64,000 nt of DNA from Candidatus Azambacteria bacterium (lineage in GTDB: Bacteria > Patescibacteriota > Minisyncoccia > GWC2-36-17 > WO2-46-25): contig JACRAK010000012.1 in NCBI GenBank assembly GCA_016234725.1, forward strand, positions 10,619 to 74,618, in the 5' to 3' direction. This document shows, piece by piece, positions 1 to 64,000 of the stretch. The notes under the pieces were generated by a model. The model saw only the letters and a list, made by a program, of their open reading frames with translations. It made no database searches and was not told where the DNA came from. Both the position numbers and the translations under genes were made by a program. Position 1 is the first letter of the stretch. Each line of letters begins with the position of its first letter.

Positions 1-167
1 AAGAACAGCTGTGGCGCGTGAACCTTGAGTCCGGCAAGAAAGAAATGCTCTATGAATTTGCGGGTATAAGCTTTGACGCGGCCAGCCTCTTACTCTCGCC
101 GCAGGAAGACGTTCTTGTTTTTCTCAATAGAAAAGACGGGTTTCTCTACAGCGTGAAGCTTAAGTAG
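1..167 (+). CDS. 3' end of a gene entering from the left edge (C-terminal ...SPQEDVLVFLNRKDGFLYSVKLK*), beta-propeller-like hypothetical
   Basis: Open frame 3 from window edge to TAG at 165-167; too short for the ORF track; its last 60 bp are duplicated at 950-1010. Confidence 0.3.
   Translation, partial: EQLWRVNLESGKKEMLYEFAGISFDAASLLLSPQEDVLVFLNRKDGFLYSVKLK
107..167. repeat. Direct repeat copy 1 (3' end of left-edge gene)
   Basis: about 90% identical to 950-1010; both copies keep the frame DVLVF(L/F)xRKDGFLYSVxLK*. Confidence 0.6.
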
Positions 168-171
168 CCTT

Positions 172-200
172 AATCTTACGAGACTAAGTCTCATAAGATT
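172..200. repeat. REP-like hairpin (aatcttacgagact-a-agtctcataagatt) overlapping transposase stop
   Basis: 14-bp stem with 1 mismatch; core GAGACT-N-AGTCTC shared with 924-946 and 721-737. Confidence 0.6.
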
Positions 201-915
201 GTGCTTTTGAGCTATATTCCAATGATAGCTCTCTGATAGCTTCGCTGTCTATTTCTTGTAACCAATTAAACATACTCTTTTTGTGTTCTTCTGGTCCGCC
301 AAAGCAACTATGTAAGAAGCTTCGTGAAGTTACTGAGGGGAAGTTGTGTTTGCCGATATAGTCGGGATAACTGGACCACCGATAATTTTCCAAAAACTGC
401 ATTGCGTCCGCACGATCACCCACCTCTCCCTCTCTCCAGTTTGGAAACTTTAACGCAAAGGGATTTAAATGGAGGTAGTAGGGGAGGTGTATGAAATGAG
501 CCTCGCGCTCAACAAGAACGGCTTTGTATGTGCCTTGGAATAGGGCTCCGGTTCTTTGATACTTTTGGTTGAAGTATGTAGCATACCCCAATCCTACTTT
601 ATGCATAAATTTTGCAATACCTCCTTCCCGCCGCTGTCTCAAGAGCAGGTGAAAATGGTTTGGCATTAAAACAAAAGCCAAGATTTCAACGACCATATCT
701 CTTTTCCTTCGTTCTGATTTATGAGACTTAGTCTCATGAGATTGAAGAAAAGGTTTTTTGTAGTACAAATTAGTTGCGGGCAGACTATCATTAAACTCAA
801 ACAGATCGTGAATGAAGCGAAAATGATCGCTGTCATCCATATAAATATCACGCTTTTCTACGCCGCGATTATAGATATGGTAAATTTCTTCTTCTTCGAA
901 TTTTATTTTTCTCAT
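184..915 (-). CDS. IS200/IS605-family HuH (Y1) transposase, REP-associated tyrosine transposase-like
   Basis: 243 aa; HuH motif LMPNHFHLL; C-terminal GALFQGTYKAVLVE...YLHLNP typical of the PF01797 family; flanked by palindromic hairpins. Confidence 0.7.
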   Translation of the reverse strand: MRKIKFEEEEIYHIYNRGVEKRDIYMDDSDHFRFIHDLFEFNDSLPATNLYYKKPFLQSHETKSHKSERRKRDMVVEILAFVLMPNHFHLLLRQRREGGIAKFMHKVGLGYATYFNQKYQRTGALFQGTYKAVLVEREAHFIHLPYYLHLNPFALKFPNWREGEVGDRADAMQFLENYRWSSYPDYIGKHNFPSVTSRSFLHSCFGGPEEHKKSMFNWLQEIDSEAIRELSLEYSSKAQSYET

Positions 916-923
916 ATTATCAT

Positions 924-946
924 CTTACGAGACTAAGTCTCGTAAA
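924..946. repeat. REP-like hairpin (cttacgagact-a-agtctcgtaa) 9 bp upstream of transposase start
   Basis: 10-11 bp stem, same core as 172-200. Confidence 0.6.
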
Positions 947-949
947 GTC

Positions 950-1010
950 AAGACGTTCTTGTTTTTTTCAGTAGAAAAGACGGCTTTCTCTACAGCGTAA
1001 CGCTTAAATA
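950..1010. repeat. Direct repeat copy 2 (duplicated 3' gene fragment) on far side of transposase
   Basis: see 107-167. Confidence 0.6.
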
Positions 1011-2443
1011 AGCTCCCGGGAGGGGCGCATGATCTGCCGCAACACGCGCAGGTCTTCTTGCGTGACGCCTTTGAGCGCATACAGCGCTCCCGCATACACA
1101 AGCACTCCAAGCGCCGTAAGGAACAAAAAGCTCTGGGAAGGAGAAACAACAAGCGCGGCGGCCATCACCGCCGCCGCTCCACCCGCCTTCGCCAGCGCCC
1201 CGATACGCGGAAGATAGGCCGTTGCCCGATAAATGATAAAAAGCATGAGAGAGGACACCACAAGCTCTGTGGCGGCGGTTGTGGCGGCAGCGCCGACGTA
1301 CGAATACCGGGAAATAAGGTACAGGTTCGCAATGATGTTAAGCAGCGCGGCTCCTCCGTACACCCACATCACCCTTTTCTGTTCATGGATCGCGATGATC
1401 GTGCTTCCAAACAGCGCGCCGAAAAAAATAAATACGATCGCGACAAGTAATATCCGAAGCGGCAGTGCCGCTTCCTCAAACCCGCTCCCCGCAAGGATGC
1501 GGACGATGTCGGGAGCGAGATAGATCCCGCCCGCCGTAAGCGGCACCACGAGTATCGCCAGAAAATCGAATGTTTTTTGAAACACCGCGCGAAACATCGT
1601 TTTGTCCGCGGTGAAATATTTTGAAAGAAGCGGCATGACCAGCCCGACGAACATGATCGGAAAGAAAATGATGTTCTCAAGTATCTTATACGCGACGCCA
1701 TATACCCCCACCTCATGCGGCGCCTGTAAAAGCGACAGCAGCAGCGTATCGCCTTTGAAATACACGAGCACGAGCACCGCAGACACCGCCATCGGCCAGC
1801 TTTCTTTCAGCGTTCGCGCAAGCGCTTCTTTTCGGAACATGAGCGCAAAAGGGATCTGCCGCCGCACATACGACCACACGACAAAAAACTGCACGGCTCC
1901 CCCGAGGGTGAACACGAAAAGAAAGTGGAGGAAGCTTCCGCCGGCATAAAAAAGATACGCCGCCGCCGCAAGCTGCGTGACCCGCGCGGCAATATCGGCA
2001 AGCGCGGGGATGGCTGTTTTGAGGTGCTTTTGAAACACCCCCATGAGCACCGCAGAAAGCGACTGGAACGCAAACCCAAGCGCCGCGACCACTACCCCCC
2101 ATTTCACCGCAGCGCTATACGGCATGAACGAAACCACCGCGAAAGAAAGCGCCATGGACGCGCCCAAAAGAAAAAGGCGCGTTGAGAAAATAACGGATAC
2201 GACCTTTGCCTCATCTGCGTCCGGCTTGGCGATCTCCCGCGCAAGAAAGGGGTACAGGCCGAAGTCCGCACACACCGAAAAAATATAGAGGAACGCGAGA
2301 ACCGTGCTGTACGCGCCAAATCCGTCCGTCCCGATGGTTCGCGTGATCAGCGCGACGGAAACGACCCCGAGCGCTCCCGCCGCAAACCTCCCGCCAAACG
2401 AGATAAGAAAGTTCTGCGCTATCTTTTTTTTGAGCTCGCTCAT
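1004..2443 (-). CDS. Polysaccharide/oligosaccharide flippase (Wzx-like, MOP superfamily) membrane protein
   Basis: 479 aa, many TM helices, Gly/Ala-rich hydrophobic pattern typical of Wzx/MurJ-type flippases. Confidence 0.5.
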   Translation of the reverse strand: MSELKKKIAQNFLISFGGRFAAGALGVVSVALITRTIGTDGFGAYSTVLAFLYIFSVCADFGLYPFLAREIAKPDADEAKVVSVIFSTRLFLLGASMALSFAVVSFMPYSAAVKWGVVVAALGFAFQSLSAVLMGVFQKHLKTAIPALADIAARVTQLAAAAYLFYAGGSFLHFLFVFTLGGAVQFFVVWSYVRRQIPFALMFRKEALARTLKESWPMAVSAVLVLVYFKGDTLLLSLLQAPHEVGVYGVAYKILENIIFFPIMFVGLVMPLLSKYFTADKTMFRAVFQKTFDFLAILVVPLTAGGIYLAPDIVRILAGSGFEEAALPLRILLVAIVFIFFGALFGSTIIAIHEQKRVMWVYGGAALLNIIANLYLISRYSYVGAAATTAATELVVSSLMLFIIYRATAYLPRIGALAKAGGAAAVMAAALVVSPSQSFLFLTALGVLVYAGALYALKGVTQEDLRVLRQIMRPSRELI

Positions 2444-2448
2444 TAGGC

Positions 2449-3177
2449 CTACTGCGCTTCCTCTTTGGAGGTGCTTTTAAGCACATGCAGCTGCTGCATG
2501 ATCGAGAACCCGGTCGTTACCGCAAGATACAGCGCGATGCCCGCGGGGAGAATGTATGCCGTGAACGCGATCACCGCCGGCATCACGTACACCATTTGTT
2601 TTGACATGTGCGCGGAGAAATCGTTCTGCGGGGCGCCTTTTTGCCTCTTTTGCTGGTCTTTCAGCATCATGCGTGATTGATAGAACTGGAGCGCCCCCGC
2701 CATGACCGCAAGCACGACGTTGTGCGTTGCCGCAAGATCGACCATTCCTACAAAGAAATGCTGCATGGCCCCGGGATTCGGGATAAAGCCATAGAGCGCA
2801 TTCAGGCTTTCTTCTTTAAACCCCGCAAAAAATACTCGGTACAGGGCAAACAGGACGGGGAGCTGTATGAGGATCGGTAAAAACCCCGAGAACGGATTTA
2901 CTTTTTTTTCTTTGTACAGCGCCATGACGCGCTTCATTTGCTCGTCTTTATTATTTTTGTATTGCTCTTGGATCTTCTTTATTTCCGGTTGCAGCGCCAT
3001 GAGCTCTTTTTGCGAGCGCAGCGCGCGGCTTGCAAGCGGCCACAACGCGAGCCGCAACAGAACCGTGAGAATGATGATGGCGATGCCGAGATCGTAGAAC
3101 GCCGCGGTTTGATACAACCCTACCAGCGCATTGAACAGCGGGCGGTAAAAAACTTCATTGAACAGAGAACCGAGCAT
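2449..3177 (-). CDS. yidC: Membrane protein insertase YidC/Oxa1 (short form)
   Basis: 242 aa; conserved YidC core (…NPFSGFLPILIQLPVLFALYRVF…); position downstream of rnpA. Confidence 0.8.
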   Translation of the reverse strand: MLGSLFNEVFYRPLFNALVGLYQTAAFYDLGIAIIILTVLLRLALWPLASRALRSQKELMALQPEIKKIQEQYKNNKDEQMKRVMALYKEKKVNPFSGFLPILIQLPVLFALYRVFFAGFKEESLNALYGFIPNPGAMQHFFVGMVDLAATHNVVLAVMAGALQFYQSRMMLKDQQKRQKGAPQNDFSAHMSKQMVYVMPAVIAFTAYILPAGIALYLAVTTGFSIMQQLHVLKSTSKEEAQ

Positions 3178-3183
3178 AGTGTA

Positions 3184-3531
3184 TTACTGGGGAAGCGTGG
3201 GGAGTATTTTTTTAAGCGAAGCGAACACCGCTTCTTTTATGTCATTGAATTGCGCGTCGATGATCCCTTTTTTTGCCACAAACACCATGTCGCGCCCCTG
3301 CGCGGCGACGTGCGGATTTTTTTGCACGATCGCGCGCAGCCTTCTTTTTGCCTTATTCCGTTCCGTTGCCTTTTTCGATACCTTCTTGCTTACCACAAAC
3401 CCGTAGCGGTCCTTCGCGGAGTTGTTGCGGATATATTTTAACAAAAAAAACGGGGTGGCCACAAACCTCCCCCTTCCCAACACGGCATTAAAATCTTTTT
3501 CTGTAACGATCCTCCGAGTCCTTGTGAGCAC
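3184..3531 (-). CDS. rnpA: RNase P protein component
   Basis: RnpA motif FVVSKKVSKKATERNKAKRRLR; likely GTG start at 3531 (the ORF-track start 3630 overlaps rpmH in another frame). Confidence 0.75.
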   Translation of the reverse strand: MLTRTRRIVTEKDFNAVLGRGRFVATPFFLLKYIRNNSAKDRYGFVVSKKVSKKATERNKAKRRLRAIVQKNPHVAAQGRDMVFVAKKGIIDAQFNDIKEAVFASLKKILPTLPQ

Positions 3532-3541
3532 TGTGGCAATA

Positions 3542-3676
3542 TTAGACCGAGAGCCTTGTTCGCCCCCTTCTCCTTCTTTTTGTGATCGTTCGTGCGCCGG
3601 TCTTGGTGCCCATGCGCGCAAGAAACCCATGTTTTTTCGCCCGCTTCTTGTTTTTCGGCGTATATGTTTTTCCCAT
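3542..3676 (-). CDS. rpmH: 50S ribosomal protein L34
   Basis: Manual translation MGKTYTPKNKKRAKKHGFLARMGTKTGARTITKRRRRGRTRLSV*; missed by the >=60 aa ORF track. Confidence 0.85.
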   Translation of the reverse strand: MGKTYTPKNKKRAKKHGFLARMGTKTGARTITKRRRRGRTRLSV

Positions 3677-4011
3677 ACCCTTACGTCCTTTGTTTATTTT
3701 TTATATACTGTACGAAGCGAATTATACGAGGATTCGCGTATAAAAGTCAACCCCGTTACAAGCTTATATGAGGCATTCTTTATGTATTGACGCAAGCCGT
3801 AAGGCGGCTTCGCCTTGGCGCTCACATTAAGAAGAAAATCGTCGACGAGCTTGTAACGGGGTCAACAACACAGGAGCGGGGAAATAAGGGAAGTGCACAC
3901 GATATCCACATCATATCAACAGAAATTGTTCTTTTTCTCCTTGTTTTGCCCATTTCTGGAAATCTTTCCCAGGTGGTATACTTTGGGAAGATTTCTTTCG
4001 CCGCGGGATTT
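3677..4011. promoter_or_regulatory. rpmH<->dnaA divergent intergenic region with DnaA box and inverted repeats (oriC part / dnaA promoter)
   Basis: tATCCACAt at 3903-3911; 14-bp inverted repeat accccgttacaagc (3750-3763)/(3849-3862); extended -10 TGgTATACT about 3978-3986. Confidence 0.45.
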
Positions 4012-5379
4012 ATGGAACACACCGAGCTCTGGCAACACGTGCTTTCCGAGGTTGAGCTGAGCGTATCGAAGGCAAGCTTCAATACCTGGTTTCAGCACAC
4101 CGGGATCCAGTCCAAACAGGATGGCGTTGTTTTTATTTCCGTTCCTAACTCTTTCGCGAAAGAGTGGCTGGAGAATAAATTCAACAAGTTCATCCTGAAG
4201 TCGCTTCGCACCATTTCTTCCGAAGTAAAAGACGTTAAATTCGTGATTGCCGCGTCGCCATCGCCGCTCACCCCGCAAAAAACGAAAAAGAAAAAAGAAG
4301 AGGAGGAAAAAGAGATCGCTCTCGACAATCAGTTTGAGTTTGCCGGCGTAGACGCCGAAACCAACTTAAACAGCAAGTACACATTCGATGAATTCGTCGT
4401 CGGCTCGTCAAACGAGCTCGCGCACGCGGCCGCCATCTCCGTTACCAAAAACCTCGGCACGATATACAACCCTTTGTTCGTGTACGGAGGAGTGGGGGCG
4501 GGGAAAACGCACCTCATTCAGGCGATCGGCAACGAAGTGCTGAAAATGCATAAGGGGAAGAAGGTAAAATATGTCTCTTCCGAGAAGTTCACGAACGAAC
4601 TCGTGAACGCGATCCAAAACAGGAGTATGGAGCGATTCAAAGAGGACTATAGGCAAAACGATGTCCTTATCATCGACGACGTCCAATTCCTTGCCGGCAA
4701 AGACAAAACGCAGGAAGAATTTTTTCACACATTCAATGCGCTGTACGAGAAGAACAAACAAATCATCATAAGCTCTGACCGCCCGCCGAAAGCGATCCCT
4801 ACGCTCGAAGACCGCCTGCAATCGCGCTTTGAAGGAGGGATGATCGCAGACATCGGCTATCCGGACTACGAAACGCGCCTCGCTATATTAAAAAACAAGA
4901 TTATTAAAAAACAGGTTGTGCTTTCCGACGACATTGTTGAATTTATCGCAAATAATTTTCAAAAGAACCTCCGCGAACTTGAAGGAGCGCTCAATAAGGT
5001 GCTTGTCCACATGAAAATAGCAAAAAACCCGCTTTCAGTGGAAGAAGTGAAAAAGATATTGTATCCGTCTATCCATACGCCAAAAAAGAACATCAATGTA
5101 AAACAAATAATCCAGGCGGTCGCGAATTTTTACGGCGTACAAGAAAAACAGCTTATTATCAAAACAAGAAAGCAGGAGATCGTGAAGCCGCGTCAGATCA
5201 TTATGTATTTGCTGCGAGAGGAATTTAAGTTTTCCTACCCTTCTATCGGCAGCAAGATAGGGGGCCGCGACCACACCACTGTTATGCACGCGTGCGAGAA
5301 AATAGAAGGACAATTAAAAGAAGACGAGTCGCTTATAGAAGAGCTTAATCTTATTAAAAAAATTGTGTATAACGCATAG
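4012..5379 (+). CDS. dnaA: Chromosomal replication initiator DnaA
   Basis: Start chosen at MEHTELWQHVLSE (canonical DnaA N-term); Walker A GGVGAGKTHL; C-terminal DNA-binding domain. Confidence 0.9.
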   Translation: MEHTELWQHVLSEVELSVSKASFNTWFQHTGIQSKQDGVVFISVPNSFAKEWLENKFNKFILKSLRTISSEVKDVKFVIAASPSPLTPQKTKKKKEEEEKEIALDNQFEFAGVDAETNLNSKYTFDEFVVGSSNELAHAAAISVTKNLGTIYNPLFVYGGVGAGKTHLIQAIGNEVLKMHKGKKVKYVSSEKFTNELVNAIQNRSMERFKEDYRQNDVLIIDDVQFLAGKDKTQEEFFHTFNALYEKNKQIIISSDRPPKAIPTLEDRLQSRFEGGMIADIGYPDYETRLAILKNKIIKKQVVLSDDIVEFIANNFQKNLRELEGALNKVLVHMKIAKNPLSVEEVKKILYPSIHTPKKNINVKQIIQAVANFYGVQEKQLIIKTRKQEIVKPRQIIMYLLREEFKFSYPSIGSKIGGRDHTTVMHACEKIEGQLKEDESLIEELNLIKKIVYNA

Positions 5380-5584
5380 GATAACAAAAGGATAACGCGT
5401 GCATAAAACCGGTGTTTTAAAAAAGATGTTTTTATCCCCCTTTTTTCCACCGCACTATCTCCTTGTTTTCCCCACTATTGCCAACATGAAAAACATACAC
5501 ACCGCCTGTCTCTATCCTTATTATCCCCACTTTTTCACCCTTTAATTATAACTATAAATTTTTCTTTTTATTTATATATTTATT
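5380..5584. promoter_or_regulatory. Candidate oriC (DnaA-box cluster plus AT-rich unwinding element) between dnaA and dnaN
   Basis: Several TTATCCMCA-like boxes (ggataac x2, ttatccccc, tttccaccg, ttatcccca) followed by an almost pure AT 30-mer at about 5555-5584. Confidence 0.5.
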
Positions 5585-6688
5585 ATGCGGATAATCTGTT
5601 TGCAAGAAAATTTAAAAAATAATCTTCTTACTCTTGAAAGGATCTCTTCTAAAAACCAAGAACTTCCTATTTTAGGAAATGTGCTGTTAAAAACAGAAGA
5701 AGGATTTTTAAAAGCGTTTGCCACTGATCTCGAAATCGGGGTGGAGATCGCTATTCCGTGCAAGATAGAAAAAAAGGGGGAAGCGGTGGTGCCGATCAAA
5801 CTTATAGCGGGATTTATTGCGAATCTTCCCAACACAAAACTCACCTTGGAAGAAAAAAACAATGCAATAGTCATAGAAACGGAAGGGGTCACCACGACCA
5901 TTCCCGCCGCGAATAAAAATGAATTTCCCATCGTCCCGAAAATAAAAGAAGAGAATATGATAACGATGAGCGGCGAGGCGCTGCGAGGCGGGATCGCTCA
6001 GGTGATAAATTCCGCAGCGATCTCGTATACGATCCCGGAGATCGCGGGAGTGTTGTTCGTATGCGGCGCGGACGTAGTGAAGATCGTGGCGACAGATAGT
6101 TTTCGGCTCTCGGAAAAAACACTATTTAAAACCAAAGAGTATGCGATAAAAAAAGAACAGTCATTCATCCTTCCGGCAAAAACCGCAGCCGAACTTTCAA
6201 AAATAATAACCCCCGAAGATGAGATCGTGGAAATATACCTCGCGCAAAACCAAGTACTGTTCAAATTAAAACACGCTACGATCGTGTCGCGGTTAGTGGC
6301 CGGAGAATATCCGAAGTATGAGCGGATCATTCCCAAAACAAGCACGACAAAGATAGCGCTCAATAAAACCGAATTTATTTCAAAACTAAAACTCGCAAGC
6401 CTGTTTTCGTCAAAAATTAACGATGTGAAACTGGACATCCGCGCCAATAAAAACGAAATGGAGCTCACGGCGGCAGACCAGGCAAAAGGGAATTTTTCTG
6501 CAACGATACGCGCAGACATGACCGGAGAAAGCGCCGAAGCACTGTTTAATTATAAATACCTCCTAGACGGACTTTCCAATATCAGCGAAGAGGAGATCGT
6601 GTTCGAGGTGAACGGAGCGGCTTCGCCCGCGATCCTGAAAACAAAGAACGACACATACCAATACGTGGCGATGCCGATAAAAATGTAA
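5585..6688 (+). CDS. dnaN: DNA polymerase III beta sliding clamp
   Basis: 367 aa, three-domain clamp pattern, position after dnaA. Confidence 0.9.
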   Translation: MRIICLQENLKNNLLTLERISSKNQELPILGNVLLKTEEGFLKAFATDLEIGVEIAIPCKIEKKGEAVVPIKLIAGFIANLPNTKLTLEEKNNAIVIETEGVTTTIPAANKNEFPIVPKIKEENMITMSGEALRGGIAQVINSAAISYTIPEIAGVLFVCGADVVKIVATDSFRLSEKTLFKTKEYAIKKEQSFILPAKTAAELSKIITPEDEIVEIYLAQNQVLFKLKHATIVSRLVAGEYPKYERIIPKTSTTKIALNKTEFISKLKLASLFSSKINDVKLDIRANKNEMELTAADQAKGNFSATIRADMTGESAEALFNYKYLLDGLSNISEEEIVFEVNGAASPAILKTKNDTYQYVAMPIKM

Positions 6689-6690
6689 CA

Positions 6691-6966
6691 ATGTTTGTCT
6701 CGTTAAAAAACATCATCCCGAAGGCGATCGAGAAACACGGGATCCACAAACACATCCGCGCGCTCACGGAAAAAGAAAACATAGAAAAAACGATCAGCGA
6801 CGTGGTAAAAAGAAACGTGATCCTCGTGAAGCACCACGGGAAGAAGATCAGTGTACGAGGGGGGAATTTCTCGGCAGCAAACGAGATACGGCTGCGGGAG
6901 GAAGAAATAAAAAAACGACTCGCAAAAAAAGGCATTCATATCGACGCCATCCGCTGCGCCCTCTAA
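6691..6966 (+). CDS. Small DUF721/DciA-like protein (possible helicase-operator) following dnaN
   Basis: 91 aa, basic; location and size typical of DciA/DUF721 genes in the dnaA-dnaN neighbourhood; weak sequence support. Confidence 0.35.
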   Translation: MFVSLKNIIPKAIEKHGIHKHIRALTEKENIEKTISDVVKRNVILVKHHGKKISVRGGNFSAANEIRLREEEIKKRLAKKGIHIDAIRCAL

Positions 6967-6975
6967 AGGGCGTTT

Positions 6976-9459
6976 TTATCGTATGAGCGGTAGCTCATAC
7001 GTACCGACGTTGTCGTAGATGTCGTACGCGTGTACGGTGAGCGTGTGGGGCCTCGGGGAGAGTGGTGTGGCGCTTACGATCGTTTCATACGGATATTGAA
7101 AGGCGGAAGAGGCGAACCCATCGTCAAGGGAGAATGAAACCTCTTTGATCGGAAAGGGGGCGGCGATCGATGCGCGCGCGTAGAACGCGTCGGAAACGGC
7201 AGTGTAGGGAAGCGGATCAAGGACGATTATACGGGGCGTGTTTTGTTCCGTGTGGATGTCGTCAAATTGCGTAGGAGGCATTTCTGAGGGAACTGCAAAG
7301 GTTTTGTTTTCCGCGATCCAGTCGCGTATCGCAACTTCCCAGTTGTAATACTGCGGGTCATCCTGCGGGGTGAGCGGCGCGTCCCCAAGCGGATCGTTTT
7401 TATTGATGTAGTGAAGGATGCTGTGAACCTCCTTGAACGCCTTTTCTTCTATCTTATTGGGGGGCGTGCGCGCGGTGACGAGCTTGCGGGAGTCCTTGTC
7501 TATCTGTACCACCGTTTCCCCGATGTAGCTGCCGTTGAGAAGCGGCTTGGCGCTGTATATAGGCTCAGGAGGGGGGAATGATGCCGCTCCTTTTAACTGG
7601 ATCGCTTTTTCCATGAACGCGCGGAAGATAGGTCCTGCGGCGGCAATACCCGCGCCGCCCCGCTCCATCGGGGTTCCGTCGTTGTTGCCGACCCATATCG
7701 CAGCGGAAACGGACGGCGTATACCCGACCACCCATGCGTCGCGGTATTTTTGCGTGGTGCCCGTTTTTGCGGCGACCTGCGCGCTTTCAAAAAACAACGG
7801 ACTCCGTTCGCCAAACACCGGCGCGCGCAACGCGTTGTCGGAAAGGATCGCGGTGATGGTGCGAGCGACATTTTTTGAAAGCACCTCTTTCGATTTCGGC
7901 GCCCATTTTTCTATTATTTTCCCGCGCGCATCCTCGATCTTTAAAATAAACGCTTTTTCTTGCCGCACGCCGTCGTTCGCGAATACGCCGTAGGCATACG
8001 CCATGTCGAGCGGAGAAACTTCGCCGCCGCCTAAAACGAGAGAGAGACCAAGGGCGCTCGGGTCGGTGAGCGTGGTGACGCCCATGTCGTGCGCGAGAGC
8101 AACGACGGATTCCATTCCCGCGAGATACAGCACCTGCACCGACGGCACGTTGAGCGACTGCGCAAGCGCGCTTTTTGCCGATACCGGGCCGCGAAAGCGC
8201 TCATCGTAATTAAGGGGGATGTAGGACTGCAAAGGGTCTGCGGAGAACTCGGTCTTCACATCGAACAGCACGGTGTCGGGAGTAAATCCTTTCTGAAAAA
8301 AGGCGGCGTAGGCAAGCGGCTTGAACGAAGACCCCGGCTGGCGGTTCTTTGACGTGGTGACGTTGTAATTTCCTTCGCGCTCGATATCAAAATAATCGCG
8401 GGAGCCCACCATCGTCAGAAGCTGGCCTGTGGCCGGGTCGATCGCGGCAAGCGCGGCGTTCTGCGCGTTATATTTTTTCTCGTTTTCTTCTCCGATGCGC
8501 GCCACGATCTCCTCTGCGGTTTTTTGCAGCTCGTAGTCGAGCGTGGTGTATACTTTCAGGCCGGCGTTTTCCACGTAGTTCGCGCCGTACTTTTCTTCGA
8601 GGTAGTTTTTTACATACGCCACAAAGTGAGGTGCCTGTATGTCCGCGCGCTGTTTTTGAAAGAGAAGCGGTTCATTTTTCGCCCGTGCGAGGTCTTGCTC
8701 GGCGATAAACCCGACCTTCTGCATGCGCTCAAGCACGTTGTTCTTTCGCGCTATGAGTTCTTCTTTGTGCTGGCCGTACGGAGAGTAGTAGCTTGGCGCC
8801 TTCGGGAGCGCTGCGAGCAGCGCCGCTTCGTTGAGCGAGAGGGCGGCGGCGGATTTGCCGAAAAACGTCTGCGCGGCCGCCTCGGCGCCATAGGCGTTCG
8901 AACCGTAGGGGATCTGGTTCAAATAGAAGGAGAAGATCTCTTCTTTGGTGTAGCTTTTTTCTATTTTATACGAAAGCACTGCCTCCTTTATTTTTCTCGT
9001 GAGCGTTTTTTCCGGCGTGAGAAATGCGTTTTTCACCAATTGCTGGGTGATGGTGGATCCGCCCTGCGCCCTTTTTCCGCGCAACACGTCCACAAAGACC
9101 GCGCGGAGCAGCGAGCGAAGGTCGATGCCGCCGTGCTCGTAGAAATTAAAGTCTTCCGCCACGATCGTCGCGTCTTTCAGGTCTTGGCTGAAGCGGTCAA
9201 ACGGCACAACGGTCCTTTTTTCTTCGCCGTGCACCTCATACAGCAACACTGTGCCCGTGCGGTCATAGATCTTCGTGGACTCCGCCACTTTGCGCTCGCT
9301 GATCGTGAACGGGTTGGGCAGATCGCGCAGTAAAAATACGCCCGCAAGCGCGCCGCCCGCTCCTGCGACGAGGAGTCCTCCAAAAAAAAGAACAAGCATC
9401 GTTTTCATGATGCTCTTTTTCCGGGAGGGGGCATGCGTATAGCGTTTTCGACGTGGCAT
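6976..9459 (-). CDS. Class A penicillin-binding protein (PBP1A-type transglycosylase/transpeptidase)
   Basis: GT51 motifs (EDxxFxxHxG, GGSTITQQ) then transpeptidase SxxK/KTG; start set at MPRRKRYTHAPSRKK before TM helix. Confidence 0.8.
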   Translation of the reverse strand: MPRRKRYTHAPSRKKSIMKTMLVLFFGGLLVAGAGGALAGVFLLRDLPNPFTISERKVAESTKIYDRTGTVLLYEVHGEEKRTVVPFDRFSQDLKDATIVAEDFNFYEHGGIDLRSLLRAVFVDVLRGKRAQGGSTITQQLVKNAFLTPEKTLTRKIKEAVLSYKIEKSYTKEEIFSFYLNQIPYGSNAYGAEAAAQTFFGKSAAALSLNEAALLAALPKAPSYYSPYGQHKEELIARKNNVLERMQKVGFIAEQDLARAKNEPLLFQKQRADIQAPHFVAYVKNYLEEKYGANYVENAGLKVYTTLDYELQKTAEEIVARIGEENEKKYNAQNAALAAIDPATGQLLTMVGSRDYFDIEREGNYNVTTSKNRQPGSSFKPLAYAAFFQKGFTPDTVLFDVKTEFSADPLQSYIPLNYDERFRGPVSAKSALAQSLNVPSVQVLYLAGMESVVALAHDMGVTTLTDPSALGLSLVLGGGEVSPLDMAYAYGVFANDGVRQEKAFILKIEDARGKIIEKWAPKSKEVLSKNVARTITAILSDNALRAPVFGERSPLFFESAQVAAKTGTTQKYRDAWVVGYTPSVSAAIWVGNNDGTPMERGGAGIAAAGPIFRAFMEKAIQLKGAASFPPPEPIYSAKPLLNGSYIGETVVQIDKDSRKLVTARTPPNKIEEKAFKEVHSILHYINKNDPLGDAPLTPQDDPQYYNWEVAIRDWIAENKTFAVPSEMPPTQFDDIHTEQNTPRIIVLDPLPYTAVSDAFYARASIAAPFPIKEVSFSLDDGFASSAFQYPYETIVSATPLSPRPHTLTVHAYDIYDNVGTYELPLIR

Positions 9460-9503
9460 ATCAGCGTGATGGTATTGTACCACAAAAACGAATACTTTCA
9501 AGC

Positions 9504-9531
9504 TTGACACAAAACAAAAAATTGATAAAAT
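9504..9531 (+). promoter_or_regulatory. Sigma70-like promoter (TTGACA-16-TAAAAT)
   Basis: Near-consensus hexamers in PBP1A divergent region, facing the 9625 ORF. Confidence 0.35.
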
Positions 9532-9624
9532 GACTTCGAAAACAGCTTTTATCATTAATCATCTCAGTTTCGTTTCGTGTTTCTACAGCGGGATGCGGGG
9601 CGAAGCTCGTTGTGTTCTTACACC

Positions 9625-9819
9625 ATGAAGGAAGAGTATAAGGATGAAGACGCCATCGAAGGCGTTGAAAAAGAGCCGGGAGAAATTAATGACGAAGAGC
9701 TTGCGCTCGATGCGTGGGACAATAACGATGACGATGGCATCGTGCCTGAGGCCACCGAAGAGCTGAGTCCGTACGAGGACCAAGAAGAAAAGCTCAGCCG
9801 CTTCTCGCCGGAGTACTAG
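9625..9819 (+). CDS. Small highly acidic hypothetical protein
   Basis: MKEEYKDEDAIEGVEKEPGEINDEELALDAWDNNDDDG...; no clear SD; low confidence. Confidence 0.25.
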   Translation: MKEEYKDEDAIEGVEKEPGEINDEELALDAWDNNDDDGIVPEATEELSPYEDQEEKLSRFSPEY

Positions 9820-10325
9820 ACGGTCCGGCGCGTGCTCTGTTCGAGTGTTTTTAATATCATACTACTGTGCGTACAGATCGCGGCGGCCAATGCGTCCGCC
9901 GCATCGTCTTGTGTGAGGGGGCTTTTTATGCCAAGGATCGCTTGCACCATTTTTTGCACCTGCTTTTTTTCCGCTCGTCCGTAGCCGGTGACCGCTTGCT
10001 TGATCTGCAGGGGGGTGAATTCGAGTACCGCGACATGATGCCGTTCGCATGTCGCGAGGATGACGCCGCGCGCCTGCGCGACCTTGATCGCGGTCTTGAG
10101 GTTTTTAAAAAAGAAGATGTCTTCAATGCCGATCACGTCCGGCGCGTGCAGAGAAAGGATCTCCCCAAGCTTTTTTTCAAGTTCGTGGAGCTTTTGCGGG
10201 GTCGTTTTGCCTGCCGACGGGACGGCAATGCATCCGTGCGCGACAAGCGCAATGGACGAACCCGTTTTTTTGATGACCCCGAAGCCGATGAGCGTATCCC
10301 CGGGGTCGATGCCCATGATGATCAT
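9816..10325 (-). CDS. ruvC: Holliday junction resolvase RuvC
   Basis: MIIMGIDPGDTLIGFGVI… with catalytic D/E pattern of RuvC. Confidence 0.85.
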   Translation of the reverse strand: MIIMGIDPGDTLIGFGVIKKTGSSIALVAHGCIAVPSAGKTTPQKLHELEKKLGEILSLHAPDVIGIEDIFFFKNLKTAIKVAQARGVILATCERHHVAVLEFTPLQIKQAVTGYGRAEKKQVQKMVQAILGIKSPLTQDDAADALAAAICTHSSMILKTLEQSTRRTV

Positions 10326-10337
10326 AAGAAAAAGAGA

Positions 10338-11063
10338 TTAGGAGACAAACGAAACGTTCGAATAAATATCTTGCACGTCGTCATTGTCATCAAGCGCATC
10401 AAGAAACGCCTCGACCTGTTTTTGCGCGTGCGGGTTCGCGACGGTCACGGTGTTTTTCGGCGTGTAGTCGAGTTCCGCGCGTTCCGGCACAATGCCCTTT
10501 CCTTCAAAAAATGTTTTTATGTGAAATAACTCATCGGGCTTGGTGATGATGACCGCGGCGCCATCTTCCTGCTGTACATCATGTGCGCCTCCTTCGATCG
10601 CGAGCGCTTCAATGGCTTCAAACGAAGTTCCCGTAAGCGGCACAACGATCCTCCCGCAGCGCTCGAACATCCAGGTGACCGAGCCGGGGGAGGCGAGATT
10701 GCCGCCGTGGTCTGAAAGCAGATGGCGTATCTCTTGCGATGTGCGGTTGCGCGAGTCGGTGATCGCGTCGATGATGACCGCAACGCCTCCGGGCCCGTAT
10801 CCTTCGAATTGCACCGTCTCGATCTTTTCGCCGCCGCCGCCCGACCATTTTTTCATGATCCGCTGGACGTTTTCTGAGGGCATATTCGCCTCTTTTGCTT
10901 TTTCAAGCGCAAGCCGCAGACCGGGGTTCAGTTCGGGGAGAAGCCCCTTTTCTTTGATCGCGATGCTGATCATGCGCGATATCTTGCCGAACACCTTTCC
11001 TTTTTGAACGTCTGCGGCGCCTTTCTTCCTTTTAATGGTCGACCATTTTGAATGTCCCGACAT
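10338..11063 (-). CDS. yebC: YebC/PmpR family DNA-binding transcriptional regulator
   Basis: MSGHSKWSTIKRKKGAADVQKGK… canonical YebC N-terminus. Confidence 0.85.
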   Translation of the reverse strand: MSGHSKWSTIKRKKGAADVQKGKVFGKISRMISIAIKEKGLLPELNPGLRLALEKAKEANMPSENVQRIMKKWSGGGGEKIETVQFEGYGPGGVAVIIDAITDSRNRTSQEIRHLLSDHGGNLASPGSVTWMFERCGRIVVPLTGTSFEAIEALAIEGGAHDVQQEDGAAVIITKPDELFHIKTFFEGKGIVPERAELDYTPKNTVTVANPHAQKQVEAFLDALDDNDDVQDIYSNVSFVS

Positions 11064-11136
11064 GCTGTCTTGAAGCTTGAATCCTGAAACTTGAAACGAG
11101 CTACGTTTCAAGTTTTACGTTACAAGTTTCATGGTG

Positions 11137-12150
11137 TTAGAGTAGCGTTCCCTGATTTTGCCCCGCCTCAAACGGAATGCCCAGGTGCGCGTAGGCGTCT
11201 TTGGTGGCGATCCTTCCTTTCATACTGCGGGCAAGAAAGCCGATCTGCAATAAATACGGCTCGTAAATATCCTCAATGGTCTCGACCTCTTCCGAGGTTG
11301 AGGCGGCGATGGTCTTAAGCCCCACGGGGCCGCCATGGTATTGAGAGATGATGGTCTCAAGAATGCGCAGGTCGGTCGCTTCAAGCCCGATGGGGTCGAT
11401 GTCCATCATCGCGAGCGCCTTGTGCGCAACGTCGCGCGTAACGGGTTCGTGGTCGTGCACCTGCGCATAGTCGCGGACGCGCTTGAGAATACGGTTCGCC
11501 ACGCGCGGGGTGAAGCGCGACGCGTCGGCGATCACATCCACCGCCTCGTCGAGAAGGTTCGCGCCCAAAAGCGCCGCGGAGCGCGCGATGATCTTTTTAA
11601 TTTCGTCTTTCTGGTAAAATTCCAAACGGTGCGTCGCGCCGAACCGCGAGCGGAACGGCGAGGAGAGAAGACCCGCGCGCGTTGTTGCCGCGATAATAGT
11701 AAAGCGGGGAAGCTGTAATTGCAATGTGCGCGCGGAAGGACCTTTGCCTAAAATAATATCAAGCGTGCCGTTTTCCATCGCGGGGTAAAGCATTTCTTCC
11801 ACCACTTTATGCAGGCGATGCGCTTCATCGATAAAAAGCATATCGCCCTCTTCCATATTGGTGAGGATCGCGGCAAGGTCGCCGACCTTTTCTATCGCGG
11901 GGCCCGACGTCACTTTCAGCGCCGCGCCCATTTCTTTTGCGATGAGGTTGGCGAGCGTGGTCTTGCCGAGTCCGGCGGGACCGTACAGCAGAACGTGCTC
12001 GATCGGTTCTTTGCGCTTGCGCGCGGCCTCGATAAGAACGCGCAGATTCCGTTTTATCTTTTCTTGGCCGATGTAGTCGTCCCAGCGCCCCGGTCGGAGG
12101 GCTAGGTCAAGCGAGGCGTCTTCTTTTTTGAGTATTTGTTCGGGAGGCAT
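11137..12150 (-). CDS. ruvB: Holliday junction branch migration ATPase RuvB
   Basis: AAA+ Walker A GPAGLGKTT, sensor motifs, winged-helix C-term. Confidence 0.9.
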   Translation of the reverse strand: MPPEQILKKEDASLDLALRPGRWDDYIGQEKIKRNLRVLIEAARKRKEPIEHVLLYGPAGLGKTTLANLIAKEMGAALKVTSGPAIEKVGDLAAILTNMEEGDMLFIDEAHRLHKVVEEMLYPAMENGTLDIILGKGPSARTLQLQLPRFTIIAATTRAGLLSSPFRSRFGATHRLEFYQKDEIKKIIARSAALLGANLLDEAVDVIADASRFTPRVANRILKRVRDYAQVHDHEPVTRDVAHKALAMMDIDPIGLEATDLRILETIISQYHGGPVGLKTIAASTSEEVETIEDIYEPYLLQIGFLARSMKGRIATKDAYAHLGIPFEAGQNQGTLL

Positions 12151-12191
12151 ACCCCTCTATTTTACTACATTTTTGAGCTTCGCGCGCCCTA

Positions 12192-12220
12192 TTGACAAAG
12201 CCAATTTTGTTTGCTATAAT
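12192..12220 (+). promoter_or_regulatory. Consensus sigma70 promoter TTGACA-N17-TATAAT driving the sRNA candidate
   Basis: Perfect -35 and -10 hexamers with 17-nt spacer. Confidence 0.6.
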
Positions 12221-12225
12221 TGGGC

Positions 12226-12437
12226 ATCAAAAGTATTTGGCAGTACAGCTAAAACATTAAAAACTCACTGACCTGTAGGCAATTAAGATTTTCTCGTTGA
12301 TCTTAAATAGGGGTGCTTCTCAGCTTGGGTAGCTTGGTTCCGACTGAACTATTCCTCGGATGTATTCTTTACTCTTGGCTCCGGCTAGGATTTTTGCCTA
12401 CAGGTTTGTGAGTTTTTTATTTTCTCTGTTTTTTTTG
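12226..12437 (+). ncRNA. Candidate structured small RNA (about 200 nt), unclassified (6S-like long closing stem)
   Basis: No ORF; 12-bp closing helix ACCUGUAGGCAA(12269-12280)/UUGCCUACAGGU(12393-12404) extended by CUCAC/GUGAG, followed by U-run; internal hairpin UUAAGAU..AUCUUAA. Confidence 0.45.
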
Positions 12438-12445
12438 GAGCTATG

Positions 12446-14119
12446 TTATTGTCCTGCGACGGATTCTATCTCTTCAATGGTGGTAAGTCCCGCAAGCACT
12501 TTCAGAAAGCCGTCCTGCTTGATCGATATCATGCCGCTTTTGCGCGCAAGCTCCCATAATTGCGATTGCGTGGGTTTTACGATGATCACTTCTTCCGCGT
12601 CTTTGCCCACCGCGAACATTTCATACAGCCCAACCCTTCCTTTATAGCCGGTGTTGTTGCACAGCTTGCATGCGGAAGGCCGAGACACCATCGTGTATTC
12701 ATCGAGAGCCGGTGCCGCAACGCGCAGCGAGAGGTCCGCGAACGCCGTTTTTAATTTCTGAAGCTCTTCTTTCGTCACCGGGCTTTTCGTGGAACAATGC
12801 GCGCACACTTTCCGCACCAGACGCTGCGCGATCAGCATATTGATCGCCGGCGCGATGATGTTCGGAGAAAGATCCATATCAATGAGCCGCAAGATCGCGC
12901 TTGGCGCATCATTGGTATGCAGTGTAGAGAATACCAGGTGGCCCGTCAAGGCGGCGTGGAGCGCGATGTCCGCTGTTTCCATGTCGCGGATCTCGCCCAC
13001 GAGTATCACGTCGGGGTCTTGGCGTAAAATAGAACGAAGTCCGGAAGAAAACGTATACCCGGCTTCGGTGTTCGTCTGGCTTTGTGAAATGCCGTCGACA
13101 TGATACTCGATCGGGTCTTCGATCGTGATGATCTTCACCGCAGGGGAGTTTATCTTTTTCAAAAACGCGTAGAGCGTCGTGGTTTTTCCCGACCCCGTCG
13201 GGCCGGTGACCAAAATAAGCCCGTTGGGGCGCTTCAGTTCCTTCGCGACCAGCTCCAGGTCGTGCGGCAAAAGGCCCAGGTCCTCAAGCGGAATGGAAAT
13301 GGTCTTGGGATTGAGGATACGCATCACGAGCGATTCGCCGTTGGGCCCCGGAAGCACCGAGGTGCGCACTTCGATCGACTTGTCGCTTGCCGTAATGGAA
13401 AAACGGCCGTCTTGCGGCGCGTTGGTCACGTTCAATTTAAGGCGCGAGAGCACCTTGATACGGCTGTTGAGGAGCGCATACATTTTTTTATCCAGCGTCG
13501 CGACCTCCTGGAGCACGCCGTCGATGCGGAAACGCACCGTCACGCTGTCTTCTCGCGGTTCTATATGGACGTCCGAGCTGTCGAGCGCGAGCGACCCCGC
13601 AATGATAAGCTCGATCACCGCGGTGGCGTTTTTAAGCACTGCGCGCAAAAACACGTCCTTGAAATCGTCGACATAATGGATCTCCTGCTGGAGCTTTTCG
13701 AGGTTCTCGGGCGTGATCTCAATAGTGCCCGACACATCTTCTTTTTCTTTCGGCAGGAGCGCGTAAAACCCCCATGCGTGGTCCAAGCTCCGGCCCGAGG
13801 CGAGAAAAAGATCGACGATAAGCCCTTTGTTCTTGAGATTTTCTATCATGAGCATCGTCTGCGGATCCTTCGGGTTTTTGACGGCGATCTTGAGGTTGGG
13901 GCCGAATTTCTGTATCACCGCGAGATGCGCGCGGCGGGCGGTTTCTTCGTCCACGGTCGAGAGCGAATCCGCGTTGATGGTCTGCGAAGAAAGGTCGACA
14001 TACGGGATGCCTATTTTCTCGGAAAAGCGCTGTGCCGCCTCTTCTTCTTCTTTCTTGCGCAGTTCTTCAAATTTCGCCTGCTCCTTCTTTTCTTCAAATG
14101 TATGTTCACGCATGGTCAT
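12446..14119 (-). CDS. Type II secretion/type IV pilus assembly ATPase (GspE/PilB family)
   Basis: 557 aa; Walker A GPTGSGKTT, Asp box, His box and tetracysteine motif CxxC…CxxC of GspE/PilB. Confidence 0.8.
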   Translation of the reverse strand: MTMREHTFEEKKEQAKFEELRKKEEEEAAQRFSEKIGIPYVDLSSQTINADSLSTVDEETARRAHLAVIQKFGPNLKIAVKNPKDPQTMLMIENLKNKGLIVDLFLASGRSLDHAWGFYALLPKEKEDVSGTIEITPENLEKLQQEIHYVDDFKDVFLRAVLKNATAVIELIIAGSLALDSSDVHIEPREDSVTVRFRIDGVLQEVATLDKKMYALLNSRIKVLSRLKLNVTNAPQDGRFSITASDKSIEVRTSVLPGPNGESLVMRILNPKTISIPLEDLGLLPHDLELVAKELKRPNGLILVTGPTGSGKTTTLYAFLKKINSPAVKIITIEDPIEYHVDGISQSQTNTEAGYTFSSGLRSILRQDPDVILVGEIRDMETADIALHAALTGHLVFSTLHTNDAPSAILRLIDMDLSPNIIAPAINMLIAQRLVRKVCAHCSTKSPVTKEELQKLKTAFADLSLRVAAPALDEYTMVSRPSACKLCNNTGYKGRVGLYEMFAVGKDAEEVIIVKPTQSQLWELARKSGMISIKQDGFLKVLAGLTTIEEIESVAGQ

Positions 14120-14218
14120 ATGCGCTTATCATACCGTCAAATCGCGCATTTGAGCAAGCAATTGCATCGTGCTAATTTCCCCGCTGAAAAGCGGCTTTTT
14201 ATGTGATAAGATGAAGTC

Positions 14219-14482
14219 ATGGAAATCACAGAGAAAAAACTGCAGGCGATTTTAATAAAAGGAAGAAAAGAGTTTCAGCGGTATGTTGGCGCGCTTGGAA
14301 ATAATTTTTCTTCACAAGTGAAGCTGGTCGCTGAATCGTTGTCCGGCATCCAGAATCAGCTCGTGGCCATTCGGGAGATGGTTGCCAAAAACACGGAGGA
14401 CATAGAGACGATGAAGAGGGATCTTCATCTCATCAAGCACGATCTTAAGCGCAAGGTTGGTATGACGAGTTTGCAATATTAG
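14219..14482 (+). CDS. Hypothetical small coiled-coil protein
   Basis: 87 aa, no recognisable motif. Confidence 0.25.
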   Translation: MEITEKKLQAILIKGRKEFQRYVGALGNNFSSQVKLVAESLSGIQNQLVAIREMVAKNTEDIETMKRDLHLIKHDLKRKVGMTSLQY

Positions 14483-14602
14483 AGCGACGCGTGGTCATGC
14501 TGGAAACGAAAGCAAAAAGATAAAAAAACACAATGGCATGGCGAGAAGCCGGAAAGTGAAGTAATAAGGCATGCGGGAGCGGATATACAAAATTATGTAA
14601 AC

Positions 14603-14632
14603 AAAAAGACGGCATTTGATTGCCGTCTTTTT
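14603..14632. terminator. Bidirectional intrinsic terminator (aaaaagacggca-tttgat-tgccgtcttttt)
   Basis: Perfect GC-rich stem flanked by A-run and T-run; near-identical copy at 21817-21848. Confidence 0.6.
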
Positions 14633-14639
14633 AAATTAT

Positions 14640-15302
14640 CTACTGATTCGCAAAATTTCTCTCTGCTTCAGATAATGAGATCCCAAAGATTTCTTTGAAT
14701 TTTTCTTCAAACTGAGGATGGTAGTAGTTTTTATTCAAGGATCGTAATAATCCCAATATTTTTTCAAAGGAATATTTTTCTATCAAAAAGGAGGTAAACA
14801 AGCATGCATGTTTATATGCATCATGGTTAGCATATACGCTCCATCCATACTCAGTGGAGAGCTTCGCGACATAATTCTCTTCTATATAATATCCCCGCTG
14901 ATTTTTATATTGATCGACTTGGCCCGCTACATACATCGCTATCCCTTCATTCAGCCATACGGGAATGGCCGCCGCGCCCACGATCTTCTTTGCGAACGCA
15001 TGCCACAGCTCATGCTTTAAGATTTTTATAAAATCACTTTTTGGGTGAGAGCTTTGCTTTTCAAAAGAGTTCGGATGAAGAATGTCTATAGAACCATCCG
15101 CAGATGTGTTTCCCACATGCCATGGTGGTGTTTTCATCCCGATCCGCTTCTCATAGTTAGCTCTGGATTCGTGGAGTCGGATAACGATAGGGAAGTCGGC
15201 GGGTATGTGCAGCTGACCCCCGAGATCAGCAAGCGCCTTTTCAACTTCTTTCTTTATTACATTAAGACCCCTCTTCGGTCCTTGCAGCGTGAAATTACTC
15301 AT
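14640..15302 (-). CDS. HExxH-motif putative zinc metallopeptidase (paralog family 1 of 4)
   Basis: 220 aa; HELWH … NEGIAMY (HExxH+E); same architecture as 22081, 25568, 28265. Confidence 0.4.
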   Translation of the reverse strand: MSNFTLQGPKRGLNVIKKEVEKALADLGGQLHIPADFPIVIRLHESRANYEKRIGMKTPPWHVGNTSADGSIDILHPNSFEKQSSHPKSDFIKILKHELWHAFAKKIVGAAAIPVWLNEGIAMYVAGQVDQYKNQRGYYIEENYVAKLSTEYGWSVYANHDAYKHACLFTSFLIEKYSFEKILGLLRSLNKNYYHPQFEEKFKEIFGISLSEAERNFANQ

Positions 15303-15553
15303 AAGAGGATTATATCACAAAGAAGCAGTCTTATTTCACCGGCATCAGCCATTTTTTTGTGCAAAATTAATTCAATGTATAAATTAACTGAATAACCCAT
15401 GTTTTTTGGTGTTAAAAGAGCTTAAAAGACATTAAGATATTAAAATTGACAAAAACAAATCTTAGTATATTATTCAACATAGTTAAGGGTAAGGAGAAAG
15501 ATCTTTAAAAACATAGATTGCAAAATTTAACCCGAGAAAAGGAGGTGGCCGAA

Positions 15554-15793
15554 ATGATCACAAACATGGATGAAAAACTGAAGTTTTATTGTCCTCGGTG
15601 CAAAGTAATGTTTTCTTGTGCTGGTGACGATGGCGTGGCAAAATGTCCAATTTGCAAGGTCAAAAGAAGTGATGGTTTTAATCAAATCGGACACAACTGC
15701 TTTCAGTGCGTAGCCTGCAAATGCCGATTTGAAAACATTTCAAAAGAAGGACTAAAATGTCCTAACGGATGTGTAAAGGAGGATGTGGAATGA
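15554..15793 (+). CDS. Small double zinc-ribbon protein, translationally coupled to trpS
   Basis: 79 aa from MITNMDEK; strong SD aaggagg; CPRC…CPIC…CFQCVAC…CPNGC; stop overlaps trpS ATG. Confidence 0.4.
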   Translation: MITNMDEKLKFYCPRCKVMFSCAGDDGVAKCPICKVKRSDGFNQIGHNCFQCVACKCRFENISKEGLKCPNGCVKEDVE

Positions 15794-16791
15794 AAAGCAA
15801 GAGTGTTATTCTGTCAGGAATACGAGCAACAGGGAGGCTTCATTTCGGAAATTTTCTTGGCGCGGTTCAAAATTTTGTTAAGTTTCAGCAACCAGGGAAT
15901 ACCTGTCTTTATTTTATCGCTGACTGGCATACCCTCACGACTTTTCAAGACCCTAAAGAGCTTCGAGGAAATTTGATAGAGATAGTGAAAGATTACATTG
16001 CTGCCGGCCTTGATCCCGAGCGGTCCATTATTTACGCTCAATCAAGTGTTCCGGAGATTGCGGAGCTCTGTCTCTATCTAAGCATGATCCAGCCTTTTGG
16101 TGATCTGGTGAGGATTCCGACGTTTAAGGATCTTATTCGAAAGAATCCAAACAATGTGAATCTGGGAATTGTGACGTATCCGGTTCTTATGGCAGCCGAT
16201 ATCCTTGGTCCAAGAGCAACGCTAGTTCCTGTTGGCGAAGATCAGATTCCAAATATTGAACTTGCGCAATCATTAGCGCGCAAGTTCAATAATCATTTCG
16301 GCGATACATTTGTTATCCCCGATATGATGATGCAGATGATTCGGGTTCCCGGTCTAGATGGGAATAAGATGGGAAAATCGGAGGCAGATAATGCAATCGA
16401 TGTAAATTCCCCAATTTCTGTAATTCGCGAGCGATACCTAAAAAAAGGAATAACAGACATTGAACGTAAGCGAGCAAAAGATCCCGGGGACCCCTATAAT
16501 CGTTGCCAGTCCGTGTATCCTTTGCACGAGCTTATCACGATTGGTGAGGCCGAAACGCGAACCATAGCAACCGCATGCCTAGAAGCCAGGATTGGATGTG
16601 TGGAATGCAAGCATCGTCTTGTGGATGGCATTGATAAGATATTGGGGCCATTCCAAGAGGCGCGCGCTAAGCTCGCTGACAAAAACGACCAAATCAGGGA
16701 AATTCTTCACGAGGGAGGGAAAAAGGCGAGAGTGCTGGTCCGTGAAACAACAATGGTCGTGCGCGAAAAGATGGGTATTGTCATCCATTAA
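15790..16791 (+). CDS. trpS: Tryptophan--tRNA ligase
   Basis: Class I motifs (GRLHFGN HIGH-variant, KMGKS); SD aaggagg before ATG 15790. Confidence 0.85.
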   Translation: MKSKSVILSGIRATGRLHFGNFLGAVQNFVKFQQPGNTCLYFIADWHTLTTFQDPKELRGNLIEIVKDYIAAGLDPERSIIYAQSSVPEIAELCLYLSMIQPFGDLVRIPTFKDLIRKNPNNVNLGIVTYPVLMAADILGPRATLVPVGEDQIPNIELAQSLARKFNNHFGDTFVIPDMMMQMIRVPGLDGNKMGKSEADNAIDVNSPISVIRERYLKKGITDIERKRAKDPGDPYNRCQSVYPLHELITIGEAETRTIATACLEARIGCVECKHRLVDGIDKILGPFQEARAKLADKNDQIREILHEGGKKARVLVRETTMVVREKMGIVIH

Positions 16792-16817
16792 CTCTAAAGA
16801 AGGAGGAGGGAAATGTT

Positions 16818-17942
16818 ATGGAACAGTTCTTGAGCTTAAAAGAACTGGGGAGCCGACTCTATAAGGTCGACATGCTTGTTGTTGCTCTCTTGAAGCGCCG
16901 AATGGATTTGGCGCTTCAAGTAGGGGAGTTCAAGGTAAGGAATGGGCAAAAGATTTTTCGTGCAAGCGTCGAATCAAAACGATTGGCTCAGGTGAAAGCT
17001 GAGGCGCGCAAGCGCAATCTAAGCCAGCACTTTGCAGCATCCATTCTGTATCAAGCTATAAATGAATCATGTAAGCAGCAAATGATTCAGTTGCAAAATA
17101 CAAATGCTCGGCGGCACAAAAAGGCAAAAACCGAAAAAGAGAGCTACCGCCTCTTGAAAAAAAACCTTCTGCTTCTTACGAGGCGATGGGCTGATTCATA
17201 TGATGATCAGTATGACAAAGCTTTTTTTGCGACGCACGCTTATCTTGATTTCGAGGATCAGATCCTCGAGCAAGAGATAAGGCAAATTGCTGATCGGGGA
17301 ATTGCTTTGGACTTGGGGTGTGCAACAGGAAGGTTGTCTACGAAGCTTTCCCCGTCATTCAGATGGGTGTATGGATACGATCTGAGTCCTCATATGCTCA
17401 TGAAGGCAAACGCAAAAGAAAAAAAAGTCCAAAATGTCAGCTTCATTGAAGCTGATTTAGAAAAAGGAATTCCTCAGTCAGACAGTTCGGTATCGTTTGT
17501 GGCAATGAATTTAGGTACGGCAAGCGATATCCGTGATATTTCCGGAGTTCTTAAGGAGGTTAAGCGCGTCCTTGTCTCTGGCGGAAGGTTTTTCTTCTCG
17601 TTTTACAATCGAGAAGCGTTGTTGTATCAATGGGATTTCATCCCATGGCCAGTTGGACTTGCTGCTGAAATCAACATCCACAAACATTGCCTAGACGTTC
17701 ATTTAGGCGCAAAGGTTTTGTCAGTATATGCTCGTCCGTACACCTCGAAGGAGGCGAGGAATCTTTTCCCTAAAGGAATGAAGCTTTCGAAGGTTCTTAC
17801 TCACCCAACGATCAGCTCCATTCTTCCTAATAATCTGTTTGAAGGAAAAGCATCCATTCAAAAGTCTGTGGCTGATATCGATCGACACCTTGCAAAGGCT
17901 CACGATGGCGCATATATCATCGTAACAGGTAAAAAAATGTAG
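16818..17942 (+). CDS. Fusion protein: N-terminal AroQ-type chorismate mutase-like domain + class I SAM-dependent methyltransferase
   Basis: N-term RLYKVDMLVVALLKRRMDLALQVGEFK (AroQ pattern R..ID..D..LL.LL..R..L..VG..K); C-term LDLGCATGR and VLVSGGRFFF methyltransferase motifs. Confidence 0.55.
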   Translation: MEQFLSLKELGSRLYKVDMLVVALLKRRMDLALQVGEFKVRNGQKIFRASVESKRLAQVKAEARKRNLSQHFAASILYQAINESCKQQMIQLQNTNARRHKKAKTEKESYRLLKKNLLLLTRRWADSYDDQYDKAFFATHAYLDFEDQILEQEIRQIADRGIALDLGCATGRLSTKLSPSFRWVYGYDLSPHMLMKANAKEKKVQNVSFIEADLEKGIPQSDSSVSFVAMNLGTASDIRDISGVLKEVKRVLVSGGRFFFSFYNREALLYQWDFIPWPVGLAAEINIHKHCLDVHLGAKVLSVYARPYTSKEARNLFPKGMKLSKVLTHPTISSILPNNLFEGKASIQKSVADIDRHLAKAHDGAYIIVTGKKM

Positions 17943-17946
17943 CTTT

Positions 17947-17977
17947 AAAGACCCCTGTATCCCGGGGGTCTTTTTTA
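17947..17977 (+). terminator. Intrinsic terminator after CM-MTase gene
   Basis: agacccc-loop-ggggtct followed by TTTTTT. Confidence 0.6.
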
Positions 17978-18007
17978 TATCTGGTGTCTTGAGGCGCTCT
18001 AAAGCTC

Positions 18008-18035
18008 TTGACAAATTTTTTTATGGTGCTAGATT
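18008..18035 (+). promoter_or_regulatory. Promoter TTGACA-16-TAGATT for the TrpD-like gene leader
   Basis: Consensus -35; about 355-nt untranslated leader follows. Confidence 0.45.
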
Positions 18036-18041
18036 TAGCTC

Positions 18042-18397
18042 AGGTCTTTTATAGTAGCAAAACCTTTGATGTGGGTCCCTCGAGTAGTCGAGGGATTGGG
18101 CTCATATCGCTCGACATGACATATGGCGAGCAAGGTGGCTTCTGCGAAAGTGGAAACCCGGATTCCTCCGTAATCATGGGATAATTGATGTCAGCCGAAA
18201 GGCACTTGAGTCAATGAGGGAAGCTTTTGCTTCCGAAAAAGGGTGGTAGCACGTAGATAAAACTCTTCGTCCCTTTGCGTAATTTTTTGCGCACAGAGAT
18301 GAGGAGTTTTTTGTTAAAACCCTCAGCATTTAAGGCGAGTTCTTTTACAAATCACGCACAAATCGTGCACAACCGTTTGACCCAAAGGGAGGGTGTT
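18042..18397 (+). promoter_or_regulatory. Long structured 5' leader with internal intrinsic terminator; weak T-box-like motif AGGGUGGUAGCACG
   Basis: AAAAAGGGUGGUAGCACG at 18231-18253 overlapping a terminator (AAAGGG…CCCUUUgcg + UUUUUU at 18283-18288) upstream of SD/ATG 18398. Confidence 0.3.
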
Positions 18398-19783
18398 ATG
18401 AAAAAAGTTTCGCGCATCATTTTGTCTGGACACAAATTGTTAAAGCAAAAAGCTCGGGAAATCTTGGCTATCGACTACGATGTATCCAAACGGGCCGTGG
18501 GCAACGAAGGCATTCTTCATTTGCTGGAAAGTACAACAGTTGGCATGCTGGATCGGAAAGTAAAGCACGGAGAAAATCTTTCGTTCGAGGAAGCATTTTG
18601 CGGAATGTGTTATGTGCTTGCAGCAACAAACGCCCATTTTTATGAAGCATATCGCGGTCTGTTTGAACGAGCCTACGGCAACACAAACTTCACGAGTGAA
18701 AAAGCGCTGGCAATAGCCTCGTCCTTTTTGAGCCTTATGGCGGCGAAAGAATCACTGAATTACCTTACAGCTGAAGAAATTGCTGGAATGGTTGCCGCCG
18801 GAATGATGGACACCGTTATTTCGCTTGATGTGCCAAGGGTCGTTGAAACCTGCGGCATGGGAGGCGACAAAGGATTTCGCCGTTCCCGCGTTGGCATTTC
18901 CAAGAAAACGATCAACGTTTCAACGCTGAGTGCTCTCGTGCTTTCTGCCATCGGACTTCCTGCCGCTAAGCACGGATCCTACGCAAATACATCCGCAGTA
19001 GGCAGCACAGAGGCCATCGAGTTATTTGGGGCAAAAACCTCAATGATATCGGAAGCAGAGGTGTTGGACGTCTTGGAAAAAGCAAACTTTTGCTTTTTTG
19101 ATGCCCACTGGTGCAAAACCATCCATGATTTATCACATCTTTTAATGATGGAAACGATCAATCATGTGATTGGGCCGATGACCCCACCTTTTAGTTCAAA
19201 AACGGAGGTGAACAAGCTCATGGGGGTGAATGAAAAAATTCACCCCAAGACAGTTGCTGAAGCGTATGCGATTCTCCATCAAAAAAGGAAGCAGAATGTT
19301 GGGGGCGTCATCATTGTGTGCGGGCTTGACGAAAAAGCTCGAGGAATTGACCCCCTGAATTTTGCTACGGTTAAGAAGCATGCAATTGTTGATGAAGTAT
19401 CTCCGTATGTTTCTGTGGTTTCCGCGACGCTTAAGGGCGAGTACCTTGGAACATGGATGCTTTCTCCGGAGGATTTTGGGGTTAGCATTGATGCAGAAAA
19501 GATTCAGATCGTTAATAAGCAGGAGGAGATCCAAGAAGCAAATATTGCAGCGTTAAGCGGCGCAAACTCCGAGCTCGCAGACTACCTTGCGGTAAATGCG
19601 GCGCTGGGATTGTACGCAGCGGAATATTTATCGCGAAACGATGCGATTACGCCGAATGGGCTTAATCATCATTACCTGCGAGAATGTTTCAGGCGTTGCC
19701 GAAAGGCAATTTCATCCGGTGCGGCAAAAAATGTTCTTGATGGATATGTGCGGGTAAGTAAAAATGTTCTTTTGTTGACATGA
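18398..19783 (+). CDS. Anthranilate phosphoribosyltransferase family protein (TrpD/TrpD2-like, glycosyltransferase family 3), N-terminally extended
   Basis: CGMGGDKGF and KHGSYANTSAVGSTEAIELFG motifs; SD aaagggaggg; 461 aa. Confidence 0.6.
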   Translation: MKKVSRIILSGHKLLKQKAREILAIDYDVSKRAVGNEGILHLLESTTVGMLDRKVKHGENLSFEEAFCGMCYVLAATNAHFYEAYRGLFERAYGNTNFTSEKALAIASSFLSLMAAKESLNYLTAEEIAGMVAAGMMDTVISLDVPRVVETCGMGGDKGFRRSRVGISKKTINVSTLSALVLSAIGLPAAKHGSYANTSAVGSTEAIELFGAKTSMISEAEVLDVLEKANFCFFDAHWCKTIHDLSHLLMMETINHVIGPMTPPFSSKTEVNKLMGVNEKIHPKTVAEAYAILHQKRKQNVGGVIIVCGLDEKARGIDPLNFATVKKHAIVDEVSPYVSVVSATLKGEYLGTWMLSPEDFGVSIDAEKIQIVNKQEEIQEANIAALSGANSELADYLAVNAALGLYAAEYLSRNDAITPNGLNHHYLRECFRRCRKAISSGAAKNVLDGYVRVSKNVLLLT

Positions 19784-19797
19784 GCAGCATTTTAATA

Positions 19798-19826
19798 AAG
19801 AGGGGGGAAAAATTCTCCCCTCTTTA
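19798..19826 (+). terminator. Intrinsic terminator (aaagagggg-ggaaaaattc-tcccctcttt)
   Basis: Perfect stem and T-run. Confidence 0.6.
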
Positions 19827-19871
19827 TTATTAGAGAAAAAGAGATATAATAAACTTATTGACATTTCATTA

Positions 19872-20690
19872 ATGGATACTAAATTTAAAAAAATATTTAA
19901 TAAGGAAAAAGGGGTCATTGTCGGAGCGATTCATTTTCCGCCACTCCTTGGTTTTTCGGAGTTTCCGGGTTTTGAGATCGCTCGTTTAAATGCGCTTAAG
20001 GACCTCGAAGCGTTCGTTCATGGTGGAGCAGATGCCATTGTTTTTGAAAATAATTATGATATCCCGCACACGGAATTTGTCGGGCCAGAGATTTGCGCAT
20101 CAATGCTTCTTTTAGGCGCAGAAATTAAAAAAGCAACGACCCTGCCTGTTGGGATAAGTGTTTTGTGGAATGATTACAAAACAGCGTTGTCTATCGCGAA
20201 AGTTTTAGACCTTCAATTTATTCGTATACCGGTTTTTGTTGATACCGTTAAAACAAGCTATGGCATCATTGAAGGAAAGCATGAAGAGATCATGGCATAC
20301 AGGAAGAACATTCAAGCGGAACGCATTGCGCTGTTTACTGATATCCATGTTAAGCATGCTGAAACCGTGTCGGCGTTTTCAATAATCGAATCCGCACAGA
20401 GGGCAATCACAAGAGGATCCGATGGGCTAATTGTGACAGGAAAGTGGACGGGCAACGCACCCACCCTTGCTGAGCTCAAGAGCATAAGGGAGGCAGTGGC
20501 AGATTTCCCCGTCATATGCGGCAGCGGAGTTGATAGCAAAAATATTCATGAATTGTTTGAATGTGCAGATGGAGCAATTGTCAGCACTTCTTTAAAAGAA
20601 GGAGTTCGCAAGCAAGGGGAGATAAATGTGAAGGGTTACGAACAGCGCATTGATGAAGAGAGGGTCAGAGAATTGGTGATAAGTATTTAA
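19872..20690 (+). CDS. BtpA/SgcQ family TIM-barrel protein
   Basis: N-terminal GVIVGAIHFPPLLGFSEFPG matches the BtpA signature. Confidence 0.5.
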   Translation: MDTKFKKIFNKEKGVIVGAIHFPPLLGFSEFPGFEIARLNALKDLEAFVHGGADAIVFENNYDIPHTEFVGPEICASMLLLGAEIKKATTLPVGISVLWNDYKTALSIAKVLDLQFIRIPVFVDTVKTSYGIIEGKHEEIMAYRKNIQAERIALFTDIHVKHAETVSAFSIIESAQRAITRGSDGLIVTGKWTGNAPTLAELKSIREAVADFPVICGSGVDSKNIHELFECADGAIVSTSLKEGVRKQGEINVKGYEQRIDEERVRELVISI

Positions 20691-20718
20691 AAACACCGGA
20701 GAGCGTCCGGTGTTTTTA
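20691..20718. terminator. Bidirectional terminator (aaaacaccgga-gagcg-tccggtgttttt)
   Basis: Perfect 9-bp stem with flanking A/T runs between convergent genes. Confidence 0.6.
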
Positions 20719-20733
20719 ATGAGCTAATTAATT

Positions 20734-21708
20734 TCACTCAAAGATTGTTATTTTTGGAGGTCGTACGAAGAACATCACTTCCTCATCCAAATTCTTCACA
20801 GTCATTCCCGATGGAGCAAGGATCACGTGCCCTGTGAGCGGTGCAAAGAGGTTGTGTTTTCCATTAGTGGCAATTTTTTGGCCAGCGATAACCTCTTCGT
20901 AGGGTTTAAATTGTTTCACTAGCGAATAAGAAGCATCGGGAAAGATGAGAGAGCTATCAACAAAGTATTCCCGATATTTCTGATCATTGGTTGTTGTTCC
21001 TCCTTCGATCATTCCAAGATTTTTCAACAAAACCTCGGTGCAGGCAATCGCTCGCGTGAATGCTTGGGGGCTTTCGTGAGATCCCGCTTCAATTCCCATT
21101 ACCGGTATCGAGCCATTTCCATAGAAAAATACAGCGGGTTTCGCTATCTGCACGTTTTCTATGTTGGTAATGATATCTGTGATTGGGAATCCGCGAATCA
21201 ATTGGGGGTGAACAGCCCCGATGTTCATAATCATTCCGTCATTTTCTTGGGTGGTGCTATGAATGTCAAAGCCGACATCAAATTGCTCCCAGATATTTTT
21301 TAGTTCTTGGACACGACGGATTTCATACCGAGAGTCATTTTTGTTGCACCTCATAACATTGTCCGGTAGGCGATTCATATTGATGTCCACGAAACGAGAC
21401 GACATCTTTTCTTCTGTGTTTTTGGCGGCTAAAAATCTTTCAGTTGCGCGAATGTTATTGAGAGAAAAAATAACCACCCCATTTTTAAGACGCTGCTCAA
21501 GTGGAAATTTTTCTCTAAAGTACTCAAGTACCGCGAGTCCGCTAGGCTCATTTCCGTGAGTGTGAATCGTTATGCCGAGCACTGGTCCCGATTTGCTCGC
21601 ACCAATTTTCCAAATCCCACCTACTCCTTGATATGAGGAATTTTTGATAAAATTAAGGTGCTTTTTTAAGTATCCTATCCCTAGGTATTTCGGTGATTTC
21701 GGCTCCAT
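20734..21708 (-). CDS. Succinylglutamate desuccinylase/aspartoacylase (AstE/AspA, M14-like) family protein
   Basis: ITIHTHGNEPSG (HGNE zinc-ligand motif). Confidence 0.5.
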   Translation of the reverse strand: MEPKSPKYLGIGYLKKHLNFIKNSSYQGVGGIWKIGASKSGPVLGITIHTHGNEPSGLAVLEYFREKFPLEQRLKNGVVIFSLNNIRATERFLAAKNTEEKMSSRFVDINMNRLPDNVMRCNKNDSRYEIRRVQELKNIWEQFDVGFDIHSTTQENDGMIMNIGAVHPQLIRGFPITDIITNIENVQIAKPAVFFYGNGSIPVMGIEAGSHESPQAFTRAIACTEVLLKNLGMIEGGTTTNDQKYREYFVDSSLIFPDASYSLVKQFKPYEEVIAGQKIATNGKHNLFAPLTGHVILAPSGMTVKNLDEEVMFFVRPPKITIFE

Positions 21709-21816
21709 TTTAACCTCCTATTTTAAATGAGCAACTAAATTCCTTATTTTTTTGAAGATATCACCTGTGTGTTTTTTTGTAAATACTCGTCAAGCATTAC
21801 ACGCGCCCAAAAAACA

Positions 21817-21848
21817 CCATATCTAGAAAAAAGACGGCATTTGATTGC
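21817..21848. terminator. Bidirectional terminator hairpin, near-copy of 14603-14632
   Basis: aaaaaagacggca-tttgat-tgccgcctttttt. Confidence 0.5.
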
Positions 21849-21871
21849 CGCCTTTTTTGCCGATGATTCTC

Positions 21872-21950
21872 TATTTCGCTGCCGTCAGTCACTTTTTGTA
21901 GCGGGGGAGTGCGCCGGAAACTATCTGCGCATATGTTTCTCGGAGGTGTT
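21872..21950. repeat. Conserved about 75-bp noncoding element, copy A
   Basis: about 88% identical to 24551-24624 (…cactttttgtagcgggggagt…ccggaaactatctg…atatgtttctcg.aggtgt.tggtc). Confidence 0.55.
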
Positions 21951-22080
21951 TGGTCATCGGACCTTCTTTTTGCTTGTTAAATACAACGCCGTCGATTTTC
22001 CCGATGCCGTTCACTTCCACCGCAGTGCCGCAAAAAACGCTTCATCGAATTTTTTATAGTAAGAAAAATAAAAACCCCGG

Positions 22081-22821
22081 CTAATGAGCCGGGGTTTTTA
22101 TTAATTCAATTACCTTATCAAGAAAGAGGGTAAAATTTTGCTTTGTTTTCTTATGCTTCTTGTATAATTGCAAGACTTTTTGTCTTATTTCTTTGTGACC
22201 ATAATAGCCGCGGTCAGGAAGATAAAGAAATTCGGAAAGATCCTCGTTTAGCAAAACTGTTAAAATTTCTTTTAGGTCCCCGACCTGTTTCTCGCCCAAT
22301 CCTTTTTCATTACAATAACCGCTATATCTTTTTAAAAATTCTATATGCATGATCTCGTGCGATGCTGTATTGGGGAAATCGCTAAATTGATTAAACATGA
22401 AGCTGTTCTTTCCAAAAGGAATTCTTTTCCCGAAGGTAAAATAAGCGCGATATTCTTTTTCAAATTCTTTAAGAGGAATATCTAGCATTTTTGAAAGACC
22501 TAAAAGGCATTCCTTGCCTGCTTCACCCCATCTTTTTTCTGCTCTTGCTGATATGTCTTTTATAATATGCGTTGCTTTGGGTGTTTTTAAGAATTTATCA
22601 AGAACCTTTTCTATTTTAGGAAGAATTTTTTCTTCGGAATCTGTTTTTTCAGCGAGTAATTCAATTTCCTGAGGAATGCCGCCCAAATCCCATTTTTTAT
22701 GCCCGCCGGCATCATACGATATATTTTTGACACATGAATCAACCCAATTTTTTAATTCCCAATCCTTATTAAATTCAAGTGTGATTTTAGGGAATAAGTT
22801 CTTTTTTGAGGCATTTTTCAT
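22081..22821 (-). CDS. HExxH-motif putative metallopeptidase (paralog, module A)
   Basis: Start set at MKNASKK; TASHEIMHIEF … ILTVLLNEDL, homologous to 28265 protein (TAMHEIMHIFF … MTVLLNLWF). Confidence 0.45.
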   Translation of the reverse strand: MKNASKKNLFPKITLEFNKDWELKNWVDSCVKNISYDAGGHKKWDLGGIPQEIELLAEKTDSEEKILPKIEKVLDKFLKTPKATHIIKDISARAEKRWGEAGKECLLGLSKMLDIPLKEFEKEYRAYFTFGKRIPFGKNSFMFNQFSDFPNTASHEIMHIEFLKRYSGYCNEKGLGEKQVGDLKEILTVLLNEDLSEFLYLPDRGYYGHKEIRQKVLQLYKKHKKTKQNFTLFLDKVIELIKTPAH

Positions 22822-22854
22822 GCGTTTAAAATACCATAAAAAGAGAAAATGCGC

Positions 22855-22890
22855 TAGCCTATTTAGGCTAGCGCATTTTGAGGCCGGAGA
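22855..22890 (-). terminator. Intrinsic terminator after peptide A (gcgctagccta-aat-aggctagcgc + U-rich)
   Basis: Perfect 10-bp stem immediately after peptide stop. Confidence 0.55.
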
Positions 22891-22894
22891 AGCG

Positions 22895-23026
22895 TTAATA
22901 ATCAGTGCAGCAGTCTCCGTCAGGACAGTCGCAGTCACTACACTGACTCGTGCAATCGAGCAAGGTCTTGCTGGCGACTTCTGATTCAGCAAGAACCAAA
23001 ACTCGATTTTTATCTGTTGTTCCCAT
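22895..23026 (-). CDS. Cys-rich RiPP precursor candidate A (43 aa, six Cys; SCIFF/ranthipeptide-like)
   Basis: Manual ORF MGTTDKNRVLVLAESEVASKTLLDCTSQCSDCDCPDGDCCTDY*; perfect SD aaggaggtgatc; ATG directly abuts the rSAM stop. Confidence 0.6.
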   Translation of the reverse strand: MGTTDKNRVLVLAESEVASKTLLDCTSQCSDCDCPDGDCCTDY

Positions 23027-24115
23027 TTAGATCACCTCCTTTGTTTTGACATGCCCCCAAATTAACTGTAAGGCTTTAAGTTCAATTAATCGTGGAATCA
23101 TGATCTTAAAGAGTTTGCAGTATGGGGAAGAAGTGGTGGCTAGGTCATGAGCTCCAAAATTGATGACGGGACATCCGCCCCCACAAACAAGAGACCACTG
23201 GCAATCTTGACAGCCCTTGTAATCAAGCACATCTTTTGAATGTAGTTCGGGAAAAGTGTCTTGAGACCACGCCATTTCCAAAAAGGTTTTCTTGGTTTCA
23301 AGATTGCCTATCGGCTTTTTATCCATCCTTGCCTGGCAAACAAATACATTGCCGTTATGATCAACGGCTACGCCGGAATGGCCAAGATTGCACCCTCGTA
23401 AATGAGGCTTCCTATCGAGATGAATCTCGCACAGCTGTTGCGCGGCAACGGCGCTATGATTACGAATTGCAAGAGCGTAATAATCATAGCAATCATTAAG
23501 GGCGCTCGAAGCTTTTTTCATAAAGTCTTCGTATCCCTTAAAATCTCCTACATTATCCCGATATAGACCATAACGAAACGGAATGCTTGCATCAATCAAA
23601 AAACGGCTCAGCATAGGCACGCCGGAAATATTTCTATCCGTTATGGTTGTTAGTATCGTCGGGCGGACATCATTCCCCATGCATAAGTTCAGATTTTTGG
23701 CCACGACATCAAAAGAACCGGTGCCAGCGCCGAAGAAGCGTGTTTTGTTGTGCCACTCACCTAAACCATCTAACGACATACAGACCCTCACCGAGTTATC
23801 TTTAATCATCTTTATTAGATTAAGATCGAGCAGAGTCCCGTTTGTCAGTAAGATTAATTTAGCGCGAATACCTTTTTCTACGAATCGTTTCTGAGTCTGT
23901 TCGATCAAAAAATTAATCAACGTTTTATGCAGCGTGGGCTCTCCTCCAGCAAGACGTATTGTTACTAGGTCCAGACCGTGATGGCTTACAGTTTGTTCAA
24001 GCTTATCCAGATATAAGCTTGCTGTCTGAAAAGACATGAACTTTTTGTCCTTATTTATATAACAGTAAGGACATTTTAAATTACAGCAGTTGGCTATATG
24101 GAGCCATGTGCTCAT
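23027..24115 (-). CDS. Radical SAM/SPASM-domain peptide maturase A
   Basis: CNLKCPYC (CxxxCxxC) and C-terminal SPASM CQDCQWSLVCGGGC; start at MSTWLH (upstream TTG extension possible). Confidence 0.7.
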   Translation of the reverse strand: MSTWLHIANCCNLKCPYCYINKDKKFMSFQTASLYLDKLEQTVSHHGLDLVTIRLAGGEPTLHKTLINFLIEQTQKRFVEKGIRAKLILLTNGTLLDLNLIKMIKDNSVRVCMSLDGLGEWHNKTRFFGAGTGSFDVVAKNLNLCMGNDVRPTILTTITDRNISGVPMLSRFLIDASIPFRYGLYRDNVGDFKGYEDFMKKASSALNDCYDYYALAIRNHSAVAAQQLCEIHLDRKPHLRGCNLGHSGVAVDHNGNVFVCQARMDKKPIGNLETKKTFLEMAWSQDTFPELHSKDVLDYKGCQDCQWSLVCGGGCPVINFGAHDLATTSSPYCKLFKIMIPRLIELKALQLIWGHVKTKEVI

Positions 24116-24185
24116 GCCCTTAACATTGTTTTTTTCTAGACTAGGTCTAAACAGCGGAGCATCTTTTGGTTGAATAAGTCCGTTT

Positions 24186-24491
24186 TCAAGCAGAAGTTTT
24201 ATCCGTGGCAAATCTTTCTCGGTCTGAAAAAGGGACAGATTGTCTATAAAGAAGCTTAGTTCTCATGTCGAGCAGGACCACGCCTCTTTTGCTTCCAGGG
24301 ACAAGCGCATAACCATAGCCGTCTACTTCTCCTGTGTAACAATTACCCGTCTTTTTATATGCCTCTATTTCCCTCATTTTCTTTCCTCCGTAGGTTTTAT
24401 GATGTTGTAAAAGATCTTTTCGTATTTGTCTTTCTAATAACATAACAATAGCGTTTTTGTCAAATTCTTCATAAGAAGGGTTACTAATCAA
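24186..24491 (-). CDS. Hypothetical 101-aa protein upstream of rSAM A (non-ATG start)
   Basis: ORF with TTG start and no SD; possibly an accessory/RRE-like protein or not expressed. Confidence 0.2.
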   Translation of the reverse strand: MISNPSYEEFDKNAIVMLLERQIRKDLLQHHKTYGGKKMREIEAYKKTGNCYTGEVDGYGYALVPGSKRGVVLLDMRTKLLYRQSVPFSDRERFATDKTSA

Positions 24492-24502
24492 TAAAAATGA
24501 AA

Positions 24503-24529
24503 AACTCCCTTTCTAAGGAGTTTTTCTTG
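24503..24529. terminator. Bidirectional terminator hairpin (aaaaactccc-tttctaa-gggagttttt)
   Basis: Perfect stem with flanking A/T runs; followed by repeat copy B. Confidence 0.5.
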
Positions 24530-24550
24530 GTTCGCGTTTTTACTGTACAA

Positions 24551-24624
24551 CCGTCAACCACTTTTTGTAGCGGGGGAGTTTGCCGGAAACTATCTGGGTA
24601 TATGTTTCTCGCAGGTGTCTGGTC
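24551..24624. repeat. Conserved about 75-bp noncoding element, copy B
   Basis: see 21872-21950. Confidence 0.55.
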
Positions 24625-24686
24625 GTGGATCGGTAAGCATTGTAAATAAAAGACCTTTTGTGTAGGATACAAGCGAAAGGAAAACC

Positions 24687-25400
24687 ATGATCCCACGACT
24701 TGTCCAGCAAATCACCTATTGGCCGATATACCTCTTTTTTAAAGTGTTTTTTTGTTTTCGCGTGGAAGGACAGGAGAATCTGAAAGGACTGGAAGACAAG
24801 CCGGTTATTTTTGCGTCAAACCATGCAAGCTTTCTCGATGGTCCCATGTGTGCAGTGGCGATGCCGCGGGAAGGAATCGTACCAAAAAAGTTTTTTGCCA
24901 TGCGGTTTCTTGTCGCAAAAGAAGCGTTCGCGTTGGTAAAAAACGTCGTTCCGTTTCCCATATCTATAATCTTTGCGATCTATGTGCGTATGAATGGGGG
25001 CGTTCCCGTGGTGAGAGGCATGAACAATATTCAAAAAAATCTTGAGGAAGCAGTGAGGATACTTAGCAAGGGAACAAAAATGTGGATTTTCCCGGAAGGG
25101 AAACTGTCAAAAGACGGAACGCTTCAAAAAGGGAAGCGGGGCGTTGCCTATTTGCATCAAGCAACTAGCGCGGCTATTGTGCCGGTAGGGCTTATCGGCA
25201 CGTGTCGCATGCCTTCACAATTTTTTCGTTTCCAGCGTCCGTGCGTGACGGTGCGCATTGGCTTGCCAATGCATATTCCCGAAGGCGTTTCCTTGGAAGA
25301 GGGGACGGACATGATAATGAAGGAAATAGGACTGCTTCTTAGTGGCATGGCCACTTCATTGACCACGGCACGCGTAGAAAAAGCGCCATCAGCGATTTAA
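24687..25400 (+). CDS. plsC: 1-acyl-sn-glycerol-3-phosphate acyltransferase (PlsC family)
   Basis: NHASFLDG (HX4D) and FPEG motifs; putative promoter TTGTAA-17-TAGGAT at 24638-24666. Confidence 0.7.
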   Translation: MIPRLVQQITYWPIYLFFKVFFCFRVEGQENLKGLEDKPVIFASNHASFLDGPMCAVAMPREGIVPKKFFAMRFLVAKEAFALVKNVVPFPISIIFAIYVRMNGGVPVVRGMNNIQKNLEEAVRILSKGTKMWIFPEGKLSKDGTLQKGKRGVAYLHQATSAAIVPVGLIGTCRMPSQFFRFQRPCVTVRIGLPMHIPEGVSLEEGTDMIMKEIGLLLSGMATSLTTARVEKAPSAI

Positions 25401-25419
25401 ATTAGAAAATAAAAAGGCG

Positions 25420-25455
25420 GCGTAGGCGATAATTGAATCGCCGCCTTTTTATTTT
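25420..25455. terminator. Bidirectional terminator (aaaaaggcggcg…cgccgccttttt)
   Basis: GC stem with A/T flanks after plsC. Confidence 0.55.
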
Positions 25456-25465
25456 AGAATAACTC

Positions 25466-25561
25466 CACCCTCTTTTGTTTTTTGCCGACAGGATCAGAAA
25501 AACCGGGCGTGGCGGAAGTTATGGCGGAAAGCTTTGAAAAATAAAGGTTTTTTGGTATCAT
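25466..25561 (+). promoter_or_regulatory. Conserved regulatory element copy 1 (GGCGGAA-N5-GGCGGAA direct repeat + TTGAAA-N17-TATCAT promoter)
   Basis: Shares the core (a)tc(t/a)gaaaaaccgggcgtggcggaagttatggcggaaa(a/g)ctttgaaaaataaa with copies 2 and 3. Confidence 0.6.
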
Positions 25562-25567
25562 GAAAAC

Positions 25568-26587
25568 ATGAAGCTACGATTTATAACATCAAAAATAGAG
25601 AATCAATTCTTCTTTATCGCGAATCTTTCTGAATGGCATTTTTCATGTCGATTAGATTATAACCAGGCGTGGATCGAGGAAACAGGAGCATTGAGCAATG
25701 AAGAGAAAAGGAAGCTCAAAGTCTTCGCAAGTATCTTGCAGAAACATGGATTTACTTACGATAAGAATGGAAAAACAAAATACATCGGTAAATATTTTTA
25801 TTGTTATTCGGAGGAAAAAGCATGGGAAGAATTGGGAAAAAATATTACCAAAAAAGAGGCCCTAAGAATAAAAAATGTTTTTAAGATTTTTGAACCACGA
25901 TTTGAAAAAACATGGAACCCGCAAGAGCTCGCGGCAAGAGTAAAAACAATACAAAGTTTTACAAAAGAAAAAAGATGGAAGGAGCTCGTGCAGCGCGTAA
26001 ATATATTATTTGGGGGGCCTGCCATAACAAAAAAGATTTTTATTGTTGTCTTGATTTCTCCTCTGGCAGGAGAAGGAGTGACGGCTGCCGGTAGCGCAAA
26101 TAACGGAGATCAATGCATAACATACGAGATTCCCAAATTAAAAAATGGAGGGTGGGAGCGTGATTATTCTATGGGAGTTTTAGCTCACGAGATCGCTCAC
26201 GCGTTGTTTTCTAAAAAAGGCGGCGAAAAAGAGATTGCAAAGATTATTAAAAAAGAAAATATTCCTGCGCATATAAAAGGATTCCCCACGAGCGCTGTTT
26301 CTGTGATTAACGAGGCCATTACAGAGAGCTTTATTCCCCTCGGCTACCTTGGTCAAAAATATGCTGGGAGAGACCTCGCTCCGTTATTGTTAGATAATAG
26401 CGATAAAGGATGGCTCACAGAAGAAAAGACAAAGAAAGAGAGAGGAATTAATTACCGCAATATAAGAAAATATCTTATCTGGCAATTGTATCCTCTTGCT
26501 GTTATATATGGACGACAAAGTAAATCCATCGATGCATATTTTATCAGGCAGGCAGTATTATTACTGAAAAATGCGCTCGGCAAATAA
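25568..26587 (+). CDS. HExxH-motif putative metallopeptidase (paralog, module B)
   Basis: 339 aa; GVLAHEIAHALF … VINEAITESF. Confidence 0.4.
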   Translation: MKLRFITSKIENQFFFIANLSEWHFSCRLDYNQAWIEETGALSNEEKRKLKVFASILQKHGFTYDKNGKTKYIGKYFYCYSEEKAWEELGKNITKKEALRIKNVFKIFEPRFEKTWNPQELAARVKTIQSFTKEKRWKELVQRVNILFGGPAITKKIFIVVLISPLAGEGVTAAGSANNGDQCITYEIPKLKNGGWERDYSMGVLAHEIAHALFSKKGGEKEIAKIIKKENIPAHIKGFPTSAVSVINEAITESFIPLGYLGQKYAGRDLAPLLLDNSDKGWLTEEKTKKERGINYRNIRKYLIWQLYPLAVIYGRQSKSIDAYFIRQAVLLLKNALGK

Positions 26588-26601
26588 AAAAAAGGCAACC
26601 G

Positions 26602-27681
26602 TTAGGGTGCCTGTGGTATTGCCGATGCTTTTTGGAGAAAAAGCTTGATGTAGTCGAACATCCTTTTTCTTGTCTCGCAAAAAGGGTAGTCTCCGCCATA
26701 GTTTCCTGTCGCCCAGTAGGAGTCGGCTCTGCATCCGCCACGACAAATTGCTACATATTCGCAACGGCCGCATTTTTCAGCATTGTGATTGCTTCTTATT
26801 TCAGCGAGCGCCTTAGTTTTTGATCCCGCTAAAGCATTGATCAGTGATTGGCTGAGGATGTTACCAAGCATAAACCTCTCTTCCACCAATGAACCACAGG
26901 GAACGATGTTTCCTTCTTGATCAATGGTGATCATTTTCTTTAAGCAAGAGTTAGCAAAGGAGCACCCTCTCGGTCTCTGGCCAAGAAGCGAGCGCATCAT
27001 TGTGTCGAGCGGCTCGATTGAGGGAAAAGAGTTTTCCGTATGCGCCCAAAGATCGAATACGTCCTTATAGAAAGCAAACATTTCATCGTTTGAGGGCATT
27101 ATCGGTCTTTCTGAAAGTGGCACGCTTTTTAGAGGCAGCAAGCCAAATGAGTTCACGCCGAGAGCTTCATAGAAATGAAATATCTCTTTGGCGCGAGAAA
27201 CATTTAGTTTACTTATAACAGAAAGAACACCAAGAGGCATGCCAGTCGCTTTTATTTCTGCGCAAGTTCTTAATAGCGCACTTATATCAGAGCGGCGATG
27301 AGCTATGTATACATCTGTTGGCGCATCAAGACTAATCCCCACATGGAAATCATTCTTTTGAAGAAAATCAATCCACGAGGCATCCAGCAAGAGGCCGTTT
27401 GTTTGGATGTTGTTGTGATATACAATGCCTCTTTTTTCCGTTTCCTCCTTCTGGGCATTTATTACTTCTTGATAAAAATTTTTACCAACAAGAAGCGGTT
27501 CGCCGCCATGCCAGCAGAACTCGACACTGTCAAAGCCGATGGAGGCATTATGAATCATAACCCTGATGTTTTTTATCTCGAACTTTTTTATGTTTCTTCG
27601 AGAGGCGCGTGAGTAACAATACACGCACTGAATGTTGCAGTCAGATCCCGTGATCATGATGATCGTCATGGCTTTCTTCAT
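26602..27681 (-). CDS. Radical SAM/SPASM-domain peptide maturase B
   Basis: CNIQCVYC and SPASM CGRCEYVAICRGGC. Confidence 0.7.
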   Translation of the reverse strand: MKKAMTIIMITGSDCNIQCVYCYSRASRRNIKKFEIKNIRVMIHNASIGFDSVEFCWHGGEPLLVGKNFYQEVINAQKEETEKRGIVYHNNIQTNGLLLDASWIDFLQKNDFHVGISLDAPTDVYIAHRRSDISALLRTCAEIKATGMPLGVLSVISKLNVSRAKEIFHFYEALGVNSFGLLPLKSVPLSERPIMPSNDEMFAFYKDVFDLWAHTENSFPSIEPLDTMMRSLLGQRPRGCSFANSCLKKMITIDQEGNIVPCGSLVEERFMLGNILSQSLINALAGSKTKALAEIRSNHNAEKCGRCEYVAICRGGCRADSYWATGNYGGDYPFCETRKRMFDYIKLFLQKASAIPQAP

Positions 27682-27756
27682 AAAATTCGCTCCCGTGTTT
27701 TTTTGAATGCGGATGTGGAGGGAGGGGGTATTTACTACCCCCTCCTGTTCGAGCTA

Positions 27757-27939
27757 TTACTTGGTGCTGGCGTCGCGATAATGATCGTGCGACGGTTGAT
27801 CGACCCAGTGATCGTGTTTCATGCTCAGCGAGTCACCGTTTTTAATCTTGGCAGTCGCTTGAGTAATGATCTTTTGCACGGGTCCGGATATGCAGACGCC
27901 TGACATATCCTTAACATGACTATCGATTCCGCGTTCCAT
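27757..27939 (-). CDS. 60-aa candidate precursor peptide B (His/aromatic-rich C-terminus)
   Basis: SD aaggagggtaaat-ATG; MERGIDSHVKDMSGVCISGPVQKIITQATAKIKNGDSLSMKHDHWVDQPSHDHYRDASTK; hairpin GGAGGGGG…CCCCCTCC between it and rSAM B. Confidence 0.45.
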   Translation of the reverse strand: MERGIDSHVKDMSGVCISGPVQKIITQATAKIKNGDSLSMKHDHWVDQPSHDHYRDASTK

Positions 27940-28100
27940 ATTTACCCTCCTTTCTTTGAGTTTTCAGCCCATTAGATGGCTGAAATTGGGGTTTCCATTA
28001 ACGAAATTATTAAAGGACATAACAAGCGCATATATACGCTTTTCCCTTTATGATGTCAACGCCCTGTGTATGCCGCGCCCTGTATGACACTGTATGGCAA

Positions 28101-28238
28101 GTTTAAGAAACTACGCAACCACTCAAAACATATTTTATCACCCAACAACCCCATTGTTTTTAAAGATAATCTGAAAAACCGGGCGTGGCGGAAGTTATGG
28201 CGGAAAACTTTGAAAAATAAAATTGTTTTTGATATGAT
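28101..28238. promoter_or_regulatory. Conserved regulatory element copy 2 between divergent promoters (rSAM-B operon on - ; HExxH c on +)
   Basis: about 125 bp about 90% identical to copy 3; -35 TTGAAA 28210-28215, -10 TATGAT 28233-28238; minus-strand TTGACA-17-TATATA at about 28020-28050. Confidence 0.6.
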
Positions 28239-28264
28239 GGAGAGGGAAATTAAACAAAGAAACA

Positions 28265-28978
28265 ATGAGCACCCCGCGTGTTATATTTTCTTACAATCAG
28301 GAAAAAGATATCAAAAACATTCAAATTGGACTTGATACTGTGAGTCGCGGCAGACAACCAGATAGAGAGCTTGTACAAATTATCCAGCAATACGGCAGCG
28401 CGCCATCAGAAGAAGACATCAAGGAATATTTAATTTCTCGATGGAAGAATAAAAGGGGTGTCCCTGACCTTATCGTAAAACAACTCCAAGAATATTGGGA
28501 CACAATAGAAGAAAAATATTTTAATCATCTTGCAGATCGAATGCAGCTCACGTCCTTTCATGGAATTAAACAGCTAGGCGGTTTTTTAAGTGTGCGTTAC
28601 GGAAGCGGTTATAATACTGAACAACAATGGTTTGCGGTAAGTGTGTATAATAGCACCCTAAAGAACACATTAACGGCAATGCATGAGATCATGCATATTT
28701 TTTTTCATAAACAATGGTGGGATTTTTGCAAAAAACAAGGATTGCCCGATAACAATATATGGGATGTAAAAGAATCAATGACGGTGCTTTTAAATTTGTG
28801 GTTTAAAAATCAGGTTATTGATACTGATTGGGGATATGATGAGCACGCCGAGCTTCGCCGTTTCATTATAGATTGGTTTTTGGAAACGAGAGATTTTAAA
28901 AAAACATTGGAAAGGGCGTGTATATATATGAAAGAACACTCAGAAAAAAGCCCTGATTGGATAACCAATCAGGGCTAG
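28265..28978 (+). CDS. HExxH-motif putative metallopeptidase (paralog, module C)
   Basis: 237 aa; TAMHEIMHIFFHK … ESMTVLLNLWF. Confidence 0.45.
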   Translation: MSTPRVIFSYNQEKDIKNIQIGLDTVSRGRQPDRELVQIIQQYGSAPSEEDIKEYLISRWKNKRGVPDLIVKQLQEYWDTIEEKYFNHLADRMQLTSFHGIKQLGGFLSVRYGSGYNTEQQWFAVSVYNSTLKNTLTAMHEIMHIFFHKQWWDFCKKQGLPDNNIWDVKESMTVLLNLWFKNQVIDTDWGYDEHAELRRFIIDWFLETRDFKKTLERACIYMKEHSEKSPDWITNQG

Positions 28979-29002
28979 TTTGCTGATGTAAAACACCAGC
29001 TT

Positions 29003-29155
29003 TTAGGAGCCATCGCAGCCGTCTGTGCCGCCGTGACATCCTGACTGGCATACGTTGCAGCCGCTGTTGTCACAGGTGCCACCGCTGTTGTCGCATGCGG
29101 CTAGTACGGTAGTAGCCGACGATCCTTCAATGAGCGAAGAAAAAGCGAGCTTCAT
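29003..29155 (-). CDS. Cys-rich RiPP precursor candidate C (50 aa, seven Cys)
   Basis: Manual ORF MKLAFSSLIEGSSATTVLAACDNSGGTCDNSGCNVCQSGCHGGTDGCDGS*; perfect SD aaggaggtgattg; downstream of rSAM C on same strand. Confidence 0.6.
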   Translation of the reverse strand: MKLAFSSLIEGSSATTVLAACDNSGGTCDNSGCNVCQSGCHGGTDGCDGS

Positions 29156-29226
29156 AACAATCACCTCCTTATTGGGAGTTTCTGTGTTTTGCTGACTCCT
29201 TCCCAGTGAGTAGCAAGTGGGGGTGT

Positions 29227-30534
29227 TTACACCACCAGCTCCAAAACATTTCTGCTGATAAGCTCGCTAAGAAAATGCAGATATTTTGCATTTTCCATAG
29301 AGATTTTATACATAGCGCGAAGAGATTTTGGAGTGAACGACAGTTTTTTGATGTGAATGTCTTCTATGAGATTCAGTGTCTCGTGCTCCACGAAGGTGTT
29401 TTTAATGCCACTCGTGTTGATTATCCCTAATGGTTCATCTCGGCGAAAGCGACAAGCTCTTCTTACGCGGAGCACCGTGTTGTTCTTAAGAAGCGCATGT
29501 GTTTTTGGAACCGCGCGTTTTTGAGCCATTTGTGCTCTCATGATCGAGTCTTCACCGTGAACATCGCCATTAAGGGAGGCGACTCGGCAGCCACCACCAC
29601 ACATAGCGACAAGCTTACAGGAAAGACAGGCCCGAGGAAGAAGAGATCCGTCACGCCACTGAACCATTTTTAACCAAATGGATTTCAAATCTTCAGTGGA
29701 AAGAGATCCATAAGCGATTTCGTGGTGGGGGCATGCGCGCACCGATCCATCTGAAGCAATGGCGATGGACGTTTTACCAGCAGAACAGGTTCGCTGACCA
29801 AGGAGGGAATAAGCATCGTCGTTGTCGAAAAAACAGATGGGGTAGGGAACGAGAGAGTCTAATTGCATGCCAGTGGTTTTCAGATCAAGTAGCTGGTCAA
29901 CAATTAAACCGACGCTTTTTATTGGAAGAGCGAGTTCCTTTGAAGACTGTTTGTTTGGTAAGCGCGGAGATGTAACGCGTGTCGCAGAAAATGCTACCAC
30001 CCCAAGCTTATGTGCAAACTCGCCAGTTTTTTTCACATCTAGCAGGTTTTGCTCCATTACAACCATATTTACAGCGGTGCGGATGCCGGCGGCATGAGCA
30101 CACTCAATACCCCGCACGATACGCTGAAAAGATCCTTTTGTGCCGGAAAGAGAATCGTGGGTATTGGAATCATACGATAAGAGCGATGTTAATATTGTTC
30201 GGAGTCCCACCGAAAAAAGCTCCTTTGCAATTTTTTCAGTAAGTAGAACAAGGTTTGAATTTAGGCTGAACGAGATTTTCCTCTTCGAAAGTTCCTTAAT
30301 GAGAAAAATAAGTTCGCCCTTATTTAGAAGTGGTTCTCCTCCTGTAAGTATGACGTGGAAAATCTTGTGGGCAGCAAGTTGCTCAGCAATTCGAATCGAC
30401 AACGCCTCCGAAATGCTTTTATTTGGAACTAATCCATCGTCTCGCCAAAAATTGTAGCAGTGGAAACATTTTTGGTTGCAGCCAGTATTGATTTCAACAT
30501 GAGCAGCTAGTGGAGCATCAAGCGTTTTATACAT
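29227..30534 (-). CDS. Radical SAM/SPASM-domain peptide maturase C with C-terminal PqqD-like (RRE-like) extension
   Basis: CNQKCFHC; SPASM CLSCKLVAMCGGGC; C-terminal about 110 aa …KKLSFTPKSLRAMYKISMENAKYLHFLSELISRNVLEL resembling PqqD/RRE; SD aaaaggaggctgtt. Confidence 0.7.
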   Translation of the reverse strand: MYKTLDAPLAAHVEINTGCNQKCFHCYNFWRDDGLVPNKSISEALSIRIAEQLAAHKIFHVILTGGEPLLNKGELIFLIKELSKRKISFSLNSNLVLLTEKIAKELFSVGLRTILTSLLSYDSNTHDSLSGTKGSFQRIVRGIECAHAAGIRTAVNMVVMEQNLLDVKKTGEFAHKLGVVAFSATRVTSPRLPNKQSSKELALPIKSVGLIVDQLLDLKTTGMQLDSLVPYPICFFDNDDAYSLLGQRTCSAGKTSIAIASDGSVRACPHHEIAYGSLSTEDLKSIWLKMVQWRDGSLLPRACLSCKLVAMCGGGCRVASLNGDVHGEDSIMRAQMAQKRAVPKTHALLKNNTVLRVRRACRFRRDEPLGIINTSGIKNTFVEHETLNLIEDIHIKKLSFTPKSLRAMYKISMENAKYLHFLSELISRNVLELVV

Positions 30535-30646
30535 AACAGCCTCCTTTTGTTTTTAAAGCTCTTCCTCGACATATCAATAATGCACGAGGTTTATTAATAA
30601 AAACATTAATACATTTATATTAATTTGTCAATACATTATGGAGCGG

Positions 30647-30786
30647 TTTCAAGAAACTAACGCAACCCCTCAAAACATATTTTATCACTCACCAGCCCCC
30701 TTTGTTTTTTAAAGATAATCTGAAAAACCGGGCGTGGCGGAAGTTATGGCGGAAAACTTTGAAAAATAAAGGTTTTTTGGTATGAT
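30647..30786. promoter_or_regulatory. Conserved regulatory element copy 3 between divergent promoters (rSAM-C operon on - ; MTase/HK on +)
   Basis: Same 125-bp element; -35 TTGAAA 30759-30764, -10 TATGAT 30781-30786; minus-strand TTGACA-17-TAATGT about 30600-30630. Confidence 0.6.
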
Positions 30787-30822
30787 AACCTTGTTCTCAC
30801 TATTTATACTAAAAAGAAATAT

Positions 30823-31695
30823 ATGCACGATCTCGAAAATATTAAAATTATTATTGATAGCGATCGTAAGCTTTATGAAATTCATAGTTTCATAAGGAAA
30901 ACAATCGATATTTTTTTAGTCCCAATCTTAAATAGATTGCCACGTGGTTTATTTAGGAAATCAAGCAAAAAAGCAGAAACAGTGAATAAGCATGCAACAA
31001 CCCATAGAGCATTAGAAGTGATTTATTCGTTTAACAACCAGGTAAATTTCGAAAAAGGCATCTTCGACGGGTTTTTTACTTATTTTTGGCAGAAAACCAG
31101 TCATGCTAAGGCTTTAAGAAATCGGCTTAAATTAGTAAAGAGAGAGCTCTTAAAAGCAATACATTCTCTAAATAAAAAGGAAATAAAAATACTGAATCTT
31201 GCGTGTGGTTCAAATAGAGCGGTTATAGAGGTTGTGGGAATGCACAAAAACGATTTCGATTTTAAGGTATTTGGGATGGATAAAAATGAAAGCGCGATCG
31301 AAGATGCGAAAGCATTAACAACCGCTTTTGATGTTGACCATCTGTTTAGCTGGCATCAAAATACGGTTTCCGGTTTTTTAAAAGAGGCGGAGCAAGCCCA
31401 GTTTGATATAGTAGAGATGGTTGGATTTTTGGATTATGTGCCGGACGAGAAAGCCGTTTTTTTGTTTGATCAAATTTATTCAGTTCTGGCTGACGGCGGC
31501 TTCTTCATCACAGGGAATATAAAAGATAATAAGGAAAGAAGATTTGTTACCGAGGTGGTTGGTTGGCCGCATCTTATTTTTCGTAGCGAGAATGACCTTG
31601 CGAGAATATTGAAGCAATCCAAATTTAAAGACGCAGCTACCCATATCGTATACGAACCGCACAATATCCACGGAGTGGTAGTGTGTAAAAAATAA
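30823..31695 (+). CDS. Putative class I SAM-dependent methyltransferase
   Basis: ILNLACGSNRAV (motif I-like) and LADGGFFITG (post I/II). Confidence 0.4.
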   Translation: MHDLENIKIIIDSDRKLYEIHSFIRKTIDIFLVPILNRLPRGLFRKSSKKAETVNKHATTHRALEVIYSFNNQVNFEKGIFDGFFTYFWQKTSHAKALRNRLKLVKRELLKAIHSLNKKEIKILNLACGSNRAVIEVVGMHKNDFDFKVFGMDKNESAIEDAKALTTAFDVDHLFSWHQNTVSGFLKEAEQAQFDIVEMVGFLDYVPDEKAVFLFDQIYSVLADGGFFITGNIKDNKERRFVTEVVGWPHLIFRSENDLARILKQSKFKDAATHIVYEPHNIHGVVVCKK

Positions 31696-31704
31696 ATCCG
31701 TTTT

Positions 31705-33882
31705 GTGTTCTATTTTATAGCAACGTCTTTAGTAAATGCTTTTATTGCCGGCTTGCTCGGATTCCTTGTCATTTCAAAAAATTGGAGGGATCTCGCGAAC
31801 AAGTTATTTTTTGGACTTAGCATTTCTGTTGTCTTCTGGGCATTAAATTATTGGCAATGGCTTTCTTCTCAAAACGCAAATTCCGCGCTGGTTTTTTCAC
31901 GGCTATTTTCGGTAGGAGCTCTTTTTATTCCCATTTTTTATTTTCATTGGGTTCTTATTTTCAGCGGAACAAACAAACAATACAAGACATTTCTTAAAGT
32001 TTTATATTTCATCGCTTTTGTTTTTCTTTCCCTTTCCTTCTCAAAACTATTTATCGAAGGAGTGGGGCAAAAACTTTTTTTCCCTTTTTGGCCAACCCCC
32101 GGAATTCTTTACAATATCTATTTAATTGTTATCTATTTTGGACTCACGATCTATTCTTTGTTTATTCTCTGGAGGAGTTATATTCGTAGTAATGACAGCC
32201 ATCAGAAAGCAATCATTAAATATATCATATTGGGATCCTTCATTGGGTTTAGCGGGGGAGCAACAAACTTTTTCTTATGGTACGATATCCCGATTTTGCC
32301 GTATGGAAATATTCTTGTTAGTTTCTATCCCTTAGCTCTTGCTCTCGCCAGCTTCCGGCACGGCCTTTTCAACATCAAGGTCATCGCCACAGAATTGCTG
32401 ACGCTCACTGTCTGGATCGCGGTATTGGTTGAATTGATATTAGCTGAAACATGGGAAAAGCGGCTTTTGGAAGCGGGGTTGTTGGCGTTCGTGGTGGTGT
32501 CCGGTATTTTTATTATCCGCAGCGTGTTGAAGGAGGTTGAGCAGAAGGACAAGTTTAAAGATTTATCAGAACGACTGGAAAGCGCGAATGCGCAGCTTAA
32601 ACAAAAAACGCTGTATCTGACGACATTACAGGGGTTTACGCATGACATCGGCAGGACGCTTGATTTTAAGGAGATCACTCAAAAGATCGTTGACGGCATT
32701 TCGGAAAAATTTGGGTATCTTGCCGGCCTGCTTCTCTTGGTGTCCGAAGACGGCAAGATGATCTTTCCCGTTACTATCACGGAGAACACGATCACGAAGA
32801 TCGCGCTTAAGATATTGCCAAAACAGATGCATGAATATGCCGGCGATTTTGAGCATGACGATACGCTATCGATCCGGGCGGTCAAGGACAACGCGATACA
32901 GCAAAGCAATGCCATAGCCGATTTTCTCAGCCCGCCGATCTCCGAAACGCTGTGCGTGACGATCCAGAAGGCAACCGGGCTGAAATCCGGCGTAGCGATA
33001 CCGATACGCTCTGAAGGGAAGGCGATCGGCGTACTCGATATTTTTCTTGATCGGCCGAAAGAAGAGATAGGAGGCGACGAGCTCGAGGTGATGAAAACGC
33101 TTGCAAACCAGATCGGCATCGTACTCAAAAATGCATCGCTGTTCGAACAAGTGAAGGAAGCAAACGAAAAGCTGAAAGAATTGGACGATCTGAAAACGGA
33201 CTTTATTTCCATCGCGTCGCATCAGTTGCGTACGCCGCTCACGGCGATCAAGGGGTATACCTCTATGATCATGGAAGGGTCATACGGCGAGGTGTCTGAT
33301 AAAGTGAGAGTAACAATAGGAAAGGTGTTTCAATCCGCCCAGCGCCTTATTTATATCGTGAATGACTTGCTTGATATTTCCCGTATCGAGCAGGGGCGGT
33401 TTACCATTGCGCTTGAGCCGATAAAGGTGGCGAATGTGCTGAAAGATGTGGTGGAGGAGCTCCAGCAGAATGCAAAAAGCAAGAACCTTTCACTTGAGCT
33501 TGCGGTAGCACCGGAAAATATGGAGGTAACGGCGAGCGCCGACTTTAACAAGATACGGCAGGTGTTTTTGAATGTGATCGACAATGCGATCAAATATACC
33601 AACGAAGGATATGTGCGCGTGGGAGTTGAGAAGAGAGCGAATGATGTGCTTATGTCCGTAAAGGATTCCGGCATCGGTATTTCAGAGGCAAGCATGAAGA
33701 ATCTGTTCCAGAAATTCAGCCGGGCAAAAGGCGTGACAAAGCTCCATACCGACGGCTCCGGCCTCGGGCTCTTTATCGTCAAGAAGATCATGGAAGCCCA
33801 TGGCGGCACCGTGTGGGCGGAATCGGAAGGCGAAGGCAAGGGCTCGCAGTTTTATGTTTCCATCCCTTTGCAAAAGGAGTAG
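31705..33882 (+). CDS. Sensor histidine kinase with N-terminal 7TM domain, GAF-like region, HisKA and HATPase_c
   Basis: 7 hydrophobic helices; H-box SHQLRTPLTAIKGY; N/G1/G2 boxes; AT-rich 5' half vs GC-rich 3' half. Confidence 0.75.
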   Translation: MFYFIATSLVNAFIAGLLGFLVISKNWRDLANKLFFGLSISVVFWALNYWQWLSSQNANSALVFSRLFSVGALFIPIFYFHWVLIFSGTNKQYKTFLKVLYFIAFVFLSLSFSKLFIEGVGQKLFFPFWPTPGILYNIYLIVIYFGLTIYSLFILWRSYIRSNDSHQKAIIKYIILGSFIGFSGGATNFFLWYDIPILPYGNILVSFYPLALALASFRHGLFNIKVIATELLTLTVWIAVLVELILAETWEKRLLEAGLLAFVVVSGIFIIRSVLKEVEQKDKFKDLSERLESANAQLKQKTLYLTTLQGFTHDIGRTLDFKEITQKIVDGISEKFGYLAGLLLLVSEDGKMIFPVTITENTITKIALKILPKQMHEYAGDFEHDDTLSIRAVKDNAIQQSNAIADFLSPPISETLCVTIQKATGLKSGVAIPIRSEGKAIGVLDIFLDRPKEEIGGDELEVMKTLANQIGIVLKNASLFEQVKEANEKLKELDDLKTDFISIASHQLRTPLTAIKGYTSMIMEGSYGEVSDKVRVTIGKVFQSAQRLIYIVNDLLDISRIEQGRFTIALEPIKVANVLKDVVEELQQNAKSKNLSLELAVAPENMEVTASADFNKIRQVFLNVIDNAIKYTNEGYVRVGVEKRANDVLMSVKDSGIGISEASMKNLFQKFSRAKGVTKLHTDGSGLGLFIVKKIMEAHGGTVWAESEGEGKGSQFYVSIPLQKE

Positions 33883-33924
33883 GTAGCATTGGTTATTTTA
33901 TAAAATAAAACCCATATTAAGTAT

Positions 33925-34947
33925 ATGAATACACTAAACAGGAAATATAAAGCCGGGGTTATTGGCCTCGGCCATCAATCTTTGGAGGATCATATTCCCG
34001 CTATTAAGGCGTCTCCCGATGTTGAATTAGTAGGTGTGGTCGAGGTAGATGAACAGAAGTTAAAATCGTTTCTTGAAGAAAACAAAGATATAGATGGTTA
34101 TAATAATATAGATGATTTTTTAAAAAACAAACAACCAGATTTTATTGTCATTACTGTCCCGCACCACCTGCATTATGAAATAGTAAAAAAGGCAACGGAA
34201 AGAAGAATTCACATTCTTAAAGAAAAGCCATTCGCTATTTCCTTTGAACAAGGAAAGGAAATAAAAAAATTGGCAGAAAAAACCGAGACCCAGATTATGA
34301 TTACCCTCCAAAGAAGATTTAATCCAATATATTCTACTTTTTTTCAATTAATAGATAAGATTGGCGAACCCTTTTTTATTGAATCAAAATATACTTTTTA
34401 TACTGATTCGCCGCATGAAGGGTGGAGGGGGAGAAAAGATTTAGCTGGAGGAGGGTGTTTAATAGATATGGGGTATCATGCGATTGATCTTTTGATGTGG
34501 TATTTTGGGTTGCCTGATTTAGTTTTTGCTGAAACATCGTGTGCAGCAAAAGAAAATACTTGTTACGATGCGGAGGATACAGCACAAATCACTTTTCGCT
34601 ATAATAGTGAAAAGAATATTTTTGGTTCGCTTCTTGTTTCACGGGTAATCCCTCCAAAGCAAGAGTTTATAAATATATATGGTACAAGGGGAATTATCCA
34701 TATTGAGAGAGGAAAAATTGAGAGGTATGCTTCAAATGGCGAAACGCAAGAGGCTCTCAAAAGGGAGCAGCAATGGTCATCAGCGGCGCAAGATCAGATC
34801 GAATATTTTTTGAAGGTAATAGAAGGAAAAAAAGAAAATCTAAGTAATCCAGAGTTTCATTTACAACACCTCGCCTTTATTGAAGCAGCATATAAAGCAA
34901 GAGAATCGAAACAATATATAAATCCAAAAAAATATCTGGAAAAATGA
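33925..34947 (+). CDS. Gfo/Idh/MocA family NAD(P)-dependent oxidoreductase
   Basis: N-terminal Rossmann GVIGLGHQ…; family-typical length. Confidence 0.65.
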   Translation: MNTLNRKYKAGVIGLGHQSLEDHIPAIKASPDVELVGVVEVDEQKLKSFLEENKDIDGYNNIDDFLKNKQPDFIVITVPHHLHYEIVKKATERRIHILKEKPFAISFEQGKEIKKLAEKTETQIMITLQRRFNPIYSTFFQLIDKIGEPFFIESKYTFYTDSPHEGWRGRKDLAGGGCLIDMGYHAIDLLMWYFGLPDLVFAETSCAAKENTCYDAEDTAQITFRYNSEKNIFGSLLVSRVIPPKQEFINIYGTRGIIHIERGKIERYASNGETQEALKREQQWSSAAQDQIEYFLKVIEGKKENLSNPEFHLQHLAFIEAAYKARESKQYINPKKYLEK

Positions 34948-36206
34948 AAAAGGAAAAACAAAAACTTGCAATTTTAGGAGGATCTCCAACTATAAAAAGC
35001 AAGAGGTCTCATTATCAATGGCCAAAGATAACAAAAAGTATAGAGAAAGCAGTTATAAAGCAGCTTTATGAAGGCATTTCCATATACGATAAAAGCGGCA
35101 TCTTTGAAAGGTTTGAGGAGAATTTTGCTAAGTATCACGAAAGAAAGTATGCGCTATTATGCAATTCTGGCACAACAGCGATTCACTCGATGTTTGTTGC
35201 TGCTGGATTCAAACAAGGAGATGAGGTAATTTGTCCAGCTTACACATTTTTTGCTACGGTAACCCCTCTTTTATTTGTTGGTGCAAAGCCAATACTTTGT
35301 GATTGTGATGAAAACGGGAATATAGATCCAGGGGAAATTAAAAAGAAAATCAATTCAAAAACTAAGGGAGTGGTTATAACCCATATGTGGGGGATTCCTT
35401 GCCAAATGGATGAGATTGTAAAAATTTGCAAAAAAAATAAATTACTGTTATTAGAAGACTGTTCTCATGCGCATGGAGCAACATATAAAAGCAAACCTCT
35501 CGGCTCTTTTGGTGATTTAGCAGCATGGAGCCTTCAGGGGTTAAAAAATGTGAGTGGTGGAGAGGGTGGAGTTCTTGTCGCAAATAATGATGAATTCTAC
35601 TATAAAGCACTCCTCCTTGGGCATTACAATAAGCGATGCAAGCAAGAGATTCCCAAAACACATAAATTTTATAAATATGCAATAACAGGCATGGGATTAA
35701 AATACAGAGCTCATCCTCTTGCGATTGCCATTGCATACAATGTGTTTAAAGACCTAGATGCTTATAGGAAAATTAAAAATAAATTTGCTTTAAAAATAAT
35801 AAAAGAGCTTAGAAGCATAAATGGCCTTGCTGCTCCAAAAATAAAATCAGGGGTCACTCCCTCTTGGTATGCGCTCGTGTTTCAATATAAGAAGGATAAG
35901 TTTCAAGATCTTCCCATCGAGAAAATTTTTAGTGCTTTCCAAGCAGAAAACCTAACAGAAGTGGATCGTCCAGTATCAACCGCCCCTCTTAATCTTTTAC
36001 CCCTATTTCAAAGCCCTGAAGAGTTGTTTCCTGTCTATAAAAATAATCTGTTTTCGTATAAACCGGGAGATTTCCCGCGCGCGGAAAATTTTTATCACAA
36101 CGCAATCAAACTTCCCTTATGGACAAGTAAGAAAGACGCAAAAATGGTAGCTATGTATATAAAAGGAATCAAAAAAGTTATTAAAAATTATAGAAAATTA
36201 CTATGA
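34944..36206 (+). CDS. DegT/DnrJ/EryC1/StrS family PLP-dependent sugar aminotransferase
   Basis: …DLAAWSLQGLKNVSGGEGG (Schiff-base Lys region), fold-type I pattern. Confidence 0.65.
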   Translation: MKKEKQKLAILGGSPTIKSKRSHYQWPKITKSIEKAVIKQLYEGISIYDKSGIFERFEENFAKYHERKYALLCNSGTTAIHSMFVAAGFKQGDEVICPAYTFFATVTPLLFVGAKPILCDCDENGNIDPGEIKKKINSKTKGVVITHMWGIPCQMDEIVKICKKNKLLLLEDCSHAHGATYKSKPLGSFGDLAAWSLQGLKNVSGGEGGVLVANNDEFYYKALLLGHYNKRCKQEIPKTHKFYKYAITGMGLKYRAHPLAIAIAYNVFKDLDAYRKIKNKFALKIIKELRSINGLAAPKIKSGVTPSWYALVFQYKKDKFQDLPIEKIFSAFQAENLTEVDRPVSTAPLNLLPLFQSPEELFPVYKNNLFSYKPGDFPRAENFYHNAIKLPLWTSKKDAKMVAMYIKGIKKVIKNYRKLL

Positions 36207-36646
36207 ATCAGAAAAAAATTGTACAAAAAGTCGTTCTTGCAGGAGTAGTGATGAATGAAGGGAAAATTTTAATTCTTCAAAGGCATAGTGGTGAAGACGT
36301 ATATCCGGGTATATGGGAATTGCCAAGTGGAAAAAGAGAAGCTCTTGAGCTATCTGAGGAGTCTCTTGCTCGCGAGGTGAAGGAGGAAAGCGGTCTTGAC
36401 ATTAAAATTATTTCGCCTTTTTCCATGTTTGATTATCAAATTGAAAAGCCCGATGAAATTCGCGATTCAACTCAAATAAATTTTCTTGTGATTCCAATTA
36501 ATAACCCCGAGGTTATTTTAAGTTCTGAACATCAGGCATTTGTATGGATTGGGGTTGATGAAATTGACAGATATGATATTACTGAAGACACAAAAAAAGT
36601 TATTAAAAAAGGATTTGAGTTTGCTCTATTGTTAAAATTAGTATAA
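36203..36646 (+). CDS. NUDIX hydrolase
   Basis: Nudix box GKREALELSEESLAREVKEESGL. Confidence 0.65.
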   Translation: MNQKKIVQKVVLAGVVMNEGKILILQRHSGEDVYPGIWELPSGKREALELSEESLAREVKEESGLDIKIISPFSMFDYQIEKPDEIRDSTQINFLVIPINNPEVILSSEHQAFVWIGVDEIDRYDITEDTKKVIKKGFEFALLLKLV

Positions 36647-37314
36647 TGATGGGAAAAGAGAGTCCTTTTTTTTGGATAAACATAGAAGGTACAGATGGAG
36701 TTGGAAAAACAACGATATCCAGAAAACTCCGCGATCATCTACAAGAGCTTTATCCTAACGAGAAATTTATTTTATTTAATGAATTTTCTAATTTTGAAAT
36801 AGGGAAAATAATAAAGCGGGTAATAAAAAAAGAAAAGTTTTTTAAATTAAATTCAAATACTCACTATCCTCTCGCGGAAACACTTATGCTCGTTACTGAT
36901 CTAATGTGTCAATTTGAAGCGGAGGTGTTTAGTAGAAAAAGCAGAAAAAAAGTATATATTATTTCAGATAGAGGCCCCCATTCTTTTTTAACCTATCAAT
37001 TAATAAGGCTAAACGATTTTTATCCGCAAGGGAAGTGGAAAAAATGGGTAGAAGATATATTAAGACCGTTTGGCAGACCAGATCTTTCTATTTTTCTTGT
37101 TTCAGATATTGGTGAAATAAAAAATAGATTGATAAAAAGAGGAGATGATCGAGTATTAGAGGATTTGCAATTTATTACGAAAATACAAAGCTCTTATATA
37201 AATTTAGCAAAAAAAGATAAAAAATCTTTTGTTTTAAAAAATAAAAATAATGCCCTACAGCGAACAGTAGATGATGCTACTCAAATTGTAAAACAATATT
37301 TACTGGGGAAGTGA
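36646..37314 (+). CDS. Thymidylate kinase-like P-loop kinase
   Basis: P-loop IEGTDGVGKTT (Tmk EGxDGxGKTT). Confidence 0.5.
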   Translation: MMGKESPFFWINIEGTDGVGKTTISRKLRDHLQELYPNEKFILFNEFSNFEIGKIIKRVIKKEKFFKLNSNTHYPLAETLMLVTDLMCQFEAEVFSRKSRKKVYIISDRGPHSFLTYQLIRLNDFYPQGKWKKWVEDILRPFGRPDLSIFLVSDIGEIKNRLIKRGDDRVLEDLQFITKIQSSYINLAKKDKKSFVLKNKNNALQRTVDDATQIVKQYLLGK

Positions 37315-37379
37315 TAATTCCATCAAAAAAGCATTTATAAAAGAAACAGCGCAATAATTTTGTTATTGCGCTGTTAAAA

Positions 37380-37841
37380 CTACTCAATCTTAAGGATGAT
37401 GATGGCTTTTCTTTTTCCTCCAACCTTGCCTTCTCTGGCATCGTTAATCATAGCTCCTACTAATAAACGAGCAAGAGGAGCATTGTAAGAAATGGTGTTT
37501 TTTTGATCGTGAAAGATCATAAAACTACCTATCCGGATGGTTTGAATCTTGCCAGTTTCCTCGTCTTGAAATGTTGCGCATTTCCCGATACTTACTTTTT
37601 CACTGCTTGTTTCCGGTGATACTACTTTTGCATTATTTCTTATCTTGATAAGTTCACGTAGCCTTGAAGACCACATGTATTGCTGACGCTCCCCATCCTC
37701 AAAAGCAAAATTATCATGGAATGTCTCCGCTCCTTCCTGACAGCTTTTCCCCATTTCTTGTCCTATTTCTTTTATCTTATCGCAAATTTGCTCGATTTGC
37801 TTATCTAAACCCTCAAAATCTTCTTTCAAAAAAAAGTACAT
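37380..37841 (-). CDS. Transcription elongation factor GreA/GreB family
   Basis: Coiled-coil N-term; C-terminal …ISYNAPLARLLVG (GreA SPLGxALLG). Confidence 0.65.
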   Translation of the reverse strand: MYFFLKEDFEGLDKQIEQICDKIKEIGQEMGKSCQEGAETFHDNFAFEDGERQQYMWSSRLRELIKIRNNAKVVSPETSSEKVSIGKCATFQDEETGKIQTIRIGSFMIFHDQKNTISYNAPLARLLVGAMINDAREGKVGGKRKAIIILKIE

Positions 37842-37957
37842 GATCGCCTCCTTTATGTGTGACTAATTTTTTAAAGATCGTCTTACGTGCTACAATACCC
37901 CCAAACACCGAGGTCTGTCAATCATTAAAAACTGGAAAAGTTTATTAATACATCATT

Positions 37958-38082
37958 TCATCGTAAAAAAGATCATGGAAGCTCATGGCGGCACCGTGTG
38001 GGCGGAATCGGAAGGCGAAGGCAAGGGCTCGCAGTTTTATGTTTCCATCCCGCTTGCGGCAGTGCAGACGGTGGTGAAGTAA
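37958..38082 (+). pseudogene. Duplicated 3'-terminal fragment of the histidine kinase gene (copy of 33775-33882)
   Basis: about 97% nt identity to the HK C-terminal coding end (…MEAHGGTVWAESEGEGKGSQFYVSIP…); GC-rich island in AT-rich surroundings. Confidence 0.7.
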
Positions 38083-38117
38083 TAAAGGAGCACATGAAGT
38101 AATGAGGTCGTAGCAAA

Positions 38118-38588
38118 ATGCACTCCTTTAAAGTATTATTCAAATATATGATTGAACAAAAAACTCATTTAGGTATTTATGGCGTGATACAGAGTGACAA
38201 TAATATTCTCTTAATAAAAAAGTCTCGCGGACCCTATAAGGGGAAGTTTGATTTGCCCGGCGGAAAGTTAGAACATGGAGAGGGTTTGTGTGATGGATTA
38301 GCGAGGGAGATCAATGAAGAAACGGGGCTCACAGCAAAGGATTTTAAATTGTACGATAACTACAGTGTTACCGTTGATTTTAACGATGGGAAAAAAGAAA
38401 TTAGTATGTATCATGTTGGGCTGATATATTTAGTTATCGTGGCGAGTATAGACGATATAAAAGAAACCACAGATGAAGAGGACTCATTGGGCTCGTTTTG
38501 GCATACAATTGCGAATTTAGATGTTGAACAACTTTCTCCTTTTGCAAAAATGGCGGTTAAGACTATAAGAAATGAACCGCAGAAATAA
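38118..38588 (+). CDS. NUDIX hydrolase
   Basis: Nudix box GGKLEHGEGLCDGLAREINEETGL. Confidence 0.65.
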   Translation: MHSFKVLFKYMIEQKTHLGIYGVIQSDNNILLIKKSRGPYKGKFDLPGGKLEHGEGLCDGLAREINEETGLTAKDFKLYDNYSVTVDFNDGKKEISMYHVGLIYLVIVASIDDIKETTDEEDSLGSFWHTIANLDVEQLSPFAKMAVKTIRNEPQK

Positions 38589-38606
38589 AAACGACTACAT
38601 AATTTT

Positions 38607-39158
38607 ATGAGTGATGTATCGCATACAATACATAAACCGTATCAATCTTTTTGGGTAGAGAAGTTCGAAGAAGAGAAGATAATGCTGAAGGAAATATTTG
38701 GCGATAAAACCATTGCTATTGAGCATATAGGAAGCACTTCAATCCCAGGGCTTTTATCGAAGCCGATAGTTGATATTGCGGTGATGATCGAGAATCCGGA
38801 AGACGCGGACTCCTTTACTGAACCTCTTGTTAATCTAGGATATAGATTTCATTCATCAAGCACCGAAAGATATTTCTATACCAAAGGCACTCCCATTGAA
38901 TATCATGTATCGATAGCGTATGCAGACCGAGGAGGTTTTTGGCCTCGGCAGATCTTGTTTCGAGATTATTTACGGACCAATCCGGAAGCTCGGGATGAGT
39001 ATGCAAGATTGAAAGAAAGATTGTTGCAGAAAGATCCGACCGGGAAAGGCGAATACTTGAGCGGCAAAACCGAATTTGTTCAAAAAATATTAGAAAGAGC
39101 GGGGTGGAAAGAGGGTCAGACATACAGAACAATGCTTCCTTTGCAAAAGAGGGTATAA
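38607..39158 (+). CDS. GrpB/UPF0157 family protein
   Basis: …IEHIGSTSIPGLLSKPIVDIAVMIE… signature. Confidence 0.55.
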   Translation: MSDVSHTIHKPYQSFWVEKFEEEKIMLKEIFGDKTIAIEHIGSTSIPGLLSKPIVDIAVMIENPEDADSFTEPLVNLGYRFHSSSTERYFYTKGTPIEYHVSIAYADRGGFWPRQILFRDYLRTNPEARDEYARLKERLLQKDPTGKGEYLSGKTEFVQKILERAGWKEGQTYRTMLPLQKRV

Positions 39159-39169
39159 TAAGGTAGATT

Positions 39170-41035
39170 TTGAGTATGAATATCTACCGGAAAATCGCGG
39201 ATGCGATGCAGGATCCATCTGTTTCTGCATTTGTTGAAGAAGAAAAGATCGGGCTTGCGGAGGTAAAGCATATAAAAGAAGCCATATCCCAAAAAGAGAA
39301 GCAGGAGGAGTTTTTGGATTTACCGGAAGGCGAGGATGCATATCCGTTTCTTACATATAAACATTCTATTAGGGATTTTCTAAGAGGGGAGTATGGATTT
39401 GATGAATTAGCGGAGGTGCCGAAAGGGGTGGATGCGGATTTCGCAATCCCGTGTTTTTCTATTGCGATGATAAAGGGAATAAAACCACAGGAGGCGGCGA
39501 TAGAAATTGCGGAAGCGATAAAAAAAGAATGTGCATTCATTGAGCGCGCGGAGGTTACCGGCGGATATGTGAATATATATGTAGACGCAAAAGCACTGGG
39601 GCAGGAAACGATAGTTTCGGTGGAAACGCTGAAGGAGCACTATGGCGCGTCTCGTGCGGGAAAGCGGGCGAAGGTGGTTATCGAATATTCCTCTCCGAAT
39701 GCGGCAAAGCCGATGAGCGTGGGGCATTTGCGCTCGACCATTATCGGCGAGTCGCTGAAAAAGATATATGAGGCGCAAGGATTTACAGTGATCGGCATCG
39801 ATCATGTCGGTGATTTTGGCACGCAATTTGGGAAATTGCTGTATGCGATATCGCAATGGAAAGATGACGATGCATTTGCGAAAGAGCCGGTGAAAGAAAT
39901 GCTGCGGTTGTATGTGAAATTCCATGAAGAAGCAAAGAGCGATCCCACGCTTGAAGATAAGGGAAGGGAAATGTTTCAGAAGCTGGAGGCGGGAGATGCC
40001 AAGCTTGCGCGCCAGTGGGCGGATCTGTGTGCGGTGAGCGCGGATGATTTTGAAAAGATCTATGCGATGCTCGGGGTGAAGATCGATCTTCTGCTCGGGG
40101 AAAGCTTTTATCAAAGCAGAATACCCGATGTGATCGCGCGGTGTTTGGAAAAAAATATCGCGGTGAAAAATGAAGACGGTTCGGTGGCGGTGAATTTTGC
40201 GGATGAAGAATTTCCGTCGTTTCTGCTTGCGAAAAAAGACGGGTCGTCGTTGTATGCGGCGCGCGATATTGCGGCGGCTGAATTCCGGCTTGAGCAGTTT
40301 GATCCCGTAAAGATCATCTATGTGGTGGGCGGGGAGCAAACGCTCCACTTTAGACAAGTATTTAAAACACTCGGACTCCTCGGGCATGATGCGGGAAAAT
40401 TCACGCACGACAGCTTCGGGCTTGTGTCGCTGCCGGAAGGGAAGATGTCGACGCGAGAAGGACGCGTGATATTTTTGGAAGATCTGATCAACGAATCAAT
40501 CGAGCGCGCGAGGAAGATCGTGGCCGAAAAAAACCCTGAGCTGACAGATGCGGAAAAGAAGGAGATCGCGGAAGCGGTGGGTATCGGCGCTATCATCTAC
40601 AATGATCTTTCGCAAAGCAGAGAAAAGAATATTCAATTCACGTGGGATCGGGCGCTCAGCATGGAAGGAAACAGTGCGCCGTATCTGCAGTATGCCTATG
40701 CACGCGCGATGAGTATTGTAAAGAAAGCGGGCGATGTTCCTGTATTTGTAAAAGAGCATATCGTTATCGAAGCGGAGCAGGAGCAAAAACTGGTGCGCAT
40801 GATCGCGCGGCTTCCCGAGGCGGTACAGCATGCGCAGGTGGCAGGCGCCCCGCATATCGTGGCGACATATCTCAATGCGCTCGTGCAGGAATTCAGCCGG
40901 TTTTATAACGAGTGCCCGGTGCTTACCGCAGAGGGCGCGACGAGGGAAACACGGCTTCACCTTGTGCGCGCGACCGCGCAGGTGATCAAAAATGGACTTT
41001 TCTTATTAGGAATCCGCACACTCGATCGGATGTGA
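39170..41035 (+). CDS. argS: Arginine--tRNA ligase
   Basis: Class I ArgRS: SSPNAAKPMSVGHLRSTIIG, DALR anticodon-binding C-term. Confidence 0.9.
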   Translation: MSMNIYRKIADAMQDPSVSAFVEEEKIGLAEVKHIKEAISQKEKQEEFLDLPEGEDAYPFLTYKHSIRDFLRGEYGFDELAEVPKGVDADFAIPCFSIAMIKGIKPQEAAIEIAEAIKKECAFIERAEVTGGYVNIYVDAKALGQETIVSVETLKEHYGASRAGKRAKVVIEYSSPNAAKPMSVGHLRSTIIGESLKKIYEAQGFTVIGIDHVGDFGTQFGKLLYAISQWKDDDAFAKEPVKEMLRLYVKFHEEAKSDPTLEDKGREMFQKLEAGDAKLARQWADLCAVSADDFEKIYAMLGVKIDLLLGESFYQSRIPDVIARCLEKNIAVKNEDGSVAVNFADEEFPSFLLAKKDGSSLYAARDIAAAEFRLEQFDPVKIIYVVGGEQTLHFRQVFKTLGLLGHDAGKFTHDSFGLVSLPEGKMSTREGRVIFLEDLINESIERARKIVAEKNPELTDAEKKEIAEAVGIGAIIYNDLSQSREKNIQFTWDRALSMEGNSAPYLQYAYARAMSIVKKAGDVPVFVKEHIVIEAEQEQKLVRMIARLPEAVQHAQVAGAPHIVATYLNALVQEFSRFYNECPVLTAEGATRETRLHLVRATAQVIKNGLFLLGIRTLDRM

Positions 41036-41151
41036 TACAATATATAGAGGAATAAAGCACCTTTTTATCCTTTTCTCATCCGTTCACGCCTTCCATATTA
41101 TGCAAAAACAGGAAGGCTCCACTTCGGTTAAGAATCGGAAAGAATAAAAAG

Positions 41152-41622
41152 GTGCTTAACGTCGCTAAAAACACAGTGAATATCATAATCACCAAAAGCG
41201 CGGAGGAGACGAAGGCCGTGGCGAAGCTGTTCGCCGAGATGATCGCGCAGGAAAGGACGGCACAAGGCGCAGTGGTGGTGGCGCTTGAGGGTTCGCTCGG
41301 CGCAGGGAAGACCACGTTCGCGCAGGGGTTTGCTGAAGGGCTTGGCGTGAAAGAGAAAGTGAAGAGCCCGACATTCGTGCTCGTGCATGCGCACGCGCTG
41401 AAAAAGAAGATGCGGTTTAAGAATTTTTATCACGCTGATTGTTATCGTCTTGAGAGTGAAAAGGATGTGAGCGCGATCGGGCTTGATGAGGCGATGCGAG
41501 ACCCCGAGAATATCGTACTGGTGGAGTGGGCGCGGCGCATCAAAAAAGCGATGCCGAAAGATACGATACGTGTGACATTTAAATATATCAATGAACAAAC
41601 AAGAAAGATTAATTTTAATTGA
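41152..41622 (+). CDS. tsaE: tRNA threonylcarbamoyladenosine biosynthesis protein TsaE
   Basis: P-loop ALEGSLGAGKTTFAQG, about 155 aa. Confidence 0.75.
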   Translation: MLNVAKNTVNIIITKSAEETKAVAKLFAEMIAQERTAQGAVVVALEGSLGAGKTTFAQGFAEGLGVKEKVKSPTFVLVHAHALKKKMRFKNFYHADCYRLESEKDVSAIGLDEAMRDPENIVLVEWARRIKKAMPKDTIRVTFKYINEQTRKINFN

Positions 41623-44134
41623 CGGAAACGCGCTCGTGCACCGCGCGTTTCACGCATTGCCGCCGCTCTCCCACGAAGGAGAGCCGACGAATGCCGTGTA
41701 TGGATTTACGAGCGTTTTGCTTAAGGTACTCCGCGAGCTGAAGCCCGATTACGTCATTGCGACGTTCGACTTGGCCGCGCCGACATTCCGCCATGAGGAA
41801 TTCGCCGAATACAAGGCGCACCGACCCAAGACCGCTGATGACCTCGTGGTGCAATTCCCGAAAGTGAAAGATATGGTGCGCGCATTTGATATTCCTATTT
41901 TTGAAAAAGAAGGTTTTGAAGCGGACGATCTTATCGGCACGATCGCTTTGCTTGCAAAACAGCACACGCCGCGGGTGAAAACCATTATTATCACCGGCGA
42001 TCTTGACACGCTCCAGCTCGTTGATGACGACACCGAGGTGTATACGCTCAAAAAAGGAATTTCAGATACGGTGGTGTATGATGAAAAAGCTGTGCGGGAG
42101 CGGTTTGGCATCGCGCCGTCGCAGATGAATGATTTCAAAGGGCTCAAAGGAGACCCGTCGGACAATATTCCCGGCGTGCCGGGCGTGGGGGAAAAGACCG
42201 CAACGCAACTATTGCAAGAGTACGGCTCGCTTGAAAATATATATGAAAACATCGGCGTGATGCCCGAAAAGGTGCGGGCAAAAATAGAGCCGTTCAAAGA
42301 CCAGGCGTTCTTTTCCAAAAGTTTGGCGACCATCAAGCGCGATGTGCCGATAGAGCTCGATATGGAAAAAGCGAAGTTCGGCGGGTATGACCAAGCAGGA
42401 ATAGAAGAAACGCTGAGAAAATACGGATTTGCAAGCTTGATCCCGCGGCTGGCGCTGCATCGAGCGCACCACGAAGAGATGGCGGTGAGCGGGCAAGCGC
42501 CGACGACAGTAGGGAGCGGGGACATCGGCAAGCTGGGCAAAGAAAAAATGATCGCATGCGCATGGGACGGCGCGCACGCGCAGGTAGCGACACAGGGCGG
42601 CGCGATATATCAGTGCGCGTTCGCAGACATAAAAAGCGTGCTTGAAGACGAGCGCGTGAAAAAGATCTGCTACGACAGCAAGCAGTTTATCAAAGCGTGC
42701 CGGAAAAAAGGCGTCGCGCCGCGCGGCATCGAGTTTGATATCATGCTCGCGGCGTATCTGTTGGCGCCGGGGGAGCGGGGGTATCCGCTTGAGCATATCG
42801 CCCATAAAGAAGATGTCGCCGCGCGGCCGCCGCTTTCTTTTTTTGCGCTGCGGGAGAAGCTGGACGACACATTGCGCGCAGAAGGGCTTGTGAAAGTGAT
42901 GTATGAAATAGAAATGCCGCTTGTGCCGGTGCTTGCCGAGATGGAGCGGGTGGGCGTGAAAATAGATGTGCGGGCGCTTGAGACGCTTTCTTTGCATCTT
43001 GAACAGGAAAAAAACGAGGCGACACAGCGCATTTTTGCGCACGCAGGGGAGGAGTTCAACCCTGATTCGCCCGCCCAGCTTTCAAAGATATTATTTGAAA
43101 AACTGAACATTGCGCTTCCGGCGCGCGCAAAGCGCGTGAAGTCGGGCCTTTACAGCACCAAGGCGGATGAGCTTGAAAAGATACGGGACGCGCACCCGCT
43201 TGTGGGCGAGATCATTCGGTATCGCGAAGTGGCGAAACTGAAAAGCACCTACGCGGACGCGTTGCGCGAAGCGGTGCATCCCGACACGGGACGAATACAC
43301 ACCATTTTTAACCAGACCGGCACGGCAACAGGGCGGCTGTCTTCATCGGACCCGAATATGCAGAACATTCCCCAGCGCGGGGAGTTTGCCGACGCCGTAC
43401 GTTCCGCGTTCGTTGCCGATGAGGGCTTCAGCTTTGTCGCGCTGGATTTTTCACAGATCGAATTGCGCATCATCGCGTCGCTTTCGGGCGATGAGAAAAT
43501 GATCCACATCTTTGAATCGGGCGGGGATATTCACCGAGCGACCGCCGCGGAGGTGAATCACGTGCCGCTTGAAGCTGTGACGAAAGAAATGCGCAACAGC
43601 GCAAAAGCGCTCAATTTCGGGATACTGTACGGGATGGGCCAGCGCGCATTTGCACAGACCGCGGGCATTGATATCAAGACCGCAAAACAATTCATCGAAG
43701 AATATTTCAAGAATTTTACCGGCGTTGCCGCATTTATAGAAAAAACAAAGGAACACGCAAAGAAATACGGTTTTGCGCAGACGCTTACGGGGCGGAAGCG
43801 GTGGCTGCCCGAGATACGCTCGCAAAACCCGATGATCCGCAACGGCGCCGAGCGCATGGCGCAGAACATGCCGACACAGGGCCTGCAGGCCGACATCATC
43901 AAGCTCGCGATGATACGCATTGCGCGTGAGGTGCTTGCGCCGCGGCACACTGACGATGTGCGCTTGCTGCTGCAGATACACGACGAATTAATTTTTGAGG
44001 TGAAGGATGATATAATCAAGGAGGTCGTGCCGATACTCCGGCACATCATGGAGTCCGTGTTTCCTTTGCGCGTGCCTATCCGTGTCGATGTGCACGCGGG
44101 CAAGCGGTGGGGGGCTCTTCACCCGTTTCTCTAA
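41591..44134 (+). CDS. polA: DNA polymerase I (5'-3' exonuclease + family A polymerase, Taq-like length)
   Basis: N-terminal LILIDGNALVHRAFHAL; motifs A/B/C (…DYSQIELR…, RRSAKAINFGIIYG-like, …HDE…). Confidence 0.9.
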   Translation: MNKQERLILIDGNALVHRAFHALPPLSHEGEPTNAVYGFTSVLLKVLRELKPDYVIATFDLAAPTFRHEEFAEYKAHRPKTADDLVVQFPKVKDMVRAFDIPIFEKEGFEADDLIGTIALLAKQHTPRVKTIIITGDLDTLQLVDDDTEVYTLKKGISDTVVYDEKAVRERFGIAPSQMNDFKGLKGDPSDNIPGVPGVGEKTATQLLQEYGSLENIYENIGVMPEKVRAKIEPFKDQAFFSKSLATIKRDVPIELDMEKAKFGGYDQAGIEETLRKYGFASLIPRLALHRAHHEEMAVSGQAPTTVGSGDIGKLGKEKMIACAWDGAHAQVATQGGAIYQCAFADIKSVLEDERVKKICYDSKQFIKACRKKGVAPRGIEFDIMLAAYLLAPGERGYPLEHIAHKEDVAARPPLSFFALREKLDDTLRAEGLVKVMYEIEMPLVPVLAEMERVGVKIDVRALETLSLHLEQEKNEATQRIFAHAGEEFNPDSPAQLSKILFEKLNIALPARAKRVKSGLYSTKADELEKIRDAHPLVGEIIRYREVAKLKSTYADALREAVHPDTGRIHTIFNQTGTATGRLSSSDPNMQNIPQRGEFADAVRSAFVADEGFSFVALDFSQIELRIIASLSGDEKMIHIFESGGDIHRATAAEVNHVPLEAVTKEMRNSAKALNFGILYGMGQRAFAQTAGIDIKTAKQFIEEYFKNFTGVAAFIEKTKEHAKKYGFAQTLTGRKRWLPEIRSQNPMIRNGAERMAQNMPTQGLQADIIKLAMIRIAREVLAPRHTDDVRLLLQIHDELIFEVKDDIIKEVVPILRHIMESVFPLRVPIRVDVHAGKRWGALHPFL

Positions 44135-44135
44135 C

Positions 44136-46268
44136 ATGGCGCTTTTCACTCACCACGATAAAAAAACAGCGGCACGGGAAACGCCAAGCGCGTTTCCCGT
44201 GTGGCGGACGGTGGCCGTCGGCTTGGTCGTCGTCGTGGCTTTTAATATCTTTTGGCTTGTTCCCGCGCTTCGCGACATGGAAGACAGGGTGCTTGCTCAT
44301 TTGCTTGAAACAGCGGAGAAGATCGAGATCGAAGCGAAAGAGATCGTTATCAGTCATCCAAAAAACCAGATCGATGAGCTTGCGCTCTTTGTGCTGCAAA
44401 AGCTGCGCGGCAATGTGACGCTCGATACGTTCGACGCGGGAGAGATCACGGCATTCTTGCAGGACAGGAACGAGGTGGTCGAGGTGTTTATCATCGATGC
44501 ATCAGGCATGGAAAAGGCGCGCGTATCGCATGGAAGAGTATTTGCGCCGCACGAACTCCGCAATGTCGCGGGAAGCGATTATTTTATCGAAGCACTCAAC
44601 GGGGGGTTTACCGCCCGCGCGTATCATTTGCCGCAGAAAGGCATTCCAAACATTCTCGCGTATGAACGCGTTGATGTGCCCGACCTCGGCACGTTCGTGT
44701 TCGGCGTGAATGTCGACATCCGCGATCGGCTGGAAGGGTTTTCGCAGAAGATCATGGAGGAAGAAGGGGAGCGCGTGTATATCGCCGATGATACCGGCGC
44801 GATCATCGACCACTATGCCCCGGAGCGGGTCGGCAATTCTTTGCTGCAGCTGGATTTCGTGAAGAAGGTGTTTGACGAGAGGGGAGGGGAAAAATATACG
44901 TATCAGTCCGGCGCGTATACCGACCGATCCGGCGAGAAAATGCAGGCGGTCGCGCTGTTGTTCGAGCCGATAAATTTCGTGATCGTTGCCGAAGAAGAAT
45001 ACGGGGAAGTGTGGCAAACATGGAACAAATTTCTCTTTTTTGCCATTGCGGGCCTGATCCTTTTTGTGCTGCTCGCGCTTGTGCTGACGCGGAGCACGCT
45101 TCGCGCGGTTGATTTTTCAAATCAGCTCATACGGGAAAAAGGAAGAACGGAGTCGGTGATCGCAAATCTCGAAACAGGCATCATCGAGTACAGCCCTGAT
45201 TTCCTCGTAACGCTTATGAATCCGAAAGCAGAGCAGATCCTCGGCGTTACAAAAGAAGATGCGCTCGGAGCCATTATCCATCCGAACATTATCCATAAAA
45301 ATCCGGCGCTCACGTCTCTGGCGCAGGTGCTGTACCCCATTCTCGCCGAGAACGTGCGGAAGGTCCGCCTTCAAAAAGGGATGCCTGATATCATTGAAAT
45401 GAGGTTGAGCAGGCCTTCCGAGATCGAGCTGCAGATCTCCACCATCCCTATTCGCGACGAGAAGAATAGCGTGGTGCGGTATTTGAAGGTGCTTCGCGAC
45501 GTATCGCGCGAGCAGGCGATCGCAAAGTCGAAGTCGGAATTCATTTCCGTTGCGGCGCATCAGCTGCGCACGCCGCTGTCGGCGATCAAGTGGGTCATGA
45601 AGCTCATGCTGGACCAGGACGCGGGGCCGATCACCCCTGAACAAAAAGACCTGTTGACGAAAGGGTATGAGTCCAATGAGCGGATGATCGAGCTGGTGAC
45701 CGACATGCTTGATGTTGCGCGCATTGAAGAAGGGAAGTTCGGATTTTCCTTTCAGCATACGAACCTCATCGCGCTGGTCCAGAAAGCGATGGATGCGTTC
45801 GTCGTAAAGGCGAAAGAAAAGAACATCATGCTCGTGTTTGAAAAGCCGGAAACGGCCTATTCGCTCAAGATCGATGCCGCGCGCATCGAGCTGGTGCTGC
45901 AGAATTTCATCGATAACGCGCTCAAATACACCCCCAATGACGGAACGATCACGGTAAGCATCACGGCAACCGGGAGATATGTAAAGATAAGCATTCGGGA
46001 CACGGGCATCGGCGTGCCCAAGGAGCAGGCGGTGCGCCTGTTCACGAAATTCTTCCGCGGGACGAACGCGGTGAAACGGCAAACGGAGGGAAGCGGGCTC
46101 GGGCTGTTTTTGGCAAAGAACATCGTGATGCGCCATGGGGGGAATGTTTCCGTGGAAACGGAAGAAGGGAAGGGCTCGGCATTCTCCTTTACATTGCCGC
46201 TGGACGAAGATAAGATTCCCGGAGAAGAGGGCAAGAACGAGGAATTCGTAAACGGACTCTCCACATGA
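44136..46268 (+). CDS. Sensor histidine kinase (TM/extracytoplasmic region, PAS, HisKA, HATPase_c)
   Basis: H-box AAHQLRTPLSAIKW; G-boxes; start placed just after polA stop. Confidence 0.75.
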   Translation: MALFTHHDKKTAARETPSAFPVWRTVAVGLVVVVAFNIFWLVPALRDMEDRVLAHLLETAEKIEIEAKEIVISHPKNQIDELALFVLQKLRGNVTLDTFDAGEITAFLQDRNEVVEVFIIDASGMEKARVSHGRVFAPHELRNVAGSDYFIEALNGGFTARAYHLPQKGIPNILAYERVDVPDLGTFVFGVNVDIRDRLEGFSQKIMEEEGERVYIADDTGAIIDHYAPERVGNSLLQLDFVKKVFDERGGEKYTYQSGAYTDRSGEKMQAVALLFEPINFVIVAEEEYGEVWQTWNKFLFFAIAGLILFVLLALVLTRSTLRAVDFSNQLIREKGRTESVIANLETGIIEYSPDFLVTLMNPKAEQILGVTKEDALGAIIHPNIIHKNPALTSLAQVLYPILAENVRKVRLQKGMPDIIEMRLSRPSEIELQISTIPIRDEKNSVVRYLKVLRDVSREQAIAKSKSEFISVAAHQLRTPLSAIKWVMKLMLDQDAGPITPEQKDLLTKGYESNERMIELVTDMLDVARIEEGKFGFSFQHTNLIALVQKAMDAFVVKAKEKNIMLVFEKPETAYSLKIDAARIELVLQNFIDNALKYTPNDGTITVSITATGRYVKISIRDTGIGVPKEQAVRLFTKFFRGTNAVKRQTEGSGLGLFLAKNIVMRHGGNVSVETEEGKGSAFSFTLPLDEDKIPGEEGKNEEFVNGLST

Positions 46269-46516
46269 AAAAGAACGTAAAAAAGAAGGCGACAGCGATC
46301 ACCAAGGACGCGGTCATCGCCGACGTGGTGCGCAAACACCCGGAAGCCATTCCCGTCTTTTTGCGGTATGGGCTTCACTGCGTGGGGTGCGCGATGGCGC
46401 AATTTGATACGATCGCATCCGGCGCGCGTTCGCACGGCGTGAATCCCGAGTATATCGTGAAAGATCTTAATGCGCATATTGCGGCGATGCGGCGCGCGGA
46501 CCGGAAAAAGAAATAA
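46265..46516 (+). CDS. DUF1858-like small redox/disulfide-domain protein
   Basis: 83 aa with LHCVGCAMA CxxC. Confidence 0.4.
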   Translation: MKKNVKKKATAITKDAVIADVVRKHPEAIPVFLRYGLHCVGCAMAQFDTIASGARSHGVNPEYIVKDLNAHIAAMRRADRKKK

Positions 46517-46530
46517 TTTCTTGCACACAT

Positions 46531-47244
46531 ATGCTTTTTTTAGAAGTCAAAAATCTTTCAATAAAAATAGGGCGGGAGAAGGTGGTGGACAACGTCTCTT
46601 TTACGATAAAAAAAGGGGAAAATGTCGCGATCATCGGGCCCAATGGCGCAGGGAAAACCACGATGCTTCGCGCGCTCTTGGGAAGTGCACGGTATGAGGG
46701 AGAGGTGGTCTGGCACGAGAAGCCGATCATCGGGTATGTGCCGCAAAAGTTCGACTTTGATAAAACGGTCCCGTTTACGGTTGAGGAATTCTTTTTGGTA
46801 TATAGCAGGAAAAGCAAAGGGTTTTGGTTTCCGTCCTGCGCGGCGGTACGGGAGATCGAAAAATATTTGAAGTACGTGAAGGCCGAACATCTTCTTAAAA
46901 GAAATCTCGGAGAGATATCGCACGGCGAGCTTCAGCGGGTGCTTATCGCGCAGGCGATATTCGAGCGTCCGAACATTCTGTTATTGGACGAGCCGACCGC
47001 GAGCGTCGATGTGGAGGGGGAGCGCACGATCTACTATCTGGTAAAAGAGATGATAAAGGATTTTTCCTTGACCTCCATCATTATTTCGCATGATCTGCAC
47101 GTGGTGCATGATTTTGCCGACCGGGTCATCTGTTTGAATCGAAAAATGCTGTGCGAAGGCGCGCCGAACGCGGTGCTGAACAAGGAAAATCTCAGCGCGC
47201 TCTACGGCGGCGACGTCACACTATATAGGCATGAACACAAATAG
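46531..47244 (+). CDS. Metal (Zn/Mn) ABC transporter ATP-binding protein
   Basis: Walker A GPNGAGKTT, signature ISHGELQR, Walker B LLLLDEP. Confidence 0.75.
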   Translation: MLFLEVKNLSIKIGREKVVDNVSFTIKKGENVAIIGPNGAGKTTMLRALLGSARYEGEVVWHEKPIIGYVPQKFDFDKTVPFTVEEFFLVYSRKSKGFWFPSCAAVREIEKYLKYVKAEHLLKRNLGEISHGELQRVLIAQAIFERPNILLLDEPTASVDVEGERTIYYLVKEMIKDFSLTSIIISHDLHVVHDFADRVICLNRKMLCEGAPNAVLNKENLSALYGGDVTLYRHEHK

Positions 47245-47246
47245 AT

Positions 47247-48020
47247 ATGGATAGTAATCTTCTTTTGTTAAGCGTGGTGGTTGCGATCGCGGCGTCGTTC
47301 CTCGGCGTATTTATCATTCTTCGCCGGCTCGCGCTCGTGTCCGATGTGCTTTCGCATGTGGCGCTTCCCGGGGTTGCGCTTGCGCTGATTCTGGGCGTGA
47401 ACCCGTTTTTCGGTGCGTTTCTGGCGCTTGGAGCGGTGACCGTTGTTATTTTCTTCCTTGAGCGGCGGTTCGCGCTTTCCATCGATGCGATCGTAGGTGT
47501 TGCCTTCACCGTGGCGCTTGCGGTCGGTATGATCCTTATTCCGGATGAACACGCGGCAGAGGCGCTGTTTGGCGATATTGCCGCGATCGGGCGGGGAGAT
47601 GCGGTGTTTGGCGTGGCGCTCGGCGCGCTGCTCATCGCGCTTACTTTTGTGCTGTTTCGGCGGTTCGCGCACGCGACGTTCTCAAAGGAGCTTTCCCGGG
47701 ACGAGACGGTCGCGGATGGACGGGCGGAGTTCGTTTTTTTGGTCGCGCTTGCGCTTGCGATCGCGCTCGGCATTAAAGTGGTGGGTACATTGCTCATGGG
47801 CGCGATGATGATCCTGCCGGTAGTGGCGGCAAAAAATATCGCCTGGAGCTTAAAAAGCATGACGGCGCTTGCCATTGTGCTTGGAGTGCTTGAAATGGTG
47901 GGAGGGGTGTCGCTTGCGCAGGCATATGACACGGTTCCCGGCGCGGCGATCATTTTGATCGGCGGCGCGGTATTCGCGGTATCGCTGGTTTCGCGCGCCG
48001 TGGGGCGCGCGAAACCATGA
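47247..48020 (+). CDS. Metal ABC transporter permease (ABC-3/ZnuB family)
   Basis: 257 aa, 7-8 TM helices, adjacent to the ATPase. Confidence 0.7.
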   Translation: MDSNLLLLSVVVAIAASFLGVFIILRRLALVSDVLSHVALPGVALALILGVNPFFGAFLALGAVTVVIFFLERRFALSIDAIVGVAFTVALAVGMILIPDEHAAEALFGDIAAIGRGDAVFGVALGALLIALTFVLFRRFAHATFSKELSRDETVADGRAEFVFLVALALAIALGIKVVGTLLMGAMMILPVVAAKNIAWSLKSMTALAIVLGVLEMVGGVSLAQAYDTVPGAAIILIGGAVFAVSLVSRAVGRAKP

Positions 48021-48045
48021 GATAGGTTCTGACAGAGAAACATAA

Positions 48046-48078
48046 AAAACACTCCGCAAAAGAGCGGAGTGTTTTTTA
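48046..48078. terminator. Bidirectional terminator (aaaaaacactccgc-aaaag-agcggagtgtttttt)
   Basis: Perfect 10-bp stem with flanking A/T runs between convergent genes. Confidence 0.65.
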
Positions 48079-48096
48079 TGTTTGCGCGGGCAATGG

Positions 48097-48441
48097 TTAT
48101 TTTGCCGCCGCGACGATCTTTGAGAATATCACGGGGTGTTCTTTCGCGACGTGCGCGAGCATTTTTCTGTTGATCGCGATCTTGCTCGTGTTCAGCTTGT
48201 TGATGAGCGCATTGTAGGGGAGTCCGTTCTCGCGTGATGCCGCGTTGATCTGGACGTTCCACAGCGTGCGGAAATCGCCCTTCTTTTTTCTGCGGTGCGC
48301 GAACATGTAGCTGAATGCGTGCAGGGTCGCTTCACGCATGCGCGTGATCTTTGAATTTCTTCCCGAACGAAATCCTTTCGTGTGTTTCCGAAGATTCTTT
48401 CTCCTTTTATTCGCAATGGTCCCTCTTTTTACTCGTGGCAT
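48097..48441 (-). CDS. rplT: 50S ribosomal protein L20
   Basis: MPRVKRGTIANKRRKNLRKHTKGFRSGR…. Confidence 0.9.
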   Translation of the reverse strand: MPRVKRGTIANKRRKNLRKHTKGFRSGRNSKITRMREATLHAFSYMFAHRRKKKGDFRTLWNVQINAASRENGLPYNALINKLNTSKIAINRKMLAHVAKEHPVIFSKIVAAAK

Positions 48442-48581
48442 ACCCCGTAATACAACTTCGACTTGTTTTGCAAACGCAAAACAAGGAAATCGCTTTTAAT
48501 TAAAAATTAACACATATTCGCATATAATGCGTGTTGCGAAAAAATCGTTTATATATTGTCGAAGTTGATATACGGGGCATA
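48439..48581 (-). promoter_or_regulatory. about 143-nt long-stem RNA structure (two helices, 11+10 bp, 3x3 internal loop) whose 3' arm contains the rplT AUG
   Basis: Arms cataccccgtaatacaacttcgac (48439-48462) / gtcgaagttgatatacggggcata (48558-48581); homologous element precedes rpmI. Confidence 0.5.
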
Positions 48582-48586
48582 TTTTT

Positions 48587-48781
48587 TTATCGAGAGAACG
48601 GCATTTTATCGCGCATTTTCGGGGCGTCGGTACCGGCGACCGCTCCAAACCCGCGCTTACTTCGTTCCGCTTCTCCTGTTTGTCGTGCGTTAAAATGATT
48701 CTGACCGATGGTGCGCCGCATGAGCTTGCCTCGCGCGGTTACCTTTATTCTTTTTGAGACCGATTTGTTTGTTTTTTGCAT
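48587..48781 (-). CDS. rpmI: 50S ribosomal protein L35
   Basis: Start at MQKTNKSVSKRIKVTARGKLMRR…. Confidence 0.8.
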   Translation of the reverse strand: MQKTNKSVSKRIKVTARGKLMRRTIGQNHFNARQTGEAERSKRGFGAVAGTDAPKMRDKMPFSR

Positions 48782-48921
48782 ACCCCGTATATCAACTTGG
48801 ATAATATTCACATTATCGAAAGTTGTAATAAATAATTATTCTTGCGTATATCCTTTAGCATGCCCCCGCGCAAGGTCTTTCGCATGCGAAAGACCAATCC
48901 AAGTTGTATTACGGGGCATAC
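48779..48921 (-). promoter_or_regulatory. Second copy of the long-stem structure; 3' arm contains the rpmI AUG
   Basis: Arms cataccccgtatatcaacttggat (48779-48802) / atccaagttgtattacggggcata (48898-48921); stem-end bases covary with copy 1 (cgac/gtcg vs ggat/atcc). Confidence 0.5.
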
Positions 48922-48923
48922 TG

Positions 48924-49427
48924 TTATTTTCCTAATACCGTTATAAATCCTGACGGAAGCTGCTTGATGGGCTGCTCTACGGTGTGCTCCATGGTTACCT
49001 TGCTTAAAAAGAGCACAAACCTCTTTCGCGCAAACTCTTTATTCGCCCGCTCCCTTCCCCGCAAGAACATCTCAACCTTTACCTTATACCCTTCTTTGAG
49101 AAATTCTTCAAGCTGCTTGATCTTGATCATCATATCGTGCTCTGACGTCGCTTGGCCGATCTTTACCGCTTTCAGCTCCCCCGCTTTATGTTTTACCTTC
49201 TGTTTTTTAAGCTGTTTTTCCTGCTGGTAGAGATATTTGCCCAGATTGATGATCTTTGCAACAGGGGGCACGGCGGTGGGGGCGATCTCGACGAGATCAA
49301 GCCCTTTCTCGCGCGCCGCATGCAAGGCCGCCGCAAGGTCCATGATGTCCAAATTCTTTCCCTCTTCGTCGATCACCCGTAATTTCGGAGCCCGTATTTG
49401 ATTGTTGACCCGTGGTTTTGGTGCGAT
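48924..49427 (-). CDS. infC: Translation initiation factor IF-3 (non-AUG start)
   Basis: Frame extends upstream of the GTG at 49376: …IAPKPRVNNQIRAPKLRVIDEEGKNL (canonical IF3 N-term); probable AUC/AUA start about 49427/49394. Confidence 0.75.
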   Translation of the reverse strand: MAPKPRVNNQIRAPKLRVIDEEGKNLDIMDLAAALHAAREKGLDLVEIAPTAVPPVAKIINLGKYLYQQEKQLKKQKVKHKAGELKAVKIGQATSEHDMMIKIKQLEEFLKEGYKVKVEMFLRGRERANKEFARKRFVLFLSKVTMEHTVEQPIKQLPSGFITVLGK

Positions 49428-49476
49428 TGCCGTTGCGTATTACTGATAACTACCGGTTGTTCCGGTGGTGTATTTG

Positions 49477-49850
49477 TGGAGATGGCGAGAGTTGAACTCG
49501 CATCCAAAAAGCTATTCACACTATTTCTCCAAACGTAGGTTGTTTGTTGTTCTCGCGTGCCGGCTGGAAAGCAACCAAAATGCCGGAACGTACAGCCGCT
49601 TAGCTTAACGATACGCTGCGGCGGCGTATCGCGCAACCTGATACTATAACACCGGAGGCCCACCTATCAGGCGTTAGCAGGTCCGATGGCAAGAGTACTA
49701 GACCCTTGCGAAAGAAAGAGGAGCAAAGCTTAACGCTATTGCATTCTTTACTTTTGAGAATAAGTTTGCACTTATTGGTGTGTGCCGCCGTTTTCCGAGC
49801 AGGCGACGACCTCGGTCTGCATAGTGTGAAAAGAACTCTCTGTCAAAGCC
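49477..49850 (-). ncRNA. ssrA: tmRNA (SsrA)
   Basis: 5' GGGGAUGUUGGGCUUUGACAGAG…; 3' tRNA-like T-arm GCGAGUUCAACUCUCGC and acceptor CAUCUCC pairing with 5' GGGGAUG; adjacent to smpB; CCA not encoded. Confidence 0.75.
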
Positions 49851-49916
49851 CAACATCCCCGAAACTATAAAACATAAAACATGGAACTTGAAACATAAAA
49901 CTAAAAGATTCAAGTT

Positions 49917-50366
49917 TTACGCTTCATGTTTCATGATTTTTGCTTTCTCGCGTGTAAACTCTTTTTTCTTGATGTCCTCACGCTTTTCGAACTTCTTTTT
50001 CGAGCGTGCGAGGCCGAATTCAAGCTTGATTTTACGACCCTCATTGTACAGCGAAATGGGAATGAGTGTCAAGCCTTTTTTGGCCGTTTTTCCTGCAAGT
50101 TCAGCGATCTCCCGCTTGGTCAGCAAGAGTTTTCGCGGGCGGGTTTTATCATACCCCGCGGGCGTGTTCTGGGGCTGGTAGGGCGCGATAGGCGCATTGA
50201 TCCAAAACGCCTCGCCGCCGCGGATGATGACGAAGGAACCAGCAAGGTTCGCCTTTTTCGAGAATGCCGCCTTCGCCTCAAAACCAAAAAGCACGATGCC
50301 TGCGCGGTATCGGTCAAGTATTTCATAGTCAAATAACACTTTTTTGTTTTCAGCAAGTAAGGCCAT
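49917..50366 (-). CDS. smpB: SsrA-binding protein SmpB
   Basis: MALLAENKKVLFDYEILDRYRAGIVL… canonical SmpB. Confidence 0.9.
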   Translation of the reverse strand: MALLAENKKVLFDYEILDRYRAGIVLFGFEAKAAFSKKANLAGSFVIIRGGEAFWINAPIAPYQPQNTPAGYDKTRPRKLLLTKREIAELAGKTAKKGLTLIPISLYNEGRKIKLEFGLARSKKKFEKREDIKKKEFTREKAKIMKHEA

Positions 50367-50423
50367 AGATATAGTATACCAAAAGAATGCCCCGGCTGGG
50401 TAAGAGCCGGGGCGGTTGTGTTA

Positions 50424-51614
50424 CTACAAAGGAAGATAGATCTTGAAGATCGTACGATGCGCGATCTTTTTATGTCTTTTTTTCGTTTTGCTTTCCGCAA
50501 TGATCGTGCCGCCGTGTCCCTGGACGATCTGTTCGGTCGTCGCAAGACCGAGGCCGGTGCCGTTCGTTTTCGTGGTGAAGAACGGGTTGAATATCTCCTT
50601 GAGATCTTCCTGATCGATCACTTTTCCGTCGTTCGCGATCGAAACGAGGATGCGCTTTCTGCGCGGCCGGATCTTCATTCTCACCCATGTGTTCTTCGCT
50701 CCCGCTTCATCCGCGTTTCGTATGATATCGTGCAGGCACGTCTCCATCATTTCTTTATCGAAACATACCGTGATGTCGTGATCGAGTTGGAAGAGGTGGA
50801 AATGGACGGTGGGGTGTGATGGGCGTATTTTTTCAAGAAAGTGCCGCAAAAATCCGTTTACGCCATAATCGCCCAGCTTGAGCCGCTCGGGAGCGAACTT
50901 TGAGTACTCAAGGACGTTCTTCGTTACTCGTTCGAGTCCTTTGACCTCCTCGGAGACCAAAGATGCATATTTTCTTCCGGCGCTTGAAAGCGACTGGTCT
51001 TCCTTGAGGCGGTTTGAGAGCCCGCCGATGATCATAAGCGCGTTCCGCACCACATGCGCGACTTGCGCATATTTCTGCCCCATAAGCGATAACCGCTCCC
51101 GTTGCAGCGCTCTTTTTTCTTCCTCCATGTTTTTGTGCGCTTTTTCTATCGCGCGCGCTACGGGCCCGCTGACGATCTTTGCTGTTTTCATGACTTCCGA
51201 CGGTCTTTCTATGACCGATGTGAAATCGAACACCATGATACCGAGCGGTTCTTCTTTTGAAAGAAGCGGGGCAAAGATAATGTCAGAAATGCCGTAGCGC
51301 GCGGCATGCTCTTTGAGGTGCGGCGTCCGCGGATTCCGCGCAGGATCATGTATGTGCACTACGCGCTGGTGTTCGTTCATGACGCCCCGTAAGAATTCGG
51401 CGTGTTTCTCGGTAACTTCTTGTCCAACGGCATGACCTCCTTCTGGATATCCCGCATACAGGACCAGCCCGTTTTTTTTCACGGGGAGTACGATGCAGCA
51501 GCGCGGGCATCCGGCGATCTGCGCGCTCTTTGCTGCGGCAATGCGCAGCGCCTCCGAAAGCGATTTGATTATGATCTCCTCCGCCATCTCCGCAAATGCG
51601 ATCAACTTGTTCAT
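50424..51614 (-). CDS. Cytoplasmic sensor histidine kinase with GAF domain
   Basis: GAF-like N-term; H-box; C-terminal GLGLATTEQIVQGHGGTI. Confidence 0.7.
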   Translation of the reverse strand: MNKLIAFAEMAEEIIIKSLSEALRIAAAKSAQIAGCPRCCIVLPVKKNGLVLYAGYPEGGHAVGQEVTEKHAEFLRGVMNEHQRVVHIHDPARNPRTPHLKEHAARYGISDIIFAPLLSKEEPLGIMVFDFTSVIERPSEVMKTAKIVSGPVARAIEKAHKNMEEEKRALQRERLSLMGQKYAQVAHVVRNALMIIGGLSNRLKEDQSLSSAGRKYASLVSEEVKGLERVTKNVLEYSKFAPERLKLGDYGVNGFLRHFLEKIRPSHPTVHFHLFQLDHDITVCFDKEMMETCLHDIIRNADEAGAKNTWVRMKIRPRRKRILVSIANDGKVIDQEDLKEIFNPFFTTKTNGTGLGLATTEQIVQGHGGTIIAESKTKKRHKKIAHRTIFKIYLPL

Positions 51615-51753
51615 GTCTCCCTCCCTTTATATTTTGTTTTAATGTGCGTCGTTTTTTGAATACGCGTGTTGTACGCTATTTTTATGCATCAGTCAAGAGT
51701 GTAAAAAGCCTGTTTTCTTGATAGTTTCTAGGTTTTCGAGTACCATAGCTACT

Positions 51754-54700
51754 ATGAGTACACAAGAAAAACAGGAAAAATCTCAGCTTGCGCGCATGGA
51801 AGAAGAGGTGCTTGCGTGGTGGAACGAACAGAAGGTGTTTGAGCAGGTTCTCGCAAAACGAAAAAAAGGGAAATTATTCGTGTTTTATGAGGGTCCTCCG
51901 ACCGCCAACGGCATGCCGCATCCGGGGCACGTGATGGGGCGGTGCTTTAAGGATCTTTTTTTGCGGTATAAATCGATGCAGGGGTATTTTGTTCCGCGGA
52001 ACGCGGGGTGGGATACGCACGGCTTGCCGGTGGAGATAGAAATAGAAAAAAAACTCGGCATCACCAAAAAATCCGACATCGAGAAATTCGGCATCGGGGA
52101 ATTCAACCGGTTGTGCAAAGAGTCGGTATGGAAATACAAAGACGAATGGGAAAAGATGACCAATCGCATCGGGTTCTGGCTCGATATGAAGCATCCGTAT
52201 ATCACGTATGAAGCGAAATATATGGAAACGCTGTGGTGGATCATCAAACGCATATTCGAGAAAGGGCTTTTGGTGGAGGAGTACAAGGTGATGCAATACT
52301 GCGCGCGGTGCGGGACCGGCCTTTCGTCGCATGAGATCGCGCAGGGATATAAAACGGTCAAAGACAAGTCGGTATATGTGAAATTCCCTCTGGCGCGGCG
52401 TGCGGCCGAAGAGCGCGTGCATGAGAAAGCGAAACACAAAGCGGTGTTTGATGAGCACGATGATCCCGATGGGCGCGAATATTTTTTGGTATGGACGACG
52501 ACGCCCTGGACGCTCCCCGCGAATGTTGCGCTCGCAGTACACCCTGATATCGAGTATGTAAAGGCGAAAAAAGAGAACGAAGTGCTTATCGTAGCGAAGG
52601 ATCGCGTGAGCATCCTCGGCGAAGGATGGGAGGTCGTGCGGACGATGAAGGGAAAGGAACTTCTCGGTGTGCGGTATGAGCAGCTTTTCACATTCCTTAC
52701 GCCAGACAAAGACGCGTTCTTTGTCGTTGCGGGTGATTTTGTGTCTGCTCTAGACGGGTCGGGGATAGTGCATCTGGCGCCCGCATACGGAGAAGACGAC
52801 ATGGCGGCGGCAAAAAAATACAACCTTCCCGTATTGCACCCGGTGCAGGAGAATGGGGAGTTTGGCGCGCCGATCCCGTGGCGGGGGACGTTCGTGAAAA
52901 ATACGGACGGAGCGATCGTGAACGAGCTTCGAGAGCGCGGACTCTTTTTCAAAGAAGAAGCATACGAACATGAATATCCGTTCTGCTGGCGGTGCGATAC
53001 GCCGATTTTATATTACGCGCGGAAATCGTGGTTCATCACGATGTCTCAATTGCGAGGAAAGCTGATCGAAAGCAATAAAAAAGTAAATTGGGTGCCCGCC
53101 CATACAAAAGAAGGGAGATTCGGCGAATGGCTCACGCAGGCAAAGGATTGGGCGTTCTCGCGCGAGCGGTATTGGGGCACGCCGCTGCCGTTGTGGCGGT
53201 GCGACGGGTGCGGCACAGTGGAGGCCATCGGGAGCGTTGCCGAGCTCGGCGCGCGGTCCCGGTTGCGCAACCGGTATTTCATGATACGGCACGGGCAGGC
53301 GGCGTTCAACGCGAAACGCATAGCGGAAACATCAGGAAGGGCGGAAAATCATCTCACAAAAAAAGGTATTTTGGAGAGCACGGCTGCGCTCGCGCGATTT
53401 GCAAAAAAACACAAAGGAGTCGTTCCCGATGTTATTATCTCATCTCCGTTCGTACGCACACAGGAAACGGCGCGCATCGTGGCGGAACATTTTGGCATCG
53501 CGCCCGAGCGCATCGTGACGGATGCGGCGATCCAGGAGATGGACATCGGCGTGTTTGATGGCAAGCCGGTAAAACAATACCATGCGTATTTTGCTTCGTA
53601 TGAAGAGATGTTTGAAAAGCGGCCTCCCGAAGCGAAAGAGAATCTGACCGATCTTCGCGCGCGCGTCGCCGCGTTCATACAGGATGCGGAGAAACGACAC
53701 GAAGGGAAGACCATTTTTATCGTGGGGCACGAGTATTCATTATGGATGCTGGAAACAGCATTATATGGATATGACCTTGCAGAGACCATCGCGGCAAAAA
53801 AGAAAAAAGGAGACGACTATATCGCAACCGGAGAGATGCGCGAACTGCCGCGCATGCATTTGCCGCTTGATGAGAACGGATCTTTGGATCTGCACAAGCC
53901 GCACATTGATGCTATTACCTTTGCATGCCGGGCGTGCGAAAAGGGAATGATGCGACGCGTGCCGGAAGTATGCGATGTGTGGTTTGATTCCGGTGCGATG
54001 CCCTTCGCGCAGATGCATTTTCCGTTCGCGCAGGGCGACACGAGCGGCGCTAAAAAAAGCATCGTTCAACTCATGAAGCAGATCCCGTACCCCGCCGATT
54101 TTATCACCGAGGGCGTTGATCAGACGCGCGGGTGGTTCTATACGCTCCTTGCGGTCGCGACCGCGCTTGATGCGGGCGTCCCGTACCGCACCGTGATCTC
54201 GCAGGGGCATATTTTGGACAAGCACGGCAAAAAGATGTCGAAGTCAAAAAAGAATTATACCGATCCGCTTATGATCGCCGACACATACGGCATCGATGCG
54301 CTGCGGTGGTTTTTTTTCGTGGTGAATCCGGTGGGGGAGCCGAAGCGGTTTGATGAAAAAGACGTGCTTGATGCGCAGCGCAAATCGGTCATGATGCTTA
54401 TCAACATCGGGAACTTTCTCAGATCATACGCATACGCGGGGCGCGCGCCGGCGGCCCTGCCCCCGGCCAAAAACCCGCTTGACCGATGGATCATATCAAA
54501 ACTGAACCATGCGGTGGCCGCCGTGACGGATGCGATGGAGGCGTATGACGCGCAAAGCGCGGGACGGCACATCGCGGCGCTCCTTGACGACGTTTCCAAT
54601 TGGTATATCCGCCGCTCGCGCGAACGGTTCCAGCTCGCCGAAGATGCGCACGATCACAAAGCCGCAAGCATGGTGCTCACAATGGTGTTTGAGCGCACGC

Positions 54701-55323
54701 TGACGCTTGCAGCGCCGTTCATTCCATTTACCACTGAACGGCTGTGGTTGAACATGGGCAAAAAAACAAGTATTCATTGTGAAAAGTATCCGCGCGCGGA
54801 CAAAAAACGCATTGATAAGAAGCTCGAATATGCTATGATGCGGGTACGGGAAGCGGCGAGCGCGGCGCTCAAAGCGAGAGCGGAAGCGCGCATGAAAGTG
54901 CGCCAGCCGCTTGGCATAGTAAAGATCAGCGGCAAGGCATTTGGTCATGTGAAAAAAGAATTGCTCCATCTTCTTAAAGATGAGGTGAATGTAAAAGAGG
55001 TCGTGGTGGATGATGCGCTTGCCGAAGGAGTGTGGCTCGACACGACCGTCACGCCGGAGCTGAAAGAAGAAGGAATGATGCGGGAGGTCACGCGGCACAT
55101 CCAGCAGGCGCGCAAAGAAGCCGGGCTTACGAAGAAAGACAGCGTCGTGCTCCAATGCGCCGCCGACGGAGAAATGAGACGTACGCTTGAAGCATGGGGT
55201 GAGCGGCTGTCCTTAAGGATCGTTGCGCGAAACATAGAGTATGTCGCGCGCGATGGTATGAAGGATCCCCGCGAGATCACCGGAGACGATTATCATTTGT
55301 GGTTTGCACTAAAACCGATATGA
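51754..55323 (+). CDS. ileS: Isoleucine--tRNA ligase carrying an in-frame histidine-phosphatase (PGAM-like) domain insertion
   Basis: HIGH (PHPGHV), KMSKS, CP1 editing region, zinc-knuckle WRCDGCG; inserted about 200 aa with RHG (FMIRHGQAAFN) and GHE (IVGHEYS) motifs at about 53248-53856. Confidence 0.85.
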   Translation: MSTQEKQEKSQLARMEEEVLAWWNEQKVFEQVLAKRKKGKLFVFYEGPPTANGMPHPGHVMGRCFKDLFLRYKSMQGYFVPRNAGWDTHGLPVEIEIEKKLGITKKSDIEKFGIGEFNRLCKESVWKYKDEWEKMTNRIGFWLDMKHPYITYEAKYMETLWWIIKRIFEKGLLVEEYKVMQYCARCGTGLSSHEIAQGYKTVKDKSVYVKFPLARRAAEERVHEKAKHKAVFDEHDDPDGREYFLVWTTTPWTLPANVALAVHPDIEYVKAKKENEVLIVAKDRVSILGEGWEVVRTMKGKELLGVRYEQLFTFLTPDKDAFFVVAGDFVSALDGSGIVHLAPAYGEDDMAAAKKYNLPVLHPVQENGEFGAPIPWRGTFVKNTDGAIVNELRERGLFFKEEAYEHEYPFCWRCDTPILYYARKSWFITMSQLRGKLIESNKKVNWVPAHTKEGRFGEWLTQAKDWAFSRERYWGTPLPLWRCDGCGTVEAIGSVAELGARSRLRNRYFMIRHGQAAFNAKRIAETSGRAENHLTKKGILESTAALARFAKKHKGVVPDVIISSPFVRTQETARIVAEHFGIAPERIVTDAAIQEMDIGVFDGKPVKQYHAYFASYEEMFEKRPPEAKENLTDLRARVAAFIQDAEKRHEGKTIFIVGHEYSLWMLETALYGYDLAETIAAKKKKGDDYIATGEMRELPRMHLPLDENGSLDLHKPHIDAITFACRACEKGMMRRVPEVCDVWFDSGAMPFAQMHFPFAQGDTSGAKKSIVQLMKQIPYPADFITEGVDQTRGWFYTLLAVATALDAGVPYRTVISQGHILDKHGKKMSKSKKNYTDPLMIADTYGIDALRWFFFVVNPVGEPKRFDEKDVLDAQRKSVMMLINIGNFLRSYAYAGRAPAALPPAKNPLDRWIISKLNHAVAAVTDAMEAYDAQSAGRHIAALLDDVSNWYIRRSRERFQLAEDAHDHKAASMVLTMVFERTLTLAAPFIPFTTERLWLNMGKKTSIHCEKYPRADKKRIDKKLEYAMMRVREAASAALKARAEARMKVRQPLGIVKISGKAFGHVKKELLHLLKDEVNVKEVVVDDALAEGVWLDTTVTPELKEEGMMREVTRHIQQARKEAGLTKKDSVVLQCAADGEMRRTLEAWGERLSLRIVARNIEYVARDGMKDPREITGDDYHLWFALKPI

Positions 55324-55901
55324 GCCAGCGATCGACCATTGCACTTGTCGTGAAAAGAAAAAACAAGGGGGAGCACGACCAACTGCTCACCCTGTTCACG
55401 AAGCGATACGGAAAGATCGAGTGCGTGTGCCGGGGGATCCGCAAGAAGGAGGCGAAGCTTGCCGGACATCTCGGGTTGTTGTGCGTTTCCGACGTCAGCT
55501 TCGTGTTGGGGAAACACACGAAAGTGCTCACCTCCGCATGCGATCGCGAGCATTTTTCGGCGATCAAAAAGGACCTTATCAAGTTGAAAGCCGCACAGCG
55601 CATCGTGAAGCTCCTTGATGCGTATACGATCACGGAAGCAAAAGACGAGGCGATCTTCAACCTGGTGGTCGGCGCGCTTGATTATCTGAATCGGCGGGAG
55701 ATGACGATGCTTGAATTGAAATTTTTCCTCCGCTATTTTGAATTTAAATTCTTGAGCCTGCTGGGGTATGAGCCGGAAGACAAGACGATCATGCGGGCGT
55801 TTTGCAATGAGCATATCGCGCTCTCCGAGCAAGAGCTCGATACGATGGAAGAGATCTTTGACCGGCATTTCAGGGATATTTACGGAGTAGTGAATATGTA
55901 A
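55320..55901 (+). CDS. recO: DNA repair protein RecO
   Basis: OB-fold N-term; ATG overlaps ileS stop (ATGA). Confidence 0.65.
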   Translation: MSQRSTIALVVKRKNKGEHDQLLTLFTKRYGKIECVCRGIRKKEAKLAGHLGLLCVSDVSFVLGKHTKVLTSACDREHFSAIKKDLIKLKAAQRIVKLLDAYTITEAKDEAIFNLVVGALDYLNRREMTMLELKFFLRYFEFKFLSLLGYEPEDKTIMRAFCNEHIALSEQELDTMEEIFDRHFRDIYGVVNM

Positions 55902-55908
55902 CCTTTGA

Positions 55909-56070
55909 ATTACGAAATGTATTTTTATTTTGCCGCCGTCACCTTCAATTCTTTCTTTTATCTTAACGGAAGCGCAGCCTTTCCATACCTATTATATAAA
56001 TAAAAAGGCGTGAGAGGATGAAAGAAAGAATTGAAGGTGACGGCGGCAGGAAAAGGCGTTGTTTCGTAAT
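55909..56070. repeat. Large inverted repeat (28-bp perfect arms tgccgccgtcaccttcaattctttcttt / aaagaaagaattgaaggtgacggcggca, extended imperfectly), 62-bp centre
   Basis: Arms 55931-55958 and 56021-56048; outer 9-bp attacgaaa/tttcgtaat; between recO and surface-protein gene. Confidence 0.6.
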
Positions 56071-56087
56071 GCAAGGATATAATAAAT

Positions 56088-57974
56088 ATGGATAGTCGTT
56101 TAGAAGAATTCGAAAAAAAATTATACGCGCGCAAGGAGGGCGAGGGGGCGAAGCGCAAAGGATATGAAGCATACAAAGAAGAAGATGCGGTGCGCATGCG
56201 CGGCGGGTGGGAAAAGGACGAGCCGGCCTCTCTTACGGTCGGCGTGAAAAAAATACGCCTCAAGCCGATCATCGCGGTGGCGGTAGTCGCGCTTATGCTG
56301 GGCGGCGGATATTATCTTTTTACGCGCGAACGTCCGTTTGACGTTGCCGGAGTGCGCGGCACCATCGAGGGGCCGGCGCGCGTGTCATCGGGCGACGAGG
56401 TATCCTATGTCATTACCTATCGGAACAATACGAGCGTTGCGTTGCGGGGAGGGAAGGTGGTGTTCACGTGGCCGGAAGGCGCGGTGGTTGCCGAAGGAAG
56501 CGACGGAGCGGCGCGGGAAGCGAAAGAAGAGGTGGGCATGATCGTGCCGGGCCAGGAGAAAAGCGCGACGTTCAAAGGAAGGATATACGGAACACAGGAC
56601 GAGCATAAAGAGATCGCGGTGGTATTTCAGTATACGCCGGAAAATGTTGCGGCGGTATTTGAAGATAAAAAAACGCTGGCCCTTACCATTGCGGCAACGC
56701 CGATCGCGCTCATTATCCAGGCGCCCGGGCAGGCGGTCTCCGGCAAGGAAGTGGAGATCGCGGTGGAGTATCAGAATCAATCCGATGCGCCTTTTTCCGA
56801 CATGACGCTGCGCGCCATATATCCGGAAGGATTTGCTTTTGTGTCCGCCGACCCCGCGCCGTCTTCCGAGAATAATACATGGAAGCTCGGCGCTATAGAA
56901 GGAAGGGAGAGCGGGAAAATAAAGATCAAAGGGAGTTTCTCCGGCGCGCAAGGAGAAGCGAAGTCGGTGTACATGGAGCTTGGTATTGTGGGGGACAACG
57001 GTGCGTTCGCGCAGTATGCGCGCGCCGACAGCGCGGTGACCATTGCATCGTCCGCGCTCTTTGTGTTTTTGACCGCGAACGACTCACGGGATTACGTAGC
57101 AAATCCCGGGGGGTCGATAAAATTTAAGGTGCACTACAAGAACACCACGAATGTGCAGATCCCGAATGTCACAATATTGGCGAACATTGACGACACATAC
57201 ATAGATATCAGGACGTTGTCCGTGCAATGGGGGTATGTTGATGGAAGAACGAATTCGATCATATGGAATCCTGTCAGTGTGCCGGAGCTCGCGGTGCTTG
57301 ATCCGAAAGAAGAAGGCGTTGTGTCGTTTTCCGCCACAGTGAAACCGTCGTTTTTGCCAAAGAGCTTTTCAGACAAAAACTTGAAGGTGTCCGCGCGTAC
57401 GCGCATCACCGCCTCAGCGCAACCGGAAAGCTTGAAAGGGCTGCCGCTTGAAAGCGAGGATACCGTCAGCGTAAAGATCAACACGCAATTTTCATTCAAC
57501 GAAAAAGCATATTTCCAGGACGGGTTTCTTTTAAACACCGGTCCGCTTCCCCCTACGGTTGGCCAACGCACCACGTATGGGATATCATGGCAGCTGTCGA
57601 GCACCATCAACGATGTTGACGAAGTTGAAGCGACCGCGGTAATTCCGCCGAATGTCGAATGGACGGGGAAGGTGTATCCTCAGGATGCGAATATCACGTA
57701 TGATCCCGATAGGGGGATCATACGATGGAAGCCGGGAAAGGTGTTTGCAGGGACCAGCAATCTTATTTCTCCTGTGCGGGTTGATTTTCAGCTTGCGTTT
57801 ACGCCTGCGGACGTGCATGTGGGCCAAGTGATCAATCTGGTTTCCGGCGCAACATTGAAGGCGGTAGATGCGTTCACCGGTACGCAGATGGAGCGGCAGG
57901 TGTCTCCGGTCAACACGGATCTGCTAAACTCCCTGAAGGGGGAGCAAGGGCGGGTTATCGGGACAGGCATATAA
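56088..57974 (+). CDS. Membrane-anchored surface protein with tandem beta-sandwich (DUF11/CARDB-like) repeats
   Basis: Charged N-term, single TM (IIAVAVVALMLGGGYYLF), repetitive extracytoplasmic Ser/Thr/Val-rich domains. Confidence 0.4.
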   Translation: MDSRLEEFEKKLYARKEGEGAKRKGYEAYKEEDAVRMRGGWEKDEPASLTVGVKKIRLKPIIAVAVVALMLGGGYYLFTRERPFDVAGVRGTIEGPARVSSGDEVSYVITYRNNTSVALRGGKVVFTWPEGAVVAEGSDGAAREAKEEVGMIVPGQEKSATFKGRIYGTQDEHKEIAVVFQYTPENVAAVFEDKKTLALTIAATPIALIIQAPGQAVSGKEVEIAVEYQNQSDAPFSDMTLRAIYPEGFAFVSADPAPSSENNTWKLGAIEGRESGKIKIKGSFSGAQGEAKSVYMELGIVGDNGAFAQYARADSAVTIASSALFVFLTANDSRDYVANPGGSIKFKVHYKNTTNVQIPNVTILANIDDTYIDIRTLSVQWGYVDGRTNSIIWNPVSVPELAVLDPKEEGVVSFSATVKPSFLPKSFSDKNLKVSARTRITASAQPESLKGLPLESEDTVSVKINTQFSFNEKAYFQDGFLLNTGPLPPTVGQRTTYGISWQLSSTINDVDEVEATAVIPPNVEWTGKVYPQDANITYDPDRGIIRWKPGKVFAGTSNLISPVRVDFQLAFTPADVHVGQVINLVSGATLKAVDAFTGTQMERQVSPVNTDLLNSLKGEQGRVIGTGI

Positions 57975-57988
57975 GATAAACACATACC

Positions 57989-59389
57989 ATGGCAGGGCAA
58001 ACAACATTGGAAGACATCGTTTCGCTGTGCAAGCGGCGAGGGTTCGTGTATCCGTCGTCCGAGATCTACGGCGGGTTTGCCGGCGTGTATGACTACGGGC
58101 ATTACGGCGTGTTGCTGAAAAACAATATTCAGGCGGCATGGTGGCGGCACATGGTGCAGCTGCGCGACGATGTGTACGGGCTCGACAGCGCCATCTTCAT
58201 GCACCCAAAAACGTGGGTGGCATCCGGCCATGTCGGCGGCTTTAACGACCCGCAGATCGATTGCAGGAAATGCAAGAACCGCATGCGCGCGGATCATGTG
58301 CTTGAGGCGTTCGGCATCAACGCCGATAAGGCGACGATCGAATACATTAATACCGAGCTCGACAAGCTGAAAGAGAAAAAAGCATTGAAATGCGCGAACT
58401 GCGGATCTTCCGATCTGACGCCGGCACGGGTCTTTTCGCTCATGGTGAAATCAAATCTCGGCTCTCCGACCGAGGAGTTGAGCGATGAGAACGCGGCATA
58501 CCTCCGCCCGGAAACGTGCGGCGGTATTTATCTGGAATACAAAAACACCATTGATTCTTTGCATCCGAAGCTGCCGTTTGGGATCGCGCAGGTGGGGAAG
58601 GCGTTCCGCAATGAGATCGTTGCCCGCCAATTCGTGTTCCGCACCCGGGAGTTCGAGCAAATGGAGATGCAGTATTTTTTGCATCCCGATGACATGAAAA
58701 AAAGCTACGAGATGTGGAAGCAGGAGCGGTGGCGATGGTATCTGGCGTACGGGATCCCACAGGAGAAGATACGATGGTACCAGCACGAGAAGCTCGCGCA
58801 CTACGCGTCGGAAGCGTACGATATCGAGTTTTCGTTCTCGTCGCTCGGCGGCTTTAAGGAGGTTGAAGGCATCCATGCGCGCGGCGATTGGGACTTGTCA
58901 CAGCACGCAAAGCATTCCGGCGCCGACCTGTCGTATACGGATGAAACGACCAAACAGAAATTCATTCCGCATATCATGGAAACGTCCGTCGGGCTGGGGC
59001 GATTGTTTTTGATGTTCATTGATCACGCGTATACGCAAGAAGAGGTGAACGGAGAAACGCGGACGGTGCTGAAGCTCGATAAGCGCCTCGCTCCCGTGAA
59101 GGCTGCGGTGTTTCCGCTGTTGCGCAACAAGCCGGAGCTCGTGAGCAAAGCGCGCGAGGTATACGACCTGCTGAAAGGCGTGTTCATGTGCGAGTTCGAC
59201 GACAACGGCAACATCGGCAAGCGCTACCGGAGGCAGGACGAAATAGGCACGCCATGGTGCCTTACCATTGATTTTCAAACACTGGAAGACGGCACGATCA
59301 CCGTGCGCGACCGCGACACGCTCGCGCAGGAGCGCGTGGCGATCGCCGATTGCGTTGCATATCTAAAGGAACGCTATGAATCCCGTTAG
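57989..59389 (+). CDS. glyQS: Glycine--tRNA ligase (dimeric alpha2 type)
   Basis: MAGQTTLEDIVSLCKRRGFVYPSSEIYGGFAGVYDYG… class II motifs. Confidence 0.9.
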   Translation: MAGQTTLEDIVSLCKRRGFVYPSSEIYGGFAGVYDYGHYGVLLKNNIQAAWWRHMVQLRDDVYGLDSAIFMHPKTWVASGHVGGFNDPQIDCRKCKNRMRADHVLEAFGINADKATIEYINTELDKLKEKKALKCANCGSSDLTPARVFSLMVKSNLGSPTEELSDENAAYLRPETCGGIYLEYKNTIDSLHPKLPFGIAQVGKAFRNEIVARQFVFRTREFEQMEMQYFLHPDDMKKSYEMWKQERWRWYLAYGIPQEKIRWYQHEKLAHYASEAYDIEFSFSSLGGFKEVEGIHARGDWDLSQHAKHSGADLSYTDETTKQKFIPHIMETSVGLGRLFLMFIDHAYTQEEVNGETRTVLKLDKRLAPVKAAVFPLLRNKPELVSKAREVYDLLKGVFMCEFDDNGNIGKRYRRQDEIGTPWCLTIDFQTLEDGTITVRDRDTLAQERVAIADCVAYLKERYESR

Positions 59390-59486
59390 AAGTCCTTGGC
59401 ATAAAATTTCTTAGAAATTTTATGCGAGACAGCAACAGGGGAAACACGCAAAACATTATTTTTTTCATGACAATGATACTATTAAA

Positions 59487-60791
59487 ATGCGAACTTCTAA
59501 CGGGATGAAAAATAAACTTACGTATCGAAAAACAACGCTCGAAAACGGATTACGCATCATCACCATTCCTATGCGAAACACGTCTACTGTGGCTTCCATG
59601 GTGTTCGTGAAAACCGGGTCGCGGTATGAGCAAAAAAAAGAGAACGGCATTTCGCATGTGTTGGAACATATGTTTTTCGAAGGGACGAAAAAGAGGCCAA
59701 GCAGCATGAGCGTGAATAGAGAGCTCGACAGGGTGGGGGCGGTGAAAAATGCGTATACGTCAAACGACCACACCGCATATTATGTGAAGACGGACGCAAA
59801 ACACTTCGACTTAGGGCTGGATGTTTTGTCGGATATGTACCTTCATTCATTATTCCGTCCGGCATCTATTGAAAAAGAGCGGCGGGTGGTGGTGGAGGAG
59901 ATCCGCATGTATAAAGACACGCCACAGCGGCAGGTATGGGATAATTTTTCCCAACTCCTGTATCCCGACAATTCGCTCGGGCGGTCTGTTCTCGGCCCCG
60001 AGAGCACGGTGTTGTCGCTTACGCGCGCAAACCTTCTTTCATATTTAAAAGAGTTTTATGTTGCGCAAAATACGACAGTGGTGATCGCGGGGAATATTGA
60101 TGAACATGCGGCGATCGCGAAAGTGAAGCGCTATTTTAAAACCATAAGAACGGGAAAACCCTCTGTGTTTTCGCCGGTGGGCGGTCGGCAGGAAAAACCG
60201 CGCGTGCATGTGGAATATAAAAAAATAGATCAGGCGCATCTTGTGCTTGGCGCGCAGGGGTATGCGATCGGCGATAAACGGCGACATGCGCTTGAGGTGC
60301 TTGAGGCGATCTTGGGCGGATATTTCAGCTCGCGGCTTATGACGTCGGTGCGGGACACATTAGGCCTTGCGTATTATGTCGGCGCTGATGCGGATCATCA
60401 CGAAGATACGGGGTCGTTTTCGGCATATGCGGGCATCAATCTTGCAAAGGTGGAGCTCGGCATTACCGCGATCTTGAAGGAGTTTGAAAAAGTACGAACG
60501 CGCGTCGTTCCGAAAAAAGAGATCGATGATGCGAAAACCCACATTGAGGGAGCGTTGAGCTTGCAGTTGGAATTGTCCAACAGCGTTGCACTCGGCGCGG
60601 GGTGGTCAGAGGTGCTGTCGGGGCGCATCGAAACGCCAAAGGAGTATATGCGAAAGATCAAAGCGGTGACCGCAGCGGATATCCGCGCGGTCGCCAACGA
60701 CGTATTGAGGCCGCAGAGCATGAATCTTGCCATTATCGGCCCGTTTAAAGAAAAAGATATAAAACGTTTTCAGGCGTTGCTTCACATATAA
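59487..60791 (+). CDS. M16 family (insulinase-like) zinc peptidase
   Basis: Inverted zinc motif HVLEHMFFEGT (HxxEH). Confidence 0.75.
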   Translation: MRTSNGMKNKLTYRKTTLENGLRIITIPMRNTSTVASMVFVKTGSRYEQKKENGISHVLEHMFFEGTKKRPSSMSVNRELDRVGAVKNAYTSNDHTAYYVKTDAKHFDLGLDVLSDMYLHSLFRPASIEKERRVVVEEIRMYKDTPQRQVWDNFSQLLYPDNSLGRSVLGPESTVLSLTRANLLSYLKEFYVAQNTTVVIAGNIDEHAAIAKVKRYFKTIRTGKPSVFSPVGGRQEKPRVHVEYKKIDQAHLVLGAQGYAIGDKRRHALEVLEAILGGYFSSRLMTSVRDTLGLAYYVGADADHHEDTGSFSAYAGINLAKVELGITAILKEFEKVRTRVVPKKEIDDAKTHIEGALSLQLELSNSVALGAGWSEVLSGRIETPKEYMRKIKAVTAADIRAVANDVLRPQSMNLAIIGPFKEKDIKRFQALLHI

Positions 60792-61061
60792 TTATGCAGA
60801 ACTCATTTCAATACTCTTTCCTGCCGCGATACGTGTCCATGCTGTGTCGGGACAAGGAGCGACGACGAAGGAGTAGTTTTCACTACTTCAAGGAGGAGCG
60901 ACGCCGTATCCGGCACAGCATGGCCGTATCCCGAAGGGTTCTGGCGATTTTCATTCATCGCTTCGTTGCTCCTCGTCATGGTAATATAATTAGCATTTCC
61001 TCGTCGCGCCTCGCGAGTGAAAGAAAATCGCTCAAGAACGCGGCTAGGAAATAGTATTAAA

Positions 61062-62444
61062 ATGAGTTCTACTCAATATCCAAAACTTACGTTTTACGGC
61101 GGCGCGGGGGCGGTGACAGGTGCGTGTTATTTACTCGAAACGGCGCACACGAAGATCATCATCGATTGCGGGATGTTCCAAGGGTCGCGTTTTTCCGAAA
61201 CGCTCAACAGCGATCCGTTTCCGTTCGATCCTAAAGAGCTCAAGGCGGCGCTCATCACCCACGCGCATATCGACCATACCGGGCGCCTGCCGAAGCTGTG
61301 CAAGGACGGATTTAGCGGGAACATCCACGCGACCATGCCGACGCTTGATTTTACGAAAGCGCTTCTGATCGATTCGCAGCATGTGATCGCGATGGAGGCG
61401 AAACATGAAGGGCAAGAACCGTTCTATACCGAGAAAGACGTCGAGCTTGTGTTCGCGCTTGTCAAGCCCGTCGAATACGGAATGATGGTGCATATTGCCG
61501 AAGATATGGCATGTAAGTTCTACGATGCGGGGCATATTTTAGGGTCCTCTATGATCGAGGTGTTCGTCACGGTGGGGGATAAAAAAACAAAGATCGTGTT
61601 CACGGGCGACCTCGGCAATTCACCCGGACCGTTGTTGCGCGATACGCACAAGGAAACCGAAGCGGATTACGTCGTGATCGAATCGGCGTACGGCGACCGG
61701 TTGCATGAAGGGGAAGGAGAGAGGAAAGACACCTTGGAAGACATTATTGAAGAAACGGCTGCCGCAGGCGGCGTGCTTATGATCCCGGCGTTTGCCACCG
61801 AGCGCACGCAAGAGCTGTTGTACGAATTCAACGAGCTTGTGGAGCATGACCGCATTCCGAAAATGCCGGTGTTCATCGATTCTCCGCTCGCGATAAAGAT
61901 CACGGAAGTGTATAAGCGCTACTCGTCGTTTTACGATGAAGAGGCGTTGCGCCTGCTGAAGTCGGGCGATGAGATATTCAGTTTTCCCGGGTTGAAATTC
62001 ACGCCGACCATCGAGGATTCCAAGCGCATCAACAGCGTGCCGCCGCCCAAGATCATTTTAGCGGGTTCCGGCATGTCGCACGGCGGGAGGATCGTGTATC
62101 ACGAAAAATTATATCTGCCCGACCCCAAGAGCACGCTGCTTATCATCGGGTACCAGATCAAGGGATCGCTCGGGAGACGGCTGCTTGACGGAGAAAAAAC
62201 GGTACGGATCCACGGCGATGAGGTGACTGTCCGCGCGAGGATCAGGCAGATCTCGGGGTATTCGGCGCACGCCGACCAGCAAGGGCTGTATCGGTGGGTG
62301 GAGCCGATGCGGCTGTCGATCAAGAAATTGTTCGTGGTGCAAGGGGAGGAGAGCGCATCAGAGACCTTTGCGCAGATCGTGAAAGATCAGCTGGCGATAG
62401 ATGCGATCGCGCCGAAGGTCGGCGACTCGTTTGTTTTGGAATAG
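61062..62444 (+). CDS. MBL-fold beta-CASP ribonuclease (RNase J / CPSF-like)
   Basis: HAHIDHTG (HxHxDH) and beta-CASP motifs; start set at MSSTQYPKLTFYGG. Confidence 0.7.
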   Translation: MSSTQYPKLTFYGGAGAVTGACYLLETAHTKIIIDCGMFQGSRFSETLNSDPFPFDPKELKAALITHAHIDHTGRLPKLCKDGFSGNIHATMPTLDFTKALLIDSQHVIAMEAKHEGQEPFYTEKDVELVFALVKPVEYGMMVHIAEDMACKFYDAGHILGSSMIEVFVTVGDKKTKIVFTGDLGNSPGPLLRDTHKETEADYVVIESAYGDRLHEGEGERKDTLEDIIEETAAAGGVLMIPAFATERTQELLYEFNELVEHDRIPKMPVFIDSPLAIKITEVYKRYSSFYDEEALRLLKSGDEIFSFPGLKFTPTIEDSKRINSVPPPKIILAGSGMSHGGRIVYHEKLYLPDPKSTLLIIGYQIKGSLGRRLLDGEKTVRIHGDEVTVRARIRQISGYSAHADQQGLYRWVEPMRLSIKKLFVVQGEESASETFAQIVKDQLAIDAIAPKVGDSFVLE

Positions 62445-62473
62445 GGCGCGTGGTATCATTGAGTAAAACACCT

Positions 62474-63064
62474 ATGGTTTCATCACCAAAATATAAGATA
62501 TGCGTATCGGGCGCCGCGGAATCAACGCATTGCGGCGCGGCCGTGCTTGCGCTCGCCGAAGAGATCGGACGGGAGATCGTACGGCAGGGGGCGGTGCTCG
62601 TGACCGGCGCGACGTCAGGCATTCCGTATTGGGCGGCAAAAGGCGCGAAGGCGGAAGGAGGGATCTCGATCGGCCTGTCCCCGGCGGCTTCCGAGCTTGC
62701 GCATGTGAAAGCGTACAAGCTCCCGATCGATTACTTCGATCTCATTATTTATACCGGGTTTGATTATTCGGGAAGGAATTTGCTTCTCACGCGCGCGGCG
62801 GACGCGGTGATCACGATCTGCGGGCGCATGGGCACGCTGAACGAATTCACCATCGCATTTGAAGACCGCAAGCCGCAAGGAGTGCTTATCGGCACCGGCG
62901 GCACCGCTGATTATCTGAAGAACATCATTGATAAGATGCATCGGGGCCCCGGGAAAGTGGTGTATCATAAAGAACCGAAAAAACTTGTCGCAGAAGTGAT
63001 CAAGCTTATCAGCAAGGATCAGAGAATGAAAACAGAACCGTCAAAGCGGAGAAATTCGTCATAA
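62474..63064 (+). CDS. LOG/TIGR00725-like Rossmann-fold protein
   Basis: VTGATSGIPYWAAKGA … CGRMGTLNEF (LOG GGGxGxM … PGGxGTxxE pattern). Confidence 0.45.
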   Translation: MVSSPKYKICVSGAAESTHCGAAVLALAEEIGREIVRQGAVLVTGATSGIPYWAAKGAKAEGGISIGLSPAASELAHVKAYKLPIDYFDLIIYTGFDYSGRNLLLTRAADAVITICGRMGTLNEFTIAFEDRKPQGVLIGTGGTADYLKNIIDKMHRGPGKVVYHKEPKKLVAEVIKLISKDQRMKTEPSKRRNSS

Positions 63065-63079
63065 CCATTCATCATCGGT

Positions 63080-63532
63080 ATGCTCGACACCCATCAATTT
63101 TCCATGATCGTCTCGCTTGTCGTTGCGGCGACACTCGGGTTCATTGTCGGCATAGAGCGCGAATTCGTGCGGAAAGAAGCGGGCATCAAAACATATGCGC
63201 TGGTCACGCTCGGCGCCGCATTGTTCACGGTCATTTCATTCGACCCGAATTTTCCCGACCCTTCCCGCATCATCGCGCAGATCGTCACCGGCATCGGTTT
63301 TATCGGCGCGGGGATCATCATTTTCCATCAAAACAAGATACACGGACTCACGACCGCCGCGGGGTTGTGGACGATGGCGGGGGTGGGGGTCGCCGCCGGT
63401 ATGCGGTATTACACGCTTGCGGTCGCGGGCACGCTCATCGTGCTTTTTATCCTTCTCGCGTTACGGAAACTCAAGATCGAGGACCGGATCCATGCTTTTG
63501 TCGGCATACAAGATGAGGAGGAGAAGCAATAG
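63080..63532 (+). CDS. MgtC/SapB family membrane protein
   Basis: …ATLGFIVGIEREFVRKEAGIKTYALV… canonical MgtC N-term. Confidence 0.75.
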   Translation: MLDTHQFSMIVSLVVAATLGFIVGIEREFVRKEAGIKTYALVTLGAALFTVISFDPNFPDPSRIIAQIVTGIGFIGAGIIIFHQNKIHGLTTAAGLWTMAGVGVAAGMRYYTLAVAGTLIVLFILLALRKLKIEDRIHAFVGIQDEEEKQ

Positions 63533-63553
63533 TTAAACAGGGAGCGAAAATAT

Positions 63554-64000
63554 ATGAAAATGATCGTATTCGGGAACGCGCGGTACGGGGTCGCAACGCT
63601 CGTGGGAACGATCATCGGCGTGGGTATTTTCGGGCTGCCGTACGCGGCATCCAAGGCGGGGTTTTTTACCCAGCTTTTTTATTTAGGCGCATTTGCGGGA
63701 GTGTTCGTACTGCTTCATCTCATGTTCGGTGAGATCATGCTGCGCACCACACAGCGGCATCGTCTTGCGGGATATGTGGGGGTGTATTTTGGCGATGCGG
63801 CAAAAAAATTCATCGAGCTCATCACGGTCGTGGGAACGCTTGGCGGCATGCTCGCATATCTTTTGGTCGGCGGGCTGTTCTTAAAAACGCTGACGGGGGG
63901 CGTATTCGGCGGCATCGAGCAGCATTATATCGTTTTTTGGGCGCTGTTGAGTTTTGTGCTGTTCTCGGGATTAAAAATGGTTGAGCGGACGGAGGCCATC
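63554..64000 (+). CDS. Amino-acid permease (aromatic amino acid/TnaB-Mtr-TyrP-like), 5' partial to window end
   Basis: SD agggag; VGTIIGVGIFGLPYAASKAG motif; runs off the window. Confidence 0.5.
   Translation, partial: MKMIVFGNARYGVATLVGTIIGVGIFGLPYAASKAGFFTQLFYLGAFAGVFVLLHLMFGEIMLRTTQRHRLAGYVGVYFGDAAKKFIELITVVGTLGGMLAYLLVGGLFLKTLTGGVFGGIEQHYIVFWALLSFVLFSGLKMVERTEAI

Follow-up and report, generated by a model that had tools for sequence, protein, structure and literature searches.

A predicted histidine phosphatase nested within the isoleucyl-tRNA synthetase of Azambacteria and other Patescibacteria

Introduction

Few enzymes have been studied as closely as the aminoacyl-tRNA synthetases, and new catalytic domains nested in their cores are rare, with the editing domain as the classic case. 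The Patescibacteria (CPR) are mostly uncultured, and their biology is largely obscure. In a stretch of 64,000 nucleotides from a Candidatus Azambacteria genome (contig JACRAK010000012.1; hereafter the window), a first-pass annotation had picked out an isoleucyl-tRNA synthetase (IleRS) gene that appeared to contain a whole histidine phosphatase. This raises the questions of whether the arrangement is real, to what kind of phosphatase the inserted domain belongs, and what it might be doing inside a tRNA synthetase. No description of a phosphatase-in-synthetase architecture was found in the literature on IleRS or other aminoacyl-tRNA synthetases with histidine phosphatase, phosphoglycerate mutase, or CPR/Patescibacteria, and neither phosphatases nor Patescibacteria come up in a 2026 preprint on how the domains of IleRS evolved.

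Results

The window encodes a type-2 IleRS

The ileS gene lies at 51754–55323 on the forward strand, as do all features given below, and codes for 1189 amino acids from its ATG codon; the reading frame is unbroken across 51718–55323, and an alternative TTG start at 51718 would give 1201 residues. The product scores 897.5 bits against the ileS equivalog model TIGR00392 (cutoff 621.4) and is assigned as an IleRS. In Pfam, tRNA-synt_1 (PF00133) is split around a His_Phos_1 domain and is followed by Anticodon_1 (PF08264) and DUF5915 (PF19302).

The synthetase motifs said to be intact on both sides of the insert were all located, and their conservation was scored in an alignment of 65 homologues (A1). 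The class I signature HxGH appears as HPGH at 51919–51930 (aa 56–59; H59 is invariant) and the KMSKS loop is at 54232–54246 (aa 827–831; K827, M828, S829 and K830 are invariant), both signatures being conserved throughout the 65 homologues. The threonine-rich motif of the CP1 editing domain, TTTPWT, is at 52495–52512 (aa 248–253) in an invariant block from W247 to W252; WTTTPWTLP and D349 are likewise invariant in the homologue alignment, and the CP1 region aligns with the Thermus editing domain structures 1WK8 and 1UE0. Two CxxC motifs make up the CP3 zinc knuckle, a zinc motif of IleRS that has been described (PMC7191050): CDGC at 53200–53211 (C483/C486), which matches the Thermus CQAC, and CRAC at 53926–53937 (C725/C728), both invariant in A1.

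The enzyme belongs to the type-2 (eukaryote-like) class, as it carries the C-terminal DUF5915 domain and its next-best model matches are MupA and MupB. Expectation values are ∼1e-230 to the type-2 (mupirocin-resistant) enzymes of T. thermophilus (1ILE) and Priestia megaterium (IleRS2, 8C8U) as against 1e-92 to the IleRS1 structure 1FFY, and Foldseek ranks the structures in the same way. With 1ILE (E = 1.6e-234) and 8C8U the protein has in common HxGH, KMSKS, the CP1 editing motifs, Anticodon_1 and DUF5915, at a Foldseek TMt of 0.82–0.86 to both, and it has two Cys4 zinc knuckles, as in Thermus. By these sequence features the product is a fully equipped type-2 enzyme, from an Azambacteria-like Patescibacterium, that is predicted to be active in aminoacylation.

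A phosphatase takes the place of a short CP3 loop

Where 1ILE and 8C8U have a CP3 loop of seven residues, the window IleRS has 208 residues with the makings of a complete enzyme. Residues 12–502 and 711–1045 (1189-aa numbering) align by phmmer to residues 10–480 and 488–819 of 1ILE, so that the break, at 53260–53883 (aa 503–710), replaces seven Thermus residues of the CP3 zinc-binding loop; the insert limits proposed beforehand, 53248–53856, are within a few codons of this. No equivalent CP3 insert was found in solved IleRS structures by phmmer and Foldseek comparison.

The phosphatase module itself extends over 53266–53844 (aa 505–697) and is equivalent, end to end, to stand-alone proteins of ∼190 aa described below. 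Its Pfam His_Phos_1 core (PF00300) is at 53278–53784 (aa 521–689 in the 1201-aa numbering; E = 1.7e-28, 100.1 bits with a gathering cutoff of 21.7), and the insert scores 226 bits against a family HMM. A six-frame search of the window with that HMM gave a single His_Phos copy and no second one.

All five positions of the catalytic site are present. The RHG motif at 53287–53295 supplies R512, the nucleophile H513 and G514, and among 116 aligned fused homologues the R and H are found in 116/116 and the G in 112/116. The motif SSPFVRT (53440–53460) contains R568, the second phosphate-binding arginine (53455–53457; 116/116), EMDIG (53536–53550) contains the putative proton-donor acid E595 (53536–53538; E in 93 and D in 23 of the 116), and VGHE (53722–53733) contains the second catalytic histidine, H659 (53728–53730; 116/116). 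The RHG and GHE signatures are thus where the first-pass annotation had read them. Subfamily hallmarks are an N-x-Y ahead of the RHG and a C-terminal TGE-x-R strand.

An AF2 model of the excised insert has a pLDDT of 94.8 and a pTM of 0.91, and in the full-length model (pLDDT 90.2, pTM 0.84) the insert region is at 90–97. Over 300 PDB chains of the histidine phosphatase family match the excised insert in Foldseek, at probability 1.0. Sequence model, catalytic core and predicted fold all identify the insert as a complete branch-1 histidine phosphatase. The domain had been described as embedded in the catalytic core and highly unusual. It is indeed nested within the synthetase, although it lies at the periphery of the Rossmann fold, in the CP3 zinc-knuckle subdomain, and not in the catalytic core proper, and the arrangement is both normal in its own clade and recurrent in valyl-tRNA synthetases (ValRS), as set out below.

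The fused architecture is ancient and common in Parcubacteria

The same insertion, with its PF00300 match, is found in all of the 120 best full-length homologues, which are 44–100% identical to the window protein and come from Azambacteria and other Parcubacteria; more than 100 independent assemblies carry it. The comparison of sequences indicates that the insertion is ancient, being common to homologues down to 44% identity, and that across a large Parcubacteria clade the fused form of IleRS is the usual one, looking odd only when set beside characterised synthetases. The inserted domains are ∼35–38% identical overall; where domain and IleRS body were compared in the same proteins, the values are ∼32–36% and ∼47%.

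An artefact, be it a chimera, frameshift-joined neighbouring genes, an intein or another selfish insertion, has a negligible chance of accounting for these data, even though ileS is broken into many ORFs in the close relative L001, where the whole contig has a long-read error pattern. A chimeric contig is excluded because a 100%-identical protein is known from an independent assembly and the best 120/120 homologues share the architecture; the frame is continuous without a stop, and GC content is unbroken across both insert junctions. Pfam reports no Hint or intein match in the protein, splice-junction residues are absent (the insert runs RLRN...ENGS and is followed by L), and the phosphatase fold accounts for the entire insert. 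The first-pass annotation was right to dismiss both an assembly join and an intein. A natural split of the gene in L001 was also considered and rejected: fragmentation affects all genes of that contig and is sequencing error.

The inserts are catalytically intact throughout. All five catalytic positions are kept in the 116 IleRS inserts with the acid as E or D, and relatives lacking the RHG or second-His signature at the insert position, which the first-pass annotation had named as evidence against itself, number 0/116. These five positions are also kept in 28 stand-alone proteins and, apart from a few exceptions at the first arginine, in 28 ValRS inserts. Such strict conservation speaks against a role as a non-catalytic module, in which the domain, no longer of enzymatic relevance, would serve structure or dimerisation or would sense a phosphate ligand. 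Histidine phosphatases commonly dimerise, arrays with even numbers of copies (2 or 4) exist, and sequence change is faster in the domain than in the IleRS body; pseudo-enzymes, however, normally lose their catalytic residues, and we regard this explanation as very improbable.

The module resembles small phosphomonoesterases

The domain had been called PGAM-like. Membership of the histidine phosphatase superfamily stands, but PhoE, PspA and CobC are better likenesses than phosphoglycerate mutase. The structures ranked highest by Foldseek are 9MMH, Rv2419c, PspA, CobC and PhoE, all small phosphatases at probability 1.0, with dPGM structures ranking lower. These five, namely PhoE (1H2E), the phosphoserine phosphatase PspA (4IJ5), CobC (6E4B), the GpgP Rv2419c (4PZ9) and the riboflavin-pathway HFP (9MMH), have a minimal fold of ∼190–210 aa like that of the insert, and share with it the RHG, second Arg, Glu and second His (TM 0.61–0.72; phmmer E = 2e-12 to 2e-7). 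Identity to the insert is only 20–28%, and the domain described here differs from them in being nested in a tRNA synthetase or genetically welded to one.

None of the functionally specific models claims the domain. For dPGM, TIGR01258 gives 32.7 bits against a cutoff of 81.7 and NF038349 gives 58.9 against 225, and all PRK dPGM models are far below their cutoffs. SixA gives 40.5 against 74.5, with a match that covers only aa 10–87 of the insert, its N-terminal half; the CobC equivalog gives 67.8 against 162.9, and the PspA equivalog 60 against 350. From sequence and modelled fold, the module is best read as a small phosphomonoesterase similar to PhoE, PspA and CobC, rather than as a phosphoglycerate mutase.

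There are two precedents in which an IleRS or a nucleic-acid enzyme carries an accessory enzyme domain, and the window protein is a member of neither. One is PRK07238, the bifunctional RNase H/acid phosphatase of the Rv2228c type, whose phosphatase half is the best NCBIfam match of the insert (71.7 bits; 67–72 for the window protein, with a cutoff of 326). The other is NF040702, 'isoleucine--tRNA ligase, N-acetyltransferase domain-containing', where the window protein scores 317 with a cutoff of 1999.

Unfused relatives adjoin ileS

Stand-alone patescibacterial proteins (e.g. P0198, P0262 and P0295) are of the same family as the insert, with the same boundaries end to end and the same catalytic residues. 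Stand-alone and inserted domains share a mean identity of 35.5%, the same as within each group, with values up to 64%, and the two interleave in a neighbour-joining tree computed without support values. At the loci of the stand-alone proteins the phosphatase is a separate gene and the IleRS, of 938–984 aa, is free of insert, whereas in the window the phosphatase is nested in CP3.

In 9/9 such loci examined the stand-alone gene (∼190 aa) directly adjoins the insert-free ileS. Seven of these genes are immediately upstream, the junction varying between an overlap of 13 nt and a spacer of 50 nt, and the other two converge with ileS. The usual split order is argS-hp-ileS-recO, with argS upstream wherever the flank is readable, L006 excepted. 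In the window, recO (55299–55901; RecO_N/RecO_C) overlaps the 3' end of ileS, and as a conserved downstream neighbour it anchors the comparison of loci: the ileS-recO order recurs in L001, L002, L014 and L018, and in L018/L019 the locus is that of the window (smpB ... ileS-recO). Since the insert is of the same family as a gene immediately beside insert-free ileS, the best reading is that the genes for phosphatase and IleRS form a conserved partnership, of which the window has the fused form. The conserved adjacency could in part be inherited gene order within the Patescibacteria; the partner IleRSs are 35–45% identical to one another where the overlap is long enough, apart from the close pair L002/L007.

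ValRS proteins carry distantly related inserts

ValRS proteins with a nested His_Phos domain are found in Gracilibacteria, Doudnabacteria, Andersenbacteria and other Patescibacteria (e.g. P0307, P0316 and P0205). ValRS is also a class Ia editing synthetase, and in 31 proteins the domain is ∼27–30 aa after WCISRQ, the homologous CP3 site; one more has it in CP2. The synthetase is a different one and the phosphatase is only distantly related: the ValRS inserts are ∼25% identical to the IleRS family, a generic superfamily level, with catalytic residues kept. Some synthetases have several copies, with four in the ValRS P0205 and two in the IleRS P0220. Overall, insertion sites include CP3, CP2 and the anticodon-binding domain, and such variety fits insertion into any permissive loop as well as it fits a position-specific role.

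Discussion

An intact phosphatase conserved across much of the Patescibacteria, its adjacency to ileS when unfused, and the distantly related insert at the same site in ValRS argue for a selected, translation-linked function that is absent from model organisms. We consider it probable, and the best reading of these data, that the domain works as a phosphatase and that its function is coupled to that of class Ia synthetases. The module would be a phosphomonoesterase tethered 1:1 to the synthetase as an accessory enzyme and working by the standard phospho-histidine mechanism, in which H513 would attack, R512, R568 and H659 would hold the phosphate, and E595 would protonate the leaving group. In the most speculative step, the substrate may be a nucleotide-type phosphoester tied to aminoacylation, candidates being a tRNA that cannot be charged because its 3' end is (pyro)phosphorylated, a nucleotide by-product, or an alarmone; the phosphatase would then keep substrate or synthetase competent for charging. 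The characterised near neighbours of the domain, all of which act on small metabolites and not on RNA or proteins, count against this coupled role.

A stronger version of the coupled role can be put forward only tentatively. Here the domain would be a third catalytic activity beyond aminoacylation and editing, a dedicated phosphatase acting on the aminoacylation system itself, which was recruited at least twice independently to CP3 and toggles between nested and adjacent states (in IleRS of Parcubacteria, and in ValRS of Gracilibacteria, Doudnabacteria and others). It might, for example, clear a 3'-phosphate or pyrophosphate from the tRNA acceptor end, remove a phosphorylated nucleotide or inhibitor, or reverse the attack of a kinase on the synthetase. 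Toxins of the toxSAS group pyrophosphorylate tRNA CCA ends.

The literature on the equivalent site is ambiguous as to where the phosphatase would sit relative to the synthetic site. In yeast IleRS the CP2-CP3 linker lines the pocket for the tRNA CCA (PMC7955072), whereas the LSD2 of human LeuRS, at the equivalent position, is on the face opposite the aminoacylation site (PMC7229842), which makes direct channelling to the synthetic site doubtful. In 83% of proteins the insert is slightly more basic than the IleRS body (median pI 9.5 vs 9.1). We judge charge too weak a proxy for RNA binding to be used, since the window's own insert, at a pI of 8.7, is not especially basic and CPR proteomes are basic in general.

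The orientation of the LeuRS element, facing away from the active site, is also what might be expected of a metabolic hitch-hiker, that is, a housekeeping small-molecule phosphatase (for phosphoserine or a sugar phosphate, or a short dPGM-like enzyme) that merely shares the expression of an essential gene and happens to occupy a permissive, variable loop, without a mechanistic link to aminoacylation. The closest structures and sequences are metabolic phosphatases, the best NCBIfam match of the stand-alone P0198 is a short archaeal dPGM model (92 bits, below cutoff), CP3 topology is highly variable among IleRSs (PMC7191050), and inserts are also seen in CP2 and the anticodon-binding domain. Yet every metabolic equivalog model is far below its cutoff, the stand-alone genes adjoin ileS in all nine loci although their partner IleRSs are mostly as divergent as noted above, a distantly related His_Phos was gained at the same site in ValRS, and arrays of 2–4 copies in one synthetase are hard to square with metabolic need. 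On balance we think a hitch-hiker rather unlikely, albeit one to be taken seriously. Were the domain a hitch-hiker after all, the locus would still be a clear natural case of a whole enzyme inserted into a permissive synthetase loop, of use for protein engineering and annotation.

Lower still we place a protein phosphatase or regulator that dephosphorylates the synthetase itself (e.g. after attack near KMSKS by kinases of the HipA/HipT type, which hit class I synthetases) or a signalling protein, through which signalling would respond to isoleucine or tRNA status. The histidine phosphatase superfamily includes the protein phosphatases SixA, PGAM5 and Sts-1, tethering in cis would suit self-repair, and a GAF-HisKA-HATPase kinase is divergently adjacent to the gene in the window and in L001. 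The split loci do not keep that neighbour but have argS in its place, and no kinase partner was identified; the match to SixA is weak and confined to the N-terminal half as given above, and the closest structures are small-molecule enzymes. We consider this role unlikely.

If the phosphatase is coupled to the synthetase, as we favour, then the identity of its substrate could reveal a new step in tRNA or synthetase maintenance, a new form of resistance to toxins that target translation, or a link to nutrient signalling. At present, many such fused proteins are named 'class I tRNA ligase family protein' by NCBI.

The ileS gene and its insert

The window contains an uninterrupted ileS reading frame on the forward strand (51718..55323), which encodes 1201 aa from a TTG codon or 1189 aa from an ATG at 51754; residue numbers refer to the 1189-aa version. 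The start is ambiguous (TTG 51718, ATG 51754 or about 51796), and the database protein P0039, identical to the window IleRS, is called at 1175 aa, with relatives called at 1176–1204 aa; the finding is unaffected by this choice. Pfam comparison shows a class I synthetase catalytic domain (PF00133) interrupted by a His_Phos_1 domain (PF00300) and followed by Anticodon_1 and then DUF5915, a type-2 C-terminus. The protein scores 897 bits against the NCBIfam ileS equivalog model (cutoff 621). When aligned to Thermus thermophilus IleRS (1ILE), residues 12–502 correspond to 10–480 and residues 711–1045 to 488–819, so that 208 residues (aa 503–710; nt 53260–53883, forward strand) replace the seven present at this place in the Thermus enzyme. 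Cysteine pairs C483/C486 and C725/C728 flank the insert and together make up the zinc knuckle of subdomain CP3, one half each.

The first-pass annotation had described such an insert with synthetase motifs intact on both sides, and its coordinates and motifs agree to within a few codons with the reading frame, the Pfam matches and the 1ILE alignment. HPGH, KMSKS, the TTTPWT block of the editing domain and both zinc knuckles are all present and conserved; IleRS outside the insert is intact, and the host protein is a bona fide type 2 IleRS. A charged segment of about 20–25 residues, AAEERVHEKAKHKAVFDEHDDPDGRE (window about 52405–52470, aa 218–237), opens the editing domain. It is without a counterpart in Thermus IleRS, is the sole internal region with an AlphaFold2 pLDDT below 50, and is probably a disordered lineage-specific loop.

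Authenticity and distribution of the fusion

Artefact is excluded as an explanation of the fusion, in keeping with the earlier view that this is not an assembly join: GC content is unbroken over both insert junctions, a full-length search finds a protein 100% identical to the window IleRS in an independent assembly, and PF00300 occurs together with IleRS domains in all 120 best matches (44–83% identical, 1116–1220 aa). Named sources of these matches include Candidatus Azambacteria (80% identical), Nealsonbacteria, Zambryskibacteria, Giovannonibacteria, Wildermuthbacteria, Pacebacteria and the 'Parcubacteria group'. A scan of species-representative genomes places the nearest relatives in metagenome-assembled genomes of Azambacteria and other Patescibacteria, with 76–78% identity over the insert. 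Within one clade the fusion is widespread.

A close relative of the window locus, L001 (ENA ERZ1286166 contig_556), is 75% identical over the insert. We rejected it as a naturally split gene because essentially all genes on this contig are broken into short ORFs, reflecting sequencing error of the kind usual in long-read assemblies that have not been corrected. P0001, the 'stand-alone' His_Phos ORF of L001, is artefactual and should not be taken for a split gene.

Properties of the phosphatase domain

The insert matches PF00300 with E=1.7e-28 and scores 100 bits, where the gathering score is 21.7. In all 116 aligned fused proteins R512, H513 (the RHG nucleophile), R568 and H659 are unchanged, G514 is kept in 112, and position 595 is E in 93 and D in 23. 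Overall identity of the domain is only about 35–38%, a faster divergence than that of the IleRS body. Judged from these residues, the insert looks catalytically competent. AlphaFold2 models the full window IleRS with pLDDT 90.2 and pTM 0.84 (pLDDT 90–97 along the insert), and the insert by itself with pLDDT 94.8 and pTM 0.91. Foldseek groups the insert with small phosphomonoesterases of ∼200 aa (probability 1.0, TM 0.61–0.72), including 9MMH (a riboflavin-pathway histidine-family phosphatase), the phosphoserine phosphatase PspA, CobC, PhoE and the glucosyl-3-phosphoglycerate phosphatase Rv2419c, with dPGM mutases ranking below them. The curated models for dPGM, SixA, CobC and PspA all score under cutoff, and in the intein membership test the insert came out as a non-member. 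Of the PGAM-like histidine phosphatase proposed initially, the histidine phosphatase stands (PF00300) and the mutase does not; the insert is a bona fide branch 1 histidine phosphatase of undefined specificity and no recognisable mutase. A complete, well-folded histidine phosphatase with its catalytic set intact is covalently nested in a complete IleRS.

Stand-alone phosphatases adjoin ileS

An exhaustive HMMER search seeded with the 208-aa insert had 5476 matches at E<=1e-3, of which 375 reached E<=1e-10, and recovered fused IleRSs and many separate proteins of ∼190 aa. The latter begin with a Met just ahead of the N-x-Y-RHG strand and end directly past the TGE-x-R strand, and correspond exactly to the insert. 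We read the genomic context of nine such genes (hp), and hp adjoins ileS in all nine. The order is argS-hp-ileS-x-recO in L002/3/4 (IleRS of 984 aa without insert, TIGR00392 688 bits), argS-hp-ileS-recO in L014/15 (949 aa), and L20-L35-IF3-smpB/argS-hp-ileS-x-recO-DUF7619 in L018/19 (938 aa); hp-ileS is found in L006, L013 and L017 (13-nt overlap), argS-hp-ileS in L007 (11-nt overlap), and argS-hp with a convergent ileS in L008 and L016. Separate stop and start codons in different frames are present at every hp/ileS junction. Counting long-enough stretches, the partner IleRSs are mutually only about 35–45% identical, the L002/L007 pair (80%) excepted.

Stand-alone and nested domains share a mean identity of 35.5% (up to 64%), which equals the similarity inside each group, and they interleave in a neighbour-joining tree built without support values. 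We therefore interpret them as members of a single protein family, encoded either next to ileS or nested within it. The association of phosphatase and IleRS is conserved, as fusion or as adjacency.

Phosphatase domains in valyl-tRNA synthetases

A search with a ValRS segment found PF00300 in 33 of the 120 best matches. Thirty-one of these are ValRS, from Gracilibacteria, Doudnabacteria, Andersenbacteria and other Patescibacteria; the phosphatase starts about 27–30 residues past WCISRQ in nearly all of them and lies in CP2 in one. The site after WCISRQ is homologous to the IleRS insertion site. The ValRS inserts share only about 25% identity with the IleRS/stand-alone family, no nearer than generic family members, which suggests that the phosphatase was acquired at this site separately, or at least very long ago. 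Multiple copies also occur among the matches of the 208-aa insert: P0205, a ValRS fragment of 1161 aa, has four His_Phos domains (one in CP2 and three in tandem in CP3 after WGHRIPVW), and P0220, an IleRS of 1419 aa, has two, one in CP3, with RHA in place of RHG, and one within the anticodon-binding domain. Class Ia editing synthetases have taken up such phosphatase domains repeatedly.

Proposed function

We propose that the insert would be an active phosphomonoesterase that works through the usual phospho-histidine mechanism, an accessory enzyme held 1:1 with, and physically on, the synthetase. Our leading guess for the substrate, a tentative one, is a nucleotide-type phosphoester tied to aminoacylation. 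The nearest characterised enzymes include phosphatases of nucleotide-like 5'-phosphates (CobC, 9MMH). Toxins (toxSAS) are known to produce tRNAs with a phosphorylated 3' end, which prevents charging. In yeast IleRS the tRNA CCA pocket is lined by the CP2-CP3 linker, the segment that here directly precedes the insert (PMC7955072). In human LeuRS the element corresponding in position to the insert is on the opposite face from the active site (PMC7229842), which counts against direct channelling.

The principal alternative is that the insert is a metabolic phosphatase that merely hitch-hikes in a permissive loop. CP3 binds zinc in the Thermus enzyme, and its topology varies from one IleRS to another (PMC7191050). 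For a separate or very old acquisition by ValRS at a homologous site, selection is an easier explanation than chance. A protein-phosphatase or regulatory role is less likely, as is a non-catalytic one; the ValRS inserts, too, retain their catalytic residues. The fused anatomy is well established and, for the aaRS field, unexpected, and the split/fused pairing together with the ValRS parallel lends the finding functional weight, the function itself being a proposal.

Precedents

The fused architecture is already in public databases as 'class I tRNA ligase family protein' or 'isoleucine--tRNA ligase'. We found no description of it in open-access papers and preprints, and a 2026 preprint devoted to IleRS domain evolution does not describe it. 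Two NCBIfam models are precedents for extra enzyme domains, 'IleRS with N-acetyltransferase domain' and 'bifunctional RNase H/acid phosphatase', the phosphatase half of the latter being the insert's best NCBIfam match; the window protein is a member of neither.

Genomic neighbourhood and the HxGH motif

The window gene order is tmRNA, smpB, a GAF histidine kinase, ileS with its insert, recO and a DUF11 protein. L018 can be recognised as the same locus, and the smpB-ileS-recO neighbourhood is kept in L001 and L018. The tmRNA gene (49474–49860, Rfam 129 bits, tag peptide ANLFSKVKNAIALSFAPLSFARV) directly adjoins smpB (49917–50366), both on the reverse strand. The soluble GAF-HisKA-HATPase kinase (50424–51614, reverse strand) is divergent from ileS and occupies the position of argS and the stand-alone phosphatase in split loci; a second kinase, PAS-HisKA-HATPase, lies at 44082–46268. 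The GTG start of recO at 55299 is 25 nt ahead of the ileS stop, and this overlap (55299–55323) suggests translational coupling. Split loci have a small gene (100–118 aa, without family match) between ileS and recO that is absent in the window. A class II synthetase of 466 aa (tRNA-synt_2b and HGTP_anticodon; 57989–59389, forward strand), without a phosphatase domain, lies 2.7 kb downstream, and the same domain pair also follows in L001.

The HxGH motif of the window IleRS is the canonical HPGH (51919–51930). Among 114 scored insert-bearing homologues (P0039–P0158), GxHH (GIHH, GLHH, GVHH and similar), which has been tied to mupirocin hyper-resistance in IleRS2 (Brkic et al. 2023, PMC10485003), is present in 91 and HxGH in 22, and the motif has therefore switched within the clade.
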